From: an uncultured Gemmatimonadales bacterium
GTDB taxonomy: Bacteria > Gemmatimonadota > Gemmatimonadetes > Gemmatimonadales > Gemmatimonadaceae
NCBI GenBank assembly: GCA_963793305.1
Contig: CAWBZV010000003.1
Span: forward strand, 1,152,001 to 1,216,000
Direction: 5' to 3'
Length of the DNA: 64,000 nt
Within the stretch, counting starts at the first letter, position 1. Each line of letters begins with the position of its first letter. Below, one piece after another: positions 1-64,000 of this stretch. The position numbers and the translations under genes were made by a program. The notes beneath the pieces were generated by a model, which saw only the letters and a list, made by a program, of their open reading frames with translations, did no database searches and was not told the DNA's origin.

Positions 1-645
1 TGGGTGTTCTATCCCGACCCGGTCGATTTCCGGCGCTACGAGCAAGTGAACCTGTACAGCGACACGAACGCGTTCGTGATCCACCGCAACGAGTTTATCA
101 CCCAGTGGCGGCCGTCGGAGCGCACCGTCGACGGACAGCCCGTCGTGCAGCTCCACGAGGAGAATCAGCTGAACAACACGCGCGGCAGCCATCGGCGCGG
201 CGGTGAGAATTTCGCGATCTGGGAAGCCACGTTCGGCCCGACGGACAAAGACGGCTATCCGGCGCCCATCTGGAATGACACGACGGGCGTCGTCAACCGG
301 GACGTCGCAATGTACTGGAAGGATCACTACGATATCCGGTACTATCTCGACCAGAACTGGTCCAAGATCGGCCCAGACCTGGTCGGCAAGATCCACGTCT
401 TCTGCGGCGACGAAGACAACTACTATCTCAACCTCGCCGTCTATCTCCTCCAGGACTATTTGGAGAACGTGAAGAACCCCGCCTACGGCGGTTCATTCGC
501 GTATGGCCGTCCGCTCAAGCCGCACGGGTGGCAGCCGACGACGAGCGCGGAGATGATCCGCCAGATGTCGGCCTATATCGCCAAGCGCCGGGGCCGCGTG
601 GCTGTCCATACGCCGACCATGAGGGCCAGCGCGCACACGAGTTGA
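1..645 (+). CDS. Putative esterase / alpha-beta hydrolase, C-terminal part (5' end lies outside the window)
   Basis: PDPVDF...WEA...DGYP..IW...GKIHVFCGDEDNYYLNLAVYL..H aligns by eye with the protein at 38292-40032. Confidence 0.75.
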   Translation, partial: WVFYPDPVDFRRYEQVNLYSDTNAFVIHRNEFITQWRPSERTVDGQPVVQLHEENQLNNTRGSHRRGGENFAIWEATFGPTDKDGYPAPIWNDTTGVVNRDVAMYWKDHYDIRYYLDQNWSKIGPDLVGKIHVFCGDEDNYYLNLAVYLLQDYLENVKNPAYGGSFAYGRPLKPHGWQPTTSAEMIRQMSAYIAKRRGRVAVHTPTMRASAHTS

Positions 646-1046
646 ACCCATCGGCCGATCGGCGCAGAGGCGTCGAGCACGGCAGCTGAGGGGTCACGGG
701 GGTCGTAGTGCACGGTGACTCCCGTGCCAGGCGCGTACTTCTGCAGCATGGAGTGCGTCGCGTGGTCCCTGGACGGATGGAGTGCGCTCCAACGGGAGCC
801 CGTGTACTGGTGCCCGTCAACGTCGAAGACGTAGGTGAGATGCAGTCGATCCGCGTGCATCCGGGAATTCCCCGATTTACCGAAGTACGTCCCGACATCC
901 TCGGGCACGATGCTCGAGGCGACCATTGTGCCCAACGTCGTCGGCCAGCGCGCCGTCTCGGCGATGATGTCAACATCCTGGGCGCTCGAGATGGCCAGGA
1001 GTGCGCCAAAGGCAATCACCAGCCACACCAGCCACGAGCGTCTCAC
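573..1046 (-). CDS. DUF3592-like membrane protein
   Basis: N-terminal TM, WPTTLGTMV, Y.FDVDGHQYTG, G..VTVHYDP.DP..AVL, C-terminal TM; the GTG start overlaps the upstream stop (GTGA). Confidence 0.75.
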   Translation of the reverse strand: MRRSWLVWLVIAFGALLAISSAQDVDIIAETARWPTTLGTMVASSIVPEDVGTYFGKSGNSRMHADRLHLTYVFDVDGHQYTGSRWSALHPSRDHATHSMLQKYAPGTGVTVHYDPRDPSAAVLDASAPIGRWVQLVCALALMVGVWTATRPRRLAI

Positions 1047-1840
1047 CGCGCCGCCCACTCGCGCAATAACGCGTCGCTGGCCGAGTCGGCTGGGAATGAC
1101 ATCTCCACGCGGAGCTCGTCGAGCGTCACGTCCTGCGGGGTACCGAAGGTGGTCAACGTGTTGAAGAGTCGAAGGACGGAGCCGTCGTCGAGCTGAATCT
1201 CGAGCGGCGACGTTGAGGACAACGGCACGTCGTCGTTGGCAATGTGGATCGGCGGCGCGTATGGCGACAGCTCGCGGAGCAGATCGTCCGACGGCGAGCC
1301 CGGCGCGGTCGCCGCCTCGCGGCGCAGGCGAGCCATGAGGTACGGCCCCGTCGACTGCCAACTGCGAATGCGCGGACGCAGGCCCGTCGGCGCGAACATC
1401 AAGCGCATGAAGTTCGGCTTGCCGTTCGGCGATAGTGACGCGAGCGCGGACGGATCGACGCAGCGCGAGACGACGCGCTCGTTCGCCGCGTTCCGCATCA
1501 CCATGTTCCAGTAGCGGTCGAGCACCATCGCCGGATACGGCTCCTGGTGCGAGAGAATCCGCTCCAGCGCCTCGCGCGCGCGCTGCATCGCCACGGCATC
1601 GAGGGTGCTCTCGGGATACATCGGCGCATACCCGGCGGCCGCAAGCAGGTCGTTTCGTACGCGCAACGGGAGATCGAGCGCGGTCGCGATCTTGAGCACC
1701 AGCTCACGACTCGGGTTGGCGCGACCCGATTCGACGAAGCTCAAGTGCCGCTGCGAGACGTGGGCCTTGAGCGCCAGCGCGAGCTGACTCTAATGTCGCA
1801 CGGCGCGCCACTCGCGCAGCAATCTCCCCAGGGCTGGCAC
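1043..1840 (-). pseudogene. XRE-family HTH / MmyB-like regulator with an in-frame TAG at codon 17
   Basis: From GTG at 1840 (GAGGT SD upstream) it reads MPALGRLLREWRAVRH*SQLALALKAHVSQRHLSFVESGRANPS; C-terminal TTFGTPQDVTLDELRVE; TAG at 1790-1792. Confidence 0.85.
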
Positions 1841-1893
1841 GTATTACCTCGGACGTAATTGAGCCGCAATGTCGTGCAATCTACCATCAATGC

Positions 1894-2859
1894 ATGAAGA
1901 CCATCGTGATTCAACAGTACGGTGGACCGGAGGTGCTCACAATGCGTGAGTTGCCGGTTCCCGAGCCAAAGCCCGGCGAGATTCGCATTCACGTCAAAGC
2001 CTTCGGCGTCAATCGCGCCGAAATCCACATGCGCGAAGGACACTGGGGCGACGTGTCCAAAATCTCCGGCATCGAATGCGTCGGCGTCGTCGATGCCGAT
2101 CCCTCCGGCGCGCTGCGTCGCGGACAAACCGTCGCCGCGATTGTCGGCGGCATGGGCCGCACGTTGCCCGGCAGCTACGCCGAATACACGTGCGTGCCAA
2201 TGAGCAACGTGTTCGTGCTCGACACCACGCTCTCCTGGGCCGATCTCGCGGCGATTCCCGAATCGTACGCGACCGCGTGGGGCGCCCTGTTCGATATCAT
2301 GTCGCTCCGGCCCAAGCACGTCGTATTGATTCGCGGCGCCACGTCCGCCCTCGGCCAAGCCGCGGTCAGTATCGCCTCGGACTACGGCGCCACCGTCCTG
2401 GCGACGACTCGGCGGACCGATCGCGTGAGGGGATTGGAGGCCCTCGGCGCATCGCGTGTGCTCATCGACCACGGGGTACTGGCCAACGAGGTGCACGGCA
2501 TCAATGGGGTGCTCGACATTGTCGGCAACCGCGTGCTTCGAGATTCCCTTCGCCTGCTCAAGAAAAACGGGACGCTGTGCGAGGTCGGCTTCTTGGGAGG
2601 CATGGAGCCAGTTGAGAATTTCAATCCCTTGCTCGACATGCCAAGTGGCGTGAACCTGCGGTTCTACGGGACGGGATTCGTGCTGGGCAATCCCGACTTC
2701 CCGCTGAGCGACATCCCCATGCAGAAGATCGTGGAGAAGGTGGCCAGCGGGGCGTACAAGACCAAGCCCGCCAAGGTGTTTCCGTTTGAGGCGATCCAGG
2801 ACGCCCACCGCCTCATGGAGTCCAACGAGGCCTGGGGCAAGATCGTCGTGACGGTTTAA
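1894..2859 (+). CDS. MDR-superfamily NADPH:quinone oxidoreductase-like protein
   Basis: GGPEVL, GVNRAE, GSYAEY, RGATSALG, AHRLMES...GKIVV. Confidence 0.9.
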   Translation: MKTIVIQQYGGPEVLTMRELPVPEPKPGEIRIHVKAFGVNRAEIHMREGHWGDVSKISGIECVGVVDADPSGALRRGQTVAAIVGGMGRTLPGSYAEYTCVPMSNVFVLDTTLSWADLAAIPESYATAWGALFDIMSLRPKHVVLIRGATSALGQAAVSIASDYGATVLATTRRTDRVRGLEALGASRVLIDHGVLANEVHGINGVLDIVGNRVLRDSLRLLKKNGTLCEVGFLGGMEPVENFNPLLDMPSGVNLRFYGTGFVLGNPDFPLSDIPMQKIVEKVASGAYKTKPAKVFPFEAIQDAHRLMESNEAWGKIVVTV

Positions 2860-2891
2860 ACCTGTTCGACTATGGCGGTGTCCCAACACAC

Positions 2892-5252
2892 GTGCGCAAA
2901 TACCTGAATGGCGTGACGACGATCGCGGTGCTCACCATGGCACTCGGCATCGCCGCCACCACCGCCGTATTCAGCGTCGCCAACGGCGTGCTGTTCCGCC
3001 CGCTGCCATACAACAACCCGGCCGGCCTGGTCATGATCTGGGACCGCTGGGTCGGTTGGCCGTCCACCTGGCTGTCCAACGCCGACTTCGTCGACTACCG
3101 GGACAAGGCGCGATCCTTCAGCGCCGTCGGCGCTTTCACCTACGGAACGCGCAACCTGACCGGTGGCGACCTCCCGGAGCTCGTTCGCGTCGGCATGGCG
3201 TCGTCCGGCGTATTCGACGCACTTGGCACAGCGGCCGCGCGGGGTCGACTCTACACGGTTGGCGAGGACCAACCCGGCGCCGCGCGCGTGGCCGTGATCA
3301 GCGACGGCCTCTGGCGCCGACGGTTCGCCGGTGACCCCAGCATCGTCGGTCGCTCGATCTTGCTCGACGACAGCAGCACGACCGTCATCGGCATCATGCC
3401 CGCCGACTTTCAGATGCCGCTCGACTTTGGCGCCGACCCGATGGACGTTTGGGTCCCACTCGCACTCGGCCCCGTGCCGCCCATTCCGCGGGGCGGCCAC
3501 TATCTCAATGTCGTCGCCCGCCTCCGAAGCGGCATTACGACCGATGCCGCCAACGCCGAGGTCAAGGCTATGGGCGCGCAGATGGTCGTCGACTACCCCG
3601 CTCAATACTCGCCGGACTTCGGTGCTTTCCTCCGGCCGATGTCCTCGCAAGTCCTGGGCGACGTCCGCCCGACACTCGCCCTGCTGCTCGCGGCCGTCGC
3701 CTGCGTGCTCCTCATCGCCTGCGCCAACGTCGCCAGCCTGCTCCTCGCGCGCGCCCACTCGCGCCAACGCGAGATCGCGATCCGATCCGCGCTCGGCGCC
3801 AGCCCGGCGCGACTGCTGCGAGAGAACCTCGTCGAAGCCCAGATGCTCGGGCTTGCGAGCGGTGTCCTCGGCGTGATACTCGCCTTCGGCGTCGTACACG
3901 CCATCGCGGCGGCGGCACCCGCAACCATACCGCGAATACGACAGGTTGGCATTGACGGAACGGTGCTCGCGTTCGCGTTGCTTGTCTCCATGCTCACCGG
4001 TTTCGCCTGCGGGCTCGTGCCCGGCCTGCATGTGTCCCGGTCGAACCTCAACGTACGGGGTGCGACGGGTGAGAGGGTCAGGAGAGTGCTGATCACGGCC
4101 GAAGTCGCGCTCTCGGTCGTCCTCCTCGTCGGCGCGGGCCTCTTGCTCAAGAGCTTCGCGCGACTCGAACGGGTCGATCCGGGATTCTCATCGGATCACG
4201 TGCTCACCGCGCGCGTCAACCTGCCCGTCTCCAAGTATGCGACCAACTCCGCCGTTCACGCGTTCTACCGCCGCGCGACGGACCAAGTGCGCGCACTGCC
4301 GTCGGTGACCGCTGCCGGCCTCGTGCGCGTGCTGCCGATGACCGACATCATGGGCGACTGGGACTTGATGCCGGAAGGAAGCCGCGCCAAATACGCGGCC
4401 GACTGGCAGGTCATCTCCCCCGAGTACTTCCGCGTCATGGGCATTCCGGTGCGCGAAGGACGGGCGTTGACCGAGGCCGACGACGAGCGTGGCACGCCGG
4501 TCATGGTGATCAACGAGGCCACGGCGCGCCGCATCTGGCCAGATGGGCATGCGGTTGGGCAGCGCGTTCGCATGGGCGGGGGTACGGACAGTGTCTATCG
4601 CACCGTCGTCGGGGTCGTCGCCGACATCAAGCATCGCGGCCTCGACGCCGAGGCGCGCCCCGAGATCTATCTGCCCCACGCGCAGTGGCCGAACGGCGGC
4701 GGCACCGCGGCCGCGACGATGTACGTCGTCGTGCGCACCGCGCGCGATCCGCGGTCCCTCGTGGCCGACGTACGGCGCGCCATCCAAACGCTCGATCCGA
4801 ACATTCCGCTCGCCAACGTGAGAACCATGGACGACGTCATGAGCGGTTGGGCCGCCGCGCGGCGGCTCGCGCTCCTCGTGCTCGCCATGCTCGCGACCAC
4901 CGCCGTTGTGTTGGCCGCCGTCGGCTTGTACGGCGTCATCGGCTTCGCGGTCACGCAACGGACGAGCGAGATCGGCGTGCGGCGCGCGCTCGGCGCCCAG
5001 GCCGGCTCCGTTCTGGCGCTCGTCGCTCGCCAGGGCTCGGTGCCCGTCCTCGTCGGCATCATTATCGGGATTGCCGGCGCCTTCGGCGCCTCACGCCTTA
5101 TGGCTGCGCTGCTCTTCCAAACGAGCGCCGTCGATCCCGTCGTGTTCATTGCGGTCCCGGCGCTGCTCGGCGTGGTCGCCGCGGCGGCGAGCTACGTTCC
5201 TGCACGACGAGCTGTGCGGATCGATCCTCTCATCGCTTTGCGGCAGCAATAG
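2892..5252 (+). CDS. ADOP-type duplicated ABC permease (MacB/FtsX x2)
   Basis: ALGIAATTAVFS, LLIACANVASLLLAR...REIAIRSALGA, EIGVRRALGA, PARRAVRIDP; no ATPase gene adjacent. Confidence 0.92.
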   Translation: MRKYLNGVTTIAVLTMALGIAATTAVFSVANGVLFRPLPYNNPAGLVMIWDRWVGWPSTWLSNADFVDYRDKARSFSAVGAFTYGTRNLTGGDLPELVRVGMASSGVFDALGTAAARGRLYTVGEDQPGAARVAVISDGLWRRRFAGDPSIVGRSILLDDSSTTVIGIMPADFQMPLDFGADPMDVWVPLALGPVPPIPRGGHYLNVVARLRSGITTDAANAEVKAMGAQMVVDYPAQYSPDFGAFLRPMSSQVLGDVRPTLALLLAAVACVLLIACANVASLLLARAHSRQREIAIRSALGASPARLLRENLVEAQMLGLASGVLGVILAFGVVHAIAAAAPATIPRIRQVGIDGTVLAFALLVSMLTGFACGLVPGLHVSRSNLNVRGATGERVRRVLITAEVALSVVLLVGAGLLLKSFARLERVDPGFSSDHVLTARVNLPVSKYATNSAVHAFYRRATDQVRALPSVTAAGLVRVLPMTDIMGDWDLMPEGSRAKYAADWQVISPEYFRVMGIPVREGRALTEADDERGTPVMVINEATARRIWPDGHAVGQRVRMGGGTDSVYRTVVGVVADIKHRGLDAEARPEIYLPHAQWPNGGGTAAATMYVVVRTARDPRSLVADVRRAIQTLDPNIPLANVRTMDDVMSGWAAARRLALLVLAMLATTAVVLAAVGLYGVIGFAVTQRTSEIGVRRALGAQAGSVLALVARQGSVPVLVGIIIGIAGAFGASRLMAALLFQTSAVDPVVFIAVPALLGVVAAAASYVPARRAVRIDPLIALRQQ

Positions 5253-6117
5253 AGAGAAACGCCGACAACGCCCGCGATAGTCGGTGTGGCTGGTAGACGG
5301 CGGCCAGCTCGGCTGTCGCCTGCACGCCGCTCAGTCGCCGAAACTCGACGCCTTCGAACCGGAGTCGGCGAACCGAGGCCGGAACCAGCGTGACGCCGAG
5401 TCCGGCGGCGACGAGCGTGAGAATGGTGTCGTACTCGGCGCTCTCGTGCGCCACCTTGGGCTCGAAGCCGGCGCGTTGGCAGATCCCGGTGAGCACGTCA
5501 TGGTGCGGCGGCGCAATGTGCCGCGGAAAGAGCACCCACGGTTCGTTGGCCAGCGCCGCGATCGGTATGATGTTGCGCGGCGCCAGGCGGTGATCGTGCG
5601 GCAGCGCGGCCACGAACGCCTCGCGGCGGACCACTTCGGCCCGGGCCCGCCCGACCGCGACCGGACCGCGGACAAGCGCGACGTCGACCAGGTCACGCTC
5701 GACCGCCTCGAGCTGCGACTCGGTCGTACCCTCGATCATCTCGAGGTGAATGAGCGGATAAGCGGCGCGGAATGCCCGGACCATTTCGACCAAGCCGCCG
5801 AGCGCGCCCGATCCCGTGTAGCCGATGCGCAGCCGGTCGACCTCGCCGCGCCCCGCGCGCATGGCCGCTTCGAGACTGCGGGCTGCCTCGGCCAAGGTAC
5901 GCCGCGCGCCGTCCAGGAGCGCCGTACCGGCGGGCGTGAGCTCGACGCGCCGGCTCGTGCGCACGAACAGCGGCGCCCCGATCGCGCGCTCGAGCTGTCG
6001 GATCTGCTGGCTCAGCGGCGGCTGGGAGACGTTCAATCGCCGCGCGGCGCGCGAGAAGTGCAACTCCTCGGCCACGGCAACGAAGTATCTAAGGTGGCGA
6101 AGATCAACGGCTTCCAT
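5230..6117 (-). CDS. LysR-family regulator, divergent from the amino-acid dehydrogenase
   Basis: DLRHLRYFVAVAEELHFSRAARRLNVSQPPLSQQIRQLE. Confidence 0.95.
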   Translation of the reverse strand: MEAVDLRHLRYFVAVAEELHFSRAARRLNVSQPPLSQQIRQLERAIGAPLFVRTSRRVELTPAGTALLDGARRTLAEAARSLEAAMRAGRGEVDRLRIGYTGSGALGGLVEMVRAFRAAYPLIHLEMIEGTTESQLEAVERDLVDVALVRGPVAVGRARAEVVRREAFVAALPHDHRLAPRNIIPIAALANEPWVLFPRHIAPPHHDVLTGICQRAGFEPKVAHESAEYDTILTLVAAGLGVTLVPASVRRLRFEGVEFRRLSGVQATAELAAVYQPHRLSRALSAFLSIAAAKR

Positions 6118-6193
6118 TGAGATGCCCCGAGTATGGATAACAGTCGAACAATATATTGGCCGTCTTGAGGTTAAGCGGGCAACATCCATCACC

Positions 6194-7216
6194 ATGGACC
6201 TGATCGAGCGCATTGGCCGCGATGGCCACGAATCCGTTGTTTTCGTCTCCGATCCCGCGAGCGGCTACCATGGGATCATCGCCATCCACTCCACGCGTCG
6301 CGGCCCCGCGCTCGGCGGCACCCGTCTCTGGAACTACGACAACGGCGATCAGGCCATTAACGATGCCCTAAGGCTCTCCGAGGGCATGACGTACAAGGCT
6401 GCCGCGGCTGGCATGCCGTGGGGCGGTGGGAAGTCCGTCATCATCGCGAATTCCGCGAAGATCGACCGGAAGAAGATCTTTCAGGCCCACGGGCGCGCGG
6501 TCGAGAAGCTCGGCGGTCAGTACATCACGTCGGTGGACATCGGGACCGGTCCGGACGACATGGTCTATGTGAAGGAAGAGACCACGCACGTCGGCGGGCT
6601 CCCGACGCCGTTCGGCAGCCCATCGCCCGCGACCGCGCGCGGTGTGCAGCGCGCGATCGAAGCCGCGCTCTTGGACGTGTGCGGCACCGCCGATGCGGCC
6701 GGGCGGACGGTCGCGATCCAGGGCGTCGGCAACGTCGGCTATGGTCTCGCGCGTGGGCTCCACGACGTTGGCGCGAAGCTCGTCGTGAGCGATGTCGACG
6801 CCGCACGCGCGAAGCGAGTCGCCGAGGAGTTCGGCGCGCGCGTCGTGCCCGTCGACCAGATCCACGCCGAGAAGGTCGACGTGTTCGCGCCCTGCGCGTT
6901 CGGCGCCGGGCTCTCCGAGACGACCATCCCGCAGCTTCGTTGCGGCATCATCGCGGGCGCCGCGAACAACCAGCTCGCGACGGCGGCCGATGGCAAGCGC
7001 TTGGCCGATCGTAGCATAGCCTACGCCCCCGACTTCATCGCCAACGCCGGCGGCCTTATCTACCTCGGCCAGGAAGTCCTCGGCTGGACGGCCGAGCAGA
7101 CCATGGCAAAGGTCGACGGCATCTTCGAGACGGTTCGCGAAGTCTTCCAGCGGGCCGCGAAGCACAACGTCACGACCGCCGAAGCCGCCGTCTCGCTAGC
7201 GAAGGAACGCCTCTAG
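6194..7216 (+). CDS. Glu/Leu/Phe/Val dehydrogenase (leucine dehydrogenase-like)
   Basis: GPALGGTR, GMTYK, GGGKSVI, QGVGNVG, GAANNQL, PDFIANAGG. Confidence 0.93.
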   Translation: MDLIERIGRDGHESVVFVSDPASGYHGIIAIHSTRRGPALGGTRLWNYDNGDQAINDALRLSEGMTYKAAAAGMPWGGGKSVIIANSAKIDRKKIFQAHGRAVEKLGGQYITSVDIGTGPDDMVYVKEETTHVGGLPTPFGSPSPATARGVQRAIEAALLDVCGTADAAGRTVAIQGVGNVGYGLARGLHDVGAKLVVSDVDAARAKRVAEEFGARVVPVDQIHAEKVDVFAPCAFGAGLSETTIPQLRCGIIAGAANNQLATAADGKRLADRSIAYAPDFIANAGGLIYLGQEVLGWTAEQTMAKVDGIFETVREVFQRAAKHNVTTAEAAVSLAKERL

Positions 7217-7393
7217 GCAAGGCAGTCGGCAAGGCAAGTCGGCAAGGCAAGTCGGCAAGGCAAGTCGGCAAGGCAAGTCGGCAAGGCAAGTCGGCAAGGC
7301 AAGTCGGCAAGGCAAGTCGGCAAGGCAAGTCGGCAAGGCAAGTCGGCAAGGCAAGTCGGCAAGGCAAGTCGGCAAGGCAAGTCGGCAAGGCAA
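7216..7393. repeat. 13-bp tandem array (GGCAAGGCAAGTC)n
   Basis: One 12-bp variant (7216-7227), 12 perfect units (7228-7383) and a 10-bp partial unit (7384-7393); intergenic. Confidence 0.98.
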
Positions 7394-7425
7394 CCCCGAG
7401 GACACAGCCGCGTGTCCAACCGGGG

Positions 7426-9585
7426 ATGCCCAATCCCGCGTCGAAACTCCGGCCCTCATACGGCGCCGCCGCGATAGCGGCGTGCGCCGTGTTCGTCTTG
7501 TACGTAGTGACGCTGCTGCCGAGCACCGCGATGTGGGACACGAGCGAATATCTCACTGCCGCAAAGGTGCTAGGCATCCCGCACCCGCCAGGCAATCCGT
7601 TCTTCGTGATCCTGGGCCACATATTCGCGATCCTTCCCATCGCCCCAACGGTCGCCCAGCGCGTCAACATCATGGCCGCGCTCACCAGCGCCCTCTCAGC
7701 GGGCATCTGGTTCCTGGTCACCGAACGGGTCCTCGCGCACTGGTTGCCGGAGCGATGGAAGCGCCTCACGGGGGCGTCGCTCGCCGTGATCATCGGCAGC
7801 ACCGCGTTCACCGTCTGGAGCCAGTCGGTCGTGAACGAGAAGGTCTACACAGTCTCGCTGCTCTTCCTCGCCGTCGTAACCTGGCTCGTGATCATGTGGT
7901 CCGACGACCCGGATGCACCGCGAGCCGAGCGACTGCTGGTACTCTCGGCATTTCTCATCGGGCTCGGTTACACGAACCACCCGGCGGGATTCCTCGTCGC
8001 CCCGGCAGTCGCCGTCGCAATCCTGTTCCGTAAGCCGAAGCTACTGATCGATCCCCGGTTCGTGGCCAAGTTCGCCGGCGTGCTCGCGCTCGGCCTCACG
8101 CCATTCTTGTTCGAGCCGATCCGGGCAGGCCAGCATCCAGCGTTGAACGAAGGCGACGTGAACGCCTGCCCAACGCACTTCGCATGGAGCTGCACGCTGA
8201 GTGCCGAGACCGCGCGCCGCACATACGAGCACATCACGCGCAAGCAGTACGGCGACCTCCCGTTCCTCGAACGGAAAGCCCCGATGTCGGCGCAGTTCGG
8301 GATGTACTGGCTCTACTTCAAGTGGCAATGGCTGCGCGACGCCGCGGGACGACTCCCCGGCCTCCAAAGCGCGCTCGGCGCCATCTTCCTGGCGCTCGGC
8401 CTCGCCGGCGGCGTCACGCACTGGAAGCGCGATCGCGCGTCGTTTTGGTACTACGCCACGCTCGTCTTCGTGGTCACACCGCTCCTCATCGTCTACCTCA
8501 ACTTCTCTTACGGCTGGTCTCAAGCCCCGGAGCTCGGCACCACTATCACCCGCGAGGTGCGTGACCGCGACTACTTCTATCTCTGGAGCTTCAGCAGCTG
8601 GAGCGTGTGGATCGCGCTCGGCCTCGTCGCCCTGTGGGAGACGCTCGCCAAGAAGAGCAGCTGGATCCTGGCAACCCCGGTGCTGGCCCTCGCGGCGATC
8701 CCGTTCATGGCGAACCGTCACGTCGCCCCGCGGACCGAGCAAGCGTCGACGCGCGATTTCGCGATCGACCTCCTCAACTCCGTCGAGCCATACGGCATCA
8801 TCATCAGTGGCGGCGACAATGATCTCTTCCCGCTCTGGTACGCCCAGGAGGTCGAAGGCGTACGGAAAGATGTCCTCGTCGTAACAACGTCACTCCTCGG
8901 CCTCGACTGGTACGCCGGCGAATTGCTGCAACGCCCCGTGTACACGTACGACGCGGCCAAGGGACCGGCGGTCTATCGCGATCGCGTGTGGCCGAAGCCC
9001 ACGCGCCCGCTGTTCACGATGTCGCTCGCCGAGACGCGCCAGGTGCCAGAGTATGTCCAGTTGCCCGGCCCCATGACGTTCAAGAAGGCCGGCACGCCGC
9101 TCGAAGCCGTCATCGACCCGCGCCGCCTCGAATACGGTGTCCTCTCGCGGGCCGAGATCTTCGTCCTGCACATGATCGGCGACGGGAGCGGGCGGCCCGT
9201 TTACATCAGCACGACGTACGGTCTCTATGGGAACTCGCTCGGTCTCGAGAACCATCTGCTGACCCAAGGTCTGGCGAGAAAAGTCGTCGACGCTCCCGTG
9301 GTCGGGACGCGGGATACGGTGATGGTCCCGGGCGATGGCTGGATGGACACGAGCCGGTCGGACGCCCTGTGGCGTGAGCAGCAGGGGCCGGCCACCATCC
9401 TGAAGCACCCAGGATGGAACGACCAGGCTTCGATCCAGATGCCGGCCATGTACATCGTTCGTGGTTACGCCCTCGCCGAGGGGCTCCAGAGACGCAACTT
9501 GCCTAGCGACGCGGCGACGATCGCGGAGGTGGTTGGCGAGTCCAATCGGATCGCCAACGCCATAGGATTCCGACTAAGAAATTGA
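7426..9585 (+). CDS. DUF2723 / TMEM260-like GT-C membrane glycosyltransferase
   Basis: WDTSEY...LGIPHPPGNP, EKVY, EVRDRDYFY, GDNDLFPLWYAQEVEGVRKDV; many TM helices. Confidence 0.88.
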   Translation: MPNPASKLRPSYGAAAIAACAVFVLYVVTLLPSTAMWDTSEYLTAAKVLGIPHPPGNPFFVILGHIFAILPIAPTVAQRVNIMAALTSALSAGIWFLVTERVLAHWLPERWKRLTGASLAVIIGSTAFTVWSQSVVNEKVYTVSLLFLAVVTWLVIMWSDDPDAPRAERLLVLSAFLIGLGYTNHPAGFLVAPAVAVAILFRKPKLLIDPRFVAKFAGVLALGLTPFLFEPIRAGQHPALNEGDVNACPTHFAWSCTLSAETARRTYEHITRKQYGDLPFLERKAPMSAQFGMYWLYFKWQWLRDAAGRLPGLQSALGAIFLALGLAGGVTHWKRDRASFWYYATLVFVVTPLLIVYLNFSYGWSQAPELGTTITREVRDRDYFYLWSFSSWSVWIALGLVALWETLAKKSSWILATPVLALAAIPFMANRHVAPRTEQASTRDFAIDLLNSVEPYGIIISGGDNDLFPLWYAQEVEGVRKDVLVVTTSLLGLDWYAGELLQRPVYTYDAAKGPAVYRDRVWPKPTRPLFTMSLAETRQVPEYVQLPGPMTFKKAGTPLEAVIDPRRLEYGVLSRAEIFVLHMIGDGSGRPVYISTTYGLYGNSLGLENHLLTQGLARKVVDAPVVGTRDTVMVPGDGWMDTSRSDALWREQQGPATILKHPGWNDQASIQMPAMYIVRGYALAEGLQRRNLPSDAATIAEVVGESNRIANAIGFRLRN

Positions 9586-9620
9586 TTTGACATAGCCCCG
9601 AGGGCTACATTCGTGGCCCG

Positions 9621-11846
9621 ATGCGGTCCGTGGTTGCGCGTTACGCGCTCCCGGTCGTGTCACTTGCGGCCGCTCTCGCTGTGTCGCTGCTTGGTCAGCG
9701 TCACGACGACGCACTCGCGTTGTGCCTGGCCGCCGTGGTACTCACCACCTGGCTCGGCGGCCTGGGCCCCGGTGTCGTCGCCGCCCTCCTCGGCGTCGGT
9801 GTCGTCGACTACGCGATCGGCGACTATACGGTGCGCGACGCCGCCCCACATGCCGTGCTCTTTCTCGTGTCGGTCGTCATCGTCGGCTGGGCCCGTGATG
9901 AATTGACCGAGCGACGACGCAGCGAGAAGCAGTTGGCCGGTCAGTACGCGATCGCCCGCATCATCTCCCAGTCCACGACATGGACCGAGGCCGCACCCAG
10001 GCTGCTGGCGGCGATCGGCCGAATCACCGGCTGGGAGTGGGCCGCGTTCTTCACCGCCGATCGCGATGGCCTGAAAGTAAAATGCCGCGCGGTGTGGCAC
10101 GACGACACACTGCATGGTGCCGACGCGCTCGACGCGGCGAGCCAAGGCACGCTCGTCAGTCGCGAGGAGGGACTCATCGGCCGCGTGTGGAACGAAAGCG
10201 CGATCGCGGTGGCGCGCGATCTCATGGCCGATAACGCATTGCCGTCACCCATGGCGTCGGCCGCGCAACTCGCCGGTCTGGCAACGGCCGTCGCCGTGCC
10301 ACTCCGCGCCGGTCGCGAGACGCTCGGCGTGCTCGTGCTCATGAGCCGAGCGAGCGGAAAGGGCGCGCCGCCATTCGACGCGCGCCAGACCGAGACGCTG
10401 GCCGTGCTCGGCGAGCAGATCGGCCAGTTCACGTTCCGCCGGCGCGTGGAGCAAGACCGCGAGTCGTTGGCATCGCTCGTCCAGAACAGCTCCGATTTCG
10501 TGGGGATCGCATCGCTGGCGGGTGATTGGATGTTCATCAACCCCGCGGGGCAACGCCTCGTCGGCCTCGATGGCGACGCCGATGTCCGCGCGAGCCCCAT
10601 GCGAACGCTGCTGGTCGAAGACGTGACCCTCGCTGTGCTGGAGCACGGGTACTGGTCGGGCGACGCGCACCTGCGGCACGCGCGAACGGGCTCCGTCGTA
10701 CCGGTGCTGCAGCACATCTTCACGATCACGGCGCTCGACCGGCCGGTGGCGCTGGCGGTGATTGGCCGCGACCTGACCGACATCGAACGGCAGAACGAGC
10801 AGCTCCGGCGGAATGAGACGTACCTGGCCGAGGCGCAGCGCTTGAGCCAGACCGGGAGCTGGGCCCTCAAGGTGCCGTCGGGCGTCCGCCAGTGGTCGCG
10901 CGAAGCATTCCGCATCTTCGGCATCGATGCCGGCACGGTCGTCACGCGCGACGTCTTCGAGCGCTTCGTGCACCCAAGCGACCGCGCACGCGTGATGCAA
11001 ACCCTCGACCGCGCCATCGACGAGCGCACGGGTCTCGACATCACGTATCGGATCGTGCGCCCCGATGGATCCGTTCGGTACGCGCAGAGCGTTGGCCGGC
11101 CGATTCTGAATGCGGCTGGCGAGGTCGAGGAGCTGGTGGGCGTCGTCATGGACGTCACGGACCGCAAGCGCGCCGCGCGTGCCCTGCGTCGGGCGCGCGA
11201 GCGAGCGCTCACCGCCCGGTTCGCGGCGATGCTCGACGAGCGGGCGCGCGTCGCGCGCGAGATCCACGACAGCCTGCTCCAGGGTGTCACCGGGATCGCG
11301 CTCCAACTGCGCGCCATGCTGCCGCACGTGACGCCGGCCGACACCTTGCATTGGATCGTGGAGCTCGCCGATCGCACGAGCCACGAGGCCCGGCGCGCGA
11401 TCTGGGACTTGCGGTCGCCGTCGATCGCCGATGACATCATCGGTGCGCTGGAGGATGCCGCGCGCCGCCACCTGGCCGGGACGTTGCTCGCCTATCGCAT
11501 GACCGTCACGGGCCGACCGCGACCCCTGCCGCCTGCAGTTGTGCCGATCGCTGTCCGCATTATAGAAGAGGGTCTCACGAACGTCGTCAAACACGCGGGC
11601 GCCGCATCCGTCTGGCTGACGGTGGCCTACGAGCGCCGCGTGGTGCGGATCACCTTGGCTGATGATGGCCGCGGGTTCGACGTTGCGGGGGCGCGTGAGG
11701 GACACTGGGGCATCATCGGGATGATGGAACGCGCGGCGGAGATTGGCGCGCGGCTTCAGGTGCGCAGCACTCCCGAGAGCGGCACAGAGGTTGTGCTCGA
11801 AATCAGTCGTCGAGGTGGATTATCCCGCGCTGGAGAGCGACCGTAA
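9621..11846 (+). CDS. Sensor histidine kinase (membrane domain, GAF, PAS, PAS, HisKA_3, HATPase)
   Basis: ERARVAREIHDSLLQ, EGLTNVVKHA, DDGRGF, GHWGIIGM.ERA; PAS motifs VHPSDR and YRIVRPDG. Confidence 0.92.
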   Translation: MRSVVARYALPVVSLAAALAVSLLGQRHDDALALCLAAVVLTTWLGGLGPGVVAALLGVGVVDYAIGDYTVRDAAPHAVLFLVSVVIVGWARDELTERRRSEKQLAGQYAIARIISQSTTWTEAAPRLLAAIGRITGWEWAAFFTADRDGLKVKCRAVWHDDTLHGADALDAASQGTLVSREEGLIGRVWNESAIAVARDLMADNALPSPMASAAQLAGLATAVAVPLRAGRETLGVLVLMSRASGKGAPPFDARQTETLAVLGEQIGQFTFRRRVEQDRESLASLVQNSSDFVGIASLAGDWMFINPAGQRLVGLDGDADVRASPMRTLLVEDVTLAVLEHGYWSGDAHLRHARTGSVVPVLQHIFTITALDRPVALAVIGRDLTDIERQNEQLRRNETYLAEAQRLSQTGSWALKVPSGVRQWSREAFRIFGIDAGTVVTRDVFERFVHPSDRARVMQTLDRAIDERTGLDITYRIVRPDGSVRYAQSVGRPILNAAGEVEELVGVVMDVTDRKRAARALRRARERALTARFAAMLDERARVAREIHDSLLQGVTGIALQLRAMLPHVTPADTLHWIVELADRTSHEARRAIWDLRSPSIADDIIGALEDAARRHLAGTLLAYRMTVTGRPRPLPPAVVPIAVRIIEEGLTNVVKHAGAASVWLTVAYERRVVRITLADDGRGFDVAGAREGHWGIIGMMERAAEIGARLQVRSTPESGTEVVLEISRRGGLSRAGERP

Positions 11847-12426
11847 CGGCTTCGGTGCGGTCGCTCACGTCGAGTTTCGCCATCACGTGCTTGAGATGCA
11901 CTTTGACCGTCTCCTCGGTGCGACCGATCACGCGCGCGATGTCGCGATTGCGGAGACCGCGCGCCGCGAGTCGCAGCACCTCGACCTCGCGCGCCGTGAG
12001 ATCGATCCGCGGCGTGAATTCGGCGAGCTTGCTGGCGACCGATGGCGGGATCACGCGCTTGCCGTCGGCCGCTTGGCGAATCGCGCCGATCATCTCTTCG
12101 CCGAGCATGTCCTTGATGAGATAGGCGCAGGCCCCCGCGTCGAGCGCGCGATAGATGTCGGCATCGCCCTCATAGCTGGTGAGCGCGACCACGCGCGCGT
12201 TCGGGTTCGACGACACGATCGCGCGGATCGCGGCCACGCCATCGATCTTCGGCATCCGCAGGTCCATGAGCACGACATCGGGCCGGTGGACCTCATACAG
12301 CTGTATCGCGCTCGCGCCGTCGGTGGCCTCGGCGACCACCGTCATATCCGGCTCGTTGGCGATCAACGCCGCAATGCCGGCGCGGACGACGGGATGGTCG
12401 TCGGCGGTCAGAACGCGAATCGGCAT
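11803..12426 (-). CDS. NarL/LuxR-family response regulator
   Basis: DDHPVVRAG, DLRMP, LTAREVEVL...TVKVHLKHVMAKL. Confidence 0.95.
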   Translation of the reverse strand: MPIRVLTADDHPVVRAGIAALIANEPDMTVVAEATDGASAIQLYEVHRPDVVLMDLRMPKIDGVAAIRAIVSSNPNARVVALTSYEGDADIYRALDAGACAYLIKDMLGEEMIGAIRQAADGKRVIPPSVASKLAEFTPRIDLTAREVEVLRLAARGLRNRDIARVIGRTEETVKVHLKHVMAKLDVSDRTEAVTVALQRGIIHLDD

Positions 12427-12537
12427 GACAGAAGAAAACGGGTGGTTTCCCGGCTCATCAATAACTCGAACGGGGAGTTATAAGAGTATCCCTGCCGGTG
12501 ATATTCCGTTGCGTCGGGTGCCAATAGACTGGTCTCC

Positions 12538-13041
12538 ATGCGAACCGACAACTCTTTTGAGGAAATCGCCATTCCGCATCTGCCGGATGTCAGGCGATTC
12601 GCGCTGCGGCTCACCGGCGACGCGGATGAGTCGGCGGATCTCGTGCAGGAGACCTACTGGCGGGCCCTGCGCTCCTGGCACACGTACCGCCCGGATTCGC
12701 CGTGTGGACGCTGGCTGTTCGCGATCTGCCTTAACCTGTTCAGGCGGCAGTGGCAGCGCGGGCGGCGCATCGTGCGGCTCGTCGACGACAACGATCCCGT
12801 CGAAACGCCCTCGACGGCCCCGGACGTTGCTCCCGCCATTACCGATGCCGCGAGTCGACTCTCTCCAATCCTGCGTACCGTGTTCGAGCTCGTCGACATC
12901 CAGGGGGCGTCGTATACCGAAGCGGCCGTGGCCTTGCGTGTGCCGATCGGGACAGTACGCTCGCGCTTGCACCGCGCGCGCGCCTGTCTCCGACCGTCAC
13001 TCAGCTCTCACGCGCGGGATATCCACCTCGGCGCGGCCTAG
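12538..13041 (+). CDS. ECF sigma factor
   Basis: ADLVQETY.RA, WLFAI..N, SY.EAA..L.VP.GTVRSRLHRAR. Confidence 0.9.
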   Translation: MRTDNSFEEIAIPHLPDVRRFALRLTGDADESADLVQETYWRALRSWHTYRPDSPCGRWLFAICLNLFRRQWQRGRRIVRLVDDNDPVETPSTAPDVAPAITDAASRLSPILRTVFELVDIQGASYTEAAVALRVPIGTVRSRLHRARACLRPSLSSHARDIHLGAA

Positions 13042-13102
13042 GAAAGAGGTTGGCGGGGAGGTGTCCCCGGGCCCCTCCGATATCCACCTGGGCGCCGCCT
13101 AG
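13018..13102 (+). repeat. 24-bp direct repeat of the sigma gene 3' end
   Basis: GATATCCACCTCGGCGCGGCCTAG (13018-13041) vs GATATCCACCTGGGCGCCGCCTAG (13079-13102). Confidence 0.85.
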
Positions 13103-13902
13103 TGGTCGACCGTCACCGGCCCGTTGGTGGTCACGACGCGAACTGTCGGCCCGCCGCCGTTCACGTCCATCGACAGCCGCTTCAGGTCGAGGCGCCCCGA
13201 GACCGTGATGGGGAACCCGATCGACATCGGCCCATTCACGGTTCCGGTCTCGAGGTGCGCGGCGTAGCTCGCCGGTAGCGTGAGCTCGACCGGCCCATTC
13301 TCGGTCTCGGCGTCGAGACCCGATCCATCCCACTTTGAACCGGTGAGAGTCACCTCGACCGGCCCATTCTCCGTGCGAGCACGGACGTTGCCGCCGACCG
13401 CATAGAGCGAGATCGGCCCGTTCTGGCTCCGCAAATCGAGCTGCCCGGCGACATCGCTCGCCTCGACGGGCCCGTTGGTCGACTCGGCCGTGACGTCGGC
13501 CTTGAGCGGGACCTCGATCCGGTAGCTCACGGTCCACGACCTCCGGTGCCCGTGATACGGCGGCCCGTCGGCATGAATCCGACCGCCACTCGTCGTCACG
13601 TGAACCTGCGAGGCCATGTCCTTGGCCTCGGCATCCGTCGACGCCTCGGCCTCGACCAGCTCGTGCACCACCACGTCGCTCGTCGACCCGCCAATGATCT
13701 CGACCGCCCCGTTCTCTCCCGCGTCGACATTGATCGCGCCACCACTCGCGAGATGATCGATCCGCACCTCGCAGTACCGCGCGTGATCGTCGTGCCGCCA
13801 CTGGTCGCGGCACTCATCGACCCACTTCGCATCGTCGTGTTGCGCCCAGAGGCGAGCGCTCGCGATCGCGAGAGCGACCGGGACGGTCAGATAATATTTC
13901 AT
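13099..13902 (-). CDS. Exported DUF4097-like beta-strand repeat protein
   Basis: Signal peptide MKYYLTVPVALAIASARLWA; repeated (S/T).NGP(V/I) motifs. Confidence 0.8.
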   Translation of the reverse strand: MKYYLTVPVALAIASARLWAQHDDAKWVDECRDQWRHDDHARYCEVRIDHLASGGAINVDAGENGAVEIIGGSTSDVVVHELVEAEASTDAEAKDMASQVHVTTSGGRIHADGPPYHGHRRSWTVSYRIEVPLKADVTAESTNGPVEASDVAGQLDLRSQNGPISLYAVGGNVRARTENGPVEVTLTGSKWDGSGLDAETENGPVELTLPASYAAHLETGTVNGPMSIGFPITVSGRLDLKRLSMDVNGGGPTVRVVTTNGPVTVDH

Positions 13903-14006
13903 AGTGGTTGGACACCGCGTTTCGTCGGAACGTTTCGTGGCCGCGATATCGTTTCGTGAACGCTGTCGCTCGGCAGGCAAGCCCATGCAACCATGACGCT
14001 TACGTC

Positions 14007-14022
14007 CGGGCCACAGGTTTGC
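14007..14022 (+). promoter_or_regulatory. Putative sigma54 -24/-12 promoter (lactonase gene)
   Basis: CGGGCCACAGGTTTGC (GG-N10-GC), 42 bp before the start. Confidence 0.5.
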
Positions 14023-14063
14023 GGACGCGCCTCTCCATACTTCACCCTCCTGGAGACACCCAC

Positions 14064-15175
14064 GTGCCTCGTTTTCTCGTTCTCACCGCGGCCGCCGTCG
14101 GGCTCGCCGCCTGTGCCGACTCGCGCTCGGCGACCGCACCCACCGCGCCCGAATCTGGTCTACTCGCCAATCGGGATGGTGGCGGAATCGCCGGCGCCGT
14201 CTACACCTCGACGAACAGCACCGCCGCCAACGCCGTTGTGGCGTACGCACGAAACGACGCGGGCCGACTCACTCGGATCGGCTCATTCAACACGGGCGGC
14301 CTGGGCTTCGGCGCGGGTACCGATCCGTTGGGCTCGCAGTTCTCCGTGATCTTGGCCGAGGACCACGCCCACCTCTACGTCGTCAACGCGGGCTCGAACG
14401 ACATCACAGTCTTCGACGTCCAACGCGCCGGCGGACTCGTCTGGCGCCAGCGCATCGAATCGCGCGGGTCGACGCCGGTTAGCCTTGCACTGCGTGACGG
14501 TCACCTCTTCGTTCTCAATCAAGGCGACAACACCGTCGCCGGTTTCAGCGTTCACGACGATGGGACATTGACCCCGAGCAGCCACCAGAACCTGCCCGCC
14601 GGCGCTTCCGGCTCGTCCACGGTTCGCGTCGAAGGCCGCACGCTCATCGTTAGCGAGCGGAACACGAATCGTCTCGACCTCTTCCCGCTCGACGGCGATG
14701 GCCGCATCGGCCGCCCGGACACGGTGTCATCGAACGGCGCGACGCCATTTGGCCTCGACGTAGGCCACGGTGGCCTCATCCTCGTGTCCGAGGCTGGGCC
14801 GAACGCCGTCTCATCGTACCGCCTGCACGATGATCACTTCCGCCTCGACGACGGGTCGGTCCTGACGAACGGCAAGGCGACATGCTGGGTCCGCCTCAGC
14901 CCCGACGAGCGTTTCGCGTTCAGCGTGAACTCGGCAACCGCGTCGATGACGGCGTTCAAGGTCGATCCGAATGGCAACCTCGAGCTCAAGACGATCGGCA
15001 CGCTCACCGCGGGCTCGGCGCCGCTCGACAATGACGTGACCCCGGACAATCGCTTTGTGTACGCGGTCGAGGCGGTCGCCCTAGGAATCGGCGCGTTCGA
15101 GATCGGCGCGGACGGCAGTCTCACGCCGCTCCCGGGCGCGACCGGCGTTGGCGGAACGGAAGGTTTGGCCGCGTT

Positions 15176-15179
<4 letters not shown>
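14064..15179 (+). CDS. Lactonase-family beta-propeller lipoprotein
   Basis: GGAG SD, lipobox LAAC, LYVVNAGSNDITVF, ATCWVRLSPD. Confidence 0.85.
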
Positions 15180-16476
<1,297 letters not shown>

Positions 16477-16480
<4 letters not shown>

Positions 16481-18234
16481 GCGGCCGCCGGGATCTCGAT
16501 CCGGAACAACGCGCCCGGATCTGGTGCGCGATTCCGCGCCGTCAGACTGCCGCCCACAGAGCGCACGAGCCCCTCGGCCACGAAGAGCCCAAGGCCCACA
16601 CCATGCACGGCGGTCTTCGTCGTGAAGAACGGGTCAAAAATTCGCGGGAGCAGATCGTCGGGGATCCCCGGCCCATCGTCCGCCACGTCGATACGGATCA
16701 CGTCCCGCACGGCGCTCACCATGATCATGAGCGTCGCGCGGCCACTCGCCGCCTCGCTGGCGTTGCGCGCGAGATTCAACAAGACCTGCTTGAGCGCATC
16801 GGCTCCGATCGCGGCTTTCACGACGGCCGTATCCGTCTCGACGTGCACGGCGGCCAATGCATTGAGCTTGAGCAGCGCCGCCACCTCGCGGACGACCGCC
16901 GCCGGCTCGCACAGGGCTCCCCCCGCGTCGCGTGGCCGATTCAAGTCGAGCAAATTCTCGGCGAGCGCGTGCATGCGCATCAGCTCTTCGATCGCCAGAT
17001 CGGCGAACGTGCGCGTCTCGCCATCGTCACCCGAGCGGCGGCGGATCACCTCGAGGCAGTTCCGCACGTTGGCGACGGGATTTCGGATCTCGTGCGCCAG
17101 TTGGACGACCAGGTGTCCGGTCGCCGCCAGCCGGTCGCGCTGCATGAGTTGCGCCTGGAGCATCGACAGCTTCTCCGATCGCTCAGCCAGCGTCACGTTC
17201 GCCGACTGCACCTCGCCGAGTCGGGCCGCCAGGGCGCGGCGCATCTCGTCGAACGCGAGGGCGAGCCGACGCACCTCCAACGCGCCCGATGGCGTCACCG
17301 TTGCATTGAAATCGCCGTCCGCGAGCCGGTCTGCCGCATCGGCCAACGTCCGAACCGGAGCGGTCACGCGCCCCGCGAGCACGGCGCCGAGCAGCAGCGT
17401 CACGGCGAGCGCGAGCGCGCCGCTCGCCACGAGGACGCGTTGCAGGCGCGGCACGAGCGCCAGCTCACGCCCCAGGTCCCTCACGAACAGCACGTTCGCG
17501 CCGGGCGCCAAAGGCGCCGCGGCGACCAAATAGCGCCCGCTCCCAATCCGTACCTCGGACACCGAGTCGCCACGCGCCGCGCGGAGCGCGAGCGCGACGG
17601 CGAGCGTGTCCGCCGTCGTCGCGCCGGCCACGGCGCCGCCGGGTGCAACGAGGACCACGTCCGAGCGTGTCAACCCGGCAAGCGTTTCGGCCATGTCGCG
17701 GTCGAACGGGCGGGAGACGCCGGCCGCGCCGGCCCACGCCCCGTGCACGACGACTGGCGCGAGCGCGACGGCGTGCAAGGAGCGGCCGTCCGCGACCACG
17801 GCCAGCGCGTTCATCCCGCGGCGCGTCGAATCCACCAGCGCCGCTGTCGGAGACATGCCCGCCCATGCGGACCCGTCGCGGCCGACGAGTAGCGCGCCCT
17901 CGCCGGCGGCGGCCTGGCTCGTGGCCAGGACCTCTCGCGCGGCGTTGCGATCACCTGACATGAGCGCGCGACTGAGATCAGGGCTGGCGGCGATCGCCTG
18001 GGCCTCCATCACCATTGCCACCCCGATCGCGGCGTTGCGGTCGGCGAGCATGCGTGGCGAGGCCGCGAGATCGGCCCGCGCGCGCGCCTCGAGCGCGCCG
18101 GCAAGCCAGCGGTTGAGCACGAGACCCGCGGGCACCGTGCCCGCGAGCACGGCAAGGCCAATCAAGACCAGCAGCGTGCGTTGAAACGACAGGGGTCTGT
18201 CCTCCTCATTCACGTGACATTCTGGCGCGCTCAT
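16477..18234 (-). CDS. HAMP sensor histidine kinase (NtrB-like); start uncertain
   Basis: Two TM helices, HAMP, AHEIRNP, NLARNA, DDGPG, FDPFFTTK, GLGL. Confidence 0.9.
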
Positions 18235-18438
18235 GCGCAAGAGCCGCACCGATCTCGGGCGGCGGTTGCCCCGGCCCCACGCGGCCCAAGCCCGATGCCA
18301 CGGTTCCTTCGCCTGGTTCCGTCGGGACAGGGAGCCGTTTCCCGAGCGACCGCCTCACGTGGTTGACTCAATCACGGACATCGCCAAAACGCCTCTCGGC
18401 CTTCGACTTGTCGGCCCGTGGACGGTGACGGACCAGTG

Positions 18439-18454
18439 GGGGTCGGCCCCTTGC
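18439..18454 (+). promoter_or_regulatory. Putative sigma54 promoter (MXKDX operon)
   Basis: GGGGTCGGCCCCTTGC, 47 bp before the ATG. Confidence 0.5.
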
Positions 18455-18500
18455 GTAATGCGCCGACCGAGGGACACACACACCAGGAGGATATTTCTCG

Positions 18501-18983
18501 ATGTTGAGATTCATGAGTTGTTCCGCGCTCGTCTTGGGATTCGCGATCGCGACCCCGTTGGTCGCCCAACAGGCTATGAGCCACGACTCTGCCATGGGCA
18601 AAGATGCCATGGGCAAAGACGCGATGGGACACGATGCGATGGGCCATGGTGCCATGGGAGGCCACGTCGCGGGCGCATTCGCCAAAGGTGAGACGCCGGT
18701 CACGGGCGGGTATGCGGTCGAGACCATGAATGGCCACCAAGTCCTTTCGCTCACGTCCGATTTCACGATCGGCAAAGCGCCGGCGCCGTTCGTCGTGTTG
18801 AGCACGACCACCGGGCTCAGTGGCGACGCGATCTGGCTCGGCGAGCTCAAGCAGCGCAAGGGTGCGCAGTCGTTCGATATTCCCGCCGGAACGGACGTCA
18901 CCCATTTCAGTCAAGTCGTCATCTGGTCGAAGAGCGCCAAGCAGACTTTGGCGAGCGCCGACCTGCCGCACTCCGCCATGTAG
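18501..18983 (+). CDS. Periplasmic Met-rich pentapeptide (MXKDX-like) protein fused to a DM13-like domain
   Basis: AGGAGG SD; signal peptide; AMGKDAMGKDAMGHDAMGHGAMG; LGELKQRKGAQSFDIP...VVIWS. Confidence 0.8.
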   Translation: MLRFMSCSALVLGFAIATPLVAQQAMSHDSAMGKDAMGKDAMGHDAMGHGAMGGHVAGAFAKGETPVTGGYAVETMNGHQVLSLTSDFTIGKAPAPFVVLSTTTGLSGDAIWLGELKQRKGAQSFDIPAGTDVTHFSQVVIWSKSAKQTLASADLPHSAM

Positions 18984-19043
18984 TATCTCACGAAGGGGTC
19001 CGCCCGGCAGCCGATTCAGTGCCACCGGGCGGGAACCGTTTCT

Positions 19044-19757
19044 ATGCCAACTATCCTCATGATCCGTCATCACTGGGTCGTACGCCTGACGCATTGGATC
19101 GCGGTCGTGGCGATCACGATCATGGTCGGCTCGGGCCTTCGCATCTTCAACGCCTACCCGGCGTTTGCGCGCCGGGGTGGGACGTTCTGCTGCTATCCGT
19201 TCGAGAACAAACCGATCCCGGCCTGGCTCACGTTCGGCGGCTGGCTCGGCGGCGCGCGTCATTGGCATTTCGCCATGATGTGGATCCTGGTGCTCGATGG
19301 CCTCGTGTACATGGCGTTCATCTATCTCCACGGCGAGTGGCGAGATCTCGTCCCGCGCCGCGGCGATCTCCGCGACACAATCCAGATGATCCGGTTCTAT
19401 CTCTTTCTGCGTCGGGATCATCCGCATCAAGGCAAGCACAATGCGCTTCAGAAAAGCGCCTACTACGCCATGCCTTGGCTCGGTGTCATTCTCGTCCTCA
19501 CTGGACTCGCGATCTGGAAGCCGGTGGAGCTCGCCCCTCTGACCGCGCTCTTCGGCGGCTATATGTGGGCGCGCTACTGGCATTTCATGGCCATGACCGC
19601 GCTCGTGGTGCTTGCCGTCGGGCACGTCTTCATGGTCTTCGCGGTCGATCCGTACTCGATCCCCTCGATGATCACGGGACGGTACGACGAACGGTTCGCT
19701 CCCGACAAGCGCGACGCGCGACCGTTCTATCACCTCCTACCTCCGAAGCAGCCATGA
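19044..19757 (+). CDS. Cytochrome b subunit (Ni-hydrogenase/thiosulfate-reductase cyt b type)
   Basis: VRLTHW, GSGLRIFNA, RHWHF, KHNALQK, RYWHF...GHV. Confidence 0.88.
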   Translation: MPTILMIRHHWVVRLTHWIAVVAITIMVGSGLRIFNAYPAFARRGGTFCCYPFENKPIPAWLTFGGWLGGARHWHFAMMWILVLDGLVYMAFIYLHGEWRDLVPRRGDLRDTIQMIRFYLFLRRDHPHQGKHNALQKSAYYAMPWLGVILVLTGLAIWKPVELAPLTALFGGYMWARYWHFMAMTALVVLAVGHVFMVFAVDPYSIPSMITGRYDERFAPDKRDARPFYHLLPPKQP

Positions 19758-20464
19758 TCGACCGGCGGCGTTTTCTGGAGCTCGGCCTCGGTTCAGCCGC
19801 GGCCGCAATGCTCGTAGGTTGCAATTCGAGCGGGCCGCGGTGGGCACAACCCGCCCTCGAACTGGCCGAGCACGAGAACGAGGGCGTGGAACGGTTTCTG
19901 TTCCGCCACACGTCGATGGACCGGGTGGGGCGGAATGTGAAGGCCAGTGGGGCGGCGTTCCCGGCGTACTTCGTCGCCAACACCGTGCCAATGTGGGACC
20001 CGGCGAAGATGGGGCCCTGGCGCTTGGAGATCGGCGGGATGGTGGCCGCGCCGCGAACGCTGACGATGGGCGAGCTGAGTCGAATGCCATCGGTCACGCA
20101 GCGGGTGAACCACTACTGCGTCGAGGGCTGGACGGCGGTTGCGTCGTGGACGGGCGTGCGGCTCCGCGACCTGGCCGCCCTGGTGCGGCCCGCCCCGGAG
20201 GCTCAATACGTCGACTTTCAGTCGTTCGACGACGGCTACCACGAGTCGTGGGATTTGCCGAGCGCGATGCACCAGCAGACCCTGATCGCCTACGGCATGG
20301 ACGGCCAGTGGCTGGGCGCCGCGCACGGGGGCCCGGCGCGCGTCTACTCGCCGGTGAAGCTCGGCTATAAGAACACGAAGTACCTGACGAAGATCCTGTT
20401 CCTGCCGCAGCGCAACGGTGGCTACTGGTCCGACCAGGGCTACGAATGGTACGGCGGTATCTAG
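19754..20464 (+). CDS. Tat-exported molybdopterin oxidoreductase (sulfite oxidase family, MsrP/YedY-like)
   Basis: MIDRRRFL Tat motif, HYCVEGW, HGGPAR...KLGYKNTKY, GGYWSDQGY; ATGA overlap with the cyt b gene. Confidence 0.9.
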   Translation: MIDRRRFLELGLGSAAAAMLVGCNSSGPRWAQPALELAEHENEGVERFLFRHTSMDRVGRNVKASGAAFPAYFVANTVPMWDPAKMGPWRLEIGGMVAAPRTLTMGELSRMPSVTQRVNHYCVEGWTAVASWTGVRLRDLAALVRPAPEAQYVDFQSFDDGYHESWDLPSAMHQQTLIAYGMDGQWLGAAHGGPARVYSPVKLGYKNTKYLTKILFLPQRNGGYWSDQGYEWYGGI

Positions 20465-20479
20465 CGAACGGCGCGCACA

Positions 20480-21655
20480 TCATGATCGTGCCGCCGCCTC
20501 GCGCAGCAGAGCGTCGACCGCGCGATCTTCCCCGTCGTAGTCGCCCTCTCCGAAGTGGTGGTACCGGATGTGGCCCTCGGCATCGATGATGTAGACGGAC
20601 GGCCAGTATTCGTTGTGGAAGGCATTCCAGATGGCATAGTGCTCGTCGAGCACGACGGGGTAGACGACGCCGAGGCGCCGCACGGCGTCGCGGACATTGC
20701 TCTCCACGCGCTCGTGCGCGAGCTCCGGTGTGTGGATGCCGAGAACGACAAGGCCACGATCGCGATACTTGGCTTCTATCGCTTGGATGTGCGGCAGCGC
20801 ATTCAAGCAGTTGTAGCAGGAGAACGTCCAGAAATTGACCAGGATAACTTTTCCTTTCAGGGATTCGGCTGTCAGCGGAGTGGTGTTGATCCACCCGGTT
20901 GCACCCGCCAACCCGGGGAAAACGCCTTCGTCATCGTGCAGGTGGGTCAGGAGTCGCTGCTCGATCCTCCCGGTGTCGACCGGGCCCGCGCCGGCGAACA
21001 ACTGGGCGTCGCGTCCCGATGCAATGAGGAAGAGCGTGCCAAGTGCCGCCACGCCCACGCCGCGCCGCACCCACCGCTCGACTGGCAGGTATGCCTTGAC
21101 CCGAGCGAGGACGCGCCTGCTCGCGAGCATACCGATCGCGAGCGACGTCGCGGCGCCGAGCGCGAAGGTGAACAATAGCGCGGTCGTGCCGACGCTTGTG
21201 CCGCGAAGCGCCGCCGTGCTGATGACGAGCCCCAGAATCGGTCCGGCGCACGGTGCCCACAAGAGCCCGATGGCCGAGCCTATCGCGAGATTGCGCCCGA
21301 TGCGTGTGGATGTGTGGCCGCCGCGCGAATCAATCCAGCTGCCGAGCCGCACGAACGGTCGCGCCAATATGTCGGCGACTCGCGGCGCGATGAGACTGAC
21401 ACCGAGGAGGCCGAGCAGCGCGATACTCACGATGCGTCCCGCTTCGCTGACCTGGGTGAGCCACGAGAGGCCTGCCGTCGCGATCGACGCCGTCGCCGCG
21501 AACATGAGCGCGAGTCCAACGAGCATCGGCAGCACCTCGCGCGAAAACGAGCGGCCGGCGCGCGCGAAGACGAGAGGAATGACCGGCAGTACACACGGGC
21601 TCAGTATGGTGAGCGCGCCGGCGGCGAAGACGAGCACGAGCAGGGCGGTGAACAA
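20480..21655 (-). CDS. dipZ: DipZ-like protein (CcdA membrane domain + thioredoxin domain)
   Basis: ILSPCVLPVIP, LWAPCAGPILG, FWTFSCYNC; GGAGG SD before the TTG start. Confidence 0.88.
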   Translation of the reverse strand: MFTALLVLVFAAGALTILSPCVLPVIPLVFARAGRSFSREVLPMLVGLALMFAATASIATAGLSWLTQVSEAGRIVSIALLGLLGVSLIAPRVADILARPFVRLGSWIDSRGGHTSTRIGRNLAIGSAIGLLWAPCAGPILGLVISTAALRGTSVGTTALLFTFALGAATSLAIGMLASRRVLARVKAYLPVERWVRRGVGVAALGTLFLIASGRDAQLFAGAGPVDTGRIEQRLLTHLHDDEGVFPGLAGATGWINTTPLTAESLKGKVILVNFWTFSCYNCLNALPHIQAIEAKYRDRGLVVLGIHTPELAHERVESNVRDAVRRLGVVYPVVLDEHYAIWNAFHNEYWPSVYIIDAEGHIRYHHFGEGDYDGEDRAVDALLREAAARS

Positions 21656-21687
21656 TTGTGCCTCCGATTGAAGTGCGCACATAGAAG

Positions 21688-21703
21688 GCAATCGCCCGGC
21701 CCA
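21688..21703 (-). promoter_or_regulatory. Putative sigma54 promoter (dipZ)
   Basis: TGGGCCGGGCGATTGC on the minus strand, 33 bp before the start. Confidence 0.5.
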
Positions 21704-21940
21704 TGGCGTCGACGCATGATGGAGACAGCGTAAGTGACGGGCCCGCGTTGATTTGGCGAACGTTCCTGCGGTCTGGAGGAGGGTTGGTTGGCCGTTCAAG
21801 CAACGCCCACCGCACGCTGACGAAACCGCGCGATGGGACTCGTTCCGCCAGATTGTTCCATCGCGCAGCCCCGCACGTTTCGCGAGCGATGCCGGGGCGG
21901 GCAATCGTTTATCTTACTTACACTTGGCCCTCGGCATCTT

Positions 21941-21956
21941 TGGGAGCGCGGCTTGC
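21941..21956 (+). promoter_or_regulatory. Putative sigma54 promoter (Trx-msrB)
   Basis: TGGGAGCGCGGCTTGC, 31 bp before the ATG. Confidence 0.5.
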
Positions 21957-21986
21957 GACCCGTGTCGGGAGGAGGTATCGATCATC

Positions 21987-22946
21987 ATGCTGCCAACACT
22001 TTCGTTGCTCATTGCTGCGACCCTGGGAACTACAGTCCCCACGCTGCCCGACGAAGGCGCGTTCCCGGGTCTCGCCGGCGCGACCGGTTGGATCAATTCC
22101 AGCCCGCTCACGGCGAGCTCGCTCAAGGGGAAAGTCGTTCTCGTCGACTTCTGGACATTCGAGTGCTCGAATTGTCTCGCGGCCCTCCCGCACGTGAAGG
22201 CGCTGGAGGCGAAGTATCGGGACAAGGGTCTCGTTGTAGTCGGCGTACACTCGCCCGAGCTCGCCGAAGAGAAGCCTGCCGCGAACGTGGCAGCGGCCGT
22301 CAAGCGACTCGGCGTGGTCTATCCGGTCGCACTCGACGCAGACTACAAGATTTGGAAGGGGTTCAACAACGAGTACTGGCCCGCGGTGTACATCGTCGAC
22401 GCGAATGGTCAGATCCGGTACTCTCACGCCGGCGAAGGCGACTATGACGGGCAGGACCGCGCTGTAGCAGCGCTGCTCGCCGAGGCTTCATCGCAGCAGC
22501 CGCCGTACAAGAAGCCGAGCGATGCCGATCTGAAAAAGCGCCTCACGCCCATTCAGTACGAGGTCACGCAGCACGCGGAAACCGAGCGGCCGTTCGACAA
22601 CCCGTACTGGAACAATCACGAGGCCGGCATCTACGTCGACATCGTGTCCGGCGAGCCGCTCTTCTCGTCGCTCGACAAGTTCGAGTCCGGCACCGGGTGG
22701 CCGAGCTTCACCAAGCCGCTCGAGCCGGCGAACGTCAAGACCAAGTCTGACCGCTCGCTGATGATGGATCGCACCGAGGTTCGCTCGGCGCACGCGAACT
22801 CGCACCTGGGCCACGTGTTCGACGACGGGCCGGCGCCTACGGGGCTCCGCTACTGCATGAATTCGGCGGCCCTTCGGTTCGTCCCGGTCGATAGCCTGCA
22901 AGCCGAAGGCTACGGCCAGTACCTGTCCCAGTTTACGAAGAAGTAA
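21987..22946 (+). CDS. msrB: Exported thioredoxin (TlpA/DipZ-like) - methionine-R-sulfoxide reductase MsrB fusion
   Basis: GGAGG SD; hydrophobic N-terminus; [35 protein letters not shown]. Confidence 0.92.
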
Positions 22947-22952
22947 AAATGC

Positions 22953-22975
22953 GAGCGTGGTCATTGACCGCGCTC
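22953..22975. terminator. Possible hairpin after msrB
   Basis: GAGCGTGGTCA-T-TGACCGCGCTC; no U-tract on the plus strand. Confidence 0.3.
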
Positions 22976-23042
22976 CGGCAGACGGCGCCGTGGCGCCTCG
23001 CGCGCCATGGCAGGTCGGCCGTCCGCGGGTAAGTTATCCCGC

Positions 23043-24746
23043 ATGCCGACCGTCCACCTGGGCACTATCGACTACGCCATTATCGGCGTGTACTTCATCT
23101 TCGTCCTCGGCGTGGGTTGGGGCCTACGCCGACAGACGAAGACGGGCAGCGACTTCTTCCTCGCGGGTCGCTCCCTTCCTGCCTGGGTCACCGGCATCGC
23201 GTTCATCTCGGCCAACCTCGGCGCCCAAGAAGTGATCGGGATGGGCGCCTCGGGCGCGAAGTACGGGATAGCGACGAGCCACTTCTACTGGATCGGCGCG
23301 ATCCCGGCGATGGTCTTCGTCGGGCTCTTCATGATGCCGTTCTACTACGGCTCCCGCGCGAGATCGGTCCCGGAGTATCTGCGGCTCCGGTTCGACGAAA
23401 AGACTCGCGGTCTCAACGCGATCACGTTCGCGGTGATGACCATCTTTTCGTCCGGCATCAGCCTCTACGCGATGGGGAAGCTGTTCAACCTGCTGCTCGG
23501 GTGGAGCTTCAGCTTCAGCATCTGGATCTCGGCGATCGTCGTGCTCGGCTACATCGTGCTCGGCGGCCTCACGAGCGCGATCTACAACGAAGTCATGCAG
23601 TTCGTGCTGATCGTGTTCGGATTCCTGCCGCTGGCGATCATCGGCTATCTCGCCGCCGGCGGGTGGCACGGCCTCTCGACGCGGCTCGCTGCGTTGTCGG
23701 TTTCCCACGGACTCCCAGCCGGCGCCTTCTCTCACGCGTGGAAGTACATGGGGAATGCGGCCGACAACCCCATAGGCGTGGAGTGGTTCGGGCTCGCGAT
23801 GGGACTCGGGTTTGTCCTATCGTTCGGGTACTGGACGACCGACTTCCTGGTCGTTCAACGCGCGCTGGCGGCCGAGTCGATGACCGCGGCCCGTCGGACG
23901 CCGTTGATTGCGGCGATGCCCAAGATGCTGTTCCCGTTTCTCGTGATCCTTCCGGGAATGATCGCCGCGAGCATCGGGATCATCCCGCCGAAGTCGATCG
24001 ACGCCGCTGGTCACGCCGTGCTCGACTACGATCTGGCCACGCCGATGATGCTCGTGAAGTTCTTCCCAACCGGCATGCTCGGCCTCGGCCTCACGGCGTT
24101 GCTCGCGTCGTTCATGTCCGGCATGGCCGGAAACGTCACGGCGTTCAACACCGTCGGCACGTACGATATCTACCAAGCCTACGTGCGGAAGGGGGAGAGC
24201 GACGAGCATTATCTCCGGTTCGGCCGGATACTCACCGTTGCCGGCATCGGCCTGTCCGTGATCGCCGCGTACGTCGCGGCGTCGTTCAACAACATCATGG
24301 ACTTGCTGCAGCTCGTGTTCGCGTTCGTCAACGCGCCACTGTTCGCGACGTTCTTCCTCGGCATGTTCTGGAAGCGCACGACGGGACATGGTGCGTTCAC
24401 GGGCCTCCTATCGGGCACGCTCGCCGCCGCCATTCACCACGGCATGACGCTGCCGGTCGGCGCGACACCCGGCATCAAAGGCGGCTACTTCGGTGTGCAC
24501 CACATCTACGCGAGTGAGCTCGGGCAGACGTTCTGGACCGCCATCTGGGCGTGGACGACGTGCTTCGTCGTGACGATCGTGGTCAGCCTGCTCACGAAAC
24601 CGCGGCCGCCGGAGGAGCTCAAGGGGCTCGTGTACTCGATGACGCCGAAGGTCACCGAAGACCACGTGCCGTTCATCCAGCGGCCGCTGACGCTCGCCGT
24701 GATCGTCCTGGTGTTCGCCCTCGTGCTAAACATCATCTTCTTTTGA
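23043..24746 (+). CDS. Sodium:solute symporter, probably for a sugar
   Basis: FFLAGRSLP, PEYL.LRF, GYWTTDFLVVQRALAA; about 14 TM helices; overlaps galK. Confidence 0.92.
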   Translation: MPTVHLGTIDYAIIGVYFIFVLGVGWGLRRQTKTGSDFFLAGRSLPAWVTGIAFISANLGAQEVIGMGASGAKYGIATSHFYWIGAIPAMVFVGLFMMPFYYGSRARSVPEYLRLRFDEKTRGLNAITFAVMTIFSSGISLYAMGKLFNLLLGWSFSFSIWISAIVVLGYIVLGGLTSAIYNEVMQFVLIVFGFLPLAIIGYLAAGGWHGLSTRLAALSVSHGLPAGAFSHAWKYMGNAADNPIGVEWFGLAMGLGFVLSFGYWTTDFLVVQRALAAESMTAARRTPLIAAMPKMLFPFLVILPGMIAASIGIIPPKSIDAAGHAVLDYDLATPMMLVKFFPTGMLGLGLTALLASFMSGMAGNVTAFNTVGTYDIYQAYVRKGESDEHYLRFGRILTVAGIGLSVIAAYVAASFNNIMDLLQLVFAFVNAPLFATFFLGMFWKRTTGHGAFTGLLSGTLAAAIHHGMTLPVGATPGIKGGYFGVHHIYASELGQTFWTAIWAWTTCFVVTIVVSLLTKPRPPEELKGLVYSMTPKVTEDHVPFIQRPLTLAVIVLVFALVLNIIFF

Positions 24747-25819
24747 CGGCGGCCGAATTATTCCGTCGGCAATTCCGCTCTGAGCCCAGGGTAGTCGCCT
24801 CCGCCCCGGGGCGTGTGAACTTGATCGGGGAGCACACGGACTACAATGGCGGCGACGTGCTCCCGATCGCGATCGCCCAACGCACAACGGTGGCAATCGC
24901 ACCGGCTACCGAGAGTGTCGCTGTTTCGGCCCAGCAACCGTTGCTCGGCCGATTCTCGGTGGCGCATCTCGTGCCCGAGCGGCGCTGGTGGGATTACGTC
25001 GCGGGCGTAGCCGCTGCGTTCATCGACTCGGGCTACACAATCCCCGACTTCCAGATCGCGGTGGCCAGCGATGTTCCAGTCGGTGCCGGCCTCAGCTCGT
25101 CAGCAGCGCTCGAAACCGCGACGGCGTTCGCGCTCGCGCGATTGTTCGGCCACGATATCCCACCACAACGACTCGCCCTACTCGGCACGCGCGCCGAGCG
25201 AGAGTTCGTAGGCGTGGCCTCAGGGATAATGGACCAGCAAGCCTCGGCGCTCGGCGCCGCGCACAAGGCTGTTCATATCCGCTGCGATACCGGCGCACAC
25301 GAGCACGTGCCGTTCGACGACGCCGTGCTCATCTTCGACACCGGCGTTCGCCGCGCCCTGGCCGACTCGGCGTTCAACGACCGCCGCGCCGAGTGCCAGG
25401 CCGCGCTCACGCGCCTGCGCTCACTCCGTCCGTCGCTGCCGAGCCTCGCCGCGGCCGACCTCGATCTCTTGCGCGAGGCCCGCTTGCCCCCACCTCTCGA
25501 TCGCCGCGCCCGCCACGTGGTGACCGAGATGTCCCGCGTCCGCGCGGTCGTCGACGCCCTGCGCGTGGGCAACCCACTCCCAGGCGAAGCGCTGTTCGCT
25601 TCGCACGAGTCTCTCCGCGTCGACTACGAGTGCTCTTCGCCGGAGCTCGACGCATTCGTCGACCGCGCCCGCCGCGCTGACGGGATCACCGGCGCTCGCC
25701 TAACGGGCGCGGGCTGGGGCGGTTGCGCGATCGCCGTCGGCAATCCACAGGCGCTCGCGACATTCGGCGGTGGCTGGATCACCCATGCAGCTGCGGGGGC
25801 GCGGATCGAGCACGGCTGA
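24743..25819 (+). CDS. galK: Galactokinase
   Basis: APGRVNLIGEHTDYN, VPVGAGLSSSAA, GIMDQ, GARLTGAGWGG. Confidence 0.93.
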   Translation: MTAAELFRRQFRSEPRVVASAPGRVNLIGEHTDYNGGDVLPIAIAQRTTVAIAPATESVAVSAQQPLLGRFSVAHLVPERRWWDYVAGVAAAFIDSGYTIPDFQIAVASDVPVGAGLSSSAALETATAFALARLFGHDIPPQRLALLGTRAEREFVGVASGIMDQQASALGAAHKAVHIRCDTGAHEHVPFDDAVLIFDTGVRRALADSAFNDRRAECQAALTRLRSLRPSLPSLAAADLDLLREARLPPPLDRRARHVVTEMSRVRAVVDALRVGNPLPGEALFASHESLRVDYECSSPELDAFVDRARRADGITGARLTGAGWGGCAIAVGNPQALATFGGGWITHAAAGARIEHG

Positions 25820-26342
25820 GTAAGGATTCGATTTTGTCGAACTGCTGATGCCAGGCAATTTTGGATAAGACTGTCACGATGAGCGGAATCCCCACTTCAG
25901 TTACCGTGACCTTCGTTTTCCCGCCCGACTCTGTGAACTCGGTAATCACGAGAATTTCGTTCGGCCAATGACCAGGAACCGGTGCGTGCGAGCCCGGAAT
26001 TACTCTGCCGGTCGCATCGGAAAAAGAGCTCGTGGATACGATTCTGCTATTCGGAACGACCTCCTTATAGACGCCCGTGTTCCAAAACATTTCCCCCTTC
26101 GGAGACTTCATTGACCAGAGATAGGTCCCGCCTACTCGTGGGTCGTTCCTGATGATCGGCGCGGTAAAATCCGTGGGGCCCCACCACTGCTTGATGCACT
26201 CAGGGTCATTCCAGATCCGCCACAACTGATCGGCGGAAGCGTCGAAGGTTCGCTCGAAGGAACCGGTCGTATTGACCCTCAGGGCAACAAAGGTGAGTGC
26301 GGCCAGGGCTACCACAGTGCCGGTGAATATTTTGTAGATCAT
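25779..26342 (-). CDS. SRPBCC/AHSA1-domain protein with an N-terminal TM
   Basis: ERTFDAS...WWGP..F...D.RVGG.Y...GVYKEVVP. Confidence 0.85.
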   Translation of the reverse strand: MIYKIFTGTVVALAALTFVALRVNTTGSFERTFDASADQLWRIWNDPECIKQWWGPTDFTAPIIRNDPRVGGTYLWSMKSPKGEMFWNTGVYKEVVPNSRIVSTSSFSDATGRVIPGSHAPVPGHWPNEILVITEFTESGGKTKVTVTEVGIPLIVTVLSKIAWHQQFDKIESLLSRARSAPPQLHG

Positions 26343-26824
26343 GTGAGCAGCTGTGCGAGACTGTCGTAGCTAGCGGCAAGGCCGCGCTCCATGCCAGAGG
26401 CAATTGTGGCATCGCGGGCCTCTCTCGAGGGATACAGCACAACGGTTGTGAGTGTTGTTTGACCGTGGTCCTCGCTGAGGGAGGTGGTTGTGATCTGTTC
26501 TCCTGATTGAGGCTCACATCCAAAATCGAAGGAGTCCGTGGTGACGATGCGCTCACACGGAACAATTTCGCGATACACACCATGCATCCCCATTCTCGTG
26601 CCATCAGCATTGCACCACTCATAACGGAAGACGCCACCGACTTTCGGGTCGATCTCGCAATTCACCATCGACCAGCCGGGAGGGCCCAGCAGCCAGCGCT
26701 TGGCCAACTCGGGCGTTGTCATGGCTTTAAATACCAGGCTCCTGGGAGCTTGGAAGGTGCGAATCAGTACAATCTCCCGGTCGCCACGCGTTGTGAGTTT
26801 TAGTTCGCGCTCATTTGCGGCCAC
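26339..26824 (-). CDS. SRPBCC/AHSA1-domain protein
   Basis: DREIVLIRTFQAPRSLVF, CEIDPKVGG.FRY.W, SGMERG. Confidence 0.9.
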   Translation of the reverse strand: MAANERELKLTTRGDREIVLIRTFQAPRSLVFKAMTTPELAKRWLLGPPGWSMVNCEIDPKVGGVFRYEWCNADGTRMGMHGVYREIVPCERIVTTDSFDFGCEPQSGEQITTTSLSEDHGQTTLTTVVLYPSREARDATIASGMERGLAASYDSLAQLLT

Positions 26825-27161
26825 GTTTCTTCTCCTGCCGTTGCATGTCAGCTAACAGCACGTCGAGGCGTTGGAAGTTCGCTTCCAAAGTCTGCCGATA
26901 ACGCTCCAGCCAGCGCGTGGCTTCAACAATTGGGCGCACTTCGACGCGGCGCGGCCGCCGCTGCGCGTCCTGCCGCTGAGAGATCAACCCCGCGCGCTCC
27001 AGAACCTTGAGGTGTCGCGAGATGGCGGGCTGGGTCATCGCAAACGGCTCGGCCAATTCCAAAACCGTCGCCTCACCCGAAGCGAGTCGCGCCAGGATGG
27101 CGCGCCTGGTCGGGTCGGACAGTGCAGAAAACGTTGCGTCGAGTTGTTCTGAAGTCTTCAT
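26811..27161 (-). CDS. ArsR/SmtB-family regulator
   Basis: LDATFSALSDPTRRAIL, QPAISRHLKVLERAGLI. Confidence 0.93.
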   Translation of the reverse strand: MKTSEQLDATFSALSDPTRRAILARLASGEATVLELAEPFAMTQPAISRHLKVLERAGLISQRQDAQRRPRRVEVRPIVEATRWLERYRQTLEANFQRLDVLLADMQRQEKKRGRK

Positions 27162-27170
27162 AATCATGAC

Positions 27171-27218
27171 ATTATATAACAAGAGTGTTATATAATACGA
27201 TACGACTAGGGATGTCAA
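27171..27218 (-). promoter_or_regulatory. ArsR operator palindrome with a sigma70-like -35 box
   Basis: Perfect inverted repeat ATTATATAACA-N4-TGTTATATAAT (27171-27196); TTGACA on the minus strand at 27213-27218. Confidence 0.8.
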
Positions 27219-27229
27219 TACGCACTCCA

Positions 27230-27991
27230 CTAACGCGTCCGGCCGAGCAAGGCGTTGGCCTCTGCGTAGCCGCTCGGCAACCCCACGTCGAGGAACTGGC
27301 CCTCGATCACCCGGCCTTCGAGTGCGCCGCGCGCCAGGAGCCATTGCATGAGGGGGATGTCATCGAGCTCTGCGCCCGCCGGGATCTTGTGCTCGACCAC
27401 GTCGATCGCCGCGAGCCCGCTCGGCAGGAATACGAATCGGCCCACCGCCGTATAGGCCGCGGTGGCGCCGCGCGTGTCGAACGTCGCGGCCTTCGCGCCT
27501 TTGTCCGGTATGTGCGCGATGCGATAGACGGCCCCGTCCCGGGTACCATCCAGCACACCCGTCGCGCCACGGCGTGCTGCTTCGCGGGCGCTGATCTCGA
27601 CGATCGCGACGACGTTGGTGCCGGTCGAGCGATGCGTGTCGATGACTTGAGCCAGTGCTGGGCGGGCGCCGATGAAGATGTTGTCCGGTAGGGCGACGGC
27701 CAGCGGCTCGGCTCCGGCGAAGTCGCGGCCGAGGCGAATCGCGTCAGCCAGGCCGCGAGGTTCGCGTTGGATGACGGTCTGGACACCGGGCAGCCGCGCG
27801 AGATGCTCGACCAGGGCGTCTTTCCTGGGCGCCGAGACGACGAGGATTTCGTCTAAGCCACTCTCGGCGCACTCGCGGAGCACCCAGTCGATGGCGGGCT
27901 TGCCGGCGACTGGTACCATCTCCTTGGGTCCGTCGCCGGCGATCGCTCGCATGCGCGTTCCGCGTCCGCCACAGGGGATCAGCGCTCTCAT
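27230..27991 (-). CDS. Sugar-1-phosphate nucleotidyltransferase (GalU-like)
   Basis: LIPCGGRGTRM, PKEMVPV, QREPRGLADA, LPDN, DVG. Confidence 0.85.
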   Translation of the reverse strand: MRALIPCGGRGTRMRAIAGDGPKEMVPVAGKPAIDWVLRECAESGLDEILVVSAPRKDALVEHLARLPGVQTVIQREPRGLADAIRLGRDFAGAEPLAVALPDNIFIGARPALAQVIDTHRSTGTNVVAIVEISAREAARRGATGVLDGTRDGAVYRIAHIPDKGAKAATFDTRGATAAYTAVGRFVFLPSGLAAIDVVEHKIPAGAELDDIPLMQWLLARGALEGRVIEGQFLDVGLPSGYAEANALLGRTR

Positions 27992-28668
27992 AAAAAGGCG
28001 TTGATTGCGGGAACGATGACCGGGGTGAAGACCGTCGTGTGCGTCGCCCCGGGAACGATCTCGAGGCGGCCATCGCGAAGGAGCCCGAGGTATTCTTGCG
28101 GGTGACCAGCGCGAATGCCATCGATGCTCCCGAACACCAGGAGCGTGGGCGCGGTGACGCCTTTCACCTCCGCCGTCCAGTCATAATCGACCTTGATCCG
28201 CTCGGCGATCTTCTCGAATAGCGCGGGGAAGTCCTTGTGGTGCGGCCCGAAATGCTGTTTCAGCATCTCGCCAACCGCCGGACCCATGTTGTCCATCTGA
28301 GCGAGCGTCTCGTCCGACCAACCACGTCGCCGGTACGCCTGAGATACGATGATGAGCTTGCGGACGATCGTCGGGTGTCGGGCCGCGACGTGCAGGGCGA
28401 CGCTCGCGCCGAGCGAATACCCCATGACGTTGGCGCGGTCGATGCTGAGGCTGCTAAGCAGATCTGCGATGTCATCCGCCATCGTGTCCGGCCGAATTGG
28501 CCGGTCGACGTCCGGCGTGTGTCCGTGCGCTTGCAACTCGACGGCGATGACGCGCCGGGTGGTGGCGAGCGCCGGCAGGATGTCGCCGAGCGTGGCGATC
28601 GTGCCGAACGCGCCGTGAATGAGCACGAGTGGAGATCCAGTCCCATGGATTTCGTGGTAGAGTCTCAT
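27988..28668 (-). CDS. Alpha/beta hydrolase (alternative start at 28680)
   Basis: LYHEIHGTG.PLVLIHG, GYSLG, terminal GATH. Confidence 0.88.
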   Translation of the reverse strand: MRLYHEIHGTGSPLVLIHGAFGTIATLGDILPALATTRRVIAVELQAHGHTPDVDRPIRPDTMADDIADLLSSLSIDRANVMGYSLGASVALHVAARHPTIVRKLIIVSQAYRRRGWSDETLAQMDNMGPAVGEMLKQHFGPHHKDFPALFEKIAERIKVDYDWTAEVKGVTAPTLLVFGSIDGIRAGHPQEYLGLLRDGRLEIVPGATHTTVFTPVIVPAINAFL

Positions 28669-28678
28669 ATTATCAGCC

Positions 28679-31091
28679 ATGCCTCTCGCATTGTGCCTCC
28701 TCCTCGCCCTGCACGATAGCGTCGCGGTCGAACGCCGCGTCGACAGTCTCATGGCCCGGATGACGATCGGGCAAAAGCTCGAGCTCATCGGCGGCGTCGA
28801 CGACATGTTCATTCGGTCGATCCCATCCGTGGGATGGCCGCGTCTCAAGATGTCCGACGGTCCAATGGGCGTACGAACTTGGGGGCCGACAGCCGGCTAC
28901 GCCATAGGTATTGGTCTCGCCGCGTCGTGGGATCCCGACCTCGCACAAGTGGTTGGTGCGCACATCGGCCGCGACGCGAGAGCGCGCGGCGTGCACATTC
29001 TGCTCGGCCCCGGCGTCAATATGTATCGCGCGCCGATGAACGGCCGCAACTTCGAGTACATGGGCGAAGACCCGTATCTGGCTGCCCGAACGGCGGTCGG
29101 CTACGTGCGCGGCGTGCAGTCGCAGGGCGTCGTGGCGACGATCAAGCACTATGCGGCGAACAACGAAGAGTACGATCGCCACAACGTGTCGTCGGACGTG
29201 AGCGAGCAGGCACTGCGCGAGCTCTATCTGCCCGCGTTCGAGGCCGCGGTGCGTGAGGCCCACGTCGGCGCCATCATGGACTCGTACAATCTCCTGAACG
29301 GTGTGCACGCGACCCAGAACGCGTGGCTCAATGACAGCGTCGCGAAACGCGACTGGGGGTTCGACGGCGTCATCATGTCCGACTGGGACGCGACGTATGA
29401 TGGCGTGGAGGCGGCGAACGGCGGGTTGGATCTGGAGATGCCATGGGGGCACTTCATGAACCCCCGGACGCTGGAGTCCGCGATTCAGGATGGCCGCGTA
29501 TCCCTGGCGACGATCGATGACAAGATTCGCCGCATTCTACGCCTCGCCATTCGGTTCGGGTTTCTGGATCGTGAGCAGCGCGATATCAATGTGCCACTGT
29601 TTAGCCCCGACGATCGTGCTATCGCTCTTCGAAGTGCTCTTGAGGGGATAGTCCTGCTCAAGAACGACGGACATGTCCTCCCATTCGACATGTCCCACGT
29701 GCGCACGATCGCGGTCATCGGCCCCGACGCCTGGCCCGCGCGGCCGAGTGCGGGCGGGAGCGCGCAGATCGAGTCGTTCGCGCCGGTGAGCATCTTGGAA
29801 GGGATCACGACAGCCGTTCCGGCGAAGGTCTTGTACGCGCGAGGGATTCCGACGGATACGGACATCGTGAGCACCACCGGGATGCGGCTCCATCAGGAGA
29901 TCTTCGACAACGATGCGTTCACTGGAGTCCCGATCGATACGACGACCATCGACGGACTGCCGCCCGACGGCATGACGCCTCTGCCGCGCGCCGCGCGCGG
30001 CGTACGGTGGACGGGGACGTACGTGTCCGCGACGGGCGGACCGCACCTCGTCATCGTTCGCGCGTACGACGGCTACCAGCTCACCGTCAACGACACGGCC
30101 GTCGTCACGCAGCAGGCCGCCGAGGGGGCGTCGATGAAATGGGCGGTCGTGAATGTGAGTGCCGGCCAGCCCGCGCGCGTGCAGCTCTCGGTCGTCCCCC
30201 GGTCGCAGTCGCCGCGGATCATCCTCGGGGTTCGCGCGATGGACAGCCTGGTGAGCCCGGAGGCTATCCGCATCGCCAAGGCCGCGGACGTCGCGGTCGT
30301 CTCCGTCGGATTCGATCCGTCGAACGAGGCCGAAGGCTCAGATCGGACGTTCTCGCTGCCCTGGGGGCAGGAGATGCTGATCAACGCGATCGCCGCGGTC
30401 AATCCTCACACCGTGGTCACGGTCACCTCCGGCGGTGCAGTCGCGACGGACGGCTGGCTCTCTCACGTTCCCGCACTTCTAGAGACGTGGTATCCGGGGC
30501 AAGAAGGGGGGACGGCCGTGGCCAAGGTCCTGACCGGCTCGGCAAATCCCGAGGGGCATTTGCCGATCAGCTTCGAGAAGCGGTGGGAGGACAATCCCAC
30601 GCACGACAGTTATTACGCCACAAATGGTCACGTGACATACAGCGAAGGGGTCTTTCTCGGCTATCGCTACTACGCCGGAGCCTCCACCAAACCGCTATTC
30701 CCATTTGGCTACGGGCTGTCGTATACGACCTTCTCGTTCAGCCATTCTATCGGTCAGCCCCCAGCACGTCGTCTCGTTTGACGTCACGAATACCGGAGGT
30801 CGTGAAGGCGCAGCGGTCGCGCAGGTCTACGTCGGCGACCCATCCGCGCGCATCAAGCGGCCGACTCGGGAGCTCAAGGGCTTCAAGAAGGTTCGACTTG
30901 CTCCGGGCGAGACGAAGCATGTGACGGTCCAACTCGACCAGCGGGCGTTCTCATACTGGGACCACGGCTGGCGGATCGACCCGGGCCAGTTCGTGATCTA
31001 CGTCGGTGACTCATCAGAGCACACGCCGCTCAGCGTGGCTCTGGACGTCGGGCGTGGGGGATCCGCCGGCCACGGGCCGAGTCATCAATGA
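28679..31091 (+). CDS. GH3 beta-glucosidase (PA14-like insert, Fn3 domain), frameshifted near 30745
   Basis: SDGPMG, GRNFEYMGED, KHY, MSDW, FPFGYGLSYT; the Fn3 part (VTNTG.REG..VAQVY, ELKGFKKV) is in the next frame. Confidence 0.92.
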
Positions 31092-31617
31092 GCGTCGCGA
31101 GGCGCGAGCGCCGCGTTTCCTCGCGCTTCGCGGTAATGACCCACCAGATGGCCTGCGTGCGATACGAGGGCGCCTCGGCCTCAAAATAGGCCCACGCTTT
31201 CTTGTTCCGCCGAAACTCGCGCTCGGCCTCAGGCTCCAGCTTCGCTGATGCCCGGTTCTCGTACGCGTAGATCCCGGTGCGCTCAGCCGCGCGCTTCTCG
31301 AACGCCGCGTGTCCCGCGGGGTGCACCCGTTCCTCGACGATCAGCTCGCCGATGCGCTTGACGTTGATCGCGCTCCAGTTGCTGCGCGCCTTCCGCGGCG
31401 TGAACCGGATCGTGTAGCTGACCTCGTCGATGCCCTTACGCTTGCCATCGATCCAGCCGAAGCAGAGCGCCTCGTCCACGGACTGGGGCCACGTGATGCT
31501 GGGTTTCCCGGAGTCCTTCTTGTAGAACCCGACCAGGAGCTCGGTCTCGCGCTCGTGGTACGCGTCGAACCACGCGCGAAACGCCTCGGGCGTCGCGAAG
31601 AACTTCGGACGGCTCAC
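31030..31617 (-). CDS. YdeI/OmpD-associated family protein
   Basis: VDEALCFGWIDG, FTPRK..SNWS..N, AKREETR. Confidence 0.9.
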   Translation of the reverse strand: MSRPKFFATPEAFRAWFDAYHERETELLVGFYKKDSGKPSITWPQSVDEALCFGWIDGKRKGIDEVSYTIRFTPRKARSNWSAINVKRIGELIVEERVHPAGHAAFEKRAAERTGIYAYENRASAKLEPEAEREFRRNKKAWAYFEAEAPSYRTQAIWWVITAKREETRRSRLATLIDDSARGRRIPHARRPEPR

Positions 31618-32030
31618 GGCAGCCGTCTCGGCGCGTCTCCCTTTGTGAACAGCACGCTTCCGTGCTCGGTCATCACGATGTTCACCTGATCGTCGAAAAC
31701 GTCGAACAACAAGGTGTCGGTCAGCGTCATGCCGCTCGCGCCGTGCGGAGCCGGGGCGCGGAGGCAGAGCCAAACTACATCGCCCTCGCGCCGTGAGCCA
31801 CACCAGGTGATGGGCACGGGCCGTCCGGCCTCATCCCTGAAGCGAATGGCCGACGTGGCATACTCGCTCACGTCGGCCCGCTGCTGGCGTTTCAGCGCTT
31901 GGTCGACATCCGCGGCGAACGCCCGGACCATCGCCGTCACCTGGGCTGTCGCTCGATCATACGTGACGTTCGTCAACGTCGTATGGATCGGATGCGCCAG
32001 GCACCAGGCGGCGAGGCAGGCGATCACCAT
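31614..32030 (-). CDS. Exported conserved protein (DUF6702-like)
   Basis: AHPIHTTLT...LFDVFDDQVNIV. Confidence 0.65.
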   Translation of the reverse strand: MVIACLAAWCLAHPIHTTLTNVTYDRATAQVTAMVRAFAADVDQALKRQQRADVSEYATSAIRFRDEAGRPVPITWCGSRREGDVVWLCLRAPAPHGASGMTLTDTLLFDVFDDQVNIVMTEHGSVLFTKGDAPRRLP

Positions 32031-32578
32031 GGCTTGCGTTCTATCGCCCATCCCGCCGCGACGATCGCGACGACGGTCGAAACGGCGACCACGCGGAGTC
32101 GAAGCGGCATCAGTCGATCCACGCCGACGAGCACGACCGCGACGGCGGACAGCACGACGATCTGCCCGAGCTCAATGCCGACATTGAACCCGAACAACGG
32201 GAGGGCGACATGATCGACGAACAGGCTCCGCAGATAGTTGGCGAACCCGGCGCCGTGCACGAGCCCGAACACCCCGGCAAACACGGGCCGATATCTCCCA
32301 CCGTCCCGGACGATGAGATTCTCGACCGCGGTCAGCATGATCGTCACGGGGATGAGAAATTCGATCCAGGACGACGGGAGGGTGAGCGCGCCGGTGACGG
32401 CCAACGCGAGCGTGATCGAGTGCCCGATCGTGAACGCCGAGACGACCCACAACGCTCGGCGCCAATCACTGGGGCGGTAGATCGCGGCCAACGCCAACAA
32501 GAACAGGATATGATCCGCGGCGCTCGGATCCACGATGTGCCGGAACCCGAGTTGCACGAACGTGAGCCAATCACTCAT
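32024..32578 (-). CDS. HupE/UreJ-family membrane protein
   Basis: LGFRHI...DHILF, AFTIGHSITL, FGLVHG.GF, FNVGIELGQ. Confidence 0.9.
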   Translation of the reverse strand: MSDWLTFVQLGFRHIVDPSAADHILFLLALAAIYRPSDWRRALWVVSAFTIGHSITLALAVTGALTLPSSWIEFLIPVTIMLTAVENLIVRDGGRYRPVFAGVFGLVHGAGFANYLRSLFVDHVALPLFGFNVGIELGQIVVLSAVAVVLVGVDRLMPLRLRVVAVSTVVAIVAAGWAIERKPW

Positions 32579-33746
32579 GGTGCAGCGCCCGCGCGATCAT
32601 GCTCGCATGAAAAACGAGCTGGGGATCCTTGGTCCCTTGACTCAGTGCCATCGTCATCGCGCGCTGCGCTTCGGCGTACCGGCCACTGTGGTACAGCGCC
32701 CAGGCGAGCACATCGTATCCGTAGATATCTCGGCGGGTGCGGAGCTCGAGGCGCGCCTTGCGCAGCACTTCCGGGACCCGAAGCGAGTGATCGAGCAAGA
32801 ACAGGCTCCAGGCGCGATGATAGGCGCCAGGCTGGTGAGAGACCGCGACCTCCATCCCGTGGGCGAACTCCCGCGCTTGGGCCGTGTCGCCGAGCGCGAG
32901 ATAGCTGTCGCTGATGGTCCCGAACGTCGCGGGATCGAGCGCGACCGCAACGGCCCGGTTGCCGTAGTCGATGGCGGACTGCCATTCGTGGCGGACCGCC
33001 GCCAGGTGGGCCATCGCAGCCAGGATGCGATAGTCGCCAGGGTGGAGCGCCAACCCCGTGGCGTACGCCTGAGCAGCGCTGTCCTCCTGCCCCATGCGCA
33101 GATCGAGATCACCGAGCCGCATCCAGAACCACGCGCGTTGCTCAGCCGGCAGATCAGGCCGGCGCTGAGCCGCGGCGATCGAGTGGCGGAGCAGCGTCTG
33201 CGCGCGCTCGGGATGTCCCTCGATCTCTTCCCATCGCGCGAGCCGGGGCGCGACAGAGAGGTTCCCAGCGTCCCGCCGGAGCGAATCGAACGTCGCCCGC
33301 GCCTCGTCGTATCGCCCGAGCTCGACGGCGATCTCGCCGCTCATGGCGCGATACGACAGTCGATCGGGGTCGAGCGACTCGAGACTCCGGGAGACGCCCA
33401 GCGCCTCGGCGAACCGGTGCTCTGACAGGAGGCTCGAGGCGAGCACCTGTGCAGCCATTGCATTTCGCGAGATGCGATTGCGCAGCGACCGGCGCGCCGC
33501 GTGCTCGGCGGCCAGAACGTCGTCGTAGTTGCCGCTCTCGCGGCTCCGCACGAGGTAGAGCTGCGCGACGCGCGCGAGATCCATCGCACCGGTCGGATCC
33601 CGACGCGCTCTCGCCTCGTAAAACTGAATATCGAGATCACGGATCTCCGCCTCGCTCCGCGGAGCCTTGGGCGCTTCCGGTGTCGGCGGCCGCTGACAGG
33701 CGCCGAGCGCGAGGAGGGCGGCGAGCGAAGCGAGACGGAGGCGCAT
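32571..33746 (-). CDS. TPR lipoprotein
   Basis: Lipobox LGAC, helical repeats, R.DIYGYDVLAWALY. Confidence 0.82.
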   Translation of the reverse strand: MRLRLASLAALLALGACQRPPTPEAPKAPRSEAEIRDLDIQFYEARARRDPTGAMDLARVAQLYLVRSRESGNYDDVLAAEHAARRSLRNRISRNAMAAQVLASSLLSEHRFAEALGVSRSLESLDPDRLSYRAMSGEIAVELGRYDEARATFDSLRRDAGNLSVAPRLARWEEIEGHPERAQTLLRHSIAAAQRRPDLPAEQRAWFWMRLGDLDLRMGQEDSAAQAYATGLALHPGDYRILAAMAHLAAVRHEWQSAIDYGNRAVAVALDPATFGTISDSYLALGDTAQAREFAHGMEVAVSHQPGAYHRAWSLFLLDHSLRVPEVLRKARLELRTRRDIYGYDVLAWALYHSGRYAEAQRAMTMALSQGTKDPQLVFHASMIARALHHE

Positions 33747-33747
33747 T

Positions 33748-34278
33748 TTAGTTTGGATTCCCGACGTACGGGAACGCGGTGAGGTAATCCGTGTGCGCCG
33801 GCACATTGTCGTTGCACAAAGCGGGGCAACTATTGTCGGCACTCTCGATCAGCGTGCCGAAGATGGCATCGAGTCCCGCGGCAGTAACGTCGTCGCTTAG
33901 CTTCCGGCCACCGTAGCCATTGGCGAGCGCCCACGTGAGCCACCCGGCGGTCGACGGGTCTTTGTCCGTCTGCACAATGAGCATATCGGGCAACAACACT
34001 GCAGCGAGCGTGTTCTGCACGGTCGTATCGCGACCGGCCACTGTCGCGACAAAGTTCTTGAACTCGGGTTCGATGATCGTGTCATCCGCGGGCCCGAGCG
34101 CTCCGTGCACCGGATGGCTTCGCTTCGCGAGAAACACTTCGCTGACGAGCGGATTGCCGAGGCGCTGTACTTGATCGTACGCACGCGTCGTGCTCGGCCC
34201 CGTGGTCGTCGTCGTGTGATCGCTGGAGCACGCGACGCCGAGCGCCAACAGGCCGACGAGGGAAAGGCGGCGATACAT
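33748..34278 (-). CDS. DUF4331-family lipoprotein
   Basis: Lipobox GVAC; QVQRLGNP, GRKLSDDV, FPYVG.P. Confidence 0.8.
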   Translation of the reverse strand: MYRRLSLVGLLALGVACSSDHTTTTTGPSTTRAYDQVQRLGNPLVSEVFLAKRSHPVHGALGPADDTIIEPEFKNFVATVAGRDTTVQNTLAAVLLPDMLIVQTDKDPSTAGWLTWALANGYGGRKLSDDVTAAGLDAIFGTLIESADNSCPALCNDNVPAHTDYLTAFPYVGNPN

Positions 34279-34298
34279 ATTCGAGTAGTCTCCGATGA

Positions 34299-35010
34299 TT
34301 AGCGGCTGATGGTGCCCCAGAGGCCGAGCTTCGTGTTCCCGCCCGCCGTCAGCATCGACGTGGGAAGCTCGACGACGATCGACAGCACGTTGTGTCCCTT
34401 GACGTAGTCGATGCCGGGATTCCGGAACGAGGTGGCCGACTGCGTCGAGGGCAACTGGGCGAGCGGACCAGTGACCGGCTTGCGATCGGGCAGGATGCGG
34501 AAGAACTGCTCGAGGTCGATGAAGAACGGATCGCTGCGCGCGCCGGCGAACAGCTGAATTCCCGTGTTCGAGCCCAGCATCGTGTTCACTTTGCCCGTCA
34601 GGACGGGCTTGCTCGCCGTCAGCGTGTTCTGCATGGCGCCGACAACCGGTGGCGCGATCGGACCGTAGAGTGACACGGTCTGATTGGCGCCCGTGCCGGT
34701 AAACACGACCTGCATGACGAGATCTTCTTTCGCATCACCGCTGTTGTCGATCTTGAACTGGTACAGCAGGTTCGGATCGAACGACGTGCTCGGCGTTTCG
34801 GCCGGCGTCAGGAACGCCCAACTGTTCAGCACGAGCGCGATGCGGCCCGATGACGAGCCGGGGAACGCGTAGAAATCCGTCATATCCATTGACGGATTGA
34901 GCTCGAACGTCCGGGCTGTCCTGATGATCGGACGCCAAGACATGCCGCGTAGTCAGCACGCCGACGCCGAGCGCGACGACCACGCCGGCGACGAGCAGAC
35001 GAGAGTGCAT
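34299..35010 (-). CDS. DUF4331-family exported protein, frameshifted near 34906
   Basis: GGAGG SD; ASDHQDSP, then D.TDFYAF, Y.FKIDN.GD, FAG.RSDPFFIDL, NV.SIVVELP in the adjacent frame. Confidence 0.85.
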
Positions 35011-35044
35011 TACCACCTCCAAGTGAGTGACATGTGCGGACTCT

Positions 35045-35122
35045 TACGCCACGATGCGTGGATCGGATCGGTCGCTTGACGCGACTGTGACGCGACAGAT
35101 CCGATGCGCGGAATTCTGCGTA
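35045..35122. promoter_or_regulatory. Back-to-back ECF-type promoters GATCC-N16-CGTA
   Basis: Minus copy at 35069-35045 and plus copy at 35098-35122, with identical spacing. Confidence 0.7.
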
Positions 35123-35132
35123 TGTTTGATTC

Positions 35133-37074
35133 GTGCGCCGCGTCTTGATGGCTCTCGCGCTGGCTACGACGGCGGTATCCGCGCAAGACAGTACGAAGAA
35201 GGCGCTCGACACCGTACGCGTCGTGAGCCACGCCGATGACTTGCACGGCATCGCGCCGTCCGCGTCCGAAGGCCACGTCGATATAGAGGAGCTTCGCGCA
35301 CTCCCCCTCTCACGCGAGGGCGAGCTGCTGGAGACCGTGCCCGGCATGATCGTCACGCAGCACTCGGGCGAGGGCAAGGCGAATCAATATTTCGCGCGCG
35401 GGTTCAACCTGGATCACGGAACCGATTTCGCGACGAGCGTCGACGGGATGCCGGTCAACGATCCGTCGCACGCGCACGGCCAGGGCTACACGGATCTCAA
35501 CTTTCTGATCCCCGAGCTCGTAACGTCGCTGGACTACCGACTCGGCGTGTACTATGCCGATGTCGGCGACTTCGGCAGCGCAGGCTCGAGCGAGTTCCAT
35601 CTCGCCCAACACCTGGCCACGCCATTCGTGAGCCTCACGAGCGGCGAGAACGGCCTCAATCGCATCGTCGCCGCGGGTTCGGCCGGTGATCTCCTCGTTG
35701 CTGGTGAAGTCAAAGGCTACGACGGTCCGTGGCGACTGGCCGAAGAAGAGCGGAAGTTCAGCGGGCTCCTTCGCTACTCATGGAGCGACGTCTCGATCCT
35801 CGCCATGGGGTATCACAACAAGTGGCGGTCGAATGATCAAGTCCCGCTGCGCGCGATCGACGACGATGTCATCAGCCGCTTCGGGCAAATCGATAGCACC
35901 GATGGCGGCCAATCAGATCGCTATAGCCTCTCGGGCACCTGGCGTCATGTCGGAGCGCGTTCGCTTCAGACCGTATCACTCTACGGCATCGAATCGGACC
36001 TCAATCTCTACTCTGACTTCACGTATTTTCTCGAAGACCCCGTTCACGGGGACCAGTTCAATCAGCGCGAGCGCCGAACCACCCTCGGCGGCCAGGCGAC
36101 GGACGCCGTATCGCTCGGCAACGGCCAGACGCTGACCGTTGGCCTCCAGTTCCGAGACGACATCATCCCATCAACCGGTCTGTATCACACCGAGCACGAG
36201 GTGCGTCTGTGCACGGTACTCCAGGACCGCATCGACGAATGGAGCACGGGTGCATTCACCCAGCTCTCTTCACACTGGGAACCATGGTTTCGCACGGTGT
36301 TTGGCCTGCGCGGTGACGAGTACCAGTTCGAACGTCAACGGCGGCCATCGCGGAGCCAGCATCGCGAGCCCAAAGGCGTCCTTCATATTCACGCCATCGA
36401 ACGTGGTCGAGCTCTATCTCAACGGCGGTTTTGGTTTCCACAGCGACGACGCGCGCACGCCGGCGCTCGTCCGCTCACGCGGCGCCGAGGTCGGGCTTCG
36501 GACCGATCTGGCGAAAGGCTGGACGTCGACGGTTGCGTTCTGGGCGCTGAACCTGGACAGCGAGTTGATCTGGGACGGCGATCACGGGACCGACGCGCCA
36601 TCGTTCCCGAGCGACCGCTTCGGCGTCACGTGGTCGAATGTCTACCGCCCAATTCCTCAGCTCGCGTTCGACCTGGACGCATCGTATGTCCACGCCCGCT
36701 TCGTGGGCCAGGCGCAACCGTTCATTCCGGGCGCACTCGACAACACGCTCGTCGGCGGCATCACCTGGACGCCGGCCACGCATGGGATCTTCGCCGCGCT
36801 GCACGTCCGCCGCTTCGGCTCGTACCCATTGGTGCAAAGCGACAGTGTCCGCGCACCATCAACGATGGTCGCCAATGCCGACGCGGGATACTCGCTCGCC
36901 GCCGGCGTCCGCGTCCAGCTCACGCTGCTCAACATGTTCAATTCACTCGGCGACGACATCGACTACTACTACGCGTCGCGGCTCCCGGGCGAGCCCGCAT
37001 CAGGCGTGTTGGATCAGCACTTGCACCCGATCGAGCCGCGACAGCTCCGCGTGTCACTCTCCTGGGGCCTCTGA
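35133..37074 (+). CDS. TonB-dependent receptor, frameshifted near 36330
   Basis: Plug motif QHSGEGKANQYF.RGFNLDHGTDF; second frame SPK...GFHSDDAR...HPIEPR.LR; terminal aromatic strand. Confidence 0.9.
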
Positions 37075-37629
37075 CGGCGGCCAGCCGAACAGCCGGTTGA
37101 CCGCCACGCGGAATCCGGGCAACACCTCGCCACCATCCAGGAACTCGCCGTTTCCGAGGATGTACGGCCGCGCATCCGGCGCGTGCACCGCCACGGTGCG
37201 CTTCTTCGGATCCGCGAGCCACACGAGGCGCGTCCCGTTCGCGAAGTACTCGGCCATCTTCGTAGCCATTTCGCGTGCAGAATTGCTCGGCGACAGGACT
37301 TCAACGGCGAGATCGGGCGTCAGGTCCGGGATTTCCGAGTCCCGCACTCCCTTGGCGCGCGCGTGAGTGATGAACGACACGTCTGGACGTCGAACCGTAT
37401 CCGGACCGCGTTGTGTCTGATAGTCCATCTCCGGCCACAAAAATCCGATCGGGTGCGTCTCCAGGTAGTGCTGGATGACGTAGCCAATCTGGCCGGCCGT
37501 ATATACGTGCGGACGTCGGGGCTGATCCCGTACCTCGAAGACGATGACCCCTCGCACGAGCTCGGTCTTGCCGTCGTCCAGGTCCAACGCCCCGTACTCA
37601 GCTGCTGTGTACAACCGTCTCTCACTCAT
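37054..37629 (-). CDS. Uma2/DUF820-family PD-(D/E)XK endonuclease-like protein
   Basis: ELVRG, RRPDVSF, PDLAVEVLSPSN, Y..NG..LVW..DP, LPGF. Confidence 0.92.
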   Translation of the reverse strand: MSERRLYTAAEYGALDLDDGKTELVRGVIVFEVRDQPRRPHVYTAGQIGYVIQHYLETHPIGFLWPEMDYQTQRGPDTVRRPDVSFITHARAKGVRDSEIPDLTPDLAVEVLSPSNSAREMATKMAEYFANGTRLVWLADPKKRTVAVHAPDARPYILGNGEFLDGGEVLPGFRVAVNRLFGWPPSEAPGE

Positions 37630-38177
37630 GCGGCGGCCAGCGGAAGAGCTTCTTCACCTCGCCCCGGAATCCAGGCAGCACGTCGCCGCCATCGAGAAAC
37701 TCCTCGCTGGCCAGTACGTGGGACAGCGCTCCGGGTGCGAGTACAGTGACCGTTCGCTTCATTGGATCAGGGATCCAAACGAGACGTGTACCCATGGCGA
37801 AGTACTCCGCGACCTTCTTCGCTATCTCTTGCTCCGTGTTGCTCGGCGACAGCACTTCGATCGCGAGATCGGGCGCCACTTGGACGAACTCATCGCCCTT
37901 CACTTTCTTGGCGCGCTCGTAGGTTAGAAAAGACGCGTTCGGACCGCGAACGGTGTCGGGATTACGCTCCGTCACGTATCCCACCCGCGCCAACGCCACG
38001 CCGATCGGGTGGGTCTCCAGATGATTTCCGATGGCGTACGCGATCTCGGCCCACGGTGAATGCGTGCGCCGGGAGCACCGGCCCCAGGACTTGGATGACT
38101 CCTCGCACGAGCTCAGTGCGCCTATCGTCCTCCAATTCCGCGTACTCCTCTGCTGTGTACAGTCGCATAAATCCCAT
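37622..38177 (-). CDS. Uma2-family paralog, frameshifted near 38050
   Basis: RLYTAEEY...ELVRG in one frame, PDLAIEVLSPSN...LPGF in the next. Confidence 0.88.
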
Positions 38178-38291
38178 GTTAGCTCCTGGTTGTGGATCCC
38201 CGTAACGTGGAATCCGGCACGGTGCCGATTATCATCCGTGCGAGATGGTTATCATCGATAGCTCGTACCGACGTATTTCGTGAGACCTAAC

Positions 38292-40032
38292 ATGCCCAGA
38301 CTGTTCGCCTTGCTCGCTCTCGCCGCCCTGCCATTGCAGGCGCAGCGCATTCTCGTGTCGCTCCCCGCGAACGCAACGTCGCTCCCACGTGATGGCCGTC
38401 TCATTCTGCTACTCTCGACTGACAGCACCGACGAGCCACGCCATCAGATCAACTATCACGACAACACGCAGCAGATGTTCGGGATCAATGTCCACGACCT
38501 GAGCTCGTCGCATCCCGGCGTGTTCGACACGAAAGTCTTCGGGTATCCAAAGGAGAGCTTGGCCGACGTACCAGTTGGCGATTACTGGATCCAGGCCGTC
38601 CTGCATCCCTACGAGGTCTACCACCGGGGCGACGGTCACACGGTCGAGCTGCCGCCGGATCACGGCGAAGGCCAGCACTGGGAGAGCGCACCGGGCTCGC
38701 CGATGAGCCGGCCGACGCATATCCACTTCGATCCGCATAGCGGCAATCTGATTCGCATCACGCTCGACACGGTGATGCCACCGCTGCCGGAGACCCCCGA
38801 CACGAAGTACGTCAAGCACATTCGCATCCAGAGCGATCGCTTGACCAAGTTCTGGGGCCGGCCGACCTACCTCGGCGCGATCGTGTTGCTGCCCGAGGGA
38901 TTCGATACGCATCCCGACGCGCACTATCCGCTGGCCGTCTACGAGGGCCACTTCCAGCGCGCACCCTCGGGGTGGCGCGAGGAGCCGCCGGATATGACGC
39001 TGCCCGCGCCAAACCTCGAGGAGATTGCCCACGATTGTCCGAATGGCAGCGCCTTGGAACACTGCGATCGCGCCGCCATACGGCGTCTCGGCCAAGAACA
39101 ATCGTACGCGTTCTATAAGCAGTGGACCGGACCGGGCTTCCCACGCGTCATCATGGTCACGATCCAGCACGCCAACCCGTACTATGATGATTCGTACGCG
39201 GTGAACTCGGCCAACGTCGGCCCGTACGGTGACGCGATCACGTATGAGCTGATCCCGTACATCGAGCAGCACTATCGCGGCCTTGGGCCCTGGGCTCGCT
39301 CACTCTACGGCGGCTCCACGGGCGGCTGGGAAGCACTCGGCGTGCAAGTGTTCTATCCCGATCAGTACAATGGCGCCTGGGCATTCTGTCCCGATCCGAT
39401 CGACTTCCAGGCCTACACGAACATCGACCTCTATCACGACAAGAACGCGTATTACTCCGAGGGCTACTGGCGCCGCACGCCGCGCCTCGGGGAGCGCACC
39501 TACCTCGGCCAGGAGCTTTCGACCGTCGAGCAGCAGAACATGGTGGAGCTCGTGCGCGGAACGCACTCGCGCTCCGGCGAGCAGTGGGACATTCTGGGAG
39601 GCCGTGTACTCGCCCATCGGCACGGACGGATATCCGCAACGGATCTGGGACAAGCGCACCGGTGTGATCGACACGAGCGTCGCCGCCTATTGGCGGGAGC
39701 ACTATGACCTCGTGCACATCATGCAACGCGACTGGGGCACGCTGGGGCCGAAGCTCAAGGGCAAGATCCACTTGTACGCCGGGCTGTCCGATTCGTGGAT
39801 GCTGAACGATGCCGTCTACCTGGCCGAAGACTTCCTGAAGTCGACCCACGACCCGGCGGCCGACGCCGTCGTCGAGTACGGGGCACGGGATGAGCATTGC
39901 TGGACCGGGGATCACGATCACCCGAACACCATCGGGCGCGGGACTACGAACGAGCGGATCATCCCGCAGATGGTGAAACGCTGGCTGCAAACCGCACCCG
40001 CGGGGGCCGATACAACCAGTTGGCGATATTAG
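38292..40032 (+). CDS. Exported putative esterase (alpha/beta hydrolase), frameshifted near 39592
   Basis: Signal peptide, GGSTGG nucleophile elbow, PDPIDF; C-terminal WEAVYSP...GKIHL...EHCW in the next frame. Confidence 0.82.
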
Positions 40033-40126
40033 GTGTCCCAGGGACTAGCCGGGCCGCCCCGCGAGACGGCCAGGTCGCCAACGCCTGGTTGTCCGAGGCG
40101 GCGGATATCCCCAACGTGCCCTACGG

Positions 40127-41746
40127 ATGATCATTCCACTGCTGCTCCAACTCTGGGTCGCCGATACGACCTTTGGCCCCCGCGCGCGGGGTGAGCTCGT
40201 CATCGACGGGTCTTCGGCACACATCGCCAGCCTGACGGCTCAGGTCCGCCGCGCCGGCGATTCCGTCATGGTGACATTCCCCGATTCGCAGGGCGCGTTT
40301 CGCGGCGTTCGCCGCACGGGGGACTCGATCACTGGCTTTTGGGTCCAGCCGCGCGGAATGGTGAGTGGCGTGAAGTACGCGACACCCGTCATGCTGCGCC
40401 GCATTGGATCGGACAAATGGCGCGGCGAGGTCCAGCCGCTCAACGAGCATTTCACGCTCTATATGCGCATGGTGCGTGACTCGGGCGTGACGTTTCGCGT
40501 GCCCGAGCGCAATTACCTCGGTGGCCAGGGCTACGCACGGTACTTCATACAGCACGACGGTGACTCGGCGCGCTTTGTCGACACCACGCACACGTTCGAG
40601 TCGTTCTCGGGTCGCATGGCCGGGGATCACATTGTCCTCCATTGGCCTAGCGTCGAGGTGCCCGTGACGTTGCACCCGGTGTCGATCGCTCAGATCGCGA
40701 ACTATTACCCTCGCCCGCCTGGTGCGAAGTACGCGTACAAGGCGCCAGTGGCTGACGGCGATGGGTGGCGCGTTGCCCGCGCGTCGGACGTTGGCATGGA
40801 CGAAACCGCTTTGGCCGCGATCGTACAGGAGATCGGTGCGATCGACCCAGTGCCGCGAACAGCGCCACTGATCCAGTCGCTCGTCATCGCGCGCCATGGC
40901 CGCCTCGTGCTCGACGAATATTTCTTTGGCTTCGACGCCGATCGGCTGCACGACCTGCGATCGGCCAGCAAGACGATCACGTCGGTGATGGCCGGCGCCG
41001 CGAAGATCGACATGAGCGCCCCAGCGTATCCGGTGTTCGGAGACACGCAAGCCGATAGGGCGCGTATCACCGTCGGCCATTTCCTGACCCATAGCTCAGG
41101 TCTAGCGTGCGACGATAACGATGACAACTCGCCGGGCAACGAAGACAAGATGTACAACCAGACCGCACAACCGGACTGGTATCGTTTCATCCTCGACCTG
41201 GCGGTCGTGCACGACCCGGGGACGGTCTATGCCTATTGCTCCGGCGGCATCAACGTAGCCGCGGGTGTCGTCGGCCGGACGACCGGCACGTGGATCCCCG
41301 CCTTCTTCGCGCAGAAAGTCGCCGAGCCGCTCGGCATTCACCGTTGGGCGATGAACTTGACGCCAACGGGCGATGGGTATGGCGGCGGTGGACTCTATCT
41401 CCGACCACGCGATCTCTTGAAGCTCGGCGTCGCGTATCTCGACAGCGGCGTCTGGCAAGGCCACCGCATCGTGAGCCCTGACTGGGTGCGCCAGTCAACG
41501 GCGCGCCAGATCGTCACGGGTCCCGAGAGCTGGGACGGCTATGGCTGGCACCTGAACATCCTCCATGCGCCCGGGCACGACTATCCGGATTACGAAGCCA
41601 CAGGCAACGGCGGCCAACTCCTGATCGTCGTCCCGGATCTCGACCTCGCGGTCGTGTTCACCGCCGCGAACTACAACCGCTATCCCATCTGGCGAACGTT
41701 CCGCGAGAATCTCACCGCGAAGGAGATCATTCCGGCGACGCACTAA
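40127..41746 (+). CDS. Serine hydrolase (beta-lactamase-like)
   Basis: SASK (SxxK), LTHSSGL, YCS, LRPRDLLKLG, GNGGQ. Confidence 0.9.
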   Translation: MIIPLLLQLWVADTTFGPRARGELVIDGSSAHIASLTAQVRRAGDSVMVTFPDSQGAFRGVRRTGDSITGFWVQPRGMVSGVKYATPVMLRRIGSDKWRGEVQPLNEHFTLYMRMVRDSGVTFRVPERNYLGGQGYARYFIQHDGDSARFVDTTHTFESFSGRMAGDHIVLHWPSVEVPVTLHPVSIAQIANYYPRPPGAKYAYKAPVADGDGWRVARASDVGMDETALAAIVQEIGAIDPVPRTAPLIQSLVIARHGRLVLDEYFFGFDADRLHDLRSASKTITSVMAGAAKIDMSAPAYPVFGDTQADRARITVGHFLTHSSGLACDDNDDNSPGNEDKMYNQTAQPDWYRFILDLAVVHDPGTVYAYCSGGINVAAGVVGRTTGTWIPAFFAQKVAEPLGIHRWAMNLTPTGDGYGGGGLYLRPRDLLKLGVAYLDSGVWQGHRIVSPDWVRQSTARQIVTGPESWDGYGWHLNILHAPGHDYPDYEATGNGGQLLIVVPDLDLAVVFTAANYNRYPIWRTFRENLTAKEIIPATH

Positions 41747-42382
41747 CGGATCATGTAGACCTTGCGCATGGTCTCATGGACCTCGCAGACGCCATTCCAC
41801 CCCGTGGGAAAACAGGCGAGCGTATCGGGCTCGATCTCGATAACGTCGCCGCTCTCGTGCCAGTACGTGGCACGGCCCGCGATGAAATGACAGAACTCAT
41901 CTTTGCTCACGCCGCACCGCCGAGATGCCCGGCGTGCACGTCCAGACGCCCGACTCGGCGCGCCGGCCGCTCTCGGGCTGCTCGCGGCTCATGAGAATCC
42001 CGGCGGTGTGAGACTGCCCCTCGATCATCGTCGACACCGGTCCCCGATCGACGAGTGGCTCGGCGGTTAGCGCGCCGCGCAACACCGGAGTCCGGTCGCT
42101 CGGGCCGCCGGGACAACGCATATAACTCGCGACGAACGGGTCTTGGACCTCGGCCGCGCCGCGCCATCCCTCCTTGAAATGGATCACGTCGCCCTGCTCG
42201 ATGGCGGTGTCGCCGAACCTCGCGGCGCCGCGAAGGCAAAACCACAGCTCGTCGGCCGCGAAATCGAGCGCGCCGCTCGTGACACGGCGAAGGCCGACTT
42301 CGGCGAGCGGGTCCGCGCGCGTGAACAAGACCCGTGAATCTAACGTTTGCGAGGCATTCGCGATGTGCGGCGCAGAGCTCAT
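41743..42382 (-). CDS. Tandem cupin (DUF861/EutQ-like) protein, frameshifted near 41920
   Basis: ESGVWTCTPG continues, after removing one base, as IWRCGVSKDEFCHFIAGRATY...FPTGWNG.CEVHETMRKVYMIR*. Confidence 0.8.
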
Positions 42383-42452
42383 GAGACTTTTCTTAGGCTG
42401 GTACGTCCAGTGATCGTTGCGCATCAGCGAGGACGGCATCACGACTAATCGT

Positions 42453-44189
42453 ATGTTCGCCGAATGGCGCGCGCGCTTCGCGACGCTGCGCTTCGGCGAA
42501 AAAATGCGAGTACTGACCCTGGTCTCGGGCGGCGGGTTCGCGCTCGTGGTCGTCGTGACGTTGTTGCTCGGCATCTGGAATGATCTGTTGTTCACGCGGA
42601 TCCAGAAAGGATATTACCCGTCCGTCGCCCTCAGCCGCACCCTGCGCGAGGATCTCGCCAGCACCCAGCGGGCACTGCAAGACGCGGCCGCCGCGCGCGA
42701 TGGCGATCAGCTGACGTCGGCCGACAGCATCGTCACAGGCATGCGCGCCACGCTCCGCGGCGCGCGCGACGTCCCTACCGTGTCCGCGGACCGGATCGAT
42801 CGCCTGGACAGCGCGGTCGCGACATACGGCGCGCTCGCCCACGGTGTGACGGCACGCATGATCGCCGGCGAGTCGGGCGACGCGATCCTCGGTGGCATCC
42901 GGACGATGTCCGAGCACTACGTCGCGATTCGGGACACGCTCGACGCACAAGCCCAACGCGATGCGAACGCGATCGCGCATGCGTTTACCATGGTCCGCTG
43001 GCTGCAGCGCAGCGCCATCCTCGTGAGCGTCCTGGTCATGCTCGCGGCGCTGGCCCTCGTGCTCTGGCTGAGCCGCACCACCGAGGAAGCGTTCGCCGAG
43101 CCGCTGGCGGACGCGGTGCGCGTCGCCGAAGCGCTCGCGCGCGGTGAGATGGCGACGACGACGGCCGCCGCGAACGAAGACGAAGCTGGCCAGTTGCTGC
43201 GCGCCATGAACGGCATGACCACGTACCTGTCCGAGATGGCCGCCATCGCACAGGAGATCGCCCACGGCGACCTGTCCACGCCGGTCGCCCCCCGATCCGC
43301 CCACGACGTGTTCGGCAACGCGTTCGCCGATATGATCGCGTACCTGCGAGAGAATGCCGGCGTGGCGGACGCGATCGCCGCGGGCCGCCTCTCGGTCACG
43401 GTCCGGCCGCGCTCGGCCCGCGATACGTTCGGCAACGCGTTCGTCGCCATGCTCGCGACCCTCACGCGCGTCATCGGCGAGCTCAAAAAGAGCGCCAGCG
43501 CCACGTCCACGACCGCCATCGAGCTCGTCGCCGCGTCGAATGCGCTCTCCGGCACCGCGTCGGACGAAGCGTCGAGCGTCGAAGAAACGACCGCGAGCCT
43601 GGAGAGCATCAGCGCGGCGGCGGTCCAAAATGCCGACAGCAGCAAGGCCGTCGAGGCCATCGCCCGGCAGGGCGTCACGCGGGCCGCCGATACGCGGCTG
43701 GCCATGGACGAGATGAGCACCGCCATGCAGACCATCACCAACGCGCTCAGCGTGATCGACGCCATCAGCCAGCAGACGAACCTGCTGGCGCTCAACGCGG
43801 CCATCGAGGCCGCGAGAGCCGGCGACCAAGGGCGTGGGTTCGCCGTGGTCGCGGCCGAGGTGCGGACGCTAGCCGAGCGGAGCCGCGAGGCGGCGGGGCA
43901 GATTGGGACGGTCACCGTGTCGAGCCGCGACACGGCGGCGCGCGCCCGCGAGCTGCTCTCGACCCTCGTGGCCGCCATGGAGGAGACCGCGAGCCAGGTG
44001 CAGACCGTGAGCGCCGGCTCAGCCGACCAAGCGTCGGCCCTCGACGCCGTCCAGCGCGCGGTGGCGCACGTCGATCACATCGCGCAGGAAAATGCCGCCT
44101 CGGCGCAGCAGCTGACGGCGATGGCGGCGCGGCTCTCCGAGCAGGCGGGGACCATCACCCAATTGATCGGGTTCTTCGCGGCCGCGTAA
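42453..44189 (+). CDS. Methyl-accepting chemotaxis protein
   Basis: Two TM helices, HAMP repeats, [29 protein letters not shown]. Confidence 0.95.
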
Positions 44190-44248
44190 GAAGACAAATG
44201 TCTCACCAGTGAGATGTTGCTTCACGCCCGCAGGCCCGTCTCCGTAGT

Positions 44249-45385
44249 ATGAGACCACACCTCTTGCGCTGTCTCGGCGCCGCCGGCGTGCTCGTGCTGA
44301 GCGTTCCGCGCAGCGGCCGCGCCCAACTCGATTCGACGTTCCTGTCGCGGCTATCCATTCACGGCTATCTGACGCTCGGCTATGGCATTTCCGGAGCGCA
44401 GCCGCAGCTGGGACTCCCGACCGATGGCAGCGTGGACTACGATCGCGCCGCCCTGCTCGGCCAATTCGCGCTCGCCTCGCACAGCCACCTGGTCGTCCAG
44501 GTCGCCCACCGCGACCTCGGCACCGAGAACTCGCTCTTCAACGAGCCGACATTCATTCTGGACTGGGCGTACTTCGAGCAGCGCTTCGGCGACAACACCC
44601 GCCTCCGCGTCGGCCAGGAGCCGCTCCCGATCGGGATCTACAACGAGATCCGCTACGTCGGCACGCTGCTGCCATTCTACCGCGCCCCGTACACGACGTA
44701 CAGCGAGGGCTCGTACACGCAAGAGAATCTCCAGGGTGCGATCTTCACGCAAACGATCGAACCCCACGGGATGTTCCCGGTCGATTTCAACGCCTGGGCC
44801 GGCCAGTACAACTACGCGGAGAAGGGAACGGTCACTGTCAACGGCGCGACGACCACGGCGTCCGTGCCAGCGACCGCGCACAACGTCGTCGGCTCCTGGA
44901 TCTGGGTGCGTACGCCGCTCGACGGATTCCGCTTCGGTGGTGGCATCATGCACTACGTGCCCGAGGGTGGCGTCACCGAGCAGGTCCTCGGCAAATCTGA
45001 CGAGACGGACTCGTACGCCTCGGTCGACGCCACGTTCGATCGCTTTCAAGTGCGGTCGGAGGTGTCCCATGCCCTCCGCTCCGGCGGCAAGCTGAATTCG
45101 ACCCAGGGATACGCCCAGGTTGGCGTGAAGGTGATCGACCCGCTCACGCTCAACGCGCAGCTTGAGCTCCAGCACGTGCACTACGCCGTCGCGCCAGGCT
45201 ATGCCGCGAACGCCGACCTCCAGCACGATTTCGGGTTCGGCGCCAATGTCGCGCTGCCCTGGTCCGCGGTCTTCAAGCTCGAAGGCCATGCGACACGCGG
45301 GTACGACTATGACACGAATCCCTCCGTGTTCGGCCCGCCGACGAAGGGGTCGTACGGCATTGCCAGCCTCGCCTTTATTTTCTAA
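44249..45385 (+). CDS. Putative outer-membrane porin-like beta-barrel
   Basis: Signal peptide, LDWAYF, G...LP.G.YNE..YVG...P, terminal F. Confidence 0.7.
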   Translation: MRPHLLRCLGAAGVLVLSVPRSGRAQLDSTFLSRLSIHGYLTLGYGISGAQPQLGLPTDGSVDYDRAALLGQFALASHSHLVVQVAHRDLGTENSLFNEPTFILDWAYFEQRFGDNTRLRVGQEPLPIGIYNEIRYVGTLLPFYRAPYTTYSEGSYTQENLQGAIFTQTIEPHGMFPVDFNAWAGQYNYAEKGTVTVNGATTTASVPATAHNVVGSWIWVRTPLDGFRFGGGIMHYVPEGGVTEQVLGKSDETDSYASVDATFDRFQVRSEVSHALRSGGKLNSTQGYAQVGVKVIDPLTLNAQLELQHVHYAVAPGYAANADLQHDFGFGANVALPWSAVFKLEGHATRGYDYDTNPSVFGPPTKGSYGIASLAFIF

Positions 45386-45386
45386 C

Positions 45387-45809
45387 ATGACGCGCCGTCT
45401 GATTGCGGTACTCGTTGCGCTCGTTCTCGCGCGGCCGGCGGCCGCCCAGGATGTCGTCGTCGTCGTGAACAGCGCCAACGCGGCCTCGTCGAGCACGAAG
45501 GCCAACGTCGCCGCCCTCTTCCTGAAACACACGACGAAGTGGCCCAATGGTTCGGCCGCCGTCTGCGTCGACCAGAGTGAGGGCGCGGCCGTCCGCGAGG
45601 CATTCTCGAAGAAAGTGCTCGGCAAATCCACGAGCGCCGTGAAGGCCTACTGGCAGCACCAGATCTTCTCCGGCCACGACCTCCCGCCAGTCGAAAAGTC
45701 CGGCGATCAGGCCGTGCTCGACTTCGTCCGAACGAATCCCGGCGCGGTCGGATACGTAAGTCCCGGTACGTCCCTCGGCAGTGGAGTCAAGGCGCTGTCC
45801 GTGGAGTAA
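45387..45809 (+). CDS. Small periplasmic PBP-like protein (PstS-like half domain)
   Basis: Signal peptide, VVVVN, LFLK...W, YW...IFSG...PP, V..NPGAVGYV. Confidence 0.75.
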   Translation: MTRRLIAVLVALVLARPAAAQDVVVVVNSANAASSSTKANVAALFLKHTTKWPNGSAAVCVDQSEGAAVREAFSKKVLGKSTSAVKAYWQHQIFSGHDLPPVEKSGDQAVLDFVRTNPGAVGYVSPGTSLGSGVKALSVE

Positions 45810-45817
45810 ATTCCAGG

Positions 45818-46747
45818 GTGCATCGCATCCTGGTATTCCTCATGGCGCTCGTGCCCGCCGTCGCGGGAGCGCAAGTTGGATGGATTTCGACCCCGGACTC
45901 GATGGCCCTGTTCTATCGAGTCCAGGGTCAGGGCCCCGATACGATCATCGCCATCCACGGCGGCCCCGGCGTGGACCTCGAGAGCATCGCGAACGACTTC
46001 GCGCCGCTGACCGAGCATCACGTCGTCATCTTCTACGACCAGCGTGGCGCCGGTCGTTCCACGCTGCCCCAGGACACGACCACGCTCACGGCCGAGAACC
46101 AGATCTCGGATCTCGATGCCGTTCGCCGTTACTTCCATCTGACTCGCGTCACGCTGGTCGCGCACTCGTACGGCCCGCTCCTGGCCGCCACGTACGCACT
46201 GGCGCATCCGGACGCCGTCAAGCGCATGGTCTTCTTCAATCCCGTACCTCCGCGCCGAGGCGATTTCTGGCAGCGGTTCGGCAAGACCATGAATACTCGG
46301 CTGGACAGCGCGCAGCGCACGGAGCTGGCCCGACTTCAGAAAAAACTGGATGATCCGGCGAGTGGCATCCAGGAAGACTGCCGGGCGTTCTGGAACATCG
46401 CGCTGCGCCCGCGCCTCGCCAACCCCGACAGCTCCATGCACTTGATAAAATCAGACCTCTGCGCTTCTGATCCCGTCGGCATCCGGTATGGCCTGACGGT
46501 CACCAACCGGTTGGTCATGGCCTCGTACGGTGACTGGGATTTGCGAGCCAAGCTGCATGGTCTCAACGTGCCCCTGCTCGTCGTCCACGGCGAAGAGGAC
46601 GCCATCCCAATGGATCTCGTACAAGAGTGGGTCACCTCAATGCCGCATGCCCAGCTCGTGCGCGTGCCGAACGCCGCCCATTTCTCGTACGTCGAGCAAC
46701 CCCAGATCGTCTGGCCCGCGGTCGAGAAGTTTCTTACTGCACGCTGA
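45818..46747 (+). CDS. Exported alpha/beta hydrolase (proline iminopeptidase-like)
   Basis: HGGPG, YDQRGAGRS, AHSYG, HGEED, AAHF. Confidence 0.88.
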   Translation: MHRILVFLMALVPAVAGAQVGWISTPDSMALFYRVQGQGPDTIIAIHGGPGVDLESIANDFAPLTEHHVVIFYDQRGAGRSTLPQDTTTLTAENQISDLDAVRRYFHLTRVTLVAHSYGPLLAATYALAHPDAVKRMVFFNPVPPRRGDFWQRFGKTMNTRLDSAQRTELARLQKKLDDPASGIQEDCRAFWNIALRPRLANPDSSMHLIKSDLCASDPVGIRYGLTVTNRLVMASYGDWDLRAKLHGLNVPLLVVHGEEDAIPMDLVQEWVTSMPHAQLVRVPNAAHFSYVEQPQIVWPAVEKFLTAR

Positions 46748-47246
46748 CCAGTAAGTCGCGCGACCGGACGAAGAAGGTGACCACCGCGCGCCGTTGCTCG
46801 TTCAACGGCCGCGCCGCGCTGACGCTATCCGCGGCGGCACGAACCGCGGCCGCGGCTTGTGCGAGATCCGGCGCCCGATCGGTCTGGAGCACCGACAGCA
46901 CGTGCCCCACGCGGTCGAACGCATCGTGCGCAATGTCCGCGTCAACGGCACCCGGTGGCGCCACGTCGAGCGCCCGGGCCAACGTCCGCACGGTCTCGAC
47001 CTGATCCGGCGAGCTCGGTGCGGTCGCCGCGATGGCGTCCGCCAGCATGCGGAGCCCGCTCGCCGCATGCGCGTCGGCCGCGTGCGGCGTCCACGGGTTG
47101 CCGAGGGGCTGCGCGGTGAACGCGGTGAGCGCGACGAGCGTCGCCTTGACGCCACCGCGTTGATTCCGCGTCGCGACGCCCACACTGAGTAACGCCAGGA
47201 GCACGAGGCCCAACAGCCACGCCACGGTTGTGCGCGGAGCCGCCAC
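46734..47246 (-). CDS. Hypothetical membrane-anchored protein
   Basis: ORF begins 1 bp after the LytTR stop; N-terminal TM. Confidence 0.55.
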   Translation of the reverse strand: MAAPRTTVAWLLGLVLLALLSVGVATRNQRGGVKATLVALTAFTAQPLGNPWTPHAADAHAASGLRMLADAIAATAPSSPDQVETVRTLARALDVAPPGAVDADIAHDAFDRVGHVLSVLQTDRAPDLAQAAAAVRAAADSVSAARPLNEQRRAVVTFFVRSRDLLVSVQ

Positions 47247-47247
47247 G

Positions 47248-48004
47248 CTACCCTCGCGGGAGGCGATCGCGATACTGCGGGCTCATCGGTAGCTCGGTGC
47301 CATCGACCAGCACGACGCGATACTCGCCAGAGACGAGCGCGCGCAGTTCCTTCACGTGATCGATCCGCACGATGAACGAGCGATGCACGCGCGCGAACTG
47401 CGTGGGGTCGAGACGGGACTCGATGCCGGAAATCGTCGACCGAATGAGAATGGCACTTGGTGCCGACATGCAGCCGCAGATAATTCCGGTCGGCCTGGAC
47501 CCAATCGATCGCGCGCGTCGAGACGAAATACGTCCGCCGCCCCATGGTGACCGCGACCCGGTCCAAGTAGACCGTCCGCTCGCGCAACTGATCGACGAGC
47601 TGTCGGACCTGCGTGCCCAGGGCGCCGCCATTCGTCGCCTCCGTCGCGGCCAGCGCGGCCCTCGCCCGATCGAGCGACCGCTCGAGCCGCTCGCGATCGT
47701 ACGGCTTGAGCAAGTAATCGGTCGCGTCCGTATCGAACGCGCGCACCGCATGCTCGGCGTGCGCCGTCACGAAGATCACGAACGGTGGCGGCCGTGAGCC
47801 GAGCCGGTCGAGCATCTGAAACCCATCGAGCTCGGGCATCTGGATGTCGAGGAACAGCACATCGGCCTCGCTGTCCGGCAGCACCTTGAGGGCGTCCTCC
47901 GGGTCCTCGTACTCGGCGACGACCTCGATATCGGACTGCTCGGCGAGCATCGCCTTGAGGCGGCGTCGCGCAAGGGGTTCATCGTCCACAACCATGACTT
48001 TCAT
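47248..48004 (-). CDS. LytTR-family response regulator, frameshifted near 47450
   Basis: DDEPLAR, LDIQMP, FVTA, DYLLKP; C-terminal LDP.QFARVHRSFIV in the next frame. Confidence 0.92.
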
Positions 48005-49101
48005 GTCAGCTCGAGTGGAACGGTGATGGAAACGACAGTGCCGCGGGGAGCGGCGGGAGAGAGTTCGAGGGTGCTCATGCCGGGGAACATCGCGGCCAGT
48101 CGCGCGCGCGTACTACCCAACCCGACGCGCTCCCGGCGGTCGCTCTCGGGCGGTGGACCGATGCCATCGTCGCGGACGCTCAACACCAACAGGCGGCCAT
48201 CGCAGCGCGCGGCCACGTCAATGTGGCCCGCGCCGCGCCGTGGCGCGATGCCGTGCGAGATCGCGTTCTCGACCAGCGGCTGCAACAGAAACGAGGGCAC
48301 CCGTGCGTTCATGACGTCGGGATCGATGCGCATCGACACCGACAGCCGATCGCCGAACCGCATGCGTTGGAGCTCGACATACGACGCCAGCCGGTTGAGC
48401 TCCGTGCGGAGCGTCACGTGCCCGGTCGTCTCGGCGTCGAGCAACGTCCGCAGCAGATCGCCGAGGCGCACGAGCATCGCCTCGGCGATGATCGGATCCT
48501 CAGGCACGAGGGCCGCGATCGCGTTCAGGGTATTGAACAGGAAGTGCGGCTGGAGCTGGAGCGACAGGGCGTGCAGCCGGGCATCGGCCAGCGAACGCTC
48601 GAGCTGTACGGAGAGCACGCGCTCGCGCCGGGCGCGGTGCACGCGCGAGAGCACCGCGTATTCCATCAACAGCACGAGCGCCTGCTGCGCGTTCGTCTCG
48701 AACAGATAGCGGAACGAGAGCAGCGGCGAGGCGAGGGCCGATTTGGCGGCGTCGGACAGCGTGCTCCCCGCGACCCAGAGGCCACGGACCATCCACGCTT
48801 GCGCCGCCGCGGCCGCGATCCCAACAACGGTCCACCCGGCGAGGTTGAGCGCGATGCGCGACCGCGGACCGACAAGCGGCACTTGGTCCAGCGCCAGGAA
48901 CACGAACGGCGTGAGCGCCAGCCAGAGCGCCAGATCGGCGCTCGCCCCGAACACGATGTGCGCCGCGGCGGGATCGAACCCGACCGCGCGATTCGCGGCC
49001 ACGATGGGCCGGATCGTTGCCAGCTCGATCACGAGCTGCAGTCCACCGACGGCCGCCCACTCAGCGAGTGTCGCCGTCCGCGCAACTGATTGAGCGCTCA
49101 A
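48001..49101 (-). CDS. LytS-type sensor histidine kinase
   Basis: QLQPHFLFNTLN, LLQPLVENAI.HG, DDGIG, GLG; TTGA overlap with the upstream stop. Confidence 0.92.
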   Translation of the reverse strand: MSAQSVARTATLAEWAAVGGLQLVIELATIRPIVAANRAVGFDPAAAHIVFGASADLALWLALTPFVFLALDQVPLVGPRSRIALNLAGWTVVGIAAAAAQAWMVRGLWVAGSTLSDAAKSALASPLLSFRYLFETNAQQALVLLMEYAVLSRVHRARRERVLSVQLERSLADARLHALSLQLQPHFLFNTLNAIAALVPEDPIIAEAMLVRLGDLLRTLLDAETTGHVTLRTELNRLASYVELQRMRFGDRLSVSMRIDPDVMNARVPSFLLQPLVENAISHGIAPRRGAGHIDVAARCDGRLLVLSVRDDGIGPPPESDRRERVGLGSTRARLAAMFPGMSTLELSPAAPRGTVVSITVPLELT

Positions 49102-49439
49102 ACCGATTTGGCCTCCTCGGCCGTGACGAACACCCACCAGACCTGATCCTCGAGCCCTTCGGTGAGCGGCTCGCCACTATATAGTGGCAGGACGCGACAC
49201 CCGCTCGCCGGCAGGGCGCGCAGCGTGATGCGCCTCAGCGGTTGGTTGACCCGCGCATACGCCACCGGCACGAGAACCGTGCCGCCGTCACTTAACGCGA
49301 CAATGAAGTACTCCGCGTTCCCAGCAGCCCGGCTCTGGACAATCGACTGCACCGACCCGACGGCCACTCGATCCGAGCTATAAACTGTCCAGCCCCGAGA
49401 GTCGGTCATGCGGGCTACGGACATGCGGCCTACCGTCAT
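49098..49439 (-). CDS. PRC-barrel domain protein
   Basis: RGWTVYSSD...VG.V..I......EYFIV......VLVPVAYA. Confidence 0.7.
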   Translation of the reverse strand: MTVGRMSVARMTDSRGWTVYSSDRVAVGSVQSIVQSRAAGNAEYFIVALSDGGTVLVPVAYARVNQPLRRITLRALPASGCRVLPLYSGEPLTEGLEDQVWWVFVTAEEAKSV

Positions 49440-49451
49440 GTGGCCTACGGA
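49407..49451. repeat. Three imperfect 15-bp tandem repeats
   Basis: CATGCGGGCTACGGA / CATGCGGCCTACCGT / CATGTGGCCTACGGA. Confidence 0.75.
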
Positions 49452-49553
49452 ACAACCGGGAGGCGCTAGCGGCCAGACGACTCGGGCCGAATCCCGCCGG
49501 TCGCGGGACGTCCACCGGAAATCCGGGGACGGCCCTGCTCGGCGCAGCCGAGC

Positions 49554-51441
49554 TCAGTCCAACCGACCAGTCGAGCGGTGCGAAGCGCTGCCTCGACGCG
49601 CCGCGGAGCGGCGCTCCCGCACGACCTCCGCCGCGAGGTCGATCAGCATACGGACGGTCGGATGCGGCTCGTTGTGCCGGAACAGCAACTCCAATCCCGA
49701 CGGAATGGCGAGCTGCTCGATCGGCACCGCGACGAGCCCCGTATAGTGTCGTCTCGCGCCAAGCGTCCACCCATGCCCCTGCGATACCACCACGCGGGCC
49801 GTGTGCAGGCTATCGAAGGTCCGAATGTGGCGCGGCCGAAACGGGAGCGCGGTGATGACCGCGTCGTAAAAGTGCGGTTCGCCGTCGCGCCGGATAAAGA
49901 GCAACGGCACGTCGGCGAGATCCTCGGCGCGCAGGATCGCATGTCTCGCCAGCGGATGGGTCGGGGCCAGCAACGCCGAATCAAAGACATAGCTCGCGAT
50001 GCGCATCTGCTCGATGCCCGTGGGGACCGTGGCATGCAGATGCCCGACGCCGAGATCGATACGTCCGTCGAGCAACGCCAGAAATTGGTCAGGGGTCGGC
50101 AGCTCCTCGACGACGATCTCGATATCGGGGTATCGCTCGGCCGTGCGGCGCAGCACTTCCCGCATGACGGGACTGGCGTGCATGATGTCGACACCGCTCA
50201 ACACGCACCGCTGTCGATGCAATCGCCCAATGCGCGCCGCTTCGGCCACCGCCGCGTCGACCGCCCCGAGCACTTTCGATGCGTCGTGGGCGAGCGATGT
50301 CCCGGCCGCGGTCGGCCGTACGCCGCGCGGCAGGCGATCGAAGAGGTGCAAGTCGAGCTCGCGCTCCAACTCTTCGATGTGCCGGAAGAGCACCGATGGC
50401 GCGACGCCCAGTCGCTGTGCCCCTCTCGTCAACCCGGCTTCTTCCATGAGCGCGGCGAGTGCGCGCAGATGATGCAACTCGAGCCCGCGGGTCTTCGGTG
50501 CGTCACGCGCGACGGTCGGCGGAGGTGCCGGCGTCGCCCCGTCCCGGACGGCTTCGAAGAACGTCGACGATCTGCCGGATGATCGGCCGCTGATCGTCGG
50601 CGCGCCACATGACGGCTTCCCAGAGCGGCACGGCGAGCCCGCGGACCGGCACGCCCACCGTGCCGTCCGGCGACACCTGCACGAAGCGATTCGGCAACGG
50701 TTGCCATCCTTGGCCCGCGGCGACGGCGAGAAAAATGGCGTACACACCACTGTGCGTATCGACCAACGGCAATGTGATGCCGAGCCGCGCCATGGCGTCG
50801 ACCAGCGAATCGTAGACGTTGGGATGGTACGCGCGCGGCACCCACAGCACTGGATACGCATTCAACTCGTGCGGCTCGATGATCGATCGCGAGGCGAGCG
50901 GATGCGTCGACGACAGCAACGCGACCTCGATGCGCGCGTCGGTGATCCGCTCCGTCGCGATGTCCCGCAGGTCCGGCGGTGGCTCGACCCCGAGGGCCAC
51001 GTCAAGCGTGTGCCCGAGGAGCCCCCGCCATTGGCTCGGCCCCGCTTCGAGGTCCTCGATCGTGAGCTCGATGTCAGGAAATTGTTCGCGGATGATCGCC
51101 AGTCCGCGCTGGACCAGGGCCGAGGCCAATGACCCGCGCCCCACGCCGAAACGGACACTGCCGCCCATGCCGTGAGCCGCGCGCGCAGCCCGGACGGCGG
51201 CGCCATCGATCTGCGCCAGCATCGCGCGCGTCGCGGACAGCAGCGCCGCGCCGGCCGGCGTCGGCTCCACGCCCTTTGCGTGCCGAGCCACGAGGTCGGA
51301 GCCGATCGCGCGCTCGAGCAGTTTGAGCTGGCGCGAGATCGCCGGTTGCGCGACGCCCAGCTTCGCCGCCGCGCGACCGATCGTCCCCTCCTCGGCCACC
51401 GCGACGAAGTAGCGAAGCTGACGGAGATCCAGCCCGCTCAC
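49554..51441 (-). CDS. Tandem LysR-LysR fusion protein B, frameshifted near 50560
   Basis: HTH1 LDLRQLRYFVAVAEEG...QPAISRQ; HTH2 GLELHHLRALAAL...; each followed by a substrate-binding domain; GTGA overlap with gene A. Confidence 0.85.
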
Positions 51442-53279
51442 GGCGCCCGCTTGCGCCGCGCGTGGCGAAGGATCGCGCGCACGGCCCGCGCGGCGGGTTT
51501 CGGCTCGTCGCGCCGCCACAGCATCTCGAGGCCCCACGGAATCGTGAGACCCACGAGCGTCCGTCGGACGGTGCCCCGCGGCACGCGCGCCGACCGCGAC
51601 AGAAATCCCAGCGTCCACCCGCGTCCCTCGGCGGCGAGCCGCCACAGGACCTGAATGCTGTTGACGGTGGTTTCGAGGCGGGGGACGAGGCCAATGCGAG
51701 CGAGCGCCTGCATGATCTGATCGTAGAACTCGGGCTGAAAGCTGCGATCCATGAAGAGAAACGGGACGTCGCGAAGGTCATCCGCCGTCAGCGTCCGGTG
51801 CGACGCCAGCGGGTGGTCTTCCGCGATCAGCGCCGAGTCGAGCCGGTCGACGCTGAGTTGTTGCCGGGCGAGACTCGCGGGCAGCGGCGCCCCGACCATC
51901 ACATGGCCGATACTCAAGTCGATCGTACCCGCCAGGAGTTCCCCCCGCTGGCGGGGCGTCGGGACATCTTCGATGACGATACGGACCGCCGGCAGGCTGA
52001 CGGCGGTCTCCCGGAGCAGCACGCCGAGGAGCTTGCCGACCTCGTTCGTGGCGACGGCGCCGATCACGCAGCGCATCGACATCTCGTTGCGCATCCGCGC
52101 CGCGTCGGCCGTCAGCGCGTCGACGGTCGTCAAGACGCGCATCGCATCGGTCGCCGCCGCGAGGCCCGCGTGCGTGGGGACCGTTCCTTTCGCACCCCGC
52201 GTGATCAGCTGGACGCCAATCTCGTGCTCGAGGTCTCTGAGTTGCCGCGAAAGTGCCGGTGGGGTCAGGCGCAGCCGCTGCGCGGCGCGCCCCAGGCTCT
52301 CCGACTCTACCACGGTGGCCAGAGCGCGCAACTGTCTCAGCTCCAGGCCCCGCAGCACGTCCCGTCGAGGTGCCGCGCCATTCAGTGGCGCCGGGCCGCC
52401 ACGAATTGTCTCGATGGCGCGGAGCACATGTGGCCGGGTCTCACTCGCGCGCCACATGAGCCCCGTGGCCATCGTGACATGCAATCCCTCCACTGGAATC
52501 GCGACGGTGCCCGCGGGCGACATCTGCAATGCTTGTCGCGACCACAGGGTCCACCCAGCGCCGGAGCCGACGGCGAGCCAGACGGCTTTCGGGCCAGAGT
52601 AGCGTGAACTGAGCGGTGGCTTGATTCCCAACTGTCGCAACGTCTCGTCGACCACGCGTGGCGAGTCCGGGTGCCACTCAGCTCTCGGAAACAAGAACGG
52701 CACCGTGGCCAGATCATCGGGACGCAGCAGCGAGAGTGAGGCGAGCGGAGTCCCGATAGGGACGATCGCGCAGTCGAACGGCACGTCATAGAGCGCGGCC
52801 CACGCGAAGTCGTGCGTCGTCACCGGTGACCGCAACCCGATCGCGAGATCGAGCGCTCCCGCGCTCAGCTGCGAAAACTGTTCAGGTCCAGGCTCGACCT
52901 CGCGAATCTCGAGCTCGACATCGGGGAGTCGCTCTCGAATCGCGGCCTCCGCGGGCTGAATGATCTCGAGCCACCAGGCGGATCGCCCGACACCGATGAC
53001 GAGTCGTCCCGTGAGCCCATGTGCGGCATCGGCGGCCCGTCGAACGATCGACTCGGCCTGCGCGAGTATCACGCGCGCACTCGATGCGATGGATTCACCG
53101 ACCGATGTCAGCTTGACGCCAGCCGACTGTCGCGCGAGCAACTCCAGTCCCAGCTCGCGCTCGAGGGCGTGGATCTGTCGCGAGAGCGCGGGCTGGGCGA
53201 CACGAAGCCTCGTCGCCGCCCGACTCACGCTTCTCTCCTCCGCGACCGCTACGAAGTACCGCAGGTGCCGGAGATCCAC
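51438..53279 (-). CDS. Tandem LysR-LysR fusion protein A (intact, about 613 aa)
   Basis: HTH1 DLRHLRYFVAVAEE...QPALSRQI; HTH2 GLELRQLRALATV...PPALSRQLRDLE in one uninterrupted frame. Confidence 0.92.
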   Translation of the reverse strand: MDLRHLRYFVAVAEERSVSRAATRLRVAQPALSRQIHALERELGLELLARQSAGVKLTSVGESIASSARVILAQAESIVRRAADAAHGLTGRLVIGVGRSAWWLEIIQPAEAAIRERLPDVELEIREVEPGPEQFSQLSAGALDLAIGLRSPVTTHDFAWAALYDVPFDCAIVPIGTPLASLSLLRPDDLATVPFLFPRAEWHPDSPRVVDETLRQLGIKPPLSSRYSGPKAVWLAVGSGAGWTLWSRQALQMSPAGTVAIPVEGLHVTMATGLMWRASETRPHVLRAIETIRGGPAPLNGAAPRRDVLRGLELRQLRALATVVESESLGRAAQRLRLTPPALSRQLRDLEHEIGVQLITRGAKGTVPTHAGLAAATDAMRVLTTVDALTADAARMRNEMSMRCVIGAVATNEVGKLLGVLLRETAVSLPAVRIVIEDVPTPRQRGELLAGTIDLSIGHVMVGAPLPASLARQQLSVDRLDSALIAEDHPLASHRTLTADDLRDVPFLFMDRSFQPEFYDQIMQALARIGLVPRLETTVNSIQVLWRLAAEGRGWTLGFLSRSARVPRGTVRRTLVGLTIPWGLEMLWRRDEPKPAARAVRAILRHARRKRAP

Positions 53280-53292
53280 GTGGTACCGCCCA

Positions 53293-53359
53293 TGCCGAAA
53301 CGGCAAGGAAGCCCCAAAAAACAAGTATTGGCCCCCGCTCTACTTATGCCGCTAGCATA
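53293..53359. promoter_or_regulatory. Candidate LysR boxes (T-N11-A dyads)
   Basis: TGCCG-AAA-CGGCA (53293-53305) and TATGC-N5-GCATA (53345-53359) in the divergent intergenic region. Confidence 0.55.
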
Positions 53360-53384
53360 GCAGCACGCAAGAGGAGATCACATC

Positions 53385-54182
53385 GTGGCTGAAGAAGATC
53401 CGTGTTGGCTGGCGAACGAAGGGGATGACGAGTCCGAGACGGCGCGCAAGGAGTTGATCGAGCTCCTGCTGACCCCAGGCGCAATCGCGACGTCCGTGCA
53501 GCCTATAGTTGATTACCGCACGACACCGCCCACGAACTGGGGGGTCGAGTGCCTGACGCACGGCCCGCGGGGCAGTGTGTTTGCCGATGCCGAGGTGCTG
53601 TTTCGCACGACACGCGTGGCCCGGCTGGAGGCGGAAGTGGACCGGGTGTGCGTCGCGATGGCGTTGCACTCGATGCGTCGCATCGCCCTCCCGTCGCGCA
53701 TTTTCCTGAACGTTCACCCGTCGACGCTCAGTCGCGACGCGTGGTTCCCGGCGTACCTGCGGGAAGTGGCCGAGCGATGGCGGATCGGCGTCGAGCGACT
53801 GACGGTCGAGATCGTCGAGCACGATCGGCAAACGCTGACGGGTCGCGTGTTACGGGCGGTCAACGCGCTCCGGGAGATCGGCGTGTCGGTCGCGCTCGAC
53901 GACTGCGCGGCCGACCTGGCGCACGATCCGATGCTCGTCGCGGTCCGCCCGGAATTCGTGAAGATCGCGAAGCAGGTCATCTGGGGCGCGCGTCACTCGA
54001 ACGCGGGGTTCCGCCGGTTGGAGCGCCTCGTGGACTCGACGAGCGCGCTGACCACGCTCATCGCCGAAGGCATCGAGACCGCCACCGATCTGGAGATGGT
54101 GCGGAGCCTCGGCATCTCACTCGTGCAGGGCTTTTTCGTCGGCCGCCCGGTCGCGATATCGGCGCTGCACAGTGAGCGGTAG
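53385..54182 (+). CDS. Stand-alone EAL-domain protein, partly degenerate
   Basis: QPIVD, ECL, FLNV.P, EIVE, ALDDCAAD, VKI, IAEGIET, VQGFFVGRP. Confidence 0.88.
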   Translation: MAEEDPCWLANEGDDESETARKELIELLLTPGAIATSVQPIVDYRTTPPTNWGVECLTHGPRGSVFADAEVLFRTTRVARLEAEVDRVCVAMALHSMRRIALPSRIFLNVHPSTLSRDAWFPAYLREVAERWRIGVERLTVEIVEHDRQTLTGRVLRAVNALREIGVSVALDDCAADLAHDPMLVAVRPEFVKIAKQVIWGARHSNAGFRRLERLVDSTSALTTLIAEGIETATDLEMVRSLGISLVQGFFVGRPVAISALHSER

Positions 54183-54827
54183 CCGCTCGATCGCATAGCG
54201 AAGCATGGTCCTCGGCATATGGCCCGCGTGCGCGTCGAGAAACCCGTGGAGTGTGGCGGGGGCGCGCTTACCAAGCTCCCGGAGCATCCAGCCGGTGGCT
54301 TTGTGGATCAGGTCGTGCTCGTCGGCGAGCAGCATCGACGCGAGCCGCACCGTGTCCCGGTACTCGCCCCTCTTTATAAAATGGTGCGTGGCGATGATCG
54401 CGATCCGTCGATCCCACGCATTTCTCGATCGGGCCAGCACGTCGAGCACTTGCCGGCCCTTCGTCGTCAAGTGGGCCCCGACAATCCCGGGAGCGGAACT
54501 GTCGACGAGATCCCAGTTGTTGATATAGCGGCGGTGCTTCATGTACACCCGATAGATCGCGGCGCGCTTGAGCGGCTCCGCTTTCGTGTAGGCGCTGACG
54601 AGGATCATGAGCGCCAGGTGCCGCTCCTCATGCACCCGCGACCGGAGGAGCGGCGTCACCTCCGTCAGCGACAACGCCCGATACTCGCGCGCGAGTGTCC
54701 GTAAGACCGGTACGCGAATGCCGAGGAACGGCTCAGCGCTCTTGAAGTATCCCTGCAGAAATCGCGCGCGCTCCGGCTCGGCCAGGCTACGCAGACGCTG
54801 CCTGATGGTGGACACGCGCGTCGTCAC
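54117..54827 (-). CDS. DNA alkylation repair protein (AlkD-like); start approximate
   Basis: FLGIRVP, INNWDLVD, W.RRIAI, HDLIHKATGWMLRE, MPRTMLRYAIE. Confidence 0.9.
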   Translation of the reverse strand: MTTRVSTIRQRLRSLAEPERARFLQGYFKSAEPFLGIRVPVLRTLAREYRALSLTEVTPLLRSRVHEERHLALMILVSAYTKAEPLKRAAIYRVYMKHRRYINNWDLVDSSAPGIVGAHLTTKGRQVLDVLARSRNAWDRRIAIIATHHFIKRGEYRDTVRLASMLLADEHDLIHKATGWMLRELGKRAPATLHGFLDAHAGHMPRTMLRYAIERLPLTVQRRYRDRAADEKALHE

Positions 54828-54862
54828 AAAAGAGAGAATATCCGCCCAACCTGACGGCCAGG

Positions 54863-55687
54863 TTACGGGCGTCGGACGCGCACATTCCCCTTGAATGTTC
54901 GAACCGTAATACGCGCCGAGCCATGTCCGACGACCAAGGACAGCTGCTGACCCCGCCCGGAAGCTCCGGCGATCGGCCGCACGGCCGGGATATCCGAGAC
55001 GATAGTTCCAAGAACCGTCGTCACATCGCATTGGCCGCCGAGGGTGGACGTGAGCGCCAGATCGACGGTCCCGGCGTAGTCGTCGATGTCGACCAGACCG
55101 ATATTCCCAGCATCGCCGACGAACCGCACGTCCCCGTTCACGGTGCTGACCCGTGCCCGCTCCAGACCAGTGGTCGCCACGTCGATCGCGCCACTGACGG
55201 TCGACGCGGTCAGGTCGCCGACCTGGCCGCCCAGGGTCAGACGCCCCTGACCGGTACGCGCCCGGACCCATGGTGCGGTGACCGCGATATTCACTTCTCC
55301 CGAGATCGACTCCGCTTCGAGGTCCCGCACTGTGCCGCCAAGGTGGATGCGGCTCGACACACCGTAGAACCACCCCGACACGTCCGTCGCCTCAATGTCG
55401 GCGCTGACGGCCTTGATCGACACGAGGCTCGATCGAGGCACATAGACGTCCAGCGTCGCCGACCCGGAGTCGGGATCGACACTCACCTTTACGCCGCCGT
55501 GCAGGGCGCCGTAGTAGAACGTCGAGCCACGCGCGACGGTGCCGCGGACGAGGACCGTGTCCTTGTCCCAGCCCACGAGATGTACGCGGCCGGCCGGCAC
55601 GAAGATCTTGACGCCCGCGCCCGGTGCGAGTGCCTGGCGGCGCTCGATCGGCGGTTGCAACAGGAGAAGCAGGGCGAGGGCGATCAC
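54863..55687 (-). CDS. DUF4097-like beta-strand repeat protein
   Basis: Signal peptide; SISG, TVSG, TVNG, TFKG repeats. Confidence 0.8.
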   Translation of the reverse strand: MIALALLLLLQPPIERRQALAPGAGVKIFVPAGRVHLVGWDKDTVLVRGTVARGSTFYYGALHGGVKVSVDPDSGSATLDVYVPRSSLVSIKAVSADIEATDVSGWFYGVSSRIHLGGTVRDLEAESISGEVNIAVTAPWVRARTGQGRLTLGGQVGDLTASTVSGAIDVATTGLERARVSTVNGDVRFVGDAGNIGLVDIDDYAGTVDLALTSTLGGQCDVTTVLGTIVSDIPAVRPIAGASGRGQQLSLVVGHGSARITVRTFKGNVRVRRP

Positions 55688-56139
55688 GAGGCGTTCGCCA
55701 AGAGCTTCATAAGGTCCACCTTGTGGGCGTAGGCCTCGGCCAGGAGTTGCGCCAAGGCAGGGTCATTTGGGCGCCGAGCCAACTCGGCCCTGAGCTCGGT
55801 GATCGCGCTGTCGATCGTTCCCAGACTCGCTCTGACCGAGGCTTCCGTTTCTGGCCGGAGCTCGCCGCGCCTCAGCTCCAGCTCATCCAGCAGATCTCGT
55901 TCTACCCGCGCGTCGTTCGAGGCATCCGCGGAATCCACCACGGCACGCACGGTCGCTGGCGCGACCTGCGTGACGTTGATGGCTGATCCCGGCCGGTGCA
56001 GCACTATGAGCACGATGGCCGCCGCGGCCGCAAGGCCAACGATCGGCCCGATCACGCGCCAGCGACGCTTGGCTTGGATTCGCCCCCGAATGCCAGGCCA
56101 CAGGTCATGGGGTGGGTCTATCTCACGCTTAAAGTTCAT
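55684..56139 (-). CDS. Putative membrane anti-sigma factor
   Basis: PPHDLWPGI..RI, one TM helix; directly downstream of an ECF sigma gene. Confidence 0.7.
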   Translation of the reverse strand: MNFKREIDPPHDLWPGIRGRIQAKRRWRVIGPIVGLAAAAAIVLIVLHRPGSAINVTQVAPATVRAVVDSADASNDARVERDLLDELELRRGELRPETEASVRASLGTIDSAITELRAELARRPNDPALAQLLAEAYAHKVDLMKLLANAS

Positions 56140-56648
56140 TAGGAGGCCAGCATTTGGCGCGCTTTCCACAGCTGCGAGCGAACCGTGCCGGGAGCGCGTC
56201 CGAGGAAATTTGCGATTTCGTCATGGCTGTACCCTTCAATGTCGTGCAACACGAAGACAACGCGAGCCCCGGGTGGGAGTCGGAGGAGCGCGGCATCGAG
56301 ATCAATGCGCTCGTCGCTTCTCACCGGCGGTGTCTCGGCCACGGTCGTATCGTCCAACATGATGCGCGCCTCACGCCGTCTGGTTGATCGCATCTCCTGC
56401 AGCACCACGTTGACGGTCAACCGGTGCAGCCACGATGCGAACGCGCTGTCGCCACGAAAGCTCTTGATGCGCTCCCACACCCGCACAAACACATCCTGCA
56501 CCCGCTCGGCCGCGTCCATGCGATCGCCGGTCAGGCGCAGGCAGAGCGCATACGTCCGGGCGGCGTGGCGCCGGTACAGCGGCTCGAACGCGTCGAGGTC
56601 GCCTCGCTGCACCCGGCGCACCAGCGCCACGTCGTCCAGTTCCGTCAC
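56139..56648 (-). CDS. ECF sigma factor
   Basis: GD.DAFE.LY.RH, QDVFVR.W, F.SWLHR, LHDIEGYSH.EIA, GTV.SQL.KAR. Confidence 0.93.
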   Translation of the reverse strand: MTELDDVALVRRVQRGDLDAFEPLYRRHAARTYALCLRLTGDRMDAAERVQDVFVRVWERIKSFRGDSAFASWLHRLTVNVVLQEMRSTRRREARIMLDDTTVAETPPVRSDERIDLDAALLRLPPGARVVFVLHDIEGYSHDEIANFLGRAPGTVRSQLWKARQMLAS

Positions 56649-57694
56649 ATCGCTAACACGTATGCCATGCGCGCGCTGTCTCCGGCGTCGTCGCCATACC
56701 CGCCGGCGATGAGTACCCGACCGCCGCCGAGCGCGGTCGCGGTCGAGTAGTAGCGAGCGGCTGAGAGCCCACCGGTCACGGGCGCGAAGACTCCACGGGC
56801 AGGATCATACACTTCGAAACCCGCGCCGCCACCGGCGACGAGTACGCGCCCGTCGTCCAGCGGAACAAGCGCGTGGGCCAACTTGTATCGCGCCTCGTGC
56901 AGATCGCCCGTTCAATGAAATTTCTGCGTCGCCGGATCATACACCTCGGCCGTTCTCGATTTTGCGCGCCCATCGTCGTTGCCTGATCCGCCGACGATGA
57001 GCACACGTCCGTCAGACAGCACAGCCGCCGCGGCCTTGCGGCGGGGCTCGGTCATATCACCCACGGGCATAAATTTGCCAGTTGCCTCGTTGTAGACCTC
57101 GGCGCTGCCCAGCGTGTGCTGCAGGTCGGGTTCCCCGCCTGCAATGAGAACGCGTCCGTCGGGCAGGGCCGACGCAACGTGATACGCCCGGGCGACGCTC
57201 ATATCGCCGGTCGGCGTGAAGCGGCCAGTCACCGGATCATACAGCTCCGCGCTCTGCGTAGCGACCTCGCTGGATGCATCGACGCCACCGGCGATGAGCA
57301 CGCGCCCGTCTGGCAAGAGCGTAGCGGTCGCCTCCGCGCGCGGAACCGCCAAGCCGCCGGTGGGCGTGAATCGCCCGGTCGTTGGATCGTAGAGCAGAGC
57401 ACTGCGATAGATGCGGCCGTCACCACTATAGCCACCAGCCAGGAGCACGCGCCCGTCTTTGAGTAGTGTCGCGGTCTGGCTCATGCGCGGTTCGGGCATC
57501 TCGCCTGTCGACGTGAACTGTCGGGTGGCGGGATCATACAGCTCGGCCGTCGCCAGGACATCGTGGTTGCGGATCATGCCACCGGCGATCAGGACCCGGC
57601 CATCGGCCAATCGCGTGGCACTGTGGATCGCTCGCTGCGCGTGCATCTCGGGGCACGTTGGGCAGAGGAGCAGGGAAACCAGGAGCGGGAACAT
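56645..57694 (-). CDS. Kelch-repeat beta-propeller with an in-frame TGA at 56912-56914
   Basis: Repeated AT.L.DGRVLIAGG...AELYDP; the same frame continues past the stop as TGDLHEARYKLAHALVPLDDGRVLVAGG. Confidence 0.88.
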
Positions 57695-57761
57695 CAAGTG
57701 GCACCTCCTCGTCGTCTCGGTTGACGAAGGTGAGATGCCACTCGAGGGCTCCGTGCTTATG

Positions 57762-58643
57762 TCAGCATCCCCCTTCGTTCCCGGTCGAGGTCGCGAAGGC
57801 GTGGCCGACCTGGTCGAGATCGATCGGCTCGACATCCTTGGCGTCAGACCGCCCGGTCACACGCTCGAGGCTGACCTTGGCCTTGGCGTACGTCGAGTCC
57901 ACCGAGAGGGCTTTCTCGAACACCGACTTGGCCTGGGTCACGTGTCCGGTGCGCTCCAGCGCCAGTCCCAGGTTGTTCTGGAACGTCGCGTTGTTCGTAT
58001 CCAGCTGGGTCGCCCTTGCCAATGGTGAGAGTGCGTCGACATACCGACCGTTGTCGATCAGCACCAGGCCCATGTCATTCATGGCCCATGTATCGGTCGA
58101 GTCGATCGTGATCGCCCGACGATAGGCATCGAGCGCCTCGTCGACTTTCCCTAGCCGCGCGTTGACGCGGCCCAGGACACGCCAGCTCGAGCCGTTGGTC
58201 GAGTCGAGCGCAATGGCCGCTTGGATCTGCTCGAGCGCGTCGCCCGCCTTGTCCTGCTCGAGCAACACCCGGCTCAGATTCACCAGCGATTTCACTTGCT
58301 TGGGATCCTTGGCGATCGCCGCTTCGAACGCATCGCGCGCGCGATCGAGCTGGCCTGACTTCCAGGACGAGAGGCCGAGCATGTAGTAGCCCCACGCATT
58401 GTCGGGGCGATGCTTGGTGTAGACATCGAACATCCCCACCGCGTCGGAATACCGGTGCGCGGCGTACGCTGATTCCGCCGTGGCGTACGAGACGTTCTCC
58501 GGGATCACCGGAGCGCTCGGCGGCGTCGTGGCTTCCACCTTCGGGGTCGTCACCGGTTCGCCGGTCGAGACCTGTTGGTGTTTTTCGTGGCCGCCGCAAG
58601 CTGCGACGGAGAGGGCGAGTGTGGCGATCGTGGCGCGGTACAT
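57762..58643 (-). CDS. TPR lipoprotein
   Basis: Lipobox VAAC; canonical TPRs (YYMLG, NNLGLAL). Confidence 0.88.
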   Translation of the reverse strand: MYRATIATLALSVAACGGHEKHQQVSTGEPVTTPKVEATTPPSAPVIPENVSYATAESAYAAHRYSDAVGMFDVYTKHRPDNAWGYYMLGLSSWKSGQLDRARDAFEAAIAKDPKQVKSLVNLSRVLLEQDKAGDALEQIQAAIALDSTNGSSWRVLGRVNARLGKVDEALDAYRRAITIDSTDTWAMNDMGLVLIDNGRYVDALSPLARATQLDTNNATFQNNLGLALERTGHVTQAKSVFEKALSVDSTYAKAKVSLERVTGRSDAKDVEPIDLDQVGHAFATSTGNEGGC

Positions 58644-58676
58644 AGAGACCTCGGGTTGGGGTTGTGCCCCACCCAA

Positions 58677-58692
58677 AGCAATCGCGCGACCA
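58677..58692 (-). promoter_or_regulatory. Sigma54 -24/-12 promoter for the TPR-kelch-ECF unit
   Basis: TGGTCGCGCGATTGCT (TGG-N8-TTGCT), about 35 bp before the ATG. Confidence 0.7.
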
Positions 58693-58777
58693 CGAATTAC
58701 GCGGCGCTTCGCGACCGTTTAAAGAGCTGTCACGATGGCACTTACGCCGCTTGCCCATTCTCCTATCTGACCAAATT

Positions 58778-58826
58778 GTGTTCGCGTGGACACGCGCCCC
58801 GAAGGGGGGTGTGTCCACGCGAACAC
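58778..58826. promoter_or_regulatory. 16-bp perfect inverted repeat (tandem enhancer sites and/or terminator hairpin)
   Basis: GTGTTCGCGTGGACAC (58778-58793) and GTGTCCACGCGAACAC (58811-58826). Confidence 0.7.
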
Positions 58827-58832
58827 GCGAAC

Positions 58833-60156
<1,324 letters not shown>

Positions 60157-60185
<29 letters not shown>

Positions 60186-60280
60186 GGGTGCGGAGTTACA
60201 GGTGAAACGTGACCGCGATTATCATCGCAGACGAGTACGGTCGTCATGGGTGCGGAGTTACGGGTGAAACGTGACCGCGA
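60157..60280. repeat. 62-bp tandem duplication across the kinase stop and regulator start
   Basis: 60157-60218 and 60219-60280 are identical except A60200 vs G60262. Confidence 0.95.
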
Positions 60281-61830
60281 CGCGAGTGCCGCGGCCCGGC
60301 GCCGTGTCGACCGTCAGGGTCGCCGCGAGGTCGGTGACGAGTCGGCGCACGATCGAGAGCCCGAGCCCGGGTCCTTCGAACGCGCGTGCGAGCTGCTCCT
60401 GCGTCATGCCACTCCCCGTATCCTCGATCGTGAGCTGTCCGCCGGCGGTCGTCGTGATCGTCAACGCCCCTCCATTGCCCATGGCGTTGACCGCGTTCGT
60501 CGCGATGTTTTCGATAATGCGCCTTAGCCCCAAGGGGTCGGCTGTGATCTGCGGCATTGCGGGATCGAGTGCCAGCTTGAGGGTAATGCCGTCCGGCACG
60601 ACGACGGATCGCGCGATGGCGTTGACGTCGATGCGCTGAGGCTCGGCGCGCGGCGTCAGCAGCGCATAATTTCGCGCCAGCGCGTCGAGATACGCCACGC
60701 TGGCATCGAGCGTGGCGCGCCGCTCGGCGAACACCGGCGCGAGCGCGTTCGGATCCTCGCGGGCGACCTGGTCGAAGTGCCGGAGCACATGTCTCAGGGG
60801 CGCCAGCCCATTTTTGATGTCGTGCGTCACCTGGCGCGACAGATCCCCGATCGTCGCCCGCCGCTCGGCCTCCCGTAGCCGTACGGTGCTCGATCGCAGC
60901 CGGCGCACGAGCGCGCCGAGCACGCGGCTCAGCGTGCCGATCTCGTCGTCCCGGTTCGTCGCGAAGTGGACGTCGAGCCGATCGAGATCCAGCCGCTCTG
61001 TTTCGGCCGCCAGCGCCGCCAACGGTTGCCCGATGCGGGCCGCGAGAGCGACCGCTCCCAGCGTCGCGGCAATCGCCACCAGCGCGACGGCGGCCGCGAA
61101 CCAGCGGTCGACGCTGTGGCGCAACGCATCGAGCTCGGTGCTCGGAATGCGCGATGACGAACCGTGCCGTCGCGAGCGAGTCGTTCGACACGAACGGGAA
61201 CGGGATGTCGGCGACGATATCATTCGGTGCCGAGCCACCTGGCAACGCGAGCGACACGGTTAGTGTGCTATCCGTGCGCAGCCGCCCGAGAAAGGCCGAA
61301 TCGACAGCGACGCCCCCGACCAGCGTGATGCGTCGATCGCCGATGCGCGCGCTGTCCATGCGAGCCAGCACGAGCCGCGCCCCATCTGGCGTGCGCGCAT
61401 TGACGAGTGCGGCGCCTCCAGCCAGCAGGCGCGGCAACGCCGGATCGAGGCGATCGTACTCGTTGCGAAAATGCCCGGAGCTCAGGATCCGTCCGTGCTC
61501 GTCCTGCAACTGGAGCATGTCGAGCCCGGTCATCCGCATCGCCTGCCCAGCATAGTCGAGCAAGTACGCGCGCTCGCCGGCGTCGCGGAGTGCCGTGCGC
61601 AGATGCTCGTCATCAGGCACTGCGTCGCGCAACGACGCGAGCCGATCGCCGACCGCGGCGCTCGTCTGCGACAGGTCCGTTCGCGTGACCGCGGCCAGCG
61701 CCGCAACGCGCGAGCGATACTGCGCGGTGAGCCTGAGATCCATCTCGCGCCGCACGCCGATCGCGAGCCCGATCAGCGGCACGAGCGCGATCAGGCCGAA
61801 TGCCACGAAGAGCCGGCCGCGAAAGCTCAC
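60258..61830 (-). CDS. HAMP sensor histidine kinase (NtrY-like), frameshifted near 61146
   Basis: TM and periplasmic domain in one frame; TM, HAMP, THDIKNGL, NIATNA, DTGSGM, GLGLSIV in the next. Confidence 0.85.
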
Positions 61831-62571
61831 GGTGTGGTCTCCAGCCGCATGCTCCGCGTCGTGTCGGCCACGACACCGACCGCGCCCCGTCGGACGATGA
61901 GTTGCGATCGCGTGTCCACGAGCGGCACGGCGTGCGATCCGCCGGATCTCGCAGCGCGCGCCGTCGATTGGCGTGCGCCATGGATAGTACGGCGAGTCGC
62001 CCGCAAGTCTAGGACGAGCCGCGACAGTGGCATTGTAGCTGTGCCACACCGAGACCGACGAGTCGCTCGGCGAGCGAGCGGGCGATACTGTCGTCGGCGA
62101 GGTAGTACGACGTCGCTCGGCGTTGGCCGGCCACCGAAGGTATCCAGTGGGACACGTGCTGTTTCGCCATGCGCGCGTCGGCGTGCACCGCATCCAGAAC
62201 GTCGGGCACGGAGTCGACGATGCTCGTGAGTCAGGGCATATTGCCGGTCCCACGGCAACGTGATACTCGCGAAGTCGTGGCGAGATGACGCGTAGCGAAT
62301 GACGGATGGGCGATCCGTCACCAACACATCGCCATCGCCGTCGATGAAATCGAGCGCCTCACGATCGGAGACGACGGTGACGCGGACGTTGGTGTCCCGC
62401 GCGAGACTGCCGCGCCAGCCGCACGCCGAACGAGTCGGTCGCGGCAATGCGCAGTGAGTCAGCGGCGATCGCGGGACCGGCGAGAATGACCGACACCGGC
62501 GACGGCGCGGGCGTGACGGCGTGGCCGCAGGCGAGTACGCACACCAAGAGCATGGCGTGACGTGTATTCAC
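61827..62571 (-). CDS. Hypothetical lipoprotein broken by several frameshifts
   Basis: Lipobox VLAC; coding-like segments in three frames (DVLVTDRPSVIRYA, ARSLAERLV, VPLVDTR); stop overlaps the kinase GTG. Confidence 0.5.
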
Positions 62572-62580
62572 TACCGAAAG

Positions 62581-63177
62581 CTAAGACGTGGACGCGCCGG
62601 GTACCTTGCCCGCCACGCGGGCGGGATTGCCGACCATGATGACGTTCGCGGGCACAGCGCCCGAGCAGATGGCGCCGAAGGCGATGACGCTGTTATCGCC
62701 GATCGATGTCCCGGGCATGATGGCCGTCTCCGGCGCGATCCAGACGTTCTCGCCGATCGTGATCGCCGCGGTCCGAACCGGCGCCGAGGGATCGCGCCGG
62801 TTGATGGCGATCGAGTGGAAGTCGGTATCCATGATCCGACACTCGGACACCTGGGAGAGGCTTCCGATCGAGATGCGCTCCATGCACCCGAACCGCACGG
62901 CCACGAGATCGACTTTATTGCCGACGGTGATGACCGCGTTCAGGCTGTGCGTAAACGGTGTGGTCCGCTGGATGACCCGGACGTCATCGCCGAACACCAC
63001 GCGGCCGGGCCCGCGGACGACCAGCGAGCCGAAGACCCGCAGATTGCGGCCGGCCTGGAACCGGCGACCGCGCAGCGGCAAGTAGGCCTTGTAGAAATGG
63101 CCTTTCAGGATCGCGAACCCCACGCGCAACGTGCGACCGGGTTCGGCCAGGATCCTACGAAACCGGGATTGGGTCAC
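62581..63177 (-). CDS. Hexapeptide-repeat acyltransferase
   Basis: IMDTDFH, ITIGENVWI, IGDNSVI, GNPARV. Confidence 0.88.
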   Translation of the reverse strand: MTQSRFRRILAEPGRTLRVGFAILKGHFYKAYLPLRGRRFQAGRNLRVFGSLVVRGPGRVVFGDDVRVIQRTTPFTHSLNAVITVGNKVDLVAVRFGCMERISIGSLSQVSECRIMDTDFHSIAINRRDPSAPVRTAAITIGENVWIAPETAIMPGTSIGDNSVIAFGAICSGAVPANVIMVGNPARVAGKVPGASTS

Positions 63178-64000
63178 GAGTCTCGTCGGCCGCCGCCAGC
63201 CGGAGAAGCTCGGCGCGGTCGACCTTGCCGTTCACGTTCAGGGGAAACTGATCCAGTCGAACAATCTTGCTCGGTACCATATACGCCGGCAGCACCAGGG
63301 CCGCTGCGCGCCGGAGCGCATCGGGCGACTCGACCGCGCCGGTCACGAAGGCGACGACGCCCAGAGCTTGCGCCTGCGCAATGGGGTACCCCACCGCCAC
63401 GGCCCCGGTCACGCCCGGCTGCTGCCGTAGTACACCCTCGATTTCGGCCGGCTCGACTCGAAATCCCAGAATCTTGAGCTGGTGGTCGACTCGGCCGAGG
63501 TAACTGTAGATCCCGGAGGGGTGCTCGACCACGCGGTCGCCCGTGCGATAATAGCCCTCAACGAATCGCACCGCGGTTTGAGCGGGATCTCGCCAGTATC
63601 CGGGTGCCGTCTGAGGCCCGCCCACCAGAAGCTCCTCATCGATCACCCGCGCGCTGAGTCCGTCCAGTGGCCGCCCAATCGGCACGATGCCGTTCAAAGA
63701 CTCTGGCGCCACACCGGCCCACCGGTAGACGAAGCAAGCGATGGTCAATTCGGTCGGTCCATAGAGATTTTCGACCGTCGAATTCGGCGCCGCCGCCTGC
63801 CACCGCTCGGCCGTCTCATTGGTCAGCGGCTCGCCGCAGAAGAGACTCCACCGCAGGCTCGGCATGGACGCAGCCTGGATGCGATCGCGAGCCAAGACGG
63901 CCGCGGAAGGTACGGAGAACCACGACGTGAGCTGGTGTGCGTTCACAAACCTGGCCGGCGCCAGCATCTCGATCGGCGCCATGGCGTACAGGCACGCGCC
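63155..64000 (-). CDS. Amino-acid adenylation domain protein (DltA/NRPS-A-like), 5' end outside the window
   Basis: FCGEPL, NLYGPTE, YRTGD, GRVDHQLKILGFRVE, PLNVNGKVDR. Confidence 0.92.
   Translation of the reverse strand, partial: GACLYAMAPIEMLAPARFVNAHQLTSWFSVPSAAVLARDRIQAASMPSLRWSLFCGEPLTNETAERWQAAAPNSTVENLYGPTELTIACFVYRWAGVAPESLNGIVPIGRPLDGLSARVIDEELLVGGPQTAPGYWRDPAQTAVRFVEGYYRTGDRVVEHPSGIYSYLGRVDHQLKILGFRVEPAEIEGVLRQQPGVTGAVAVGYPIAQAQALGVVAFVTGAVESPDALRRAAALVLPAYMVPSKIVRLDQFPLNVNGKVDRAELLRLAAADETRDPIPVS

Follow-up and report, generated by a model that had tools for sequence, protein, structure and literature searches.

LysR-type regulators constitute the largest of the regulator families in bacteria, and they usually act as oligomers of identical subunits, mostly as tetramers. 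GalR/LigR-type members have two N-terminal HTHs and one effector domain in about 400 amino acids, and presumably are not full tandems. BenM and CatM sites are described as ATAC-N7-GTAT, with site 2 lying over the -35 (PMC6628147, accessible part). In the sliding-dimer model the anchor site is near -65, and the identical LysR subunits take compact and extended shapes; the accessible part of that source states how the choice is made to be unresolved (PMC11495319). In a survey of LysR loci, small-molecule binding and transport are enriched beside the LysR genes (PMC7446807, accessible part).

Here we describe two adjacent genes, A and B, from a member of the Gemmatimonadota, a common and mostly uncultured soil phylum. 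Closest solved relatives of both units of these proteins, among the best matches listed in a structure-match search, are the LysR regulator of PDB entry 7w06, BenM, CatM and CbnR. Shared properties are the HTH_1 plus LysR_substrate unit, the QP..SRQ recognition helix, a divergent target and a two-site operator of the ATAC-N7-GTAT type, with one site (putatively so in the present case) over the -35. The described proteins are about 300 amino acids in length, with one unit per chain, four identical subunits and metabolic targets, whereas A and B have two differing units per chain and signalling neighbours. The longest of the 60 best PDB matches listed is 332 amino acids.

In terms of design, we regard Mce3R, a double TetR repressor of Mycobacterium tuberculosis, as the closest precedent for a double LysR. 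It too is a head-to-tail fusion with two non-identical HTHs and an asymmetric site, and it dimerises further; however, it has another fold, belongs to another family and has one ligand-binding domain, and the accessible part of its description mentions no coupled second double gene (PMC11667970). LysRNt, as presented in the accessible part of PMC7837296, is an ordinary single LysR. Tandem full-length LysR proteins were not found in the literature searched, which consisted mainly of open-access articles, and the words 'fusion' and 'tandem' are absent from a 2024 review.

A and B are members of a Gemmatimonadota family of approximately 630-amino acid double LysR regulators. Their features in the window, by which is meant the whole 64,000-nucleotide stretch of DNA analysed, are as follows.

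51438..53279, minus strand: gene A, double LysR-type regulator of 613 amino acids (Pfam, reading of the open frame, AlphaFold2)
53273-53094 and 52340-52164, minus strand: HTH1 and HTH2 of gene A, in the order HTH1, effector domain 1, Pro/Ala/Arg-rich linker, HTH2, effector domain 2
49554..51441, minus strand: gene B, double LysR-type regulator of 628 amino acids as intact in metagenome contig L272 (Pfam, contigs, congeners)
51426-51250 and 50477-50301, minus strand: HTH1 and HTH2 of gene B
50560, plus strand: extra T that splits gene B in the window, an assembly error (contigs of runs X1 and X2, and L272)
49537..49614, no strand assigned: palindromic genome repeat of about 78 bases, an insertion at the 3′ end of B (congener comparison)

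The original prediction, made from the DNA letters, read A as two full HTH plus effector-domain LysR units in one clean frame. This is borne out by a single open frame of 613 codons on the minus strand (53279-51438, GTG start) in which Pfam detects HTH_1 twice and LysR_substrate twice, and the sequence motifs that were quoted are all present. In both A and B there are two HTH_1 matches per chain, all four above cut-off, and a LysR_substrate domain preceded by a linker helix that contains TxxG; at 613 and 628 amino acids, with two units each, the chains fall outside the one-unit form of about 300 amino acids. No NCBIfam LysR model reaches its cut-off among the best 25 listed per protein, and A scores below the equivalog cut-offs of AlsR (230 against 430), HcaR (196 against 356) and BenM (152 against 600). 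The AlphaFold2 model of A (mean pLDDT 89.6, pTM 0.68) has all four domains confident and a linker of low confidence near residues 295-312, and its second linker helix continues straight into the effector domain. Across the double-LysR family the inter-unit linker is variable and Ala/Pro/Arg-rich, that of A being the shortest seen. The other 15 HTH_1 matches in the window's genome are all single.

Gene B starts with a GTG (51441-51439) that overlaps the TGA of A, and the coupling GTGA at 51441-51438 is as predicted. In the window B is in two frames, with one LysR unit in each. It had been proposed that B has the layout of A once one base near 50560 is removed, and several lines of evidence agree. 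Contigs of runs X1 and X2, which come from different studies, have one base fewer at 50560 (depth 7.8/7.8 and 5.7/5.7); X1 may be the source sample of the assembly. Contigs of X3 and X5 show no deletion there, the listed X3 pieces stopping beside the site and no listed X5 piece spanning it. Contig L272 is 99.9% identical to the window over 7282 bases, with five substitutions and only two indels, which are extra T's of the window at 50560 and 47449, and it encodes an intact B of 628 amino acids with 2+2 domains as well as an intact LytTR regulator. In the congeners G401, G404 and G405 both A and B are intact. The frameshift is an assembly error and B is intact. The presence of two single-base errors inside 7.3 kb of the window's assembly could lead one to view the fusions, or gene B, as assembly errors or a pseudogene. 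Both errors break genes, however, and fuse none, and fused frames occur in independent contigs and in 260 of 273 long candidates (see below). With the X1 and X2 contigs, L272 and the intact congener genes ruling it out, the probability of this artefact is negligible.

The repeat of about 78 bases provides the stop codon of B in the window and is missing from G401, G404 and G405. A Y1 transposase for this repeat was not found in the window's genome, which is 92% complete.

Of 8000 candidates scored in a protein search, 692 matched, and the 120 best matches, for the most part 609–715 amino acids in length, cover nearly the full query. A profile search of 1.84 billion representatives shows many more full-length clusters among the best 150. 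The order HTH1, effector domain 1, HTH2, effector domain 2 is found in the 260 of 273 long candidates, i.e. the homologs are fused and are not separate genes. All but one of the 48 loci from a search with the unit 2 alignment have Gemmatimonad- titles (the remaining one is titled 'bacterium'), and the ESM Atlas has a 64-member, 632-amino acid cluster, mostly from Gemmatimonadota, that carries an automatic name only. The presence of the double gene is patchy, with 24 of 401 genomes in the window's family and at least 15 of 401 in its phylum, where three candidates were scored per genome.

A tree of 183 units places all 79 second units in a single clade (support 0.999), separate from both the first units and single LysRs. 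This points to one old fusion, older than the split between A and B, and thus upholds the part of the original prediction that placed fusion before the split. The four effector domains of A and B are mutually different, as was also proposed, with 26–39% identity overall and 26–29% within one chain. Three proteins (P0249, P0257 and P0275) have two HTHs and two effector domains in a single chain of 600–645 amino acids and score far lower with the family profiles, at 33–69 bits; they look like separate fusions. Adjacent single LysR genes in G421 (locus L231) were considered as an unfused ancestor and rejected: they group with single LysRs and have no operator.

The region between A and the divergent gene, and the genes 3′ of B, contain the following features.

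53292..53306, plus strand: operator box 1, ATGC-N7-GCAA, which fits T-N11-A and adjoins the start of A (family motif)
53314..53328, plus strand: operator box 2, CCAA-N7-GTAT, 22 bp from box 1 (family motif)
53328..53358, plus strand: putative EAL promoter, TTGGCC at 53328-53333, 19-base spacer, TAGCAT at 53353-53358 (alignment by eye)
53385..54182, plus strand: stand-alone EAL-domain gene, 265 amino acids, divergent from A, likely target (Pfam, residue check)
47248..49439, minus strand: genes for a PRC-barrel protein, a LytS-type histidine kinase and a LytTR response regulator

A motif search of 59 upstream regions reveals CAATAC and a longer pattern, with a likelihood of 340 versus 46–50 in shuffles. 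Read toward the regulator, the family pattern is ATAC-N7 followed by a weak half-site and, at a fixed spacing of 22 bp, ATRC-N7-GCAT. The outer half-sites are the best kept in the family alignment and the inner half-sites vary; the most conserved word is the outer half-site of box 2, CAATAC on the minus strand. The T-N11-A operator layout is conserved across the family, with box 2 of the window an imperfect fit. In held-out scoring, where similar sites are left out of training, 15 bits or more are reached by 44 of 58 double-gene regions, as compared with 5 of 104 regions of single LysRs and none of 290 shuffles. When the window's genus is excluded from training, the site in the window still reaches 37.7 bits and ranks first in 5.7 Mb; the next scores 22.0, and column-shuffled matrices reach 14–23 bits in the window's genome. 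A second family-type operator above controls was not found in this genome and B has no such site of its own, it being understood that the matrix would miss a new specificity. A few single LysRs show the same two-box layout, which suggests that the double LysR reads an ordinary tetramer footprint.

Relative to the putative transcription start of the EAL gene, box 1 is likely the anchor site, centred at about -66, and box 2 likely the activation site, centred at about -44, an arrangement resembling that of the BenM and CatM sites and, for box 1, that of the anchor site in the sliding-dimer model. A consensus promoter scanner restricted to 16–18 base spacers found no EAL promoter. A palindrome at 53345-53359, TATGC-N5-GCATA, was also considered as an operator and rejected; neither G405 nor L274 retains it. 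Rfam shows nothing above threshold between 47000 and 56000.

Genes that face the double LysRs are mostly of one class. A divergent signalling gene lies within 500 bases of the double LysR in 51 of 57 loci; two others have one at 1.0–1.2 kb, and four have none. The 57 are distinct loci with an upstream gene call, some ending near a contig edge; the set excludes duplicates, the B genes, three loci that are truncated and a pair of single LysRs. These signalling genes encode EAL, receiver-only, histidine or hybrid kinase, CheC-like, GAF and GGDEF-EAL proteins (the CheC-like ones and three of the EALs were assigned by BLAST), and several lead into chemotaxis-type operons. By comparison, none of 83 genes divergent from single LysRs has a signalling domain among the families listed, five being without a match; these controls are ordinary single-LysR loci matched by the first locus scan, 9 from the window's genome, 2 from relatives and 72 from other phyla. 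It should be pointed out that the double-LysR loci share one origin, so that the counts of target classes are not independent. The target nevertheless switches between unrelated gene types, at least six in number, as the signalling class remains. The family suggests that signalling operons of Gemmatimonadota are under a layer of regulation that is so far undescribed. The original prediction contained neither the conserved operator nor the family-wide link to signalling genes. The double-LysR family, with its conserved operator and signalling neighbours, is real and uncharacterised, each of its units being a LysR unit of the BenM/CatM/CbnR type.

The best explanation of these findings, and one that we consider probable, is that A and B are double-unit chains that pair two by two as the equivalent of a LysR tetramer, bind 53292-53328 and switch the EAL gene upon small molecules. 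Two boxes would need four HTHs and two double chains would supply four, and a two-chain tetramer equivalent is likely because of this match in number. Two-chain assembly, DNA binding and ligand sensing are all conjectural steps of this scheme. Counter to it, the score stays below 15 bits in 14 of 58 regions, and 4 of 57 loci lack a signalling gene ahead of the double gene. A different possibility is that the double chain occupies one box as a monomer, one of its units being degenerate or purely structural, and functions as a sensor of one ligand. The pocket of effector domain 1 is poorly conserved, with a family-wide mean top-residue frequency in the pocket region of 0.42 versus 0.51 for domain 2, and Mce3R has two HTHs with a single ligand-binding domain, according to the accessible part of PMC11667970. 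The operator, however, has two boxes with a fixed 22-bp spacing, and both effector domains have dN/dS values within the genus of mostly 0.08–0.23 (0.42 in one comparison) and a confident fold in the model of A. A monomer is therefore quite improbable. Effector domain 2 has a family-wide motif, PFLFxxRxFxPxFYD, and domain 1 is more variable; perhaps domain 2 senses a ligand common to the family.

How two units of one chain might be placed on the DNA can be looked at from their HTHs. HTH1 keeps A-Q-P..R in 79 of 79 sequences, and the Gln of its QP..SR recognition helix, a residue that, judging by work on BenM, would touch a base, is kept in 258 of 258 rows; HTH2 varies. The unchanging HTH1 thus parallels the best-kept, outer half-sites, and the changeable HTH2 the inner ones, from which it is likely that unit 1 reads the outer half-sites and unit 2 the inner, weaker half-sites. 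The assignment is tentative, as the A ortholog of L274 keeps the HTH2 Gln and yet has the same changed half-site, TTGC. The fusion would also fix by position the two shapes that identical subunits of ordinary tetramers take randomly. A hint in this direction comes from the GxxG hinge, which is kept at 98–99% in unit 1 and less in unit 2 (69/64%). In a coevolution analysis (258 rows, effective number about 130) there is no excess inter-unit signal at the expected interfaces, pairs with z over 3 making up approximately 1% of expected inter-unit and intra-unit blocks alike. With two different units in one chain each position can be mutated separately, and the question of compact and extended shapes becomes directly testable. 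The double chain is, in addition, a scaffold for two-input biosensors.

The original prediction considered A plus B as a possible functional unit. This finds no support so far, as a single double gene is present at 53 of the 57 distinct loci and the A-B pair occurs in four, all in the window's genus, where it is present in four of six genomes. The ancestral and usual form is one double gene per locus, and, because solo genes carry the full operator, a homodimer of one double chain likely suffices in most lineages. A metagenome scan gave seven loci, five with the pair and two with P0026, a close relative of B. P0026 is solo, has two canonical HTHs and the same operator as the window, and faces an EAL gene and a chemotaxis-type operon.

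A duplication had been assumed as the source of the pair. A and B are 39% identical; in quick trees A groups with P0024 and P0172, and B with P0025, P0026, P0027, P0060 and P0171. An AU test, on a grouping chosen with an earlier tree already in view, rejects A and B as sisters (p-AU 4e-6), and with it a recent tandem duplication. This leaves, as the origin of the pair, either an old duplication that survived only here or a juxtaposition at a later time.

The fourth HTH, that of unit 2 in B, had been called degenerate. It is altered, but it is not decaying: the motif APSVLFRHI is fixed in 13 of 13 B rows (some near-duplicates), and the domain is the most conserved of B, its dN/dS of 0.03–0.08 being the lowest values seen. 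Such strong purifying selection rules out decay. Loss of the HTH2 Gln is seen in 15 of the 17 A rows and in all 13 B rows, near-duplicates included, versus only 7 of 228 other doubles; since the nearest relatives of both lineages keep it, the losses look independent. All eight domains of A and B are under purifying selection out to a dS of about 1.

These changes raise the question of whether A and B act together. GTGA coupling is kept in G401, G404, G405 and L271-L275, and neither gene is found alone in those loci. The GTGA coupling, the presence of one operator and the HTH2 changes seen in both genes speak for joint action, and A and B would both likely act at this one operator. These observations fit an A:B pair and separate A:A and B:B homodimers alike. 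Separate homodimers at the operator, to which we give slightly under an even chance, are somewhat more probable than the A:B pair, which appears possible although doubtful. The latter would be a preferred heterodimer and tetramer equivalent with four effector domains and two specialised HTH pairs, receiving several ligands at one operator. Besides the linkage of A and B, the genome's one family-type operator with none for B alone, the HTH2 Gln losses and the selection on both genes, it may be noted that P0030 (A-side) and P0060 (B-side) each lie on a 118,311-base contig, perhaps as a second pair. On the other hand, the pair was observed within a single genus, where linkage may be inherited synteny; the family as a rule has a solo gene, A and B do not group as sisters, and two A rows keep the HTH2 Gln. 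Among E. coli LysR pairs only 37 of 216 cross-interacted under overexpression, and in the accessible part of that work the authors doubt that most of these are functional (PMC3004787). If the A:B pair does form, it would be, within the literature searched, the first functional hetero-oligomeric LysR of such design, would combine the input of several metabolites in a single decision about a cyclic-di-GMP-related gene, and would represent the most elaborate version of a family through which metabolite sensing is connected with chemotaxis-type and two-component signalling.

It can also be asked whether A alone controls the EAL promoter, with B an operon passenger that has its own targets through the altered HTH2 or works mainly off DNA. 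A is in the usual place beside the operator, and HTH2 of B, changed at several recognition-helix positions yet so highly conserved, fits a new specificity. HTH1 of B is canonical (AQPAISRQ), however, and should still read ATAC, and the genome shows no second site, though one of new specificity would escape the matrix. On balance this role for A alone is unlikely, and joint action at one operator remains the preferred reading.

The PRC-barrel, LytS and LytTR genes are possibly co-transcribed with B; the LytTR response regulator is split in the window by the second assembly error, at 47449. The EAL protein encoded on the other side of A retains E55, N109, E142, D172, D173, K193, E228 and Q248 in a check of metal-binding residues. 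Its loop 6, DDCAADLAH, departs from the consensus, DDFGTGYSS, and the R after ExL is replaced by H. Judging from these residues, the EAL protein may bind cyclic-di-GMP rather than cleave it.

The 3′ end of gene B carries, in the window, an insertion of a palindromic repeat, and this insertion is absent from the three congeners (G401, G404 and G405).

49537-49614 (window): palindromic repeat of ~78 bases, with three hairpins predicted

A BLAST search shows 104 matches to the repeat genome-wide, 67 of which are at least 60 bases in length. The element has no Rfam match in a search of window positions 47000-56000, and no Y1 transposase for it was found in the window's genome, which is 92% complete. 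The repeat appears REP- or MITE-like. The LytTR response regulator gene is split at 47449 by a single-base assembly error, the second such error in the window; the protein is unbroken (251 aa) in L272, a nearly identical metagenome contig.

The stand-alone EAL proteins that face double LysRs form a related group, represented at window 53385-54182 and in loci L102, L168-L173, L184, L217 and L270, and loop 6 is non-consensus across the group. The EAL gene heads a CheY/CheA/MCP-type operon in L102 and L270.

42417-45809 (window): MCP gene, unannotated 378-aa protein and small periplasmic-binding-like protein
L105:9992-10501: 170-220-aa protein, also in L106-L109, L189 and L203

Relatives of the window's MCP and small periplasmic-binding-like protein adjoin double LysR loci in other genomes (L105, L107, L196 and L270). 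The 170-220-aa protein has no Pfam match, and shares 30-37% identity with a CheC/CheX protein; its gene is followed by a hybrid kinase gene in L105-L107.

P0030 and P0060, double LysRs of the A side and the B side, respectively, are each found on an ENA contig of 118,311 bases. These are probably one and the same contig, and the two proteins possibly constitute a second double LysR pair. In genomes G048, G335 and G077, double LysR genes number two or three per genome; they lie on different contigs, and every one of them has its own signalling gene opposite.

Double LysR proteins of 625-644 aa are also present outside the protein family of A and B (P0249, P0257 and P0275), and are likely to be separate fusions.

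L231:5379-7252 (genome G421): two single LysR genes, coupled stop to start, divergent from a LuxR-type gene

Both genes are placed among single LysRs in the tree, and are a candidate unfused heteromeric pair. The CAATAC-N17-ATRC operator layout is also seen at single LysR genes from other phyla (L020, L032 and L061).
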